Source of the DNA: Macrostomum hystrix
Taxonomy: Eukaryota; Animalia; Platyhelminthes
DNA: 64,000 nt
Assembly (NCBI GenBank): GCA_950097015.1
Contig: CATNEN010000038.1
Coordinates: 12,276,001 to 12,340,000 of the forward strand
Reading direction: 5' to 3'
Shown here: positions 1-64,000 of the stretch, piece by piece
Layout of the letters: each line of letters starts with the position of its first letter
How positions within the stretch are numbered: position 1 is the first letter of the stretch
The notes under the pieces: generated by a model
The model's database searches: none
The model's input: the letters and a program-made list of their open reading frames with translations, nothing else
Told to the model about the DNA's origin: nothing
Program-made: the position numbers and the translations under genes

Positions 1-2630
1 CGAATTCCTAAATCGACGAATTCCTAAATCGACGAATTCCTAAATCGACGAATTCCTAAATCGACGAATTCCTAAATCGACGAATTCCTAAATCGACGAA
101 TTCCTAAATCGACGAATTCCTGAATCGACGAATTCCTGAATTTACAAATTCACGAATCGTCAACGTCAAGTTACTAATCTTCGATTTAAAAAGTTGGGTA
201 ATTTTAGTTTCTAACAGTCTAACAATCTAACAGTCTACTTCTCTATCTAACAGTCTACTTCTCTATCTAACTGTCTACTTCTCTATCTAACTGTCTACTT
301 CTCTATCTAACGGTCTACTTCTCTATCTAACTGTCTACTTCTCTATCTAACAGTCTACTTCTCTATCTAACTGCCTACTTCTCTATCTAACAGTCTACTT
401 CTCTATCTAACGATCTACTTCTCTATCTAACAGTCTACTTCTTTATCTATCTGTCTACTTCTCTAACTAACAGTCTACTTCTCTATCTAACAGTCTACTT
501 CTCTATCTAACTGTCTATTTCTCTATCTAACTGTCTACTTCTCTAACTAACTGTCTACTTCTCCATCTAACGACGATTTTCACGACGAATTCCTAAATCG
601 ACGAATTCCTAAATCGACGAATTCCTAAATCGACGAATTCCTAAATCGACGAATTCCTAAATCGACGAATTCCTAAATCGACGAATTCCTAAATCGACGA
701 ATTCCTGAATCGACGAATTCCTGAATTTACAAATTCACGAATCGTCATCGTCAAGTTACTAATCTTCGATTTAAAGAGTTGGGTAATTTTAGTTTCTAAC
801 AGTCTAACAATCTAACAGTCTACTTCTCTATCTAACTGTCTACTTCTCTATCTAACAGTCTACTTCTCTATCTATCTGTCTACTTCTCTAACTAACAGTC
901 TACTTCTCTATCTAACAGTCTACTTCTCTATCTAACAGTCTACTTCTCTAACTAACAGTCTACTTCTCTATCTAACAGTCTACTTCTCTAACTAACAGTC
1001 TACTTCTCTATCTAACAGTCTACTTCTCTATCTAACAGTCTACTTCTCTATCTAACGGTCTACTTCTCTATCTAACTGTCTACTTCTCTATCTAACAGTC
1101 TACTTCTCTATCTAACGATCTACTTCTCTATCTAACTGTCTACTTCTCTATCTAACAGTCTACTTCTTTATCTATCTGTCTACTTCTCTAACTAACAGTC
1201 TACTTCTCTATCTAACAGTCTACTTCTCTATCTAACTGTCTATTTCTCTATCTAACTGTCTACTTCTCTAACTAACTGTCTACTTCTCCATCTAACGACG
1301 ATTTTCACGACGAATTCCTAAATCGACGAATTCCTAAATCGACGAATTCCTAAATCGACGAATTCCTAAATCGACGAATTCCTAAATCGACGAATTCCTA
1401 AATCGACGAATTCCTAAATCGACGAATTCCTAAATCGACGAATTCCTGAATCGACGAATTCCTGAATTTACAAATTCACGAATCGTCAACGTCAAGTTAC
1501 TAATCTTCGATTTAAAGAGTTGGGTAATTTTAGTTTCTAACAGTCTAACAATCTAACAGTCTACTTCTCTATCTAACAGTCTACTTCTCTATCTAACTGT
1601 CTACTTCTCTATCTAACTGTCTACTTCTCTATCTAACGGTCTACTTCTCTATCTAACTGTCTACTTCTCTATCTAACAGTCTACTTCTCTATCTAACTGC
1701 CTACTTCTCTATCTAACAGTCTACTTCTCTATCTAACGATCTACTTCTCTATCTAACTGTCTACTTCTCTATCTAACAGTCTACTTCTCTATCTATCTGT
1801 CTACTTCTCTAACTAACAGTCTACTTCTCTATCTAACAGTCTACTTCTCTATCTAACTGTCTATTTCTCTATCTAACTGTCTACTTCTCTAACTAACTGT
1901 CTACTTCTCCATCTAACGACGATTTTCACGACGAATTCCTAAATCGACGAATTCCTAAATCGACGAATTCCTAAATCGACGAATTCCTAAATCGACGAAT
2001 TCCTAAATCGACGAATTCCTAAATCGACGAATTCCTAAATCGACGAATTCCTAAATCGACGAATTCCTGAATTTACAAATTCACGAATCGTCATCGTCAA
2101 GTTACTAATCTTCGATTTAAAGAGTTGGGTAATTTTAGTTTCTAACAGTCTAACAATCTAACAGTCTACTTCTCTATCTAACTGTCTACTTCTCTATCTA
2201 ACAGTCTACTTCTCTATCTATCTGTCTACTTCTCTAACTAACAGTCTACTTCTCTATCTAACAGTCTACTTCTCTATCTAACTGTCTATTTCTCTATCTA
2301 ACTGTCTACTTCTCTAACTAACTGTCTACTTCTCCATCTAACGACGATTTTCACGACGAATTCCTAAATCGACGAATTCCTAAATCGAAGAATTCCTAAA
2401 TCGACGAATTCCTAAATCGACGAATTCCTAAATCGACGAATTCCTAAATCGACGAATTCCTAAATCGACGAATTCCTAAATCGACGAATTCCTAAATCGA
2501 CGAATTCCTAAATCGACGAATTCCTAAATCGACGAATTCCTGAATCGACGAATTCCTGAATTGAGAAATTCACGAATCGTCGCCCGAGTTACTAATCTTC
2601 GATTTAAAGAGTTGGGTAATTTTAGTTTCT
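1..2630. repeat. Compound higher-order satellite: 16-bp arrays (CGACGAATTCCTAAAT) + ~70-bp spacer + 20-bp arrays (TCTAACAGTCTACTTCTCTA)
   Basis: The conserved spacer TTACAAATTCACGAATCGTC...GTTGGGTAATTTTAGTTTC recurs at about 142, 727, 1467, 2073 and 2561, with variable copy numbers of both monomers. The array runs off the window start. Confidence 0.95.
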
Positions 2631-3124
2631 CAGTTCAATGACAAAAAGGACTCATTTAGGCTGAGATGCGAACTCTCGACCTTATAGTCTAAACTAATAA
2701 TTTCATAGCAGTGTGTCTTGCTTATTTATGTAACTCGATTCTTTTTTCAGCGAGATCAGAGCCTTGAACATTTTCAATGCGACAATCAAGCATTGTCTCG
2801 CATTACTGCCATGCTTCTGATAGTTGCCATTCATTGGTATATTCTGTTTCCGGAGATATATTCAGATAAAGGAGATGAATTATTCTAAAAACAATTGTTT
2901 TCGCCAGGTGTTTCTTCAATTGTAAACTAAAACAATAGCCCACCTTAGCGGATAATACAAAGTTTTGTCTAAAGTCTGCTTAACGAAGAACTATATGAAC
3001 ACAATGCTGCTGAGATTTTTTACAGAAGTCTGCTTTTTTTCTGCTCGCCCAGGTGAATTTTCACTCCTGCTAATAATGCTTGAACCCATTTGACAACTGG
3101 CTCAATGGAAAAAACTGTTTTGTA

Positions 3125-3482
3125 AAAAAATAACTGCAGGCGGACTGCGGGCAATGGTACATCATTTGGTGACACTAGACCCGCAGTCAGCGAGGAGGCA
3201 ATTCTGCCCATTTCGCTGACTCCTGAACACACACGCACACAGATACTGTACGCAGGCACACGCTCACACATGTGTGTACATCTGTCTTGACTTTCTCATC
3301 GTCAGGCAGTGTACACTCTCACTGTGCCTTGGAGGCTGGCCCTCAAGGGCGTAAATTGCACCACAAGCCCCCAAGCCTTCTCTCCGCGGCTGCGCCCCGA
3401 TTTAAAGTGGCCTCGCCGCGTAATCGAGTTCATGGATATTGGAGCGAGAGGCAAACGCGTTATACCGCTCTGCCACTCAACC
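3125..3482 (-). mobile_element. tRNA-derived SINE, family A, near full length
   Basis: The minus strand begins GGGTTGAGTGGCAGAGCGG (A-box-like) ... AACTCGATTAC (degenerate B-box). The body is shared with at least 8 other copies in the window, and there is an AT-rich tail. Confidence 0.85.
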
Positions 3483-3783
3483 CCGAACTGTTTCACTTCG
3501 GCTGAGATTCGAACTCCAGACGTCGCGACGAACACAGAAGTCAGAAAGTCTAACCTTATAGCTCAATTATTTGTGTAAGCCCAATTTTTCCTTAAGACCC
3601 CCTGATTCACTCCCAAGCAGTCCAGGTGCAGCGGTAGGTTAAATAGAGTTCTCTCTGGTCCAATCGTGTGCTCTCTAAAATCCACATAAATAAGAGAGCG
3701 TAAATGTTAGACTAAAAATAACCACTTGCCATTTCAAAATAAAATCCAGCATTAAAATAGAACACCCTCGAAGTCTCGCCTTA

Positions 3784-5001
3784 ATGACTACGCGAGCAGT
3801 TCTAAGCCTGGTGATTGGCTGCAGCGCGGTGTTCGTGCTGTCAGTGAGTCTGGCCACGCTCTACTCTGAGACACTGAGAGTCAACACTGCCAATCTGCTG
3901 TTGCACCAGTCCGAGCGAAAGAAACTATCAGCTTGTCAGCCATCCAGGGCTAAGGATGCGACCGCCGTCACTGAAATCCAGCTGACTCTGCAGCCAGTCA
4001 AGGAGGAGCCAACCACAGCCAACGACATCGCGGCTGAGCTTGCTGCAGCGGCGGCTGCCGTGCGCCAGACACCGTCGAAGGACTGCAACCGCGGCTTAGA
4101 GCAGCTAATTCGCTGGAACAAGTCCGGCATCAGCTATGGGAGTGCGTTCGAGCTCACGCCCGACTGCGTCAGCATCCTTCTCGGAGCTCCGGTGACTTTC
4201 GTCAGCGAAGAGGCCGACCGCCTGTCGATGATGTCGCAGCCGATCGCTAGCTGGAACAGTACGCACTGCTTTCGTCGCGCGATTTTACAATCGGAAAAAG
4301 TGCTAATTGTCGAGAGACTGAAAATCGTGCGCAAAGCATTCGTGAGCGCCGGGATTCCTTTGATACTTGACGGCGGCTCGCTCGTGGGTTCGTTCCGTCA
4401 TCACGGCTTCGTGCCCTGGGATGACGACTTCGACTTTCGCATCAGCAGCTCCGACTACGACGCGGCGTTCGCGGTCTTCAAGACGCTGGCCAAGCAGTAT
4501 CCAAAAATGTTTCGCTTTTGGCCCGAGGCTTCTAGCACGCACTGGAAGTTTTACGTTCTCGACTTTCGCCTGCAGATGGCTGAGGTCCCTGACTTTTTGC
4601 TCTGCTTGGACATCTTCTTCTACTACGACCCGCTGCCAAACTCGGACAAGTTCAATCTGACGGACCGTTGGACACTTTCCAAAAAGGAGCTTTTCTTCCC
4701 GTTGTCGAAGAGACCTTTTGAAGGTCTCTGGTTCTACGCTCCAAGTAACGTGCCCGCCTACCTGAAAATGTACTACGGCGACGTGATGGACTCGTGCTAC
4801 TATCACAGCTACTCAAACCTTGACTCAATTAGCTATTGCAAGAAGCATTCTGGTCGGCGCGTCGCCTGCAGCACAATGCACCACCGCTATCCGTTTGTGC
4901 GCCGAGTGCCCGTTGGCGACACGGGAGCCTGGCTGGAGTTCCTGGTGATTGGCAAGAATATACTGCAGACTGTCTTTATGGCCAGCCAAATGGCAAATTG
5001 A
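3784..5001 (+). CDS. LicD-family (fukutin/FKRP-related) phosphotransferase, type II membrane protein, intronless, 405 aa
   Basis: N-terminal hydrophobic anchor; LicD motif LDGGSLVGSFRHHGFVPWDDDFD; LDIFFY; LFFPLSKRPFEG..APSN..YLKMYYG. Confidence 0.9.
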   Translation: MTTRAVLSLVIGCSAVFVLSVSLATLYSETLRVNTANLLLHQSERKKLSACQPSRAKDATAVTEIQLTLQPVKEEPTTANDIAAELAAAAAAVRQTPSKDCNRGLEQLIRWNKSGISYGSAFELTPDCVSILLGAPVTFVSEEADRLSMMSQPIASWNSTHCFRRAILQSEKVLIVERLKIVRKAFVSAGIPLILDGGSLVGSFRHHGFVPWDDDFDFRISSSDYDAAFAVFKTLAKQYPKMFRFWPEASSTHWKFYVLDFRLQMAEVPDFLLCLDIFFYYDPLPNSDKFNLTDRWTLSKKELFFPLSKRPFEGLWFYAPSNVPAYLKMYYGDVMDSCYYHSYSNLDSISYCKKHSGRRVACSTMHHRYPFVRRVPVGDTGAWLEFLVIGKNILQTVFMASQMAN

Positions 5002-5135
5002 GGCTATGGGAATGGGATATTTAACTAAATCATTGTGCTTCTTCGCATCAGTAACAGTAGAAATACCACGCTATTTACCACCCTGGGGATATTTCAAATA
5101 CCCTCTGCCTTCTTCACGATATCTCTCAAATTGAA

Positions 5136-5290
5136 TGACCGATTTTTGTGAAAGTCCACCATCTGAATCAAAATTTTCCGCCCGTTACGATGACCAACTT
5201 TTTTATGCCGCCCGAGTCAGCATCGTCGAGATATTCAGCGATTCCTTTCAGAGTCCCTGGTGAGAAGGACAACTAACATGGCTATGTAAA
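5136..5290. repeat. Dispersed repeat family C, copy 1 (unclassified)
   Basis: Colinear similarity to 37201-37350: GACCGATTTT..AAAGTCC..TGAATCAAA.TTTTCCGCCC.TTACGATGA...ATTCAG.GATTCCT..CTGGTGA..AGGACAA. Confidence 0.65.
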
Positions 5291-5322
5291 TACATAGCTC
5301 GGTGGTTCCCGCCGCGAGGTCC

Positions 5323-5895
5323 TTACACTGTTCTCTGTAACTCCGAAGGAGAGGCTGCTGACAAGCGGGAGAGTGCGAAAGTTCCGGTAAATTCTCTCTG
5401 GATGGGCTCCGGGAGATGATCCCAGCCGCAACTGGTAACGTCCTGAAAAAGACGGCTAACTAGTCCTTTGAGGGCCTCGTTTGCAGATTCGAGGATAACT
5501 AAATCGGTGATTGACTGAGGCAAGGAATTTGGTCTCGTAAAATGGCCAGAGATCCGAGTCTGAAAGTCATAAAGCATGTCCTGCACGGACTGATTTAAGT
5601 TAAAGCCGAGGTGGTGTCCTACTGGACGACGCCTCGTAAATACCTTTATTCCGTACTGGGCCAACTACCCAGTGGAGATCGGTATGCCAAAGGGACCCTC
5701 TATTGTCGGACGATTTATTTCGTGCGGCAGTATGGCCCCTTTACTCGGAGCCCTTGACCTCGCCTCCAGGTTTTCCTGGTTGGTGGGGTTGACTTCTATT
5801 ACGACTAACGCTTGTGCCTGTCCGCAGAGGTCGTGGGATACGAGGTTTATGGCATGCGTGAATCCAGGCAGAGGGTGTACCAACAGCCTCCATTT
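5323..5895 (-). pseudogene. Interrupted ORF of unknown origin (probable TE-derived relic)
   Basis: ORFs 5665-5883 and 5323-5664 are in the same frame and separated by a single TAG. The segment is GC-richer than its flanks. No recognisable domain. Confidence 0.3.
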
Positions 5896-6889
5896 TTAGC
5901 TGTTGAGCACAAGGGTCGATTCGGCCCGTCCTCTTTCGGGGCTAACCTCCGCGCCTCTGCGCGGAGGCCCAGAGGCCCAGAGGCCCAGGTCCTAAAAATA
6001 AAATATCGGGCCCGTGGTCTTGCTTCTGTTCATTGTTGGATAACTGGCTGCCATTCAGAGTTGACTAATTCTAAGAAACAGGCACGACAAAATAAAACAA
6101 TAAAATGATCGATTTCAACCTGGGTTCCAGTGTAAGCAAGGATGGCTTGTGATCGTCTTGACCTTAGAATTGGGACGCATACTCGTACGAGTATAAAGAC
6201 TTTTGCTTTTCACGATAGTCGCTTCATTTAGGCACACATCTGGAACGCTAGTATAACCCCATAGCATTTTTTCATATCTAGTGGTTGTTTGGGGAACATC
6301 TGCAGAGTGTTCGAATGTAGTGACCTTAATTCGCGAAACTTCTGTACGATATTCAATTGACCTTCGAGAACATTCTATACAGTACGAAAACATTGATTTC
6401 TAGAAAATTCTTCGATATAGTACAAATTAAACTTCGCAATTTTCTCAGAATATTCCTTTAGTACAATAATTGCATAATTCACTATAAATTATTGTGTATT
6501 TAACACAAACTCCTCATGCGCTTGCATCTAATAATCAATAGCCTAATTAAATCTGTTTTACCGTACCGTATATTTCTAGAAACTTCCGGGAACACTAAAA
6601 TACACAATAATTATTCTGCACCCGATCCAGCAATAATCAAACCTTTCTGATCTCATAAGAGACTCAACAAACAATACAAAAAATCCACCGCCTAGCTCTT
6701 AATTACTCGCGAACTCGCGACCACAAAACCGCTGCACTAAAACGAGTAAAGTGACTGTAAACAAAACGAGTCCCTGCATCGTCGACTTCTCCAACGAGCT
6801 TTAGAACTTCGACATTCGATTTTTCAAACCTGTCAAATTCCTTCAATCGCGTCGTATTCCCTACTGTGTCGAATTCCTCAAAACCCGAC

Positions 6890-7069
6890 AATTTCTCCAA
6901 CCCGTCGATTTCTCCAACCCGTGGATTTCTCCAACCCGTCGATTTCTCCAACCCGTCGATTTCTCCAACCCGTCGATTTCTCCAACCCGTCGATTTCTCC
7001 AACCCGTCGATTTCTCCAACCCGTCGATTTCTCCAACCCGTCGATTTCTCCAACCCGTCGATTTCCCCA
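6890..7069. repeat. 17-bp minisatellite (ATTTCTCCAACCCGTCG)
   Basis: About 10 near-perfect tandem copies. Confidence 0.95.
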
Positions 7070-7430
7070 ATAATAATATAATTGCAGGAGGGCTGCAGGC
7101 AGTGGTACATCACTTAGAAACACTAGACCCGCAGTCAGCGAGGAGGCAATTCTGCCCATTTCGCTGACTCCTGAACACACACGCACACAGATACTGTACG
7201 CAGGCACACGCTCACACATGTGTGTACATCTGCCCTGACTTTCTCATCGTCAGGCAGTGTACACTCTCACTGTGCCTTGGAGGTTGGCCCACAAGGGCGT
7301 AAATTGCACGACAAGCCTCCAAGCCTTTTCTCCGCGGCTGCGCCTCTAAATGAATGTGTCCTAGCCGTGGAATCGAACTTAGGGACCGTGGTGCGAGAGG
7401 CAAACGCGATAACCGCTCTGCCACCGACCA
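7070..7430 (-). mobile_element. SINE family A, full length with (ATT)n tail
   Basis: Nearly identical to 3125-3482. Head GGTGGCAGAGCGG...AGTTCGATTCC on the minus strand; tail TAATAATAATA at 7070. Confidence 0.9.
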
Positions 7431-8759
7431 CCAACCCAACCGGTCGATTTTCCCCAACTAGTGGTATTCCACAAACCCAAAGCTCTATAAATTCCGCAAT
7501 ATTTCCAAAAAACGCAACGGTTTTACAAGCGTAAGTTTAAACATCGCGGAGAAAGTTAATCAAAACAATTAACCTGCCTTAGTATTGTGCAACGTCGATC
7601 ATATTGTATATTAATTTGTTGCGCAATCATTACAAAACTGGTTAGACAGAATTATTTCCGGGAAAACAACCCAGAAGCGAGAGGTGACTTCAAAAAACGC
7701 ATTGAATCAGCAGCGCGATCTGGCCGTCACAGCAGAGCACAGGCGGTGTGCATATTACGAGTAAAACAAGTTGGTGGGACTCTTTGATCAGCACAGCACA
7801 GTAAATAAGCATTTGACAGGGGCACTTCTAGAATATTCTGAAAAATAAAGACCCATGACCGATCAGTGCAAATGGATGAAAATCGTGAATTGTGTCTCTT
7901 TGGCTTTAAAGAATTTTGGTATCCCCAGTGTGACAAGATGAGTTAGACTCGTGTAAAAACGTGCCTGAGCTCGAATCCCGAACATTAATTAAGGAGGGGC
8001 GCAGCCGTACAGCTTTACACCCATGAGAGCCAGTAATAAATTACACCCCTTGACGATGAGAATTTCAGGGCAGGTGTACGCTGTGCGCTGGCTCAGGGGC
8101 CTTGTTTTTCGCCTCTTGATTGTCTCTAAATTATGCGTCTGGTATACGAGCGTACATTCCCTTTAACTTAGTTTTTAATTTAATTATATCATATTGATGT
8201 TAAGTCAAGCCTTTGACGTTTATGACATTTATATTGGCAAAGAAAGTATGCTTTGACTTCTGCTAAATAACAATTTTTGTTGATGCATAAATATGCGCTC
8301 AACTGAAAAAAATAAAAATGGCAGAATCAGGTAGATTAATTAAAATGAGAAATAAATCACTGAGAGATTTTTAACACAAAATAATTAACTTAGAACATCT
8401 AAACAAACGTAAATAGTTAAATATTCAAGTTTTGGGAGTATTTGACTTCATCTATCGTGGTAGATTTTGGGGTATTTGACTCCATCTATTGTAGTAGCTT
8501 TTAAGTAGGTTAGACTGAGATAGTTAGAAATATTCTCGTTTCTTAACTACGAGTAAGAACCGAGAAGAGAACGCATTGACACAGATCGTTTGGTCAGCTA
8601 ATGCACGTCAATTGCATATAAGCGTAGAAGCAGAAAAGACATATTGACAGAGTGACCAGAACGCGTGCACCATTGGCAGTGCTGAGTTCTGACACTAGTT
8701 AGAAGTGCCGCATGATCCTTCCACTTCAGTTTTATTCTGGTCAAATATCTGACAGCGGG

Positions 8760-15095
<6,336 letters not shown>

Positions 15096-17107
15096 TCAGT
15101 GGACTGATGGCACCGCGCAGATTTTCTACTTTTTAACGATAATCAGATGCAGAAATTCAAGTGTGCGATGACTAACCGAAGCTCGAAATAAATTATATTT
15201 AAGTCATGCTTTGGCTGGAAGTCAAATGCGGTTCATTTTGGGAAATATAAATAATTTAAGAGATATGAAATACACTTCATTTTTTTATCATCAATTTTAT
15301 ATCAGCTTTATACTTTACAACATTTAAATTAATAATTTCACCACATCGCACACATTGTGGACACAGATGCACTCTCAAACACTCCACACAGGTGTGTATA
15401 ACTGCTCTGACTTTTTCAGTAATAAATAAGTACTCATAATTCATAATATATATGGATACAAATGCATAAAAAGTATTTTTTATTGCTTCAAAGTAAAACG
15501 CAATTTAAATTGTTTTATACATAGCTGTAAATACTGATTTGTGTTCACTAAATTAATTAGTTTAACTTTAACTCTCATTCTAGCGTTAAAATCCTTTAAA
15601 ACATCCAATTTTACGTTACATTGCATGCTAAAATTTCTGTTATAAATACGAACATAATATGTAAAGAAATCGAGAAATTTCTTGATTGTAGTAATAGTAT
15701 TCGACTATTCGTAGTAAATAGTTACAAATGATTACACTGTCTGAGGCATTTTTGAGGTGTATAAAATTAAAAACTTTTACAACTAATAGCGCCACAATTG
15801 CGTGGAGCTTGTACGTATTGCGGAAATAAAAAAAATTAGTTAAAATACTTCAATGAAACAAAAAATTATTCTACGTTACAAAAAATTGTTTTGTCTATTC
15901 TTAGCTTCAGGACCATGAATGTTGTTTTAAAATTAGGAATTCAAAGTCAAGTCAAATTTAGACGGCTACGCGAAAACAATTCTTTAATATGCAATGCTAC
16001 TCACATTTTTATTTGCTTGTTATAATAAGAAAATTATGCAAAAATTAAGGCCAAACTTGTTGTATGATAATTAAAAAAATAAAAGTGATAAACATTTGTT
16101 TTATCTAAATATAAACGGCTTTTAAATTCACTGCATTCAATTAGAAACCCACAATATGTGTCAAATAAAAACAGTTCACATTCTAGTGATTTAAGGTAAG
16201 TTAATCAAAATAAGTTTCCCGTCTTAAAAATGTTTTCTGGAAAGATCATTGTATGTCTTCGGGAAAAAATAGGAGTTAATGATGTACGTGCAATCGCCGC
16301 ATTCAAAGTTGCCACATTTCAAATTCTCCGTTTTATTAGAAACCGGGAAACGAATTGGAATTCTCATATATTTGCTCAATTATGTGTACGACAAAAGCCT
16401 TATCAGTACGAAAAAAGCTTTATATTTAATGCACAAACAATATATATCGTTATCGAAATTAAAGAAAACCTTAACTAAACAACATTGGCAAGGTTTCATG
16501 CTTTTTTAAAACAAAGCAAAACATTTAACCAACAAATTTGTTCATAATACCCTGTACATCGCATAGCAACATATTTAATGCCTACTAAGAGCTCCCTTTG
16601 CTGTTCCTGGTTGTGTGGAATAAATTGTTGTATTGTAAGCTTTCCAGAAAAAACTTTTTGCAATGCCTTTGTGCAAGAATAAAAAAGAGAATGGCAGTCT
16701 TTTTGTATCAGATTTTTATAATCAGATTATTATTATTATTATCAGACATAATTGTAATTTTATTTTTTGTGATACGTTTTTTATCTAGTTTTAGTCACAA
16801 TCCAGTAACTTCTTAATTTTTTATATAAAAGCTGCATAATTGATCAGTTTGAGATCAAAGTATTGAACTACTTTTTGCAGTAAGTTGCAGAAACATAGTG
16901 ACAAAGTTTGTTACTAATAATAAATTATGTAGCGCTTAGAACTTATTTTATATGTTTCTTAAATCATTTTTCTTTAATTGTTTTATTACTACTATCACGT
17001 TACGATTGATGATATGGTTGTTCAATCAAAAAATCTTCATATATTGTAATTTTCATGATTTTAAATGCATTGTATCTTTATTTTCAGTTTCTAGCAGACT
17101 CTGCACA

Positions 17108-19265
17108 ATGTCAAAGACACCGGGATCTATAATTTGTGTTGGACTCTGCTGCCTTGATTTGGTAGCGAAAGTGGACCAGTTTCCAACTGAGGATAGCGAC
17201 AGGTCGGTAAATACATAATAAAAGTCTTTATTTAGCTGTCCCCAATTAATAGTTTAATCTAAATATTCATTAAAATGCGCAGGATGGCAAATATAGACTG
17301 GCAGCTAGGTGGCAATGCTGCCCACAATGCCATCGTCTTGGCTGCTATGGAATCTTCCACCGTCTACTTTGCTGGCACTATTCCTTCTGAGCAATCGTTG
17401 AATGGAGAGTGAGTGTATTATAAGAAGCCCACAATAGTGAAATCGCGCTAGTCAACCCCACCAGCATCAATTTATTACAAGCAGCTCCTCCAATCCAGAT
17501 TTATCCGACATTCATTCGCCAAGCACTCTGTGGATACCAGCCTGTGCCAACCAATCAGCGGAGAAAGCTGTCCCGTCTCCATGGTGATCGTTAACACCGG
17601 CAATGCGTCGAGAACTATACTGCATCATCGAGGGTATAATGGAAATAATAACTATAATAATATTAATTATAATAATCGCAGAAAAGCAGCGGGCAATGGC
17701 ACAATACTTGGCGACTCTAGACCGGCAGCCAGAAAGGAGGCAGTTCTGCTCATTCCGCTGATTCCTGAGCACACATCACACTGATCCGCTCGTACTGCAC
17801 GCAGGCACAACAGGTGTGTACATCTGCCCTGACTTTCTCATCGCCAGGCAGTGTACACTCTCACTGCGCCTTGGAGTTTCGCCATCAAGGCCTAAATTTA
17901 ACGACAAGCCATCCCCAATCCTTCTGGCCTCTCCGCGCAATCAAGCTCATGGACCTTGGTGCGAGAGGCCGCTCTGCCACTCAACCCCATCATGGAGAGC
18001 CAGATGTCATTAGGTAGTTTTGATTGACTCTTTAGGCAGAACTAGGTTAGTTGATTTGGTTTAACTACGAGTAAAAAAAGAATTATTTTTCACAGAACAG
18101 ATTTTCCGGAGTTTTCTTTTGATCAACTTCGGGACCTTGATTTGATGGTTATGAATGTGAATTGGATTCATTTTGAGGTAAGTAAAAAGACACTCTTTCC
18201 TGCTTTTGTATGGTTTTATTTATTAATTAGTCTCATCGTATTTCTCCCTCTGATCTCATTTTTTGCAACCCAAAAAGGGTCGTCGTAACGTTCCTGAAAT
18301 GGTCGACATGTTGAGACACATCAAGTTGTTGAACGGGCGTTTGTCTAAAACTGACGAGGATTCGAACCGAATTTTCACTTCGGTAGAGCTGGAAAAATGT
18401 CGACCAGAGTTAAGTAAGTGAGTCATTGGGTGGTGAGTGGCAAAGCGGTTTAAAGCGTTTTCCTCTCGCACCAATGTCCCTGAGCTCGATTCCGTGGCGA
18501 GGCCACATTCAATTACTCGGGGCGCAGCGGCGGAGAGAAGGCTTGTCGTGCAATTTACACCCTTGAGGGTCAACCTCCAAGCCCCCCAGTAAATAACACT
18601 AAACTGCAAAACTTTGAAACAAGATACACAGTGTTGCATCATTGAACAGCCAGCCTCCTGACCAACTCGGACGTTGTCTTCCTGTCGAAGGAGTTTGCCC
18701 AGTTTCACGGTGCCACCGATAAGATCCACGCCGTCAGAATGTTTCGCCGACGTGTTGATCCAGGGTGAGAAGCTAAAATTTGCGGAGAACTGTAACGTAA
18801 TCATATCCTTCATATAGTTTCTGAACAACATTATCGACGCAGAGAAAATCAAGGTCAGGTCTTCCTCGCCTTCTTTCTTTTCTCGCCTCGTCTTTCCTCG
18901 CCTTCTTTCCGATCGATTCCAGCGCCATCGTAATTTGCGCCTGGGGTGACCTCGGCTGCGCCGGAGCTGTCAACGGAGGCGATGAATTCGACAAGGATGA
19001 TGACAAGGACATTGTCTCCCTGCCAGCCACCGTTCCCGACGATAAACCCATTGTGGACACCTTGGGAGCCGGTGACACGTTTGTGGCTGCCTGCCTCTGT
19101 TGCCTTCGAAGCGGTCGGTCGCTGACCTCCGCACTGCGGCTGGCCGCAAATGTCGCTGGCGCGAAGTGTAGCAAAGCAGATGGCTTCAGAACAGTGTCTG
19201 AATGGGCTCCGACTGCCGCTGCTGCGGCGGCTGCTGCTGCTGCTGCTGCTCCAGAAGATTCCTGA
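17108..19265 (+). CDS. KHK: Ketohexokinase (PfkB family), 7 exons
   Basis: Exons 17108-17202, 17283-17408, 17499-17633, 18096-18177, 18278-18413, 18650-18764, 18923-19265, GT-AG and phase-consistent. Motifs ICVGLCCLD..VDQFPTEDSD, WQLGGNA, SRTILH, WIHFEGR, SVELEK, DVVFLSKEFA, ICAWG, VDTLGAGDTF. Confidence 0.93.
17636..17988 (-). mobile_element. SINE family A in KHK intron 3
   Basis: Family A body. The long (AAT)n tail abuts the splice donor. Confidence 0.85.
18427..18582 (+). mobile_element. SINE family A, 5' part, in KHK intron 5
   Basis: GAGTGGCAAAGCGG...CCTCTCGCACCAA...GAGCTCGATTCC..GGCGAGGCCAC: the family A head in sense orientation. Confidence 0.8.
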
Positions 19266-21073
19266 TCCAGGACGATGACTTCACTGCTTTAACGGTTGGT
19301 CTGAGAAGCAAAAAAAACCTACATGTGCCAGTTTAGCTCGTTTAATTTTGTAGTTTAAGTTCATTTGTGTTAAGCGGTTGAAAGTGTGCCTACTCAAATT
19401 TCAACAAATTTTAGTGCAATAACTTATTATATATAAGGTCCTTTTGTAATAAAAGGCCGTTTTTAAAGAAATGATTCACTCGTATTACTTTGTTCAAATT
19501 AAAGCAAACGTAAAAGTATTTCGTCGTTCGAAATTATTTACTTCATTATTTCAATAGAAACAAACAAAATAAACGACATTCCAAGCGGAACCTTCTGACC
19601 ATGCTGCAGCTACCTATTGAGAGCACAAAGGAATAATAGATCAGTCATCTTGTAAGCTAGTTAAGCTTGAGGCCTATCAGTAAGCAACCGAATTTACTTT
19701 TTCATAATGTATTTTAATGAAAAGTCGTCTATGGCTAAAAAGCTTTCTTTAAACTTGTCACGACCTTAATTACGACCGGGGCTAATTGAGCAATCGTATC
19801 GTCTATGGGTGGAATTATAACAGCTCAAAACTTTTAAAACCATGCACTCACTATAAATAGTTGTCTATGACCTAAAACGGCCAGAAGTGTGCGTTATCTT
19901 GTATACTTCAATATTCTTAGCTTGTTGTCTATGATGAAAAATGGTTTAATTACCAAGTTAGTTATAATATATTCTACCATGAAGTGCTTGCAGTACTTGA
20001 CCGCATGCAACTTGTGTACTTCCTTAGACTGAATGCATATGGCTTTTTTATACTAAATACTCATGAATGCCTTTTTGTGAGCAAGTGATATATAAATTAT
20101 AAATAAAATATAATTATACTCGTACAATTAACTTTAAAAAGAAGTTCGACCTAAGCTATAAAAAAGTCCACTTGCTGCCAAACAATTTTCAGAAAGAAGC
20201 TGTGTAATTAAATATCGCGCAAACAATATGCTGTGTACTTTAGGATGTTGACGATATAGAAACAAGTAGGCATGCACATTTTACTATCGGCAAAAATGGA
20301 AGTTTTAATTTTAAGTAGAGGACAACGAACGATAGCAATAAAATTCGTTAATTTTGTCAAATTAGTTTGTTCGCATCTGCCTGAAAATCTAATTACGCGA
20401 CACAATCGGCGTATTGTATATCACAACCATTCAGCTTTGGGTTGTTACACCCGAGTCCAAAAAGGATATTCAGTTTATAGCAGCAAATTAATTCTGTGCT
20501 CTTATCAAATGAATGGGACTGTACAAACACAATGCCATTTGCAGCTGCTGGAAGCGAGACTAATGCTCACCTGCATGCGGCCGCAAAAATAGTTGTCGGA
20601 ACGAAGAACAAAAAAGTGGCCATAAAAAATCTACCGCCGGCTATACAAAACGGCCCCCCAGTGCCGATGAATGAGAACTCGAGAATGGCCTGAGAACACA
20701 ATTGCCTCGTTGTTCTGCAACCAATAATAGTTCGCCTGCTGCACTGCACAGGCGCTGAGAGCAGACAACTTTTTTATTCGTCTGAGCACACACAGACGCA
20801 GAAAAAAACACCCTTAATGTGTGGAGTCTGCAAGTACAGACCAATAGAGAGAGGATGGATAGGCATGTGATCATCTCAGGAACAAATATAGACCAAATGG
20901 CTAACGTCGGACTGTTTGCAATTCGCTTGAGTCGCACTTTCCTGGAGGTTCGAGACAGCAAATTGTTCTGGTAAGGCGCGCTGTCATTTAGTGTCGTTTT
21001 CCGCGTTTTTTCGCAATGAATTTTCAAGAGCTTTAAAATAACTCTCGGTTTAACAGATTGGATAAACATCGAG

Positions 21074-21959
21074 ATGACGGACAGCTCCGAGTTACCCAAG
21101 CCCGTCGTGTCACCGAAGGAAATAACCTACCTAAAAGCGTCAAGTCCGCCCTATATTCAGAAGATCAACGGTGAAGATTTCGACGTTATCACCATCGTGG
21201 TGGACATTCCCGACGATGTCGGAAAGCCAGACACCTTCGTGTTCCTCGGCGAGGGCAACTTCACATTCAGCACCGCCTTCGCTTCTCGTCGCGAATCCTG
21301 GCAGGGCATTGTGCCCACCACCTTCGATCCGAGCGAGGCGACGCTGAAGAAGACCGTCAAGGACTGGGCGAGCACGTTGGACGCCTGCGCCAAAAACGCT
21401 ACCACGGACGACATGAAGAGTGAGATGAAATACTGGACGAAGTCGAAGCCACCGGTGCAGCGCCACCTGGACGCCACGAATCTCGGCGACCGAGCGGCCC
21501 TCTCAGCTCGACTCGGCATTCCAACGAACTCCACCATCACCTTCTGGTTCCAGGTATAATTGAATGGTAAAATTGTTAAGAAAAAATAGCAGGATGAACA
21601 TGAACATCTGAAAACCTTGGCATTTTCAGGGCCCTTGGAGCGAGGGCTTCCCTGGCGGTCAGATTAACTTTGTGAAGGCCTTCATGCACAGCGCTGCCGC
21701 GGTTCAGAACCACGGAGAGCTGCTGGTGATGGGCTTGTGCATCGACGAGGGCAAGAAGGCCCTAGCCGCCGGTGCCTCATCGCCTTACGTGCACTATTAC
21801 GGCCAGCTGCAGAGCGCCTGTCGCGAGTACTACGATTGTGTTGGCGCTGACCTGCTCTACGTTGGCGAGATGATTCGTCGCGGTTATCGGCATGAGGCGG
21901 CGGCCGGCGGAGTGCACTCGGAAAAGTTCGCGACTCTGCTGTTCCGCCGGAACGCGTAA
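21074..21959 (+). CDS. BMT5-like / DUF2431 Rossmann-fold methyltransferase-like protein, 2 coding exons
   Basis: Exons 21074-21553 and 21630-21959 (CAG|GTATAA...TTTTCAG|GGC, phase 0). Motifs FVFLGEGNFTFSTAFA, TTFD, HLDATNL, FWFQGPW and FVKAFMHSA parallel DUF2431 LLVGEGNFSFS..L / GVDAT / IFNFPH / FF.SA. Confidence 0.75.
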
Positions 21960-22580
21960 GAAGCGAGAGTTTAAATTGGGAGGAGGCCTTAGTGACAGTT
22001 GACCCGATGAAAGTTGGCTCATCGTTAAAGGCGGAATATTTTAATACAATGATGTATGATGACTTTCACGAAACTCGGTCATTCTGTTGAATGTTTTAAG
22101 TTGAATATCGCAGTTCTACTAAAAAAGTAACGATTAACTTTAATGGACTCAAGTTAACTAATTTTTCTTTTTTTAACGATCCCCGTCCCTTTGTTTAAGT
22201 GTTTAATGGAAGGACTCGATACGCTGTAAGAAAAACGTCAGTATTATACAGTATTATTCTTTTTTGTAGTAAATGATTTACAAAGGTGAGATTCACTATA
22301 GTGCTTACAATTCCACATTCCTGCCATTTCAGCCAATCAATCAGCGTTGAGTCCGCTCAGTAGTAAATATTGAAATGAAGTTGTGAAGTTACCAAGTCGT
22401 CAAGACGGATGACATGAACCAACACTAAAAAAATCACTTCGTTAATCTGTTGCGCCAGCCAAATCTGCTTTTGGTTTTTCTATTTTTTCGTGACACTTAA
22501 CAGACGCGAGACACTTTCTCGGTTTTAATGAAAATGGATTCGCTGGTATGACACTAACGACAATGAATATATTTTATTAC

Positions 22581-22800
22581 TAAGTGGCTAGAGCGTCGGG
22601 CTCATGACTTGAAAGTCGTGGGTTCGACTCCAGACTCCACTGGATAAATTTGTGTCCATTAGCAAGACATTGATGTCAGTTTCTAATGCTCCCTCACAGT
22701 CCATGGACTGAACAGCCGTACGCAGCCTTCAGATGCCCAGCGCAATAGCTGCGACTGTGCTTGAGGCTGCACATCTGGGCCAATCGGCTTAAAATAATTT
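22581..22800 (+). mobile_element. SINE family B (tRNA head + CORE-like domain)
   Basis: AGTGGCTAGAGCG (A-box), GGTTCGACTCC (B-box), then TGTGTCCATTAGCAAGACA and the family B 3' body. Confidence 0.85.
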
Positions 22801-23097
22801 GCTTATGCATGTGCAAGCCTTTTTTGCTCGTGTTTTCTTTAAAATAGCAAGAAAATTTAACTCTGCCGCTGACTATTATCTATGATTGTTATCAATATAA
22901 ACTTTTTGGGCTTCCAATAAAGGGATTCTACTAACAATGATTGCTAATTAAATCAAAATTTCATTGAATACGCACGCACAGGTGGACTTGCTGATAAAGA
23001 TGATGAAGAGCGCATAGAATTGAGCCAATTGACCCTGTTTGGCAGGGGCACTGATCAGCAACAATCTGCGATGATAAGTACAGATTTGTGGGCACGT

Positions 23098-23324
23098 ATG
23101 ACCAGTGTGTATGACCAGTGTGTATGACCAATGTGTATGACCAGTGTGTATGACCAGTGTGTATGACCAGTGTGCATGACCAGTGTGTATGACCAGTGTG
23201 TATGACCAGTGTGTATGACCAGTGTGTATGACCAGTGTGTATGACCAGTGTGCATGACCAGTGTGTATGACCAGTGTGTATGACCAGTGTGTATGACCAG
23301 TGTGTATGACCAGTGTGTATGACC
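23098..23324. repeat. 13-bp minisatellite (ATGACCAGTGTGT)
   Basis: About 17 tandem copies. Confidence 0.95.
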
Positions 23325-23680
23325 GGGGGTTGTAGCCACTTGTGGTTAGAGCGTCGGACTCACGAATTGAAGGTCGGGGGTTCGATTCCCGACTCCACTG
23401 AAACAATTTGTGTCCTTTAGCAAGATACTAATTAACTCTGGATTGCTTCAGTTCACCCAGCTGTTAAATTGATTCCAGCATTAGCTGGGGTAATTGAGGG
23501 TGGGTGTGGCGTCCCCCCAGTTCATGGACTGAAATGCCGTACACAGCCTTCAGATACGCCGCGCAATATAGCTGCGGCTGGGCTCTGTGTGCGTGTGTGC
23601 TCAAGAGTCAGCGAAATGGGCAGAATTGCCTCCTCGCTGGCTGTGGGTCTAGTGTCACCAAATGATGTGCTATTGCCTAC
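23325..23680 (+). mobile_element. Chimeric SINE: family B head/CORE (23325-23580) joined to family A 3' part (23584-23680)
   Basis: GTGGTTAGAGCG...GGTTCGATTCCC head and CORE-like segment, then TCTGTGTGCGTGTGTGCTCAAGAGTCAGCGAAATGGGCAGAATTGCC of family A in the same sense. Confidence 0.8.
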
Positions 23681-23939
23681 CTCATGTCTGATTAGCAATT
23701 GCTGACGCTAATAATTTGTTTTAGTTAATTTTGACTAATCGCCACTTCTTTGGTACGAAATCTTACTCTATGCTCCTTAATTCTGAGCATGAACCATTGT
23801 ACGGATGCACGCATCTAAACAAGTTTCTATTCCAAGGGCGCTTGTAAAGGGCCCTAGAAAAAGAAATTAACACGATTTGTTATGAACTGTTGAACAAACT
23901 TTCATTCCAAAGTAACCCGTATGCGAGTAGACGTCCTCA

Positions 23940-23975
23940 CCCTAACCCTAACCCTAACCCTAACCCTAACCCTAA
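23940..23975 (-). repeat. Interstitial telomeric repeat (TTAGGG)6
   Basis: Six perfect CCCTAA units on the plus strand. Confidence 0.9.
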
Positions 23976-24449
23976 CTCGAACTACAAGCTAGTTCAGTTA
24001 GGCTTTTCAATACCTTTTGTTACAAGCGTTGAAAATTAATTCTCACGTTTACATTAACAAATTGTGGAGAGGCCCAGTCACATTGGCTTCGTCTAAGACT
24101 GTTAGCAATGCAACAAACATAATAGAGGCTTTATCGACTTTCTCGCTAGCATGCGTCAATGTACGAGGTATGCAGTCGGGATAAAGTCAACTTCACCTGC
24201 AAAACCAGTTCAGATTCTGTAAACAGCATTACATTTTTGTATTACGACTTGCATTACGAATGAGTGCTGTTTTTACTGCTCTCTTGTCTCTCTCCTAGTT
24301 TGGGGGGGGTCGGTTTACAAAGCCGAATGTTAAATTTTTACAATGACGAAAGACAAACTCTTTTCACATCAAGCTCGAATTTTTACCAAACCGAAATTTC
24401 GAGGTCGTAAAAAATATAAAAAAGGGTTTTGTTAGTAAGAGGTAGACAA

Positions 24450-24830
24450 CATGCTGACAGCGCGGAAGCTCCGTTGCTTGCCCGTCAACGCCTCGACAGA
24501 AAATTGCGGCCTCGATGTCGCCCGGCACGCAAAGCAGTACGGACTACCAGGCCGACGCTCAGCAGGGCGAGGACAGCAGGGCGAGGTCGTCGGTGTAGCC
24601 AAGCACGCAAAACCGCATTTCCAGTTGACGTCGACCCACGCTTCGCCGCAGTAGAGATCTGGGACGAAGATCTACAGCGTCGCCGCGGGCTCGCCTGGGG
24701 CAGGCGGTCCTGCAGTCCGAGGCCCTACCTGATCAGCGGCGCTGTTCCAGGCGTTGGTCGAGACCATCCTGCTGTTCAGCGACGAGACCTGAACGCTGAC
24801 GGACTCGCTCGAAGAGCAAGTACTCGCTCA
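24450..24830. mobile_element. Degraded RTE-like LINE reverse transcriptase fragment with internal inversion
   Basis: Minus strand 24650-24450 encodes VLGYTDDLALLSS..SVGLV..CVPGDIEAAIFCRG..ELPRCQ. Plus strand 24665-24830 encodes EDLQRRRGLAW..VLQSEALPDQ..LFQALVETILLFSDET*TLTDSLEEQV (RTE-type post-RT motif LLY..ETWTLT). Confidence 0.75.
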
Positions 24831-26717
24831 ACCCCCCGGATAAAAAAATTAATCTTTTTTTAAAACGATATAAACGGGATAGCTTTTAACAATGTTCTAA
24901 ATTCGATTATGTCATAATTCGTTTCTTATTAGCAAGCAATGAGAACGCTGCACAAAGAAAATTTAATTTCCCAGTTCGACAAAAATTGGAGACAAATTAC
25001 AGAAAACTTAAGCAAGTTGAGTCACTTTTTTATTAATTTCGACCATTTTATCTAACCAATACTACTCCAATCGTTTAGACTAGCAAACCAAAAACATTTT
25101 TTATTATTATTAGGGTCATAGTTTGTTGCTTTTCGACAAATTGTTCTGTGGCAATGCCCATCATAAATCTATACAAAAATATAAAGTCAGTCAGAGTAGA
25201 GCTATAGGCTTTAGCAAATTTATTCTAGCTTCCTAGCCAACCAATGGATTGGACGACTAGTGATTGGCTACGGCGGGAATAGTTATATAGCCTAGTATGA
25301 GAGCAACCTCGTTATAGCTTTGTTGAGCAGAAATGACATTTTCAATCGGTCTTGTAGTAGACAGCAGTCAGTGAATTACAGATTCTATTCGTTTCAGATT
25401 AAGGACAGCTTCCACTTGGCTGATAGTTCTTTGTGTGTGCTTCTGCTTTCATTGTTCTTCTATTGGCACAAAGACCATTGTCTGACCCATCCATTACTTC
25501 GTTGCTCAATCGGAAGTATGTAAGTTGCGCTAATTTTAATGCAATCTACTTTAGTTTATAAATAACAGGAAAAAGTAACGGAAGTTATTCAAAGAAGTTT
25601 GATAGAAGTAGTTCTCAGTAAATTCAACTGTACGTTAACTAAATGTTTTATAAGCCCTTATGGCCAGTGCTTGTCACTTCAGTTAATTAGGAAAAGCCTC
25701 CACTTGTTTCATGATTAAATCGCTAGCAATTTAAGCAATTATTTGCCAACAATTTCTTTAAAGTTTCTCTGCTAAGCTGCCGAAAGTACATCTAATGTCT
25801 TTAGATGTACTAAGAGCTGGAAGGCACTCACTAAATTTGGGAAAATCAAAGCGCCTTGCCAGCGCAATCCGTGCAAAAGCTCTTTCTTCCTTCACTAGCC
25901 CGCAGGGGGAAGCTTTTTTAGAAGGCTGTTCAAAGGCTCGAAGCTTGTGAAGCTTGGCTTGTCGGAAGTGCGTCTTAAAAACTACTCAGCGCAGCTCACA
26001 GCTCCCAGTTCCGATCGTTGCAAACGAAAAGCCGCCGCGCGTCTGTGGTGAATCATCGCCACCTTCAAATCAAAGCTGCCCCAGGAAAGGAGCCACCACA
26101 GAAGACCAGAGAGTGACAGCGGATCTGCAGGCTGACTGAAGTGTGGCATCAGGCTTGTCAAGCCGTCTATGAAAGCCGACCCAGGCGGGCGATAATTATG
26201 TTTACATTGGGGAGCAACCGGAGGGAAGTACACCTTATGAAGTGAATGCGCACCTGCCTGCCTCGCAGTCTCCTCATCAAATTTGAGACTAATAAGGAAA
26301 GCAAGGCTGCCCGCCATTCTGTTTTAGTGGAATATCGATTAAATCTCAACGAATGAAGAGCAACGGCCTGGTCGGGCCTCCTGCGTTTGGTATCATTAAC
26401 TCGGGATTAATTTCAGATGCGCTGCTGATAAGGCGGCGAGTGGCGTGCCGGCAGTAGTCAGCAAAGCTCAGATTGGAAGTGCATTCCGTCGGTACCGACC
26501 AGCGGCGAGATCATTGATACTGAAATGCTACGTCCATACGGCTCCTGACAGTGTCACATGACAGAGACAAATGAAGGTGCCCCTCTCAGCTGCTGCTCTC
26601 TGCCCGCCTGTTGCAGACTCAGGAAGTGAATGAGTCGCCGCAAAGAATATCTAATTCCCTCTTCCGATTTTGTGTCTGCACTTATTCTCTTGCGGAAGAG
26701 GACAGCGAAAGCTGCTG

Positions 26718-27188
26718 CGAAGTAGCAGCAACAACACAAGCAGCAGCAACAGCAACACAAGCAGTAGCAACAACAACAACACAAGCAGTAGCAGAAGCAA
26801 CACAAGCAGCAGCAGCAGCAACACAAGCAGCAGCAGCAACACAAGCAGCAGCAGCAACACAAGCAGCAGCAGCAACACAAACAGTAGCAGCAGCAACACA
26901 AGCAGTAGCAGCAGCAACACAAGCAGTAGCAGCAGCAACACAAACAGTAGCAGCAGCAACACAAGCAGTAGCAGCAACAACACAAGCAGTAGCAGTAACA
27001 ACACAAACAGTAGCAGCAGCAACACAAGCAGAAGCAGCAACAACAACACAAGCAGTAGCAGCAACAACACAAGCAGTAGCAGTAACAACACAAGCAGTGG
27101 CAACAACAACAACACAAGCAGTAGCAGCAGCAACACAAGCAGCAGCAGCAACACAAGCAGCAGCAGCAACACAAGCAGCAGCAGCAAC
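26718..27188. repeat. (GCA/ACA/CAA/GTA)-triplet minisatellite, left part
   Basis: Units such as GCAGCAACACAAGCAGTA. The same array resumes at 30017. Confidence 0.9.
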
Positions 27189-30016
27189 GGGGACAAAGGA
27201 GCACCGTTCACGCCGGGTCCCTGAACAACTGGAGCAAGCTCCAGATGACTAATTGCTCTACCACTCAGACAAGCCTCCGCAACAAATACCGGACACTTCC
27301 ATTAACATTACCTGCCGAGGGGGACGAATTGCACCTCGTGCTGCGCCTTCGCGGTGGCGAGGCGCCACAAGCCAGCCGCCGCCGCCCACGGCGCCGCCGC
27401 CCCCACTGCCGCCAGCGACCCAGTGACGGGGAGGAGCCCGGCCATCTACTTCGTGTTCTGCAGTTCAACTGCAACGGCATCAAAGCCCGTTCCACGGAGT
27501 TGGCCGCGTGGCTCCACCGTCACAAACCAGCAGCGGCTCTCCTGCAGGAAACCAAGCTCAAGCCGGGGCAAACCTACCACCCACCGGAAGGGTACTGCGT
27601 CGCCGCACGCTGCGATGGCCTACCCAAGCCGGACCTGCTCCAGCCAGCCACCACACCGGACCAACCACTACCGTTAGACCAGTCAAGCATTGCCCCAGAA
27701 GCCGTGCACAGGCGCCAGCAAACCCGCCCACGGTGCCGCCTTCGGTGGCCGGACGGCAGGGCCACTGAGTGGTGTGCAGGCTGCCGCTCAGGCCGCTCAG
27801 CCTGCAACCGCCGCAACGAGCCGTGGCCGACCACACGGCCTACACCAATGCCACAGCAGCAGCCCGTCGTTGCCCTTGCAGCCGCGACCGCAGCGGCGCC
27901 CGAACGCCAAGCCGCCACCCGCCGCAACAAACAACCAGGCGCAGGTGCGGGGAGGGGGGGCACCCTCATTCTGGTCCGCTGCGATATCCCGTGCCAAGAG
28001 ACACCAAAACCGGACGATAGCTCCCGCGGCCTCCTTGACATTGCCACGACCATCATATCGCCCAGAAAGGACCACGACATCATGCTCTCGTCAGTCTACG
28101 CGCCACCAACCAGTGCCCAACGCCAGGACAACTGGCAACCGCCACTCCACCTGATCCCGCAGCACCACCGTTCGGTAATCGGAGGGGACTTTAACGGGCA
28201 CGGCACCTGGGACGCGTACCAAGAAGAAGATGAACGCGGACGGATCCTGGAGGCCTGGGCAGGTCTCAACCAGCTCACCATCGCCAACGACGGCAAGCAC
28301 ACCAGGACTAACCCGGCCACCGGGGGCCGATCCGCCCCGGACCTCACCTGGTGCTCCGCCGCGATGCACCGCACTGTCGCGAGCGACTGGCGCACTGAGG
28401 GGGAGGCCGGATCTGACCACCTGCCCATCAGTTTCCCACTGCTACGCCCCAGCGGAAACCGCCAGAGCCGCGGCGCCCCTCGCTGGAGCTTCGCCAAAGC
28501 AGACTGGGCAACTTTCAAGGACGAACTAACACAGCTGGACCTCGAAAGGGCGGCAACCCGCAGTGAAACTGCGGGTCTCGACCAGCTCCATAGTGAGCTC
28601 GGCCACGACATCCTGCGAGCCGCAGGACACAACATCCCACGCGGCGCCCGCCGTGGCCCACGCAAACCTTTCTGGACGGCGGACTGCGAGGCCGCCAAAA
28701 GCAGCTGCGCGCGTGCCCGCCTCGACGCGGAATCAGACCCAATCGAGGCCAAAATCGCAACTTACAGCACCGCTAGAGCCCACTACCACCGCACCATCCG
28801 GGAGGCTAAAAAGACCGCCTGGCAGGATCTGACGGCAGAGCTCGACGTCAACAGCGACCTATTCGGACTCCTCCGAAACATGTACGGCGACAGGCCACCA
28901 CCACGCTCAAGCGTCGCCATCGAGCGGACGCAAATAGGCGGACACCCGCCTAGCCGCCCAGCCCGGACCGACTTGGAAAAAGCAGAACTCTTCTGCCAAC
29001 TGTACAGCAGCGTATCACGCGTTGAACGCAGCACACAGGACCGCCCGATTAACCGGGAGGCGCACGCGGCCACGCATGCCGAGTGCCACTGCCAAAGGGC
29101 AGGCATGTGCGCACCCTTCACGTTGGTGGAGCCCCAAACGGCACTCCGGGCCCTCAAGCCCGGCAAATCACCAGGCCAAGACTCTATCCACAACAGCATG
29201 CTTAAGCACCTGCCGCCATCTACCCAAGACAGAGCGCTCAACCTCATCAACAAGTCGTGGCTGGAAGGCGCCTGCCCAACTCAGTGGCGACGCAGCCTCA
29301 TTGTCCCGATCCCAAAACGCGGCAAGGACGCCAACAAGCCGGACTCCTACCGCCCCGTTGCACTAACCAGCACGGTAGCCAAAGTAGCGGAGCGTATGGT
29401 CATGCTGCGACTGCGCCACTTCCTGGAGTCTAACAATCTACTATGCAACAGCCAGGCAGGCTTCCGCCAAAGACGCTCCACGGAAGAGCAGATCGGCCGA
29501 GTCTGCCAGGACAACTTGGACGCCCTGGAGCACCACCCAGCCCACCGAGCGATCCTATGCCTGCTGGACTTTAAGTGCGCCTACGATAAGGTGTGGCGCA
29601 AAGCCCTGCTCGCCAAACTCGCCCGGTTGGGCGTCCCAACCTGCACCATCCGGTGGATCCGCGGTTTCCTGACCGACCGGCGGGCCCAGGTCCGCTGGGG
29701 GCGCTGCGTAAGCAAAGAACGCATTTTCCGCGACGGCCTCCCACAAGGCAGCGTGATTGCCCCGCTCCTGTGGATCGCCTTTGTTAACGATCTCGAGGAT
29801 TGCATCACGCGGGCAGCCCCACTTTGCGCTTCGAGTCTTTTCGCCGACGACTCGGCTCTGCTGGCCACCGCCCGCAGCCTCGACGACTGTGCTCGCCTCC
29901 TCCAGCCAGCCCTGGACGCCGCGGCAGACTGGTGCCGCACCTGGAAGGTCGTACTGAGCACAAGCAAATGCGTCTATGGCACTTTCAGCCTAGATGAAAC
30001 AACAACCAGGGGGACA
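27189..30016 (+). mobile_element. Non-LTR retrotransposon (APE + RT, I/Ingi/Jockey-like group) with N-terminal ubiquitin-like segment; truncated at both ends
   Basis: ORF from 27245. APE motifs QFNCNGI, LLQETK, GGTLILVR, SVYAPP, GGDFNGH, PDLTW, SDHLPI. RT motifs KSPGQDSI, IVPIPK, SYRPVALTS, QAGFR, LDFKCAYDKV, GLPQGSVIAP, LFADD. Homology stops at about 29998 with no RNase H or 3' tail. Clade assignment is tentative. Confidence 0.93.
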
Positions 30017-30263
30017 CGCAGCAACAACAACACAAGCAGTAGCAGCAACAACACAAGCAGTAGCAGCAGCAACACAAGCAGTAGCAGCAGCAACACAAGC
30101 AGCAGCAGCAGCAACACAAGCAGTAGCAACAACAACAACACAAGCAGTAGCAGCAGCAACACAAGCAGCAGCAGCAACAACACAAGCAGTGGCAACAACA
30201 ACAACACAAGCAGTAGCAGCAGCAACACAAGCAGCAGCAGCAGCAGCATCAGCAGCAGCAGCA
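30017..30263. repeat. (GCA/ACA/CAA/GTA)-triplet minisatellite, right part
   Basis: Same units as 26718-27188. Confidence 0.9.
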
Positions 30264-30739
30264 AAAGGTGCCAAGACTGATGCATAAAGTCGGTTGGATA
30301 CAACTAAAACTGCTGACTTAGGTTCCTGATTGACGTCTGACTGTCTAAAGTGCATCTTCACCTTTCTTATTTCTGCTTTAGCGGGATCAATCTTTCTCCA
30401 ATTGTGGGCTCAGCTGACTAGTATAATCATTTTTCCGGGATCACTCAATCCTTCAACTGAGCTAGCTTCTAGCTACGACAGAGCGATGCGCTGTGGCAGC
30501 GGTTGCCAGGGCAACCGACGGTGTTGCGTGAAACCGTCACAGCAAACTTCATTAAATCTCTGGTCTACAAACGTGGAATAAAATTCCTCACTTAAAAATT
30601 CATTTCATGGGTTCAGATGGATGATTTAGCTGCATGTGAGGGATTAGCTGGAGAAAATTGCTTTTTATTTTGTACTTTCGTGATATGATGTGAGCTTGCT
30701 ACGGCTTTAAGGTTAGGTTAGTGGAAGTAGAGTAGGCCG

Positions 30740-31150
30740 TGAGACTGTGAGCAGACTTTGAGTAGACTGTAAGCAGACTTTGAGTAGACTGTGAGCAGAC
30801 TTTGAGTAGACTGTAAGCAGACTTTGAGTAGACTGTGGGCAGACTTTGAGTAGACTGTGAGCAGACTTTGAGTAGACTGTGGGCAGACTTTGAGTAGACT
30901 GTGAGCAGACTTTGAGTAGGCTGTGAGCAGACTTTAAGTAGACTGTGAGCAGACTTTGAGTAGACTGTGAGCAGACTCACTGTAATTAGGCTGACGAGGC
31001 TAACGAAAAGTAGGTTGCGAGTAGACTGACTAAAAGTAGACTGAATTTTAGTAGACTGTGAGTAGACTGTAAGTAGACTGTAAGTAGATTGTAAGTAGAG
31101 TATTGACTGTACTTAGACTGTGCAGACTGATTCTAAGTCTAAGTAAACTA
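30740..31150. repeat. 22-bp minisatellite (AGACTTTGAGTAGACTGTGAGC) with degenerate tail
   Basis: About 11 tandem copies to 30978, then decayed AGTAGACTG units. Confidence 0.9.
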
Positions 31151-31546
31151 TGAGCAGACTATAAGTAGACAATGAGAAAAAGTCTTGCAAAAAACGAATT
31201 TTAATCCCACTGCAGTAAAAAGCGGAATCACTCGGAGAAAGTGCTCGAGCAGGAACGGAGTCTATCAAAAAATGCGATAACAATATCCCATTGCTGAATA
31301 GCGCATTGTTGATGAAGCTTGGCTGATTCAGATCGGATTTCGACTTCTAAATTTGTCACCGAAATGCTGGTAGAGTAATACGCATGGCTATTATAAGTTG
31401 CAATCCATTGTCATCGGCTAATATTTATTATCGTAGTCTTGTCATGCTTTTATTTATAAATGTTTCAACGACAAAAAAAGCATGCTTTTAAAATGCACGT
31501 AAAAAACAGCACGTTGGCTAATAACAAGAAAATGATCACGAGGGGC

Positions 31547-31926
31547 TGGTACACAATATCTGCGATAATTGGTACACAATATCAATCATAATTGGTACAC
31601 AATATCTACGATAATTGGTACACAATATCAATCATAATTGGTACACAATATCAATCATAATTGGTACACAATATCAATGATAATTGGTACACAATATCAA
31701 TCATAATTGGTACACAATATCAATGATAATTGGTACACAATATCAATCATAATTGGTACACAATATCAATCATAATTGGTACACAATATCAATCATAATT
31801 GGTACACAATATCAATCATAATTGGTACACAATATCAATGATAATTGGTACACAATATCAATCATAATTGGTACACAATATCAATCATAATTGGTACACA
31901 ATCAACAAGAATTGGCACACAATATC
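31547..31926. repeat. 23-bp minisatellite (TGGTACACAATATCAATCATAAT)
   Basis: About 16 tandem copies. Confidence 0.95.
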
Positions 31927-31999
31927 ATACAGAAGTGGAACAACAAATAAAGTGTTGCGTCATCCTTACTAGTAATTGATTATTTCAAACGCACACCTA

Positions 32000-32125
32000 T
32001 TAAACGACAATCCACCCAAGCCTTCTCGCTGCGGCTGCGCCACAAATGAATGCGGCCTCGTCGCGGCATCGAGCTCAGGAACGTTGGTGCGAGAAGCGGA
32101 CGTGCTCACAGTTCTGCCACCACCT
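32000..32125 (-). mobile_element. SINE family A, head fragment
   Basis: CCAAGCCTTCTCGCTGCGGCTGCGCC...GGCCTCGTCGCGGCATCGAGCTCAGG...TGGTGCGAGA...CTGCCAC. Confidence 0.75.
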
Positions 32126-32369
32126 GGGCAGAACTGTGCTGTGGGCAGCATTGTCTAGGGCAAACCATTTTTGGTTTGGCAGCCCCGATCCATCAGTCCG
32201 CAGCTCCTTGACGCGCCATTGAATCCAAGAATAAGGGAAGGGAAGGGAAGGAGAACTTCTGCATGCACCTGCTAGGAGAATGAAGTTGTTTTCTTTGCAC
32301 AATCTCTTTCAGCGATTTCCCGGCCAGTTCAATCAAAGACTGATCGACGTTGATCCGGTCCTCATCGCG

Positions 32370-34668
32370 ATGTCGCCTGCAACTTTGCTCAGCAACATCA
32401 GCAGCACCGGCGTCGAGTTGGACTGCGAGGAGAGTCGTCTGAGCGAGGGCTTCGCAGCCATCAGCGTCCCGGTGATCGCCAGCATCTCGCTGCTCTCTGT
32501 CATGCTGAACGGTTTCAACATCGCTGTCTTCAGTCAGCGCAAGATGGTCACACCAACGAACAGCATCCTGCTGGGCATTGCAGTCAGCGATCTAAGCAAA
32601 GTGCTCATCTTCCTGGCCGTGGCGGTGGTCGGAACCCGATGGGACCGGGCGGCCAGCAGCTACGCCTGGCAAGCTAGCGCGCTCGTCTGCAACGTCGTCA
32701 TGTACCTTATGCACGCCTACGCACTGTGGTGCGGCGTCCTGCTGGCCCTGTTCCGCTTCTTCTACTTGCAGTACTATGCGGCTGCAGGCACCAAGGTTTG
32801 GTTCGGCTTGGCCCGAGCCCGGCTCGCCCTGCTGCTGGCCTTCCTGGCCAACGCCGCCGCCCTGGCGCCGTACGCGGCCAACCTGCGCGTGGAGTCGCCA
32901 AACCTGGAACTGGACGGCGCTGGCAGATCGTTGCAGATTAACAAAAGCGAAACAATTTACCAGGTGAAAACCAATTGATTGGTTATATGATTTGGAAAAA
33001 AAATTAGTCTGCAAATATTTAGGCAAGGTGACAATGGGACAAGTAGACAATGCGACAAGGTGACAATGCGACGAGGGGACTAGTGACAATTTGACAACTT
33101 GACAAGGAGACAATGTGATAAGTTTGACAATTTGACAAGGTGAAAAATGACATAGTGTCAAGGTAACTAATTGATAAGGTGACGAATCCATAACGTGACA
33201 AGTTGATAAAGTGAAAAATTGATAAAGTGACAAATTGATAAAGTGACAAATTGATAAAGTGACAAATTGATAAGTTTACAAATTTATTACGTGACAAATT
33301 GATAAGTTTACAAATAGATAAGTTTACAAATTGATTACGTGACAAATTGATAAGTTTACAAATTGATTACGTGACAAATTGATAAGTTTACAAATAGATA
33401 AGTTTACAAATTGATTACGTGACAAATTGATAAGGTGACAAATCCAAAAGGTGACAAATTGATAAGGTGACAAATCCATAAGGTGACAAATTGATAAGGT
33501 GACAAATTGATAAGGTGACAAATTGATAAGGTGACAAATCCATAAGGTGGCAATTTGATAAGGTGACAAATTGATAAGGTGACAAATTGATAAGGTGACA
33601 AATTGATAAGGTGACAAATTGATAAGGTGACAAATTGATAAGGTGACAAATCCATAAGGTGGCAAATTGATAAGGTGACAAATTGATAAGGTGACAAATT
33701 GATAAGGTGACAAATCCATAAGGTGACAAATCCATAAGTTAACAAATCCATAAGGTGACAAATTGATAAGGTGACAAATCCATAAGGTGACAAATTGATA
33801 AGGTGACAAATTGATAAGGTGACAAATCCATAAGGTGACAAATCCATCTAGGCTGATAAGTTAATGAACTGATTAGCCTATTTGGGCACCAACGATAATC
33901 CCCAAACGCTGTCGCAACGCCCAACAGGTGAAAATCGAACCTCGGCACGCATTCAAAATCCGGCTGTTCAACTGCCTGGCCCAGAAGGCGCTGCCCTGCC
34001 TGCTGATGGCCGGCCTCTGCTGCTGCATCATTCGCTGCCTTCGTCGCACTGAGCGCCGCCGCGAGTCGCTAGCCAATCAGAAAAGCCCCTCGGCAAGGCA
34101 CGAGCGTCGCTCGCGGCATCATCGGCGAACAACCGCCTTCCTCATGGTCATCATCGTGCTGTACATTGTCTACGAGATCCCAGTCAGCATGCTCAATATC
34201 CTCGAAGACGACGCTCTCGGACTGCCTGGCGTCCAGTGCTTTATGCGCTCGTACGCACCGCTGCTGAACACTCTGGCTCTGGTGAATAACTCGGTGAACT
34301 TCATCCTGTACTGCTGCATGAGCAAGCAATTCCGGCAGGCATTCAATGCCACCTTCGGACTGAGCCGCCTGCTGCGCCGGAAGAGGCCGGTTCAGGACAG
34401 CGCCCGCACAGAGCGACAGCGCCTGCAGCCGGGCAGCTCTAGGATTGGCGCTCGCGACTTGGGTGGCGGCCTAGGTGTCGAGAGCGGGGACGAAGTCGAT
34501 GCTGGGGCTCAGTCAGCTCAAGGACAGGCGCTGCCAGTCACCCTGATTCTGGCTACCTGGCAAGGTGCCGGCTGCTCAACGCGGCAACCTGTTGATGGCA
34601 GCGACGACAGTCATTCCTTTTGCGGCAGCGCATCAGATGCGCTCAGCTACCCCTGCCTCGAGTACTGA
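32370..34668 (+). CDS. Class A GPCR, neuropeptide-receptor type (FMRFamide/myosuppressin/srw-like), 2 exons
   Basis: Exons 32370-32963 and 33928-34668 (phase 0). TM1 N..NIAVF, TPTNSILLGIAVSDL, TM3 ALWCGVLLALFRF, TM5 KALPCLL, TM6 RTTAFL..YEIP, TM7 NNSVNFILYCCMSKQFRQAF. An upstream acceptor at 32312 makes the start uncertain. Confidence 0.88.
33020..33847. repeat. 16-bp minisatellite (GTGACAAATTGATAAG) filling the GPCR intron
   Basis: Tandem copies with variants (TCCATAAG), degenerate at the 5' side. Confidence 0.95.
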
Positions 34669-34799
34669 CTAGTTTATCTATTTGTGCCTTCGTGTCCTTT
34701 AAAACAAAAAGACTTTCAAAGGATGTTCCTTAAACTTTCTGTTCAAATTTTACGATTATCAAAGCAGCCACTTTTGTTTTTAAGTATTAATTCACTAGC

Positions 34800-34976
34800 G
34801 CTTCAGTGCGCAAATACTTAAGTGCGCAAGTACTTCAGTGCGCAAGTACTTCAGTTCGCAAGTACTTCAGTGCGCAAGTACTTCAGTGCGCAAGTACTAG
34901 TGCGCAAGTACTAGTGTGCAAGTACTAGTGCGCAAGTACTAGTGCGCAAGTACTAGTGCGCGAGTACTTCAGTGCA
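34800..34976. repeat. 16/13-bp minisatellite (AGTGCGCAAGTACT[TC])
   Basis: Tandem copies, with palindromic TGCGCA and AGTACT cores. Confidence 0.9.
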
Positions 34977-35384
34977 AGAAGTTACAATCACTGAGACGGC
35001 GATCACCCAGTCAATTATTGGACTTATTCGTGTCTCTAATCAATAATATTTTAATACGGAAAATCCCAGAATTTCTTACCATGGCCTGGCACGCTACCGG
35101 AGAGTTTTTGCAGACGGCGTCCGGTTCTCTCAGCAATGCGCTGAATACGATCCGATTTTTTCAAATTAGGAATGTTGGTATCTCGAGCTGCCTCTAGGGG
35201 AGTTTTAGCTCACGCGAGCGTCCCTCCGCAGGATCCTCTCACTATTTTTTCACACCTTAGCCAAATTTTCGCTTCGACTATTAATAATTTTTTAAGTATA
35301 CATTAATCCTCTTAATTTCTTCTGACTTGAACTTTAGACATTATTTGTAATAGTAATCGATGAGTATTATATAAAAATGGTGAG

Positions 35385-35857
35385 GATTCTGTCTAACAGT
35401 TAACAATTCTGTCTAACAGTTAACAATTCTGTCTAACAGTTAATGATTCTGTCTAACAGTTAACGATTCTGTCTAACAGTTAATGATTCTGTCTAACAGT
35501 TAATGATTCTGTCTAACAGTTAACGATTCTGTCTAACAGTTAATGATTCTGTCTAACAGTTAACGATTCTGTCTAACAGTTAATGATTCTGTCTAACAGT
35601 TAGTGATTCTGTCTAACAGTTAACGATTCTGTCTAACAGTTAATGATTCTGTCTAACAGTTAATGATTCTGTCTAACATTTAACGATTCTGTCTAACAGT
35701 TAATGATTCTGTCTAACAGTTAATGATTCTGTCTAACAGTTAATGATTCTGTCTAACAGTTAATGATTCTGTCTAACAGTTAATGATTCTGTCTAACAGT
35801 TAATGATTCTGTCTAACAGTTAATGATTCTGTCTAACAGTTAATGATTCTGTCTAAT
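35385..35857. repeat. 20-bp minisatellite (GATTCTGTCTAACAGTTAAT)
   Basis: About 23 copies. Confidence 0.95.
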
Positions 35858-36399
35858 AGGTGAGGCTATGCCCATACACACAGTGGCATTGATTAAGTCT
35901 CCCAGGACAGTCTCCAGGTAAAAAGGCAGACAGGCTTAAATAAACAGATTAAGAAACAATAGTAATTGAATAATATATTATTGTGCCAGTAATAGGTTAT
36001 GTAGCATCTCTGTTATGGCGTACACATTTCTCACTGTTTATTTGCAAGCTTGTTAAAAAAACATTTTTTCCTACCCATTGCGTGTACCAAAGATTTTTTC
36101 TATCCTTGTCACCTGTGTCGAACCCAGCAAGGCCGACATATTTTCTGCAGACCTTGAAGAAAGATTAACTGGAAAAAGGACGATGGTTGTTGTGGACTAA
36201 TCAAAATGCGACATTGTAAAGATGCCCGTTAATTCCCGAAGACACGACAAATGCTCAAGTGCTAAATACTGTGTGACTTCAATTATTCAGTTTCTTTGGC
36301 TCCGATCAATGCTGATAAATAGAAATTTTGTTTACTTCTTCGAAACACTTAAAAATATCATTTCTTAGTGGCTTTAAGGCGATGTAGTATGTAATGTAC

Positions 36400-36954
36400 A
36401 GATGAGACAGGGAAGATATGAGACAGGGAAGAGTTGAGACAGGGGAGAGATGAGACAGGGAAGAGATGAGACAGGGGAGAGATAAGACAGGGAAGAGATG
36501 AGACAGGGAAGAGATAAGACAGGGGAGAGATGAGACAGGGGAGAGATGAGACAGGGAAGAGATGAGATAGGGAAGAGATAAGACAGGGAAGAGATAAGAC
36601 AGGGAAGAGATAAGACAGGGAAGAGATAAGACAGGGGAGAGATGAGACAGGGAAGAGATGAGACAGGGGAGAGATAAGACAGGGAAGAGGTGAGACAGGG
36701 AAGAGATGAGACAGGGGAGAGATAAGACAGGGAAGAGGTGAGACAGGGAAGAGATGAGACAGGGGAGAGATAAGACAGGGAAGAGGTGAGACAGGGAAGA
36801 GATGAGATAGGGAAGAGATAAGACAGGGAAGAGATAAGACAGGGAAGAGATAAGACAGGGAAGAGATAAGACAGGGGAGAGATGAGACAGGGAAGAGATG
36901 AGACAGGGGAGAGATAAGACAGGGAAGAGGTGAGACAGGGAAGAGATGAGACAG
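36400..36954. repeat. 16-bp purine-rich minisatellite (GAGACAGGGAAGAGAT)
   Basis: About 34 copies. The same unit occurs reversed at 57018-57220. Confidence 0.95.
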
Positions 36955-37200
36955 CTAAAGGATGTGAAAGAAGAATGCAAGATAAAAGAAAGAAGGAAGA
37001 TTATAAGAAGTCAAAGCCCGATCTCGTTTGCCAGGGCCCCCGCTTTGCTCGCCATGCTACTAACAGTGATATATGACGGTAATATAATCAGCCAATCTAT
37101 CTATCTGTCTATCAGCCAATTTTTTTCAAATCGGGGTGTCTTATCGACACTGTCTGGAAGGCGTATTTCAAATTTGTCACGATAGTTCTCAAAACGATAT

Positions 37201-37350
37201 CGACCGATTTTCGTAAAAGTCCGCCAGTTGAATCAAATTTTCCGCCCTTTACGATGATGAACTGACTGTCAAAGCCGTGCAATTCAGCTTGACATTCAGT
37301 GATTCCTGTCGGAGTCACTGGTGACTAGGACAAGTAGCATTGCTGTGCAT
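37201..37350. repeat. Dispersed repeat family C, copy 2
   Basis: Similar to 5136-5290. Confidence 0.65.
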
Positions 37351-37902
37351 AAGTCTCTTTGTCGTTTTCTTTGCCGCCAGACACCCCAGACAAGAACCGT
37401 TGAATATCCGCTTTCAACAGATATTTTGTGATTCTGAAAGTTTTTCGATCGGCTAGAGCGGAAAATTTAAGCCGGTGTTCAGGATTTTCATAGCGATTGG
37501 TTGAATATTTTGGGATATTTGAAATATCTGGTTCCTTGGTATTTTTATACTGTTAAACTGTACTCGTAGATTCCCATTTCACAGTGCCAATATTTTCCGG
37601 TATGTTTTCCGCTTCCAAGCTCATTAAAAGTAGGACTACCAAGCCATTTTGCCGCCCGTTTTTATACCAAGGGGGGCCCCTGACAATTTTTTGGCAGCGC
37701 CCGAATGCTAACAGCGTTGGGTGGTGACTGATTGGTTGACAGACTAGGCGATGGTGTCCTGTGGTTGAGCTGCGCCTTATATTTTGGCTTGAGCATTGAA
37801 ATTTGAGAAATTCGCGTCAGGGTGTCCATAGTAGCTTAGTTCCACCTGTTGTAGCCCTTGAAGGTCCAGCAGTCTGTCTAGATAATGGTAGGTGACCACC
37901 AA

Positions 37903-38213
37903 AGACGGAGATGATGCAAGCACATTCGGGTGACATGCTGATAAATTTTGAAGGCCTGGCAAGGCCGCACTGAGGCGCAGTGCAAATTCGTGTATAGGGG
38001 TGTATGAAATACACTAGCTCTTATGGGAAAAATCAGACCTTCGGCCAGAAACATTGAATATCTCGACGGTCTGAAGAGCTGGCGACTTGTTTCTTGTTTC
38101 AGAAGATGCGCAACAAAAATTTGGCCCGTGTTCTTAAGTTTCGTGTGCTTGCATTGTTCCGTTTGGGTGCAGCAAAAAAATTGTCAGGGGGGGGGAATTT
38201 CCCCCCCCCTTGG
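37903..38213. repeat. Dispersed repeat family D, copy 1 (unclassified)
   Basis: CACATTCGGGTGACATGCTGATAAATTTT.AAGGCCTGGCAAGGCCGCA...CTGAAGAGCT.GCGACTTG...TTTCGTGTGCTTGC...GGGTGCAGCA is shared with 59759-59990. Confidence 0.85.
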
Positions 38214-38559
38214 TAGTTCTACTGTGAAATGACAATGAGTTGAAAACTCTTTGCTAAGTACTTGTGATGCGTTGTGGGGACAATGATGCGTGGAAAAAAT
38301 ACAGCAAGGCTCTTTTGCACAAGCATCCCCATCACATGCTAGTCAGATTCAATGAAATAAATGCGCTAACTGACTGCCTCCAATGATATGCAGTCAGTTT
38401 TCTAGCAGCTTAGTCTATGCATCGCATGCATTTTCTAAAGCCATATTTTTTAGAGGCGAGGTCTCACGCCATTTGTTCTTGACTGCAGCTGTTGCCATGG
38501 TAACAAAAACTTTAGGCTTTGAATTTTCGTGTAGTATTCCTTTTTAGTATCCGTCGTAA

Positions 38560-38742
38560 ATGCAGAAGGGCTGTAGGCAATGGCAAATCATTTGGTGACA
38601 ATAGACCCACAGCCAGAGATAATGCGACACTGCACATTCACACAGGTGTGTACATCTGCCCTGACTTTCTCATCGTCAGGCTGTGTACACTCTCACTGTG
38701 CCTTGGAGGTTGGCCCACAAGGGCGCAAATTACATGACAAAC
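38560..38742 (-). mobile_element. SINE family A, internally deleted fragment
   Basis: CACACAGGTGTGTACATCTGCCCTGACTTTCTCATCGTCAGG...GCCTTGGAGGTTGGCCCACAAGGGCG. Confidence 0.8.
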
Positions 38743-38859
38743 AATTGTAAGAACTGAGAAATGCGATTGTTGGCAGTCGATAGCCGCCTACAGCCACCAA
38801 GCCTTCTCTCTCTTTCGCCAGCCTATGTGCTGAAATGACTCTCTCTTTCGATTTACGAG

Positions 38860-39629
38860 TCAGTGCGACATCAGGCCTGCTATCCCACCCAGCCTGTCCT
38901 TCAGTGCGACATCAGGCCTGCTATCCCACCCAGCCTGTCCTTCAGTGCGACATCAGGCCTGCTATCCCACCCAGCCTGTCCTTCAGTGCGACATCAGGCC
39001 CGCTATCCCACCCAGCCTGTCCTTCAGTGCGACATCAGGCCTGCTATCCCACCCAGCCTGTCCTTCAGTGCGACATCAGGCCTGCTATCCCACCCAGCCT
39101 GTCCTTCAGTGCGACATCAGGCCTGCTATCCCACCCAGCCTGTCCTTCAGTGCGACATCAGGCCCGCTATCCCACCCAGCCTGTCCTTCAGTGCGACATC
39201 AGGCCCGCTATCCCACCCAGCCTGTCCTTCAGTGCGACATCAGGCCTGCTATCCCACCCAGCCTGTCCTTCAGTGCGACATCAGGCCTGCTATCCCACCC
39301 AGCCTGTCCTTCAGTGCGACATCAGGCCTGCTATCCCACCCAGCCTGTCCTTCAGTGCGACATCAGGCCCGCTATCCCACCCAGCCTGTCCTTCAGTGCG
39401 ACATCAGGCCTGCTATCCCACCCAGCCTGTCCTTCAGTGCGACATCAGGCCCGCTATCCCACCCAGCCTGTCCTTCAGTGCGACATCAGGCCTGCTATCC
39501 CACCCAGCCTGTCCTTCAGTGCGACATCAGGCCTGCTATCCCACCCAGCCTGTCCTTCAGTGCGACATCAGGCCCGCTATCCCACCCAGCCTGTCCTTCA
39601 GTGCGACATCAGGCCTGCTATCCCACCCA
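38860..39629. repeat. 41-bp GC-rich minisatellite (CAGTGCGACATCAGGCCTGCTATCCCACCCAGCCTGTCCTT)
   Basis: About 19 copies, differing only at one C/T site. Confidence 0.97.
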
Positions 39630-40108
39630 CTCGTATTAAAAATCATGCAAAGGTGTTGCTATGAGCAATATTGTATAATTACTAATAAAACTTTATATAG
39701 CAAGTAATTACTGGGTGAAACAATCCAAATTTAATTGTCTTAATGGCGGAGTCGCGAATCGAACTCCCGACGTTCCCAGCTTGAGTATAATTAGTTACAA
39801 AGCATATAAAAAATCCCTTAATGTAAAATTTACATGTTTAAATTCTCGTTAGTTATACTTCCCCAAATAGTTGAAATAAAAAAATTAATTTTTTGTCTCT
39901 CATTAACTTGACAGTTTTTACTAAAATTGTATTCTCAAAAACCGTTAAAACAAAAAATTAATTTTTTTTTCACATTTTTTTTCATGAATTTTCCCTGGCG
40001 TATCAGACGTGCCCAGCTTCGCATTCCATAAAATGTGAGAATTTTTGTAACAAAAATTTCCTACTGCTTTTGTGATATCTGCAGCGATCCCTGCTTCATT
40101 GTGACAAA

Positions 40109-42142
40109 ATGGCAGGTGCAATTATTGGACTATTTCTAACATTGCTGCTCCAAGGCAGAGTCTACTGCGGTTCCGTCACATTTCAATACCTCGGCTGCTT
40201 CGTAGATGGACACGGAAATTTTCGGACCCTACCGGGCCTCGCTGGTATCAACAAGCTGGGCAGCTTCCAAGTGATGTACTCTGTCATGGTGGTCTCTTAC
40301 ACCGCTATGACACCTGAGTACTGCGGCCGGGTTTGCTCACACGGCGGCTTCAGGTATTTCGGCCTCCAGTACAGCAGTGAGTGCTGCTGCGGCAACAGCT
40401 GGCCGTCGCTGGGTTCGGCGAATGAGACTGACTGCAGCTCGGTCTGCACAGGCAACTCGGCGATAAGGTGCGGCGGACCTGACCGGAATTCATTGTACAA
40501 ACTCAACTACCCAGGTGGGTCAGAGTGACTGAATGGATTCTGACTGACAAGGCTTGGAATTCTATCTAACAAGTTTGGAAATCTGTCACACAGGTTTCAA
40601 ATTCTGTCTAACAGGTTTGAAATTCTGTCTAACAGGATTGGAATTCTGTCTAACAGGATTGGAATTCTGTCTAACAGGATTGGAATTCTGTCTAACAGGA
40701 TTGGAATTCTGTCTAACAGGATTGGAATTCTGTCTAACAGGATTGGAATTCTGTCTAACAGGATTGGAATTCTGTCTAACAGGATTGGAATTCTGTCTAA
40801 CAAATTGAAATTCTGTCTAACAGGATGGGAATTCTGTCTAACAGGATGGGAATTCTGTCTAACAGGATGGGAATTCTGTCTAACGGGATTAAGGTTTCGT
40901 CAAACTTAGTGGGAAATCTGTCTGGAATTATGACTAACAGGATGGGAATTCTGTCTAAAAGGATGGGAATTCTGTCTAAAAGGATGGGAATTCTGTCTAA
41001 CGGGATTAAGGTTTCGTCAAACTTAGTGGGAAATCTGTCTGGAATTCTGACTAACAGGATGGGAATTCTGTCTAACAGGATGGGAATTCTGTCTAACAGG
41101 ATGGGAATTCTGTCTAACAGGATGGGAATTCTGTCTAACAAATTGAAATTCTGTCTAACAGGATGGGAATTCTGTCTAACAGGATTGGAATTCTGTCTAC
41201 CAAATTGAAATTCTGTCTAACAGGATGGGAATTCTGTCTAACAGGATGGGAATTCTGTCTAACAGGATGGGAATTCTGTCTAACGGGATTAAGGTTTCGT
41301 CAAACTTAGTGGGAAATCTGTCTGGAATTCTGACTAACAGGATGGGAATTCTGTCTAACAGGATGGGAATTCTGTCTAACAGGATGGGAATTCTGTCTAA
41401 CAGGATGGGAATTCTGTCTAACATGATGGGAATTCTGTCTAACAGGATGGGAATTCTGTCTAACATGTTTGAAATTCTGTCTAACGGGATGGGGATTCTG
41501 TCTAACAGGATGGGAATTCCGTCTAACAGGATGGGAATTCTGTCTAACAGGATGGGAATTCTGTCTAACGGGATTAAGGTTTCGTCAAACATAGTGGGAA
41601 GTCTGTCTGGAATTCTATCTAACAGGTTTAGAATTCTTTATAAGAGGTTTGGAATCCTGTCTGCCAGGTTTTTAAGGCTGTCTAACATGTTTCGAATTGG
41701 GTCTAACAAGTTTCAAATTCTGTCTAACGGGATGGAGTTTAGTCTATCAGATTAGGCTACCGTCTAAAAATATTTTTTATTCAATATTTGAATTAATTAG
41801 TTGTAATGATTTTGTAGTTTGTTAGTGTTGTTTTTTTATTCCTCCTTTCCTAACTCCAGTCCGAACTTCTAAAAAATTTCAGTCTGCAAACGAAAGTTTG
41901 TTTCAATGAAGGTTAGAGAATTAGTGACAATTTGGTCGTACTCCACGGTGACAACTCATCGAGTTGCTAAGAGTGGAACTCTGGCAGAATGTCTACAAAT
42001 TTGCGGCGTCCTTGGCGTCGACTGTCTGGCCGTGATCTACTCAGCTGAGCTGCAGAACTCCTGCTATCTGCTCAAGTTCTCCCTTGTGCCTGAAAGCCTT
42101 GCCAGCCTGCCTGGCGAATTCCTGGTGGCAGACCGACTTTGA
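40109..42142 (+). CDS. Secreted WSC-domain protein with C-terminal PAN/Apple-like module, 2 exons
   Basis: Exon 1 40109-40514: signal peptide and WSC motifs YLGCFVD, TPEYC..C, YFGLQYSSECCCGN, CSSVCTGN..CGG. Exon 2 41883-42142 (phase 1, TTTCAG acceptor): TLAECLQIC..DCLAVIYS..SCYLL. Confidence 0.85.
40535..41750. repeat. 21-bp minisatellite (GGAATTCTGTCTAACAGGATT/G) with higher-order inserts, in the WSC gene intron
   Basis: Tandem copies, periodically interrupted by GGATTAAGGTTTCGTCAAACTTAGTGGGAAATCTGTCT. Confidence 0.95.
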
Positions 42143-43747
42143 ATAATTTGTTTTAATTTGCAATGAAAATTATTTAGCAATTTTAACAGATTGTAAGAAA
42201 TGAAACTCAATTTTCAAATGTAGAATATTGACAACTTATAACGATTTTATTATATCAAATGGTCACAATTATAAAAATTAGAACATTTTTTAAATTAAAA
42301 CAATCGAAAAAAGTTCAAACAAGTTGTTCTAATTAAAACATATATAATGAATTCTAACCTTTTTTATATAATGGTTTTAGTATGATTCAAATGTAAATCA
42401 AAAGATGATTTTTTTAAACATGAGGCAGTAAATAATTAGGACACTTTTTCATTTTGAATTCCCGCCACTTTTTCTCACGCGCTAGCTATTTGTCGTAACC
42501 TCACGCAGTGCTCTTTGTTCGTTTTATGCGCAATCAAGCGGGACATGCACCCACCCCAATTTTGGTATATATATACAGAGAAGAATATAATGCGATCTTG
42601 ACCCAGTTGACCCTGTTTGACCTGCTTTACGTTCTATACGTTCTTAACGTTTAGCTCTTCGTTCGATACAACCTATGCGAAATATAAGCGATTCCACTTC
42701 TACCTCTTTCCCTGTTTCACTATTAAATAAACCGAGTTCCTTAGTTATTTTCCTAGGAGTAAAACAGATTTACCTCCCCAATCCTCTCCCATTGATCTCT
42801 CATCGGCCTTCTTCACCCAAATCCACCCTATTATATGACCCCTTTGAAACCCCAATATACCGCCCTAAAATATTATCTAAAAGTCCACCTGAAGTCTATC
42901 TGAAGTCCACCTAAGGTTCCCTAAATACCCACCTGAGGCCTAAAAACTCCGCCTTTATCCCCCTAATGAAACTGTACTAATTCCAGACCCCATAGAGGAA
43001 AGTAAGTGAGAGTGCGAAGGACGTTCACCAGGCAACTTCGATCCATCCTGATACGCCCCACGGACTGCGTGCCCCAGATCAGTGACCTAAGGCCTCGTGC
43101 CAGCAACAGTCGATTCTCCTCCCATTGTTAGTAGCTAGTGTCTTGCCGCTCGGGCATTAGCGCTACCTTAGGTATAACCCGAAAAGCGTGGAAAATACCT
43201 ATTCTCACCCTCATAACTTACGCTACCATCCCCCCTAATACTCAGCTCACCAATCCCAAATCCAACAAACAGAGAGAGCTGAGAGGTCTGCTACAAACAA
43301 AATAGTGAAATCAATTCATTAAATTTCATTTTAACTCATTTTAATTTCCTTTCTAAAAAATTATGCCGTGGAAATCGTCTTTTTAATTACGGATTATTTT
43401 CAAGAAACTTCTATCGTTTCTTACAATGCGTGAGCTCATGTCTTTGTTCTAAATTTATAATCTAGCAAAAATACAAGTGTATTTTAAGACAGCAAAAGCC
43501 ATTAAAATTTTTAGACAATGAATTAATTTGTTACACTTAAGGGCTCCGACAGTTAATTTTGATTAATAAAAGCCGTTTTTTAGTTTCAACCGCACTCCAG
43601 TGACGCGAAACACGCGAAAATATACCTTAGGGTATTGGTAAGCTAAATACTACTTGTAGTAGTGATTGCTGTATTAAAGCTCCAAAAATTATCTGCCATT
43701 TGCAAATGCGAACCAAAAAAAAATACTGAATAAATACTCGTCTGGAC

Positions 43748-44275
43748 ACTCTCTCCCTCTACTACGAGTACTATCCACTCTCTCCCTCTACTACGAGTAC
43801 TATCCACTCTCTCCCTCTACTACGAGTACTATCCACTCTCTCCCTCTACTACGAGTACTATCCACTCTCTCCCTCTACTACGAGTACTATCCACTCTCTC
43901 CCTCTACTACGAGTACTATCCACTCTCTCCCTCTACTACGAGTACTATCCACTCTCTCCCTCTACTACGAGTACTATCCACTCTCTCCCTCTACTACGAG
44001 TACTATCCACTCTCTCCCTCTACTACGAGTACTATCCACTCTCTCCCTCTACTACGAGTACTATCCACTCTCTCCCTGCACGACCATCCGCTCTGTCCCT
44101 CTACTACTATCCGCTCTCTTCCACTACTACTATCCGCTCTCTTCCTCTACTACTATTGGCTCTCTTCCTCTACTAGTATCCGCTCTCTTCCACTACTAGT
44201 ATCCGCTCTCTTCCACTACTAGTATTCACTCTACAACCATACTACTATCACTCCACTACTATCCGCTCTCTCCCT
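43748..44275. repeat. 29-bp minisatellite (ACTCTCTCCCTCTACTACGAGTACTATCC) decaying to shorter units
   Basis: About 11 perfect copies, then degenerate copies. Confidence 0.92.
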
Positions 44276-44679
44276 TTTTTACTGCCAGTGACCGTTTCTA
44301 ATTATTTTCCTGCTTGCACTCAAGATCAGACTTCACGCACTGGAGCATTTTAGCAATTTACATAGCGTATTATTTGCTTTTCCGTTTGTGCTCAAGAATA
44401 TTTGTAGAGTCAGCAAACTCGTACTACATACAACTGCGGCTTGCTGAGCTCTCGCAAGCTCTTGTCTTTCGTGTTGCTAGCCAGCACCAATGCCAAGTAT
44501 TCGAAAAACCGATAGCTGCTACTTCACAGGCACAGTGCGGAAATAAATTCAGTCGAAGGCAAATCAAAGTGTTTCCTTATTTATTAAAACTACATAAAAT
44601 TTTATTAATGGAATGTATTTTTTTCTGTTTTCTGGTACTCTCTACTTAGATCACATTTCTTTGGGGTAAAATTTTGGGA

Positions 44680-45403
44680 GCGAGAGGGAGGAGAAAAGAA
44701 GGGAAAGGGGAAAGAGAGAGCGGAGAAAATACGAAGGATAAGGAACGGATGGGAACGGGGAGGAGAGGGGAGGGAGGAGAAGGGAGGGAGGTGAAGGGAG
44801 GGAGGAGAAGGCAGGGAGGTGAAGGGATGGAGGTGAAGGGAGGGAGGTGAAGGGAGGGAGGTGAAAGTAGGGAGGTGAAGGGAGGGAGAAGGCAGGGAGG
44901 TGAAGGGAGGGAGGTGAAGGGAGGGAGGTGAAAGTAGGGAGGTGAAGGGATGGAGGCGAAGGGAGGGAGGTGAAGGGAGGGAGGTGAAAGGAGGGAGGTG
45001 AAGGGAGGGAGGTGAAGGGAGGGAGGTGAAAGGAGGGAGGAGAAGGGAGGGAGGTGAAGGGAGGGAGAAGGCAGGGAGGTGAAGGGAGGGAGGTGAAGGG
45101 AGGGAGGTGAAAGTAGGGAGGTGAAGGGATGGAGGCGAAGGGAGGGAGGTGAAGGGAGGGAGGTGAAGGGATGGAGGCGAAGGGAGGGAGGTGAAGGGAG
45201 GGAGGTGAAAGGAGGGAGGTGAAGGGAGGGAGGTGAAGGGAGGGAGGTGAAAGGAGGGAGGAGAAGGGAGGGAGGTGAAGGGAGGGAGGTGAAGGGAGGG
45301 AGGTGAAGGGAGGGAGGTGAAAGGAGGGAGGAGAAGGGAGGGAGGTGAAGGGAGGGAGGAGAAGGGAGGGAGGTGAAGGGAGGGAGGTGAAGGGAGGGAG
45401 GAG
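44680..45403. repeat. Polypurine G-rich repeat (GAAGGGAGGGAGGT)n
   Basis: About 700 bp of almost pure purine on the plus strand. Confidence 0.95.
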
Positions 45404-45930
45404 ATTGTATTCTTCAAACATGCAGGGAGCTTTCTTCCCGGCTCAAATTGAATTTCGTTTGTTACTTTACAAACAATTTATGCGAGTCATCTGTTATAAA
45501 CACGATTCTGGATGCTAATACAGTCTCAGTGCACTCTAAAGCGGGGCTGAAATTCCGCCCCGAAGGAAACGCGACTGAGCTTTTTCTGCCACCCAAATTG
45601 TCTATGCAGTGGCAGATTTGACTGACATGCTATACTGGGAGCCTCTAGCTGGCCAAATTTGATTCGCCCTTGAGGCTCTACTCTTGCTTCACTGTACTAT
45701 GAGTCAGAGGGCGAGGAGAACCAATGAGAAGGTGCTGCACATGCAGTTTATTTGAAGCTGTTACTTAGTAGTGGGTGCATGCGACCTCTCTACACGCTGT
45801 TACGCTGAGATTGCTCTAAGTTGAAAAGCATTGAGCCCAAAGAACCGAAAGGAAATTTTTTTCTATATTATGGTACGTGCTTTAATGTTCTTTAAGCTTA
45901 TATATTGGCCGAACACTCAGCTGGAGTTTC

Positions 45931-47335
45931 ATCAGGAATCGTAGCTAGAATCGAATCAGGGATTGTAGCTACGAGCTGGAATATTGTCAGGAATCGTAGC
46001 TAGAATCGAATCAGGGATTGTAGCTACGAGCTAGAATATTGTCAGGAATCGTAGCTAGAATCGAATCAGGGATTGTAGCTACGAGCTAGAATATTGTCAG
46101 GAATCGTAGCTAGAATCGAATCAGGGATTGTAGCTACGAGCTAGAATATTGTCAGGAATCGTAGCTAGAATCGAATCAGGGATTGTAGCTACGAGCTAGA
46201 ATATTGTCAGGAATCGTAGCTAGAATCGAATCAGGGATTGTAGCTACGAGCTAGAATATTGTCAGGAATCGTAGCTAGAATCGAATCAGGGATTGTAGCT
46301 ACGAGCTAGAATATTGTCAGGAATCGTAGCTAGAATCGAATCAGGGATTGTAGCTACGAGCTAGAATATTGTCAGGAATCGTAGCTAGAATCGAATCAGG
46401 GATTGTAGCTACGAGCTAGAATATTGTCAGGAATCGTAGCTAGAATCGAATCAGGGATTGTAGCTACGAGCTAGAATATTGTCAGGAATCGTAGCTAGAA
46501 TCGAATCAGGGATTGTAGCTACGAGCTAGAATATTGTCAGGAATCGTAGCTAGAATCGAATCAGGGATTGTAGCTACGAGCTAGAATATTGTCAGGAATC
46601 GTAGCTAGAATCGAATCAGGGATTGTAGCTACGAGCTAGAATATTGTCAGGAATCGTAGCTAGAATCGAATCAGGGATTGTAGCTACGAGCTGGAATATT
46701 GTCAGGAATCGTAGCTAGAATCGAATCAGGGATTGTAGCTACGAGCTAGAATATTGTCAGGAATCGTAGCTAGAATCGAATCAGGAATCGTAGCTAGAAT
46801 CGTATCAGTAATCGTAGCTAGAATCGTATCAGTAATCGTAGCTAGAATCGTATCAGTAATCGTAGCTAGAATCGAATCAGGAATCGTAGCTAGAATCATA
46901 TCAGTAATCGTAGCTAGAATCGAATCAGGAATCGTAGCTAGAATCGAATCAGGAATCGTAGCTAGAATCAAATCAGGAATCGTAGCTAGAATCGTATCAG
47001 TAATCGTAGCTAGAATCGAATCAGGAATCGTAGCTAGAATCGAATCAGGAATCGTAGCTAGAATCGTATCAGTAATCGTAGCTAGAATCGAATCAGGAAT
47101 CGTAGCTAGAATCATATCAGTAATCGTAGCTAGAATCATATCAGTAATCGTAGCTAGAATCGAATCAGGAATCGTAGCTAGAATCATTTCAAGAATCGTA
47201 TCAGAAATCGTAGCTAGAATCGTATCAGGAATCGTAGCTAGAATCATATCAGGAATCGTATGAGAAATCGTTGCTAGAATCGTATCAGGAATCGTAGCTA
47301 GAATCTTGTCAGAGATTTTACAGTAGCTAGAATCG
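45931..47335. repeat. 55-bp minisatellite switching to its 24-bp subunit (TCAGGAATCGTAGCTAGAATCGAA)
   Basis: 55-bp period to about 46780, then a 24-bp period with increasing divergence. Confidence 0.95.
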
Positions 47336-47629
47336 CATGAGGAATGGTAGCAAGAATTGTACCAGGGATAATTTGTAGAATCTTGGAATAAATGTCAATT
47401 TGAATTGTAGGGGGGAGTGGCAGAGTTGTCAACACGTTTGTCTCTTGTCTAAGGTCCCTAATCTACGGCGAGGCCACATTCATGAGAGGCGCAGCCTCGC
47501 AAAGTCTTAAAGACTTTGGGGATGCACCACTGTGTTGAGTGTTAGACTGCGAATTAAATTCTGAAATGTACCTATATTCCTGTCATTTTGCCATGCTTTC
47601 AGATATAGGCTTAAAGTTCAAAAGCGCAG

Positions 47630-48523
47630 ATGAACAAGAGAAGCTTGTTCCTATTTGCCGCGACGTTGTCAACGGTGTTCTTTCTAATCTGGCTGTCACA
47701 ATTATCCGATCGCGTAGCACCTGGCAGACTTCCTTCCGTTCTAAGGCCGAATCAGTCTGGCCGTGCTGTCGCGAATGTCGCCGCATCGCCAGCAGCTGGT
47801 CGGCTGCAGAACATCAGTCGCATTGTACACCAGAGCTGGAAGACTCGACAGCTGCCAGCCAGGGCCAAGCGTTGGAGTGCGAGCTGGCCCTCCTGCTTCC
47901 CAAACTGGGAGTGGCGCCTCTGGACCGACGAAGACAACCTGGCTCTGGTGCGCGACCACTATGCCTGGTTTCTGCCGGTGTACAACGGTTACAGGTACAA
48001 CATTGAACGCGCCGATTTGGCAAGGTATTTCTACATGTATCACTTTGGCGGCATCTACACGGACTTGGACACCGTCTGCATGAAGAACTTTGAGCACCTG
48101 TTGAAATCCGAGACTCTGCTGTTTGGCGGCATGGACACGCGCCCAGGCGAAGCTTTGCAAGGCCAAATAGTGCAGAACTCGTTCATGGCCTCTCTAAGGC
48201 CCGGGCACCCGTTCTGGATGCGTCTATTGAAGAGAATAGAGCAGAACTTCAAGGCTGGCAAGCGAGGTCGACCCGAGGACAACACCGGGCCTGGTGTGCT
48301 CATGCAGGAGCTCAGGGTTTACATGCTGAGTAACGCAACCGATTTCAAAATCTACCCGGGAAAATTCTTCAATCCTTTTAGCTGGACCCTGGGTAATAGT
48401 CCGGCCTGCAAGGACTTTGGCCAGATGTCCGACTCGCAGGAGAAAATCTGTCTGGCCTCGTTTCCGGATGCGTTGGTTGTGCAGCTGCACACACAGAGCT
48501 GGGGTCGGGGCCGTATGAGATAA
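47630..48523 (+). CDS. Glycosyltransferase family 32 (DXD; SUR1/OCH1-like), type II membrane protein, intronless, 297 aa
   Basis: N-terminal anchor; SRIVHQSWK, WRLWTDED, RADLARYFYMYHFGGIYTDLD, NSFMAS..PGHPFW, TGPG, H..SW. Confidence 0.92.
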   Translation: MNKRSLFLFAATLSTVFFLIWLSQLSDRVAPGRLPSVLRPNQSGRAVANVAASPAAGRLQNISRIVHQSWKTRQLPARAKRWSASWPSCFPNWEWRLWTDEDNLALVRDHYAWFLPVYNGYRYNIERADLARYFYMYHFGGIYTDLDTVCMKNFEHLLKSETLLFGGMDTRPGEALQGQIVQNSFMASLRPGHPFWMRLLKRIEQNFKAGKRGRPEDNTGPGVLMQELRVYMLSNATDFKIYPGKFFNPFSWTLGNSPACKDFGQMSDSQEKICLASFPDALVVQLHTQSWGRGRMR

Positions 48524-49309
48524 TGCTCAGCCTCAGAGATTAATAGGCAATGCCAGCTGCATGAGTAGTTAAGGCCACAGAATATTGAAGATATCGACGG
48601 ATCACTTAATATATGATTTTGTTCCGATTTTTTTCGCGTGCTTTGCGCCATAGATATAAATGATTTAAGAAACCATGCTTCGATTTAGGATTGCTTGAAA
48701 CACAAAATATAGCGACAGCGGTCGTCGTTTTCTCTATGGCCGTAACAAAAAAATAGAAGTAGCGAATGACCGCCATTTGACCATATTCCTAGATAATAGT
48801 TTGTCTATTTATGTCTATGGTTCTAACCCTGTATAGCCAAAGCAAAGCAAAGCAAAGCATACAATTCAATGTACAATTTAAACAGCTGTCAATTTTGTTA
48901 AATCTGTTTCGAATTTTCTTTCCTTTTTACTACAAAATATTTTTAGATTTTTCAGCTTTTTTATGCATTGTGGACTGTGAACTGAACATTTTTTGAAGTT
49001 TTCATTTGTACCTCAGCGTGAATAACTATCAGTTCTGTACACTATGTTTCAATATTTTTATCTCTGTACGTGCCAATACAAATTGTCCAATAAATGTGGA
49101 AAAGGCTATAGTACGCGCGTTGCTTTGATCATGTAATTTTTTTCTAACTTTTTTTGCTTTCTTTTGTGTAAGTTTCAAAGTTTTTATCTGCTCGCTATAT
49201 TTAGCAGTCTCAGGAAAGCTTTGAGGTTACTAAAAATATAACTTTCGAAGATGTTTATGACCTTGACTTGTTTCTAGCTAACGTGCATTATTCGTTGTAA
49301 ACGTCGTGA

Positions 49310-49685
49310 ATGGGATATTGTGTATAGAAAATTGGGGATAGGACATGGGATATCCGGAATTGGATAATAGGGATGGTAAATCGGGGATGGAATATCGGGG
49401 ATGGGATATCGGGGATGGGATATCGGGGATGGGATATCGGGGATGGGATATCCGAGATGGGATATCCGGGAAGGGATAACGGGGATGGCATGGGATATCG
49501 GGGATGGGATATTCGAGATGGGACATCCGTGATAGAATATCCGGGATAAGATATCCGGGATGGTATATCCGGGAAGGGATATCGGGGATGGGATATCGGG
49601 GATGGGATATCGGGGATGGGAAATCGGGAATAGGATATCGGGGACAGGAAATTGGGTATGGACATCGGGGATGGTGTATCGGGGT
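49310..49685. repeat. 14-bp minisatellite (GGGATATCGGGGAT)
   Basis: Tandem degenerate copies. Confidence 0.9.
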
Positions 49686-52600
49686 TATTTTAGACCGGAT
49701 ATTGAAGATGAGAATCCTGTACTGCTTAGCGAGTGCATTATCACCACCAATACGTGCATCATGGGAAAAGCAAAGGAAAACAGAAGGAATGCTTTCTATC
49801 CCAACCAAAGTAGAATACCCAATACAGAGGCTCAACCGCGCCGAGAGGAAACAGGAGGCAATGTGTGGACGGAGGCGGGAGAAAAACTGTTGGACCCGGA
49901 GGCCTCAGCTAGAGACTGCCCAGAGCGGAGAGAAATTTTCTGTCGCACTTGGCAAGCCTGAGCAGAATGATTGAAGCCGAGCTGACTGGTTAAAAGTACA
50001 TTGCAGCTGTGCTCAGCCTATGGGTTGGACGAGGAACAGGGAACAGGCGCAGTTCCTCAATGTGGAAATTCATTGTAAGTGGGAGTGAGATTGAGAGCAA
50101 GAGTTTTATGTCGTGCTCAATTCTGAAAGCGACTATACATGTAATATACACATTGGACAACATTTAATGTCATATATATATTAGCTGTACTATTGTATAA
50201 AGTTTACTTGATTTAGCAAAATGTAATTAAAAATCTGTATCTTGAATTGCATTATCATCAGATGCACAATGATTCTTACAAAAAGTTAGCTTGCGGAAGT
50301 TGTTGCAATATAAGCAATGTGTTGTTGCAATATATTATTCCTAGGCAGGAATAACTACTCAAATGACCTCATCCACTCATTATGATAGCTGCAACATCCA
50401 CTCATTTTTCCTATTTTATTATTCGCATCAGCACTATATATTTGTCACTATATCATGCTGAAATACCAAGCAACAATCTATGTCACCAATTCACAGGTAA
50501 CTTTTGATGAATAGCTTTAACTTAATTGTGTGAAGTTAGCTTGACACAATTAATTCTTAAAGCACTCTAAACAGGCACAACTGCAGCTAAATAGTGGTCG
50601 AAGGAAAATCCCCAGCATTACAAGAAGTAGCCCCTACGAAAACCACTTGTGTGGTGTGGTTATTGAAGCGGCGGCATCATTGGTCCTTTCTTCTTTAACG
50701 AGACCGTCACTGGCCACTGGCCAGTCTAACCAATTAAATGCTTAAATATTCTCAAAGCCCCGATTTCACCATACCTGAAGTGATCTGACACGCCGAGTCT
50801 ATGTACACCGGATTATAATACTTAGAAATCTGAAGGGAATTCAAGAGAGCTCTAGGAGGAAACTAGACTAAAAGTAGCAACAGCAGAGAGGGCAAGCAAC
50901 TGAAAGAAAAAAGATTAGACTATAAGATTCGCCCCGAGATCACTTAATCATTTCAGCGCAAACCCGGTCCGGCATGACAGCAGCGGTGCTGACGTGGAGC
51001 TGCTTGGAACCGGACCCGCAGCGGTGCCGACGTGGAGCTGCCTGAAACCACCTGCAGCGGCGCTCACGTGGAGCTGCCGGAATCAACCCGGCCTGTCCCG
51101 ACCCGCAGCTGCCTGCATCGACCCAGCCCAGCCTGAAACTGGAGCCGCCCGGACCCGATCGGGAACGAGATCTGGAGGAGGCCGGGACCGCACAAGAAGA
51201 CTGGATCGATGAAGGGGAAGGGGATAATGAACAGTAGGAAAGAGGTCTCGGTAGAAGCGGGAACGAGTCCTAACTCACTAAGGCGTTTCAGGACTTTTAC
51301 CCACCCTACATAGAAAAGGGGTTGGTTTGCCGGCCAACCAACTAGTCTAATAATAACGACTGTACTAGATTAGAGGCTGCGACCTCAACCAGCATTAAAT
51401 CCTCTTGCGAATGTTGCTACGGTTGCCTTCCCCTCGGATCGAGGGGTTTCAAAGACTTATATAAGTTGGAGCGGAGCGCGGAAAATGGTCCTCCGCGAGA
51501 GCGTTAGAGAGTTAGCTTTGAGCTCCGTTAAGTTGACTAATTAGAAAACGAACTGTGTTTGAGTTCTTTCTTGATTTGATTTTGAGGTAAGAGGCCGGAA
51601 GAGACCGCACCAGTCAGCCAAGATACTGAAACTCGATAGTCGTTAGGAGTTATAGCCTTCAAGACATTATAGACTGCAACCAACCGCTAGACTACATATA
51701 GGAAATACCAAAACAGAGACCGAAACTTGAAGCGCTATACGGATGGTCTGCATTCTGGAGCTGGTACATCAGATTGTCCCTACTACACCAAATTGTGCTT
51801 CAGGCAGCTGTTACAAGCCTGCCATGCAGAGCAAATGGTGCTCACTTTGAGAGCCAAATTTAGCCCATCTGGTTATAAAAAATTTATAAAACTTTGAGGC
51901 AGAAAAATCCATATTTAATGTTGTTTAAGACTGTTTAGTTCAGTTTGCGAGTCTTTTTGCATGCGATAGTTATTAAAGCTTCAAGCTTAAGTTCTTCAGT
52001 TATTTATATGCGCCACCCGGTATATCAAGCTTCAATCTGTTCTGTGAAACGTTCTGCGGAGCGCGTAATAAAACCTGTTGAATCATGAGCATTTTTTAAT
52101 GAGGTTTAAACGAATCCAAATTAGTTAATTTACTTAAAATTAAATAAAAACTAATTCCCACCCTGAAACAAGCACTGCTGCAGATAATCAAATTTTCAAA
52201 AAGGCTCATTTGCAGCTAAATCATTCTTAAAATAGGGATGGACGTGCGGCGAGCACCCTAGCTCCATTCCTGTCGGTTCCGAGTTTGCAGTATGGATGTA
52301 ATGCTCTGTTGTATAGTTTTTGTAATAATAAAAACTACAGGAGCATATCAGAGCTGACTGTCTAGATAGGCAATAAAGAAGAAGAAATTGTATCATCTGA
52401 AAGAAATAGGCGAAAATTCTTACAGGGCAGATAAAAAGACATTGTTCTTGCAAGATGTGCACTAAACATTATTCGCCTATTATATGGAAAATATATAAAC
52501 AGATTAAGGACTATTTTATCCATCTCAGTAAAAATATACCAATGATACAAAACGAATGTAAAAATGTATTTATGACTATTTTTAGAATAATAAAAACTCT

Positions 52601-52951
52601 TTAGTTAAAATTTAAATTGAGTATTTGAAAAAATCAAAAATAGATTTGGGCTAATGCAACTAGGCTTTAAAAGTTCTTTGTTATACTAAGACGTTAAGAA
52701 CTTAATTTGAATCCGAACTTTTTCATTTTTTTCTATATTTTTCAACAAGGCACTGATTTTAAAATTGTCGTACAGTGGTACAGGACGGTTATATTTTGGT
52801 GTATTTCCATCGACTTAGACTCTCGTACACAACATTGGTAGATAACAATAACAATTATTATTTTTATTATAGCTAAAAATAACTGCTCTACTTCTAGCAT
52901 ATTTTAGTGTAGCATAGGCCCCCCTAGCTAAATGGCTATTATTAGTTAAGA

Positions 52952-53380
52952 GGCAATAGTGCACTTTCGTTCGCGAAATTATTTTTCAGTTTAAATTTGA
53001 AAGTTCGAAACCAGAATATATGCTTATATACGCTTTAGTCTTAGTCTATGGTCGAAATCCTTAAGCGTGCGTGTGGGACGCTCTATTATTATTTTTTCAT
53101 TAAATCTGTGCCATGCCTTTTTGTGCCACGCTCGAATGCTACTTGAAACGCAAGTTGTCACTGGGCACTACAATGCCCAGTGACAAGCTCTGTGTCCGCC
53201 ACTAGAACACAATGACGAGTTTGCAAGTTCGGCAACCAAAGAGCTAAAAAGAGACGCTGTGCTCTGGCACAATCGTTAGAATTATTCAAAGCATCAATTT
53301 TTGTCGTTGTTGTTGTTTTCTGGTGTCAAAGTTTTAATTTAAACGAAAAATAATTTCGCGAACGAAAGTGCACTATTGCC
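52952..53380. mobile_element. MITE with ~35-bp perfect TIRs and 8-bp TSD (Merlin-like termini)
   Basis: TIRs GGCAATAGTGCACTTTCGTTCGCGAAATTATTTTT / AAAAATAATTTCGCGAACGAAAGTGCACTATTGCC. TSD AGTTAAGA at 52944-52951 and 53381-53388. Confidence 0.92.
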
Positions 53381-53942
53381 AGTTAAGATAATAGCCTTTT
53401 ATAGCTGGTCATGTGACAATGTATGTCGATGAGCAGTTGTTAATTTGTGAATATATTTACTTCTGAAATTTTTTAACTTCATAATCATGTATCTAAAAAC
53501 TCAAATTAAAAAAATTATCTTTTAATTTGCAGCATTTAATTTAATTACTAATTGACATTCTTTTGGATGGCAATCACAAAGTCAAGTCAAATGAGAATCA
53601 CCAAAACAAATCTTATAAACTAGGGCCTAAAAATGAAAATCTGTATGCTTATATGTTTGCAATTGACTATCTCCCAAATGGCTCAACCAATTTTCACAAT
53701 TCGTTCACCAAAAGATCACAAATGGTCCAGAATCGGTACATATATTTTTATTGAGCTTATTTCAATTGCAAAGGGGATTAAATATTCGAAAAAATGTTTT
53801 AAATAGGCTTTTCTAAGGCATTTTTGTTTTCAGCTTGTGCACGGTGAGGCTCTAGTACCAATTTTAATGATTCCATCAAAGCCAGTTTTGATACCGCACT
53901 GACATGAAAATACTAATATACTATAAATAAAATGTTTGCTTC

Positions 53943-53974
<32 letters not shown>

Positions 53975-56923
53975 TTTTATGTTCTAAAGATTTAAGACTG
54001 AAATTTATATAGCAACGTTAGACATGGCTTCCAGAGAATAAAAAACAAACATTTGGGGTATTGATGGTTTCAGAATGCTATTACCTTTTTAAAATTAGAA
54101 TGTCAAGTATTTCAAAATCCTGACCTCATATATCAGTTTTGAATAACAATCATTTAGGGCAAATTTCTCTTTTCACTGATTGTCTTCCAAATCTAAACCA
54201 CTTCTTTTGGTAACTGGTTGTTTTGGCCATAGTCATTTTCAGTCAATAAATAACAATTTTGGCCAAAAACCATTTCAGCCTTAAGCTGATTTGGCCCACT
54301 TGTAAAATAATTAACAATGTATTCATATAGAAACTTTTATTTAAATTAAAAAGTTGGGTCTCTTCTTAAAATCTGATAATTTAGATTTATTACTAGGCCA
54401 GAAAGAAATATATATATAAACATTTATATATTACTTTTTTGTACTTTTACTTAAACACAAAAGTTTTGAATATTTATTGAGCTGATTTATTGTATAAATA
54501 TATATGTTTAGATTTTGTATTTGGTGTAGCATCTAATCTAGATTCTATATATTAATTTATATTTAATAAAGCAGACAATAGCCTATAAGACACTATTAGA
54601 CTACTGAAGTATTATAAAATATAATGATGTATTAAATGGATTAACCTAATTTGAGATTATCTATAAAATTTCTATTTAAAGATGTTTTTAAATTTTTGTT
54701 TTTATTTGTGTTCTACACATTGTTTCACACTTTGGTAATGCTTCAAATTTTTATCCCATGGTAAATCTAAAGGTCTTAGCTTTTCAGCATAGCAATCCCT
54801 AATAGAGCAAATTAAAAAAAGCTGCAGACTTCTGCTAGGCGCGCAGGTGCGCAGTTGGTTTCAAGAAAAAGAGTGCAAATCCACAATTGCTATATATCTT
54901 CAGTCTGACTCAATGTATTAATTTATTTCACAAAAAAATGTCAAACGACCTTTTCTCCTTTTGATCTCCATAGTGTATTTCTAAAAATAGAACAGGTACG
55001 TGGTGATTTCACAAAAATATGGACGCATATACCAAATGACCTTTTTTGATCTCCGTAGTGTATTTCTATAAATAGAACAGCTAAGGTTGTCTTTTTGAAC
55101 TCGGGCACTGCGGAGCAAGGGCGCACTGTTTGGTATACATCTACATACTTGCATCAACTTTACACACACAAGGCGCGGCTGCGCAGACAGGAATTTCTTT
55201 CTGTGCAGTGGCGCAGACAATTTTTCACAAGTGCACCGTATGCTGTCCGCAAAAACCCCTATTGGCTGCAATAGGGATTGCAATAGACTGAGTGGATTTA
55301 TTTTTTAGCATTGTCATATCTAAATGGATTTTTTCAATGCTTAAATCCCTAATTTTACCTCTGTTAAACACTGCTGATTCATAGTAAAAAAGTGGCATAT
55401 TTGTAAGAATTTTCTAGTGTACACAATACCCTGGCATATAGGGCTGCATACACATGGTATACACAATAATTGTCTGTGAAAAGTAATGGCATACAGTTTT
55501 TTCTAAACAGATGTTTGTTTATAGCAGCAGTATATTCCTGTGTGCCATAGCACAATTTGCATCCACATTAGTGATTTTCTAGATCCAGAAACTCATAGTC
55601 TTGGGTTTCAAGGAACTTACTTTTGGAAAAACCAAAATCAGGTCACCATTTTGGATCTCAGATATTTCAAAAAGTTCCATTTATTACTCATGCAAAAAAA
55701 GTAAATAAAGCATATGAAAGAAATAAAAGTACAATTTAAGTATCAAAGTTTGACATTAAGTTTACATTATTATTTTTATATAAAATAAAAAAGCTTAGAA
55801 CTAGTTTTTCATTGCCATGCAGTTAATATAAAAATTTAAATTTATGTTTTAGTTCACAGAATCTGTCAAAATTATACAAATTTTTTTCTACTTTTATTTG
55901 AAATTGTTTTAAAATTCTAAAGAATGTATCAATTAGTTTTAATTTAATGTTTTACCAATGATGTGTTTTTTTGTTCTTTTATTTTACATATTCTTCATTT
56001 CCTAAATTTTGCTCTTGTTATAATTATTAATAAATTAAAAAACTTTTCTGTTTCATTTTCTCACAACTTTTCTCAAGTAGAGTTCTTTTTTAAGAGTTTT
56101 TTAGTCTTATTATACCTTCTTTGGCAACTTAATATACTGTTCATGTATAAATGTACAAACATTGTTACTAGGATTGTTGAATCACACTGTCACAACCATG
56201 ATTTTTTGGTTTATAATATTTTAGGCATTCACTTAGCATACACTTGCACTTCCTATACTTAGCATCAGATTTTTTGTGAAATTTTCCTGTGTACACTTGC
56301 CACCTACCTGACTATGGCTTATGGTGAAGTGTAACATGGCAATGAAAGTATATATATCTGATGGTGAGAGAGTCATGGCAGATGTATACACCTGTATTCA
56401 GAGCATATGCCTGTGTTGCTATTAATGTGTCAGTTAAACAGTTATTATTTAGGATTATTTAACAGGTTTTTTATTTAGGATTAAAAAAAAATAGCTTGGC
56501 ATTATGTACCTTTAAACAAAATTTATAATTTCTAAAAATAAAGCAAAATTTTGGTTTTGTCTTAAATTGTTTCATTTCCATTTCATTATGCATTGTGTGC
56601 ATTGTTTTATTTGTGTGCATGGGTGATCAGCATAGTAGTTAGAGATCAGCAAAATTGGCATAATTGCCTTTGCTGGCTGTAGGTATAGTGTCACTAAATA
56701 ATGTGCCATTGTTTGCAAAACTTCTGCATTTATTATTTTTTAGAGACATAATATAATATTAGTGGGGCTAAAACATGTCTATGATTTTATTGAAATGAGT
56801 CTTAGTGCTCAGGATTTACTGTGAGTAATCTTAGTATATATATGTATTTTAATTGATGCTCTATTTTTTCAATTAAGGCTCTCAATAAATATGCTAATTA
56901 ATTATTTTTTTGTTATTTTAAGT

Positions 56924-57301
56924 CAGGGGTTGGCAAACTCCGGCCTGCGGGCCAGTTACAGCCCTCGAAGCTCCCAAATCCGGCCCGTTGCCCATTCCAA
57001 CACCTACAGTAGGCCTATCCTGTCTCATCTCTCCCCTATCTCGTCTCTCCCCTGTCTCATCTCTACCCTGTCTTATCTCTCCCCTGTCTTATCTCTCCCC
57101 TGTCTCATCTCTCCTGCCGTCTCATCTCTCCCCTGTCTCATTTCTCCCTTGTCTCATCTCTCCCCTGTCTCATCTCTCCCCTGTCTTATCTCTACACTGT
57201 CTCATTTCTCCCCTGTCTCACATTTCTAAAGTCAGTGCGGCCTGCTGTGGTCTTTAAGGTTCTCTCTTTGGCCCGCTAGCCAATAAGTTTGCCGACCCCT
57301 G
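56924..57301. mobile_element. hAT (Charlie-type) non-autonomous element carrying a minisatellite
   Basis: TIRs CAGGGGTTGGCAAACT / AGTTTGCCGACCCCTG. Perfect 8-bp TSD TTTTAAGT (56916-56923, 57302-57309). Subterminal CGGCC/GGCCCG motifs. Confidence 0.92.
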
Positions 57302-58143
57302 TTTTAAGTGATTTGTTAATTACATTGAGTTATAACTATTTCTTGCCTAAAAATTATTATACCTTCAATCCTTCAACAAAGTTTTTGTGAATATTTCTAA
57401 ACAATAAACTAAGCATAAGGCTTAAAAATACTTACAAATTTATTTTAGTTGTAACAGACATAACATATTGTTATTTTTTTTGGTATTGCAAAAAATCATC
57501 AAAACATAAACTTTACTTTTTGTTAAAGGTATGGTAATAAAATTAATCATTTATTAAAAAAAACAATTATTACCTTCTTTTCGTTGCATGAATGATGAAC
57601 AACATGACATTATGTACAAGTGTTGTACTACAAAGTGTTTTGTAAGTTATAAAATGGGAAAAAATCGTAGTTCTTATGTCTTAGAATAAAGTTTTTAGTT
57701 TTTTTAATATTTACAAGCTTTATCTTTATATTAAAAGCCCATTTTGTATTTAGTAAAAGCTGTTTTGGTATGTAAAGTAATAAAGGAGGTTATTAAATTA
57801 ATTTTTATAAACTTTTTGAAAAATGGAAAATTTACATTTTTATCAAAATAAATTCTTTTCGTGCTGCTAAAATTTGCAGTCGTTTGTATTGGCGAGGACG
57901 CACTAAGAACTGGCATTAGATATGTCGTTAAGTAAGTAGCTTTGGTGCTTTGATGCTTTGCTTTACAATACTTACTGATGGTTAATCTAATAAAAAAGTA
58001 AATATAGGCCAATCTCAGAATTTAATGAGAAGACATAGGTGAGCTAATGGACTGTAGATACAAGTATAGATATTTTAGATACGCATGAACAATCCGAGTG
58101 TTACATTTGTCAATTTTTTACTTTATTTTTTACTTTTCGCCAG

Positions 58144-61100
58144 GAAACGGAGGCGACAATGGCGGCGGTGGCAACGGCGGCAACGGCTCCGGCGGCGGCG
58201 GCGGTTTCGGCGGCAGCAGCGTGTGGGCTCCGACCAGCGTCTCCGGCGGCTGGAGCTCCGAAGTGGCGCCCGGATCCAACGCAGCTGCCGGTGACGCAGC
58301 CAGTTTGAAACTTGACGACTCCGGCAAAAACGCTTGGGGGCAGCTCGACGGAACAATTGGGACTGACTCTGCTGCTGCTGAAGCTATTCAACAACAGCAA
58401 CAGCAGCAGCCGCCGAGGTCCGCTGGCGCAGGCAGTGGCAGCGCCTGGGGCGGCGAATGGGACGCCTCCGGCGTCATCTCACCGACAACCGACGCAGCCA
58501 AGTCGATCGCCAACGCTACTTCGTCTTCGTCAACGGCTGCTGCTCAACCGGCACTGTCCTCGCCAACTGGCATGTGGTCCTCGGCTGGCCTTGGCGCCGC
58601 CTCCTCCATCTGGGGCGCCGGGCCGCAGCAGCCGCCTCCGCCGGCAATTCAAGCTGGCGACTCTGCGGCTGCGGCAACATCGCCAAACACGCCCGGTGGC
58701 AGCTCGGTGGAAGCGGTCTGGATGTCCGGCGGAGGCGGCGGTAGCGGCAGCGTAGCCGGAGGTTGGAAATCGGGGCCAGCCTCAAACCAAGACGATTTCT
58801 CTACTCAACTGCGACAGCAGCAGCAGCCGCCGACTGTAGCACCGGCGGGTGCGCCAGCCGCCTCGGAGGATCCATCGTCTACTGGTGGCGGCCCCGCCAT
58901 GGACGCCATTGTCAATAGCAACGACGGGTGGGGCAGCCGGCCAATCAACCAGACGACACCCTGGGATCTCGGCGCCGCTGACGCCGCACTGGCGGCCGCC
59001 TCGGTTAGGCCAGGCGAGAGTTTAGTGTGGAATCAGGAGCCTAACAACGGCACGGCCATCTGGGAGACCTACTATGAGAGTCGGGGCGAGCGGCCTGGCC
59101 GATGGGACCGCGGCCAGCAGCCGCCGCCGCCCAGCATGGATGCTTTCCAGTCTGGCGGTCAGCCACCGTGGACTGGCGGCTGGAACAGCGCCGAACCCGA
59201 CGCCGAGCCCTGGTCTGGCATCGGTGGCGGTCATCAGGGCGCCGGCCTGCCGCACCAGATGATGCCGCCGCATCCCAAGCTTCATCAGCAGCCGCATCAT
59301 CATCAGCAGCAGCCGCCGCCTTCGCTAACTGGCAGCCAATCGCATAGCAGCAAGCCGGAGATGCGGGCTACGCTGATTCGCCAGCTAGTTGAGTACGGCT
59401 TTAGTCGCGAGGAGGCCACCCAAGCCCTCATTAACAATAATATGAGCCTAGAGGCTGCCGTTCACGAGCTTCGCGGCAGTTCTGGTGGTCCACCGCACCA
59501 GCCGCCGCATCGAGCCGTCGCTGCTGGCGGCTTTCCGCCGGGCGTCGGCGGTGGCGGCGGCGGCGGCATTCGCGGCGGCGCTCCACCGCCACAGATGCGT
59601 GACCAGATCATGCGCCAGCTGCAGGTAAACTGGATGTCTTCGTGTCTTGCGCAAGAAATCAAATTGTTTCTTTTAGTTTTAGTATGAGACTCAAACTCCC
59701 GATGTCTGGGTCAGAAGTCCGTAGTTCTAGTCCTTTTCCAACTTGTATATGGAAATTAGACGGAGAGGAGATCAGCCACATTCGGGTGACATGCTGATAA
59801 ATTTTAAAGGCCTGGCAAGGCCGCAAAGCGCAGTGCAAATTTGGCGGTGTATGAAAGTCACTAGCTCATGATTATCTTAATTGTCTGAAGAGCTAGCGAC
59901 TTGATTGTGGCTTTAGAAGATGTACCGTGTTCTTGAGTTTCGTGTGCTTGCGTTGCTCCGTTCGGGTGCAGCACAAATCACCCCCTTGGCATTTTTACTT
60001 TTAATAATAAACTTGCCTGTGGATTAGTAAAAGTCAAGAACGTATTGTGAACAGAAGGATAGCTCACTGTTGGTTATGGCTTGGAAGGCTGGGTTATGCC
60101 ATATCAAAATGCGACATGATTTTGTTACTATTTATTACTATTTAAACTAATATTTCAGGCTGTTGTGCACCGCGGTATGATGGCCGGTCCGCCGCCTATT
60201 CAGCAGCAGCAGCAGCAGCAGATGCCGGGCCAAATGCCGCCTTCAATGCAGCAGCAGCCTGACACCAAGATGATTCAGCAGCAGCTGCTGCTTGGCCAAA
60301 ATCAGCTGGCAATGCTCACTGCTCAGCAGCAAAAGCTGGCGCTTACCATGCGGCAACAGGTAGGTCTGCGATTTTTGACTGGCCTTGGATGCTGTCCATA
60401 GACATTTTTCTTTATGGATATAAGTCTATTTATATATATAATCAATATAGCCATAGAATGATGATCTGAGACTATTTTTAACCATAGGATGATGATCTGG
60501 GACTATTTTTAACCATAGAATGATGATCTGGGACTATTTTTAACCATAGGATGATGATCTGGGACTATTTTTAACCATAGGATGATGATCTGGGACTATT
60601 TTTAATCATAGGATGATGATCTGAGACTATTTTTAACCATAGGATGATGATCTGGGACTATTTTTAACCATAGGATGATGACCTGGGACTATTTTTAACC
60701 ATAGGATGATGATCTGGGACTATTTTTAACCATAGAATGATGATCTGGGACTATTTTTAACCATAGAATGATGATCTGGGACTATTTTTAATCATAGAAT
60801 GATGATCTGGGACTATTTTTAATCATAGGATGATGATCTGGGACTATTTTTAACCATAGGATGATGATCTGGGACTATTTTTAACCATAGGATGATGATC
60901 TGGGACTATTTTTAACCATAGGATGATGATCTGGGACTATTTTTAACCATAGGATGATGATCTGGGACTATTTTTAACCATAGGATGATGATCTGAGACA
61001 ATTTTTAACCATAGGATGATGATCCGGGACTATTTTTATTCATGAAATGATGAACTGAGGAATTTTGTATGCGATGAATTGAATATTTATATATTGCATG

Positions 61101-62369
61101 TAATATTCAATAGTTATGTCCAATGTCAGGATCTGGGTCAGTTGTACTTTTAGGACTATTAAATAATTTAGTCGTTACTTACGAAAGGACTAATATAATT
61201 CCTGAATTCACACCCATTTCCTCCGCAGGGCCAGATGAATCCGATGTACAGTCAGCAGGTCACGCAGCTGCAGGAACTGGTGGCCAAATCTAATCAGCTG
61301 AAGTCAAGCATGCACCAGCTCACTCAGCAGATGCGGGCTATGGAACTTGGAGGCGGCGGTGGCGGCCTGGATGGCCGTGCCCTGGCTCCGGGCATGCCGC
61401 ACATGGGACAGCAGCAGCCGCCGCAGCAGTCGCAGTCCAGGTTTGAGGCTTGGAGCGGCGGTCTTCGTGGCGATGATCAACGTGGCATGGGGCAGCAACA
61501 GCAGCAGGCTTCCCAGCTGCACGCCAGCCTGTCAAATCCCAACCTGATGGGCGGACCGCATCCGGCTTTTCATCGCTCAATGTCGGAGATAGCACCAGGC
61601 GGCGGAGTCAATCGCGGTGGAGGCGGCGCCGGAGGTATTCCAGGCGTGATGGACGGCATTCCGGAGTTCGTACCCGGCCAGCCATGGGGTGGTGGTGTCA
61701 CCGGAGTTGGTTAGTATTTCAGAAAACAAGTAACGTTAATTAAACTTTCACGCATACTACTGTTTTAGCATGGCAAGTAGTGTGGTGGAGACATTTTTCT
61801 ACCAAATTCATTTTGCTTACTTTAATGTATAAATTTGTATAGGCGGCGGCGGCGGCGGCGCTGCAGTTGGTCGCGATGTCGATATTTCAATCGGTGGCGT
61901 CGGCGCCGGTGGCGGCTTGTTCTCCGTCAGTCACGAATCTTTGGAGCACCACCTGGGCGGTGGTTCGTCTCGAGTGCGAGGCGGCGGAGGCGGCGGTATG
62001 TGGCAACAGCAACAGCAGCCAGGACTTGGCCAGCGGTGCTGCCTGTTCATGCGCCAGGTTAGTCCGCAGGTGAATCGCGACGTCCTGAACAAGATCTGCA
62101 ACCAGCAGGGCCGGGTCCACCGGCTGCAGATGCACCCGGGCAATCTCTGGGCCCTAGTTCGATTCAGCTCGCAGGACGAGGCCGAGAAGGCCCAGAAGAA
62201 TATTTTGAGTCTAGCCAACAATTTAGTTTTGGCCACCGATCAGGAAGCCGAACGTCTAGTCCAGATTGAGTCTGGCGTTGTCGGCGGAGGCGGCGGTGGC
62301 GGCGCCGGCGTCGGCGGCTGGGGCATCGGCGGCTCGTCATCAAACTGGTCCGATGTCGACCAGATGTAA
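58144..62369 (+). CDS. TNRC6: GW182/TNRC6 (gawky) miRNA silencing effector, 5'-incomplete, 4 exons identified
   Basis: Exons 58144-59624, 60159-60359, 61229-61709, 61843-62369, phase-consistent. GW/WG repeats with Ago-hook-like GWGSRPINQTTPWD and NNGTAIW; UBA (LIRQLVEYGFSREEATQALINNNMSLEAAVHEL); Q-rich region; QSRFEAW; PAM2 IPEFVPGQPW; RRM (LFMRQVSPQVNRDVLNKICNQQG..ALVRFSSQDEAEKAQ). Confidence 0.93.
59759..59990. repeat. Dispersed repeat family D, copy 2 (GW182 intron)
   Basis: Similar to 37903-38213. Confidence 0.85.
60451..61040. repeat. 31-bp minisatellite (ACCATAGGATGATGATCTGGGACTATTTTTA) in a GW182 intron
   Basis: About 19 copies. Confidence 0.95.
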
Positions 62370-64000
62370 AGGAGAAGTCCTATTGACACTCCTGGCTGGG
62401 ATAAAAATAATAACTGTCTCGATTTTTCATTTCTGTCGATGGCCTGAATGAATTATATTAATAAAATTCGGTAAAACAAAAAACTATTGGGTAAACAGCT
62501 TGAGTTACTGTACACATCATTCTTGACCGTGAATTCCTCGTCAACTAGTTAGTTCACCTAATTTCATATGCTAAAAGGGGAAATTTCGGGATTTAGAAGG
62601 CATTATGAATTGTGTTTAGTCGTCAGAATAAGCACCGCCTTAGCTAGTGTTGTCATCACCCGCTTTTGTTTCGTTAGTTCGACGTAGCCAATCATGAAGC
62701 ATCATGATTTAGTTTGCAATGATCGCCTAATCGTTTGTTGTGCTCTCTCCAATGCGATTTTTCTGTCTCTCTGTTTTGGTAATAATAATTCTAATGATTG
62801 TTTAGCTTTGCTCCCACCCGACACCCCTTTCCCCTGCAATCAGCTCGCATCAGTAACTTTTCTTTATTTGTTTGTTTGTTTGTTTGTTTGTTTGTTGGTT
62901 TGTTTGTTTGTTTATCTAGAGAATCGCGCTTCTGCTTGAGGCTCAAGGAATAATAATTAAATGAATCAATGAATTTAGACAGCTCACAGTTCTTGTGCCA
63001 GTTCTCCTAAGTCTCTGTTTTTCTCTTATCTATCGGTTCCAATGTATCAGTTTATAAATATAAATGTAAGCTATGTATTATTGCCCCGCCCCCGCAAAGC
63101 ACATCGCGTCAGTACCGTATTGCTACAGAGTCTTTCAGCTAGCAGATTGGCCATGCTCACACAGACGCTGAGTTCTACTCCAGTTACCATTTGTGTCTGT
63201 TTTATATGCATATACACACACAGAATCGTTGAAGCATAAACAGCAGCGTAAGGGTTAGCGAGTCACATGCGCTGCCTGCTGTCTGTGTTTTATTTTCGAT
63301 TTCAGTTTTACATAATCTATTTTTTACAATACATCAGACCCCCTCACAAAACCGCCGATTTGCGAATTTGGGTGTGTCGCGTTTGTCTCTGTGTGTTATT
63401 TTAATCCCACGTTTTACTACCGTCAATTCTAGTGGGAGAGTTTTGTGTTTTCAAATTTGACTTTCCTAATAGGCGCTAATCCCTGTTAAAAGCTGGATAT
63501 TTTGTGATGCTTCTGCGCGACTTTTTTCTGAGTAAGTGCATTTTTAATGTTGAACGGGCTTCTGCTATTATGTGTGTTGCGATCCACGCACACACATTGC
63601 TAACTGCTTTGCCTAATGCTGACCATGGCACTTTGATTGGACTGAAAGCCAAAACTTGATCAATACTAGTGGAACAAAGACTGATTAGTCGTAAGTTGGA
63701 ACAAAAATCTAACTAGGTCAGTTAGAATTCTGCGGAACAAAGACAGGCTTTGTTTCCGTTAGAATGGTGTAGATTGTAGAACAACGACTCTCTTTGAAGT
63801 CTTTGTTAAAATAATCAAACTAGGTCAGAGTGAATTCTTCGAAACAAAGACTCAGCTCAGTGAAAAGTTATAACAAAGAGGAGCTTAACCTAGTTATAAA
63901 AAAGCCCACTTTAGTAGATTTGAAACAAAGACTTTCTGCAATCAAAGTGGCACAATGGTGGCGTTAGTTTTTTTAGCGAGCACAGTTGCCCAGCTTCGAC

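Follow-up and report, generated by a model that had tools for sequence, protein, structure and literature searches.

Why does a retrotransposon carry the tail of ubiquitin directly upstream of its endonuclease? The question is raised by a locus in Macrostomum hystrix (Platyhelminthes; assembly GCA_950097015.1, contig CATNEN010000038.1, positions 12,276,001-12,340,000 of the forward strand), where an APE-type non-LTR retrotransposon (LINE) encodes the last ten residues of ubiquitin within its N-terminal leader. The window, by which we mean the whole stretch of 64,000 nt that was analysed, supplies the coordinates used below. We propose, with a probability of about one half, that a mimic of the ubiquitin tail replaced the 2A peptide of related LINEs, and that host deubiquitinases remove the leader, which is encoded by a ribozyme and in most cases lacks an AUG.

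The window copy and its 5′ end

The copy in the window (27189..29996, plus strand, delimited by blastn against the full-length copy L010) corresponds to the 5′-most 2.8 kb of an element of 4.5 kb that we assign to family A. The full-length copy contains an ORF of 1483 aa with the order leader-APE-RT-RNaseH-CCHC, and the presence of APE, RVT_1, and RNase_H in a single ORF (Pfam) identifies the element as an APE-type non-LTR retrotransposon; a simple-repeat tail, (GAA/GAAA)n, is found at its 3′ end. In the window copy the APE endonuclease domain occupies 27449..28429 (plus strand; PF03372/PF14529, Exo_endo_phos) and includes a clade-specific four-Cys insertion, CRLRW..WCAGCRSGRSAC (27734-27805, plus strand), that is conserved in our alignment A3, while the reverse-transcriptase domain occupies 29309..29980 (plus strand; RVT_1, E=4e-31). 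The match to the full-length element covers about 0.8 kb of the RT region and ends at 29996; RNase H and CCHC are missing, and because of this 3′ truncation the window copy is dead. Assembled contigs of DNA sequencing runs contain the element, and exact 233-261-nt pieces of the RT were found in assembled contigs of two runs that we guess to be RNA and that bear another organism label.

Most insertions of the LINE lie beside CAG-type repeats or at the repeat tail of a further LINE copy. In the window, the target is a CAG/CAA-rich tandem array of 21/66-nt units (26721..27186, no strand assigned; TRF), which resumes 3′ of the truncated copy (30020..30264, no strand assigned; TRF) and whose upstream CAG repeats read as poly-Gln in the ORF frame of the element. 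Six of the seven family-A copies have such repeats, or the repeat tail of another LINE, on their 5′ side; the same holds for copies of the other families, with exceptions (e.g., L018, L021, and L041).

The ORF leader (27191..27358, plus strand; 56 codons by translation) is open from the first bases of the element. It ends in the ubiquitin C-terminal tail 10-mer (27329..27358, plus strand; translation and phmmer), which in family A matches the last ten residues of ubiquitin at ten of ten positions; by chance, the six frames of the window would be expected to contain 2.6e-7 occurrences of this 10-mer. The first-pass annotation had placed the 10-mer in frame before APE-RT, and translation and Pfam (Exo_endo_phos and RVT_1 downstream) agree. 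A phmmer comparison with the PDB aligns the leader only to ubiquitin residues 65-76. From the motif to the endonuclease runs an Arg-rich, NLS-like spacer (27359..27448, plus strand; basic tract 27377-27418), and every family has a basic tract after the motif. AF2 predicts the APE core confidently, and the motif and basic tract receive pLDDT values of 30-42 with no packed structure; the motif is therefore not predicted to lie within the APE fold.

All seven genomic family-A copies begin at the same base, 27189, and thus the 5′ truncation that had been suspected here does not hold. We find that the element is predicted to begin with an HDV-like self-cleaving ribozyme comprising its first 71 nt (27189..27259, plus strand), as judged from the fold, the shared exact 5′ end, and covariation. 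The putative ribozyme consists of P1 (27189-27194 with 27217-27222), P2 (27198-27203 with 27254-27259), P3 (27204-27206 with 27214-27216), L3 (27207-27213), P1.1 (27208-27209 with 27223-27224), P4 (27229-27235 with 27238-27244), and J4/2 (27245-27253), which contains a candidate catalytic C at 27249; all lie on the plus strand. The predicted cut falls 5′ of G27189, the first base of the element, and all copies begin at G1 of P1. The nested double pseudoknot helices with a C in J4/2 are present in all families, with CUAA and CGAA as conserved J4/2 motifs; families E and F are unusual in that an insertion of ~40 nt interrupts the 5′ strand of P1. Across families, 93% of cells are paired compared with 77% in shuffles (0/500), and eight of 16 pairs have changed on both sides (slid controls, 31-52%), with covariation in P1, P1.1, P2, and P3, the structure being derived from the same sequences that were scored. 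No ribozyme match reached an Rfam gathering threshold, and the sub-threshold matches all point to HDV-type families: a partial CPEB3-ribozyme match in family A (E=1e-3, 22 bits, gathering score 35), a further CPEB3_ribozyme match (13.4 bits), and an HDV_ribozyme match on the related family L058 (25.4 bits, gathering score 50). An Rfam scan of whole loci returned only the CUG-repeat artefact isrG. The first third of the family-A leader is translated ribozyme; its ATG at 27245, in J4/2, occurs in a young subfamily only, and in families B, D, and E the leader has no AUG ahead of the motif.

Conservation of the motif and the 2A slot

Is the ubiquitin tail an accident of one copy? It had been expected to be a feature of the whole family, as opposed to a one-off chimera, and this was borne out: the motif is found in seven of seven genomic family-A copies, and at least seven families in the genome carry it with only 45-51% APE identity among them. 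The consensus [LI]-x-x-V-[LM]-R-[LI]-R-G-G is kept in seven families as well as in the public protein P0172. Within the motif Arg is encoded by CGC, CGT, CGA, CGG, AGG, or AGA and Gly by GGT, GGA, or GGC, nucleotide identity across the motif is low, and the leader around it is unalignable between families. Mutated motifs (VRRLRGG, RLRGR) occur solely in broken copies. Purifying selection acts on the motif at the protein level, in keeping with the earlier suggestion that the tail was retained while the rest diverged. The motif lies ~40-80 codons into the ORF, in leaders of 41-83 aa that are each partly encoded by the ribozyme.

The motif-bearing families form a single clade (SH-aLRT 100 in a quick-search tree of APE plus linker only) that is nested among 2A-bearing LINEs. 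None of the RGG-family leaders contains the 2A (StopGo) motif, ..GD(V/I)ExNPGP. In the sister lineages it is found, and it occupies the same N-terminal slot in 10 examined copies (about six families) of the source genome and among public relatives in 32 of 171, as the first-pass annotation had stated for other APE-type LINEs. The ubiquitin-tail motif and 2A share no sequence similarity that can be aligned. Two of the 2A families also start with an in-frame HDV-like ribozyme. Because the ubiquitin tail sits in the slot where sister LINEs carry 2A, we read it as a probable cut site for host deubiquitinases. Beyond the source genome the motif was found in one public protein, P0172; metagenome scans with the closest outside relative (P0023) and with a motif-plus-APE alignment (A2) yielded no further RGG-type element, and a word-indexed protein search with the family-B leader gave no match. 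We found no published description of a ubiquitin-tail signal in a LINE.

Proposed cleavage and its alternatives

How might such a signal work? We propose that the element would be transcribed within a host or neighbouring transcript, from which the ribozyme would free the element RNA. Ribosomes would begin without a normal AUG, or would enter by reading from upstream, and the N-terminus would therefore be junk dictated by RNA structure. Host deubiquitinases would then cut after Gly-Gly, as in natural ubiquitin fusions, releasing NLS-APE-RT with a defined first residue, in most families Asp, Glu, or Asn and hence a possible N-degron. In this way the motif would perform the role of 2A, which would have been replaced once in the ancestor of the clade. 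In the window copy the proposed cut after G27358 would leave Glu. The residue following GG in the eight families is E, N, H, D, D, A, D, and N; it is never Pro, and D, E, or N directly follows GG in six of the eight compared with a background of 14%. The pattern fits a deubiquitinase site with a possible N-degron, in line with the earlier idea of a defined Glu N-terminus. A more specific version, in which 2A was swapped for the body-less tail mimic and host deubiquitinases strip the junk leader and expose an Asp, Glu, or Asn N-degron that keeps the endonuclease-RT short-lived, is tentative, and we rate it as rather less likely than not.

Of two features expected of a deubiquitinase substrate, the LRLRGG sequence with any next residue but Pro is found in all families as V[LM]R[LI]RGG, whereas the globular body of ubiquitin is missing (no PF00240, similarity to residues 65-76 only). 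Efficient catalysis by deubiquitinases depends on the globular surface of ubiquitin; LRGG peptides are "very poorly hydrolyzed" (PMC7477763). Our preferred reading is weakened because the LINE has no ubiquitin body while cellular deubiquitinases cut tail-only substrates poorly. A complex prediction for the 45-aa leader with a host UCH37-like protein (L065, residues 1-235) scored 0.01 and counts neither way.

The poor performance of tail-only peptides as substrates speaks for a motif that is selected for something other than cleavage and stays on the protein, either as a strand that docks a host factor able to recognise the β5/tail surface of ubiquitin or, together with the basic tract, as a nuclear-import or RNP-assembly module. 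The conservation of L67 and V70, past the LRGG residues that bind the cleft, and the constant position of the basic tract 3′ of the motif point the same way. However, we judge this unlikely: the motif is exactly in the slot that in sister lineages holds 2A, a separation signal, the invariant GG and the lack of Pro after it have no obvious docking role, and AF2 gives no packed structure.

It is still less probable that an enzyme other than a general host deubiquitinase cuts the site, for instance a host protease dedicated to some ubiquitin-like modifier or a protease function of the element's own ORF that has escaped recognition. Some LINE ORF2 proteins do have N-terminal Josephin or OTU deubiquitinase domains (PMC13405545), and ~550 residues of the element's ORF are without a Pfam assignment, but no Pfam protease domain was found in the ORF at E<=1, and the motif matches ubiquitin itself, at ten of ten positions in family A, and no other modifier.

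Could the conservation instead reflect a translation start or an RNA function, with codon 71 (ubiquitin numbering) as the true start and MRLRGG as the N-terminus? Families D, E, and G have AUG at codon 71; in A, B, and F the codon is CUG, the near-cognate triplet best able to initiate. No other AUG occurs in the leaders of B, D, and E. Yet ahead of this codon V70 (GTG/GTC/GTT) and L67 (TTG/CTG/CTC/ATC) keep their amino-acid identity despite synonymous change and hence are translated, for which reason we reject a start at codon 71; family C, moreover, has CTC there, and nucleotide identity across the motif is low. We regard this explanation as very improbable.

Least likely of all is the suggestion that the leader is a captured full ubiquitin-like domain, now degraded and interrupted by a stop and a frameshift as well as truncated at the 5′ end. 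It has in its favour the family-A tail and an RTL at ubiquitin spacing, and is refuted for extant elements by the intact 5′ end common to all copies, by the overlap of its supposed shifted-frame remnant with the ribozyme, by the short leaders, and by the lack of similarity upstream of the tail. That remnant, EQAPDD*LLYH (27230-27275), covers P4, J4/2, the 3′ strand of P2, and ~16 nt beyond; its stop is outside the ORF frame. Searches for PF00240 gave no match in the leaders of six families (E<=10) or in the ORFs (E<=1), the RTL is confined to family A and absent from the six other families, and identity to ubiquitin upstream of the tail is at chance level, 0-3 of 30 positions in all eight families, as counted against a ubiquitin sequence that agrees with the PDB alignment over its last 12 residues.

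Comparison with known systems

Linear ubiquitin fusions, including UBA52, RPS27A, polyubiquitin, and the ubiquitin insertions of cytopathic pestiviruses, are cut by host deubiquitinases. As in these fusions, the expected cut in the LINE is right after LRLRGG, with any next residue but Pro, by host enzymes; unlike them, with their whole 76-residue fold, the LINE has only the last 7-10 residues. A short, body-less peptide resembling the ubiquitin tail is also found as the polyprotein cleavage site (LXGG) of coronavirus and arterivirus papain-like proteases and other viral deubiquitinase-like proteases. These viruses encode their own protease, whereas no such domain is detectable by Pfam in the LINE.

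We know of no ubiquitin-tail or 2A signal described for R2, which, unlike the element studied here, has a restriction-like endonuclease and targets rDNA. Like R2 and other AUG-less LINEs with a 5′ ribozyme, the element has an ORF that is open to its 5′ end, and self-cleavage would set the 5′ end of the co-transcript (PMC3774820). A close parallel is with L1Tc/ingi-type LINEs of Trypanosoma and other single-ORF 2A LINEs, which likewise encode APE-RT-RNase H and a zinc finger in one ORF (PMC3383444, PMC3708506, PMC3894237), with an HDV-like ribozyme at the extreme 5′ end and a short separation signal in the N-terminal leader just ahead of APE. L1Tc has the same ribozyme-plus-2A layout (PMC3383444, PMC3894237), and sister families in the source genome have exactly this arrangement. 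In contrast, the signal in the RGG families is the ubiquitin tail (..VLRLRGG) and not ..GD(V/I)ExNPGP, it would need a post-translational host protease in place of ribosomal peptide-bond skipping, and it would leave D, E, N, H, or A as the new N-terminus in place of Pro.

How translation starts in ribozyme-headed single-ORF LINEs, and how the structure-dictated N-terminus is removed, is poorly understood. To our knowledge, no separation signal other than 2A has been described at the leader position of these elements. If our reading is correct, the ubiquitin tail would be a second, host-dependent solution that evolved in place of 2A, and this would be the first transposable element shown to process its polyprotein through the deubiquitinases of the host. 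The protein output of a retrotransposon would then be coupled to deubiquitinase activity, and perhaps also to the N-degron pathway. The signal would further demonstrate in a natural system that 7-10 residues of the tail can be enough for a deubiquitinase site in cis, and would offer a small natural cleavage tag with minimal requirements that seven diverged families have already mapped.

The family A element

What surrounds the ubiquitin tail in the window? As the first-pass annotation stated, the tail 10-mer (27329-27358, + strand) lies in frame ahead of APE-RT. The ORF is of 1011 aa, starts with M (27245-30280, + strand) and contains the Pfam APE (Exo_endo_phos) and RVT_1 domains. The 10-mer is expected 2.6e-7 times by chance across all six reading frames of the window, and in a PDB search it aligns with ubiquitin residues 65-76 and nothing beyond; thus, the observation is real and chance is ruled out. 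The family A 5' region occurs in seven copies in the 220-Mb assembly, three at 100% identity and the rest at 88-91%. Because all seven copies begin at window position 27189 (GGGGACAAAGG...), this is the true 5' end of the element. Upstream of six copies are CAG/CAA-type repeats or another LINE copy's 3' end with its (GAA)n tail; the remaining copy, L004, has a short (CAG)5 run upstream in otherwise unique DNA. The full-length copy, L010, has a single 1483-aa ORF, open from its first bases, that encodes a 56-aa leader ending LRLRGG, a basic tract, APE, RT, RNase H and a CCHC finger, in that order, and a (GAA/GAAA)n tail lies downstream.

The window copy, bordered on both sides by one tandem array, is the initial 2.8 kb of an L010-type element, breaks off at 29996 and is a dead member of family A. 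After the break, inside the RT region, GAAACAACAACCAGGGGGACACG is followed by the resumed upstream satellite (29996-30020). This 3' truncation is not typical of target-primed reverse transcription, which suggests either a template jump or loss of the remainder through recombination between repeats. Further downstream, a 232-aa ORF resembling the start of a rhodopsin-type GPCR (32280-32978, + strand), with hydrophobic helices and a ..GIAVSDL.. motif, is probably a host gene exon.

Conservation and origin of the tail motif

Using leader plus APE as the query, a protein search of the genome recovered relatives of 45-51% identity whose matches start exactly at the motif, and their 5' regions place the motif in at least seven families; the tail motif is family-wide rather than a one-off. 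Family A matches ubiquitin at 10 of 10 residues, and families B to G carry LIQVLRLRGG, LHQVLRLRGG, LYTVMRIRGG, LNLVMRLRGG, IHEVLRLRGG and LQLVMRLRGG, respectively. In every family the motif lies between acidic residues on its N-terminal side and an Arg-rich tract, with APE next. Selection maintains the motif, altered forms of which (VRRLRGG, RLRGR) were found solely in broken copies. One public protein, P0172 (UniParc UPI0007A11279), bears it, as LLSVMRLRGG ahead of a like APE; the accession number is close to one assigned to a Macrostomum lignano entry. The plurality states at the variable positions 68 and 69 are His and Leu, ubiquitin's own residues, which together with the complete identity of family A leans towards capture of part of the 3' coding end of a ubiquitin gene, or else towards very close imitation of it; because synonymous positions are saturated, codon choice is uninformative on origin. 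We also note a 4-Cys insertion in the APE domain (27734-27805; CRLRWPDGRATEWCAGCRSGRSAC), present in all RGG families, P0172 and the public protein P0023, and missing from the 2A sister LINEs. AF2 confidence is low there, and the insertion may be a zinc knuckle recognising the CAG-repeat target.

The 5' ribozyme and the 2A relatives

Judged by its pairing pattern, the first 71 nt of the element (27189-27259, + strand) is an HDV-like ribozyme, with predicted P1 (GGGGAC/GUCCCU), P2 (GGAGCA/UGCUCU), P3 (CCG/CGG), L3 (UUCACGC), a two-pair P1.1, P4 (CUGGAGC/GCUCCAG) and J4/2 (AUGACUAAU). Rfam returns a partial match across P1-P3 to the CPEB3 ribozyme, which is of HDV type (E=1e-3, 22 bits, under the gathering score). 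Across diverged families P3 varies as CCG/CGG, ACG/CGU, GCG/CGC, ACC/GGU and CCC/GGG, and P1, P2 and P1.1 co-vary likewise. In alignment A1, where the fold was derived from the same sequences as those tested, 93% of cells are paired versus 77% in shuffles (0/500), 8 of 16 pairs are altered on both sides, and pairing falls to 31-52% when partners are slid. Families B and D are without P4, and their P2' comes earlier (GGAGAC/GUCUCC and ACGGCC/GGCCGU), and in families E and F an unusual insertion of ~40 nt splits the P1 5' strand. In the 5' UTR of a related LINE family lies a textbook HDV-like ribozyme (L058:2203-2290, identical in L059), with a 7-bp P1, a 9-bp P2 and J4/2 ACGAAAU; it scores 25 bits against Rfam HDV_ribozyme (E=0.04), no Rfam match reaching the gathering score. 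There, stops and then the family's own ATG follow the ribozyme, with neither 2A nor RGG motif. In the young family A subfamily (the three identical copies) an ATG at 27245-27247 lies inside J4/2 and adjoins the candidate catalytic C 27249; older subfamilies (L005, L007) have GGG at this position, and the ATG may be a recent acquisition of a conventional start codon.

More distant LINEs of the genome (30-40% APE identity) carry ..GD(V/I/L)ExNPGP, the 2A peptide, in the same N-terminal slot as the motif, as do P0001, the closest full-length match outside the genome, and 32 of 171 public relatives. xRxRGG was found in 0 of these 171, a count in which ATG-starting gene callers would miss AUG-less leaders. 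No similarity that could be aligned was seen between 2A and the RGG motif. In a quick IQ-TREE ML tree on APE plus linker (41 rows), the RGG families form a single clade (SH-aLRT 100), sister to P0023 and within 2A-bearing lineages. The 2A families L049 and L055 start with an HDV-like ribozyme that is translated as part of the 2A leader's frame (cores at L049:1908-2020 and on the L055 reverse strand from about 2564; L3 UUCACGC/UUCACGU), in a frame relative to the ribozyme that differs from the RGG clade's. Their layout is like that known from L1Tc (PMC3383444, PMC3894237, PMC3708506). The simplest reading of these sequences is that the ubiquitin tail took 2A's place once, within a conserved module of ribozyme, leader, separation signal and APE.

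Proposed cleavage at the motif and its alternatives

We propose that the ribozyme would free the element RNA from a co-transcript, that translation would begin without a normal AUG or by read-in from upstream, and that host deubiquitinases would cut behind GG, stripping the structure-dictated leader. Read-in is possible, from upstream AUGs or host polyQ exons, because insertion junctions (window 26721-27188; L001-L007, L019-L022, L036, L042) mostly fall between ..CAGC and GGGG.. in CAG/CAA repeats (exceptions: L018, L021, L041), so that the repeat reads poly-Gln in the ORF frame, as it does in the insertions checked. We put deubiquitinase cleavage at about 0.5. Consistent with it, Pro follows GG in 0 of 8 families, Asp, Glu or Asn does so in 6 of 8 versus a 14% background (p about 2e-4, ignoring kinship), and AF2 on a shallow alignment does not predict that the motif belongs to the APE fold (APE core confident, motif pLDDT 30-42). 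Cleavage would bare N-degron-type N-termini, as the first-pass annotation had proposed for Glu. Against it, deubiquitinases require the ubiquitin body for efficient catalysis and hydrolyse LRGG peptides very poorly (PMC7477763). Elsewhere the genome has an intronless 351-aa UCH37/UCHL5-like deubiquitinase gene (L065:1084-2139, - strand; G000:C38, about 16.63 Mb), its Peptidase_C12 domain complete within one exon.

Docking through the conserved motif, with no cut, is a less probable alternative; cleavage by another protease is doubtful. Still more so is a role in RNA function or as a start site. In families B, D and E no AUG precedes the motif, and the positions before codon 71 keep their amino acids, which places the translation start further upstream. 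The invariant V, R, R, G and G use 3, 3, 6, 3 and 2 codons, respectively (Arg as CGN and AGR), and the remaining leader is not alignable among families, which argues that selection targets the peptide, not the RNA. Least probable is the truncated and damaged ubiquitin domain of the first-pass annotation, excluded by the shared 5' end (no copy being 5' truncated), by the lack of any ubiquitin Pfam match at E<=10 in six family leaders, and by tail-only similarity: the 30 residues ahead of the tail match ubiquitin at 0-3 positions in every family, the RTL taken as ubiquitin spacing is confined to family A, and the shifted-frame "EQAPDD*LLYH" falls, outside the ORF's frame, on ribozyme P4, J4/2 and P2' plus ~16 nt beyond.

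Full-text literature searches returned no paper in which a non-LTR retrotransposon is tied to LRLRGG, a ubiquitin tail or a ubiquitin fusion, and LINE 2A papers do not mention ubiquitin. A 2026 preprint describes LINE ORF2 proteins that carry deubiquitinase domains at their N-terminus (PMC13405545), related to yet distinct from the RGG LINEs, which carry the ubiquitin tail. We propose that this tail is a variant of the separation signal found near the N-terminus of single-ORF LINEs that are headed by a ribozyme.
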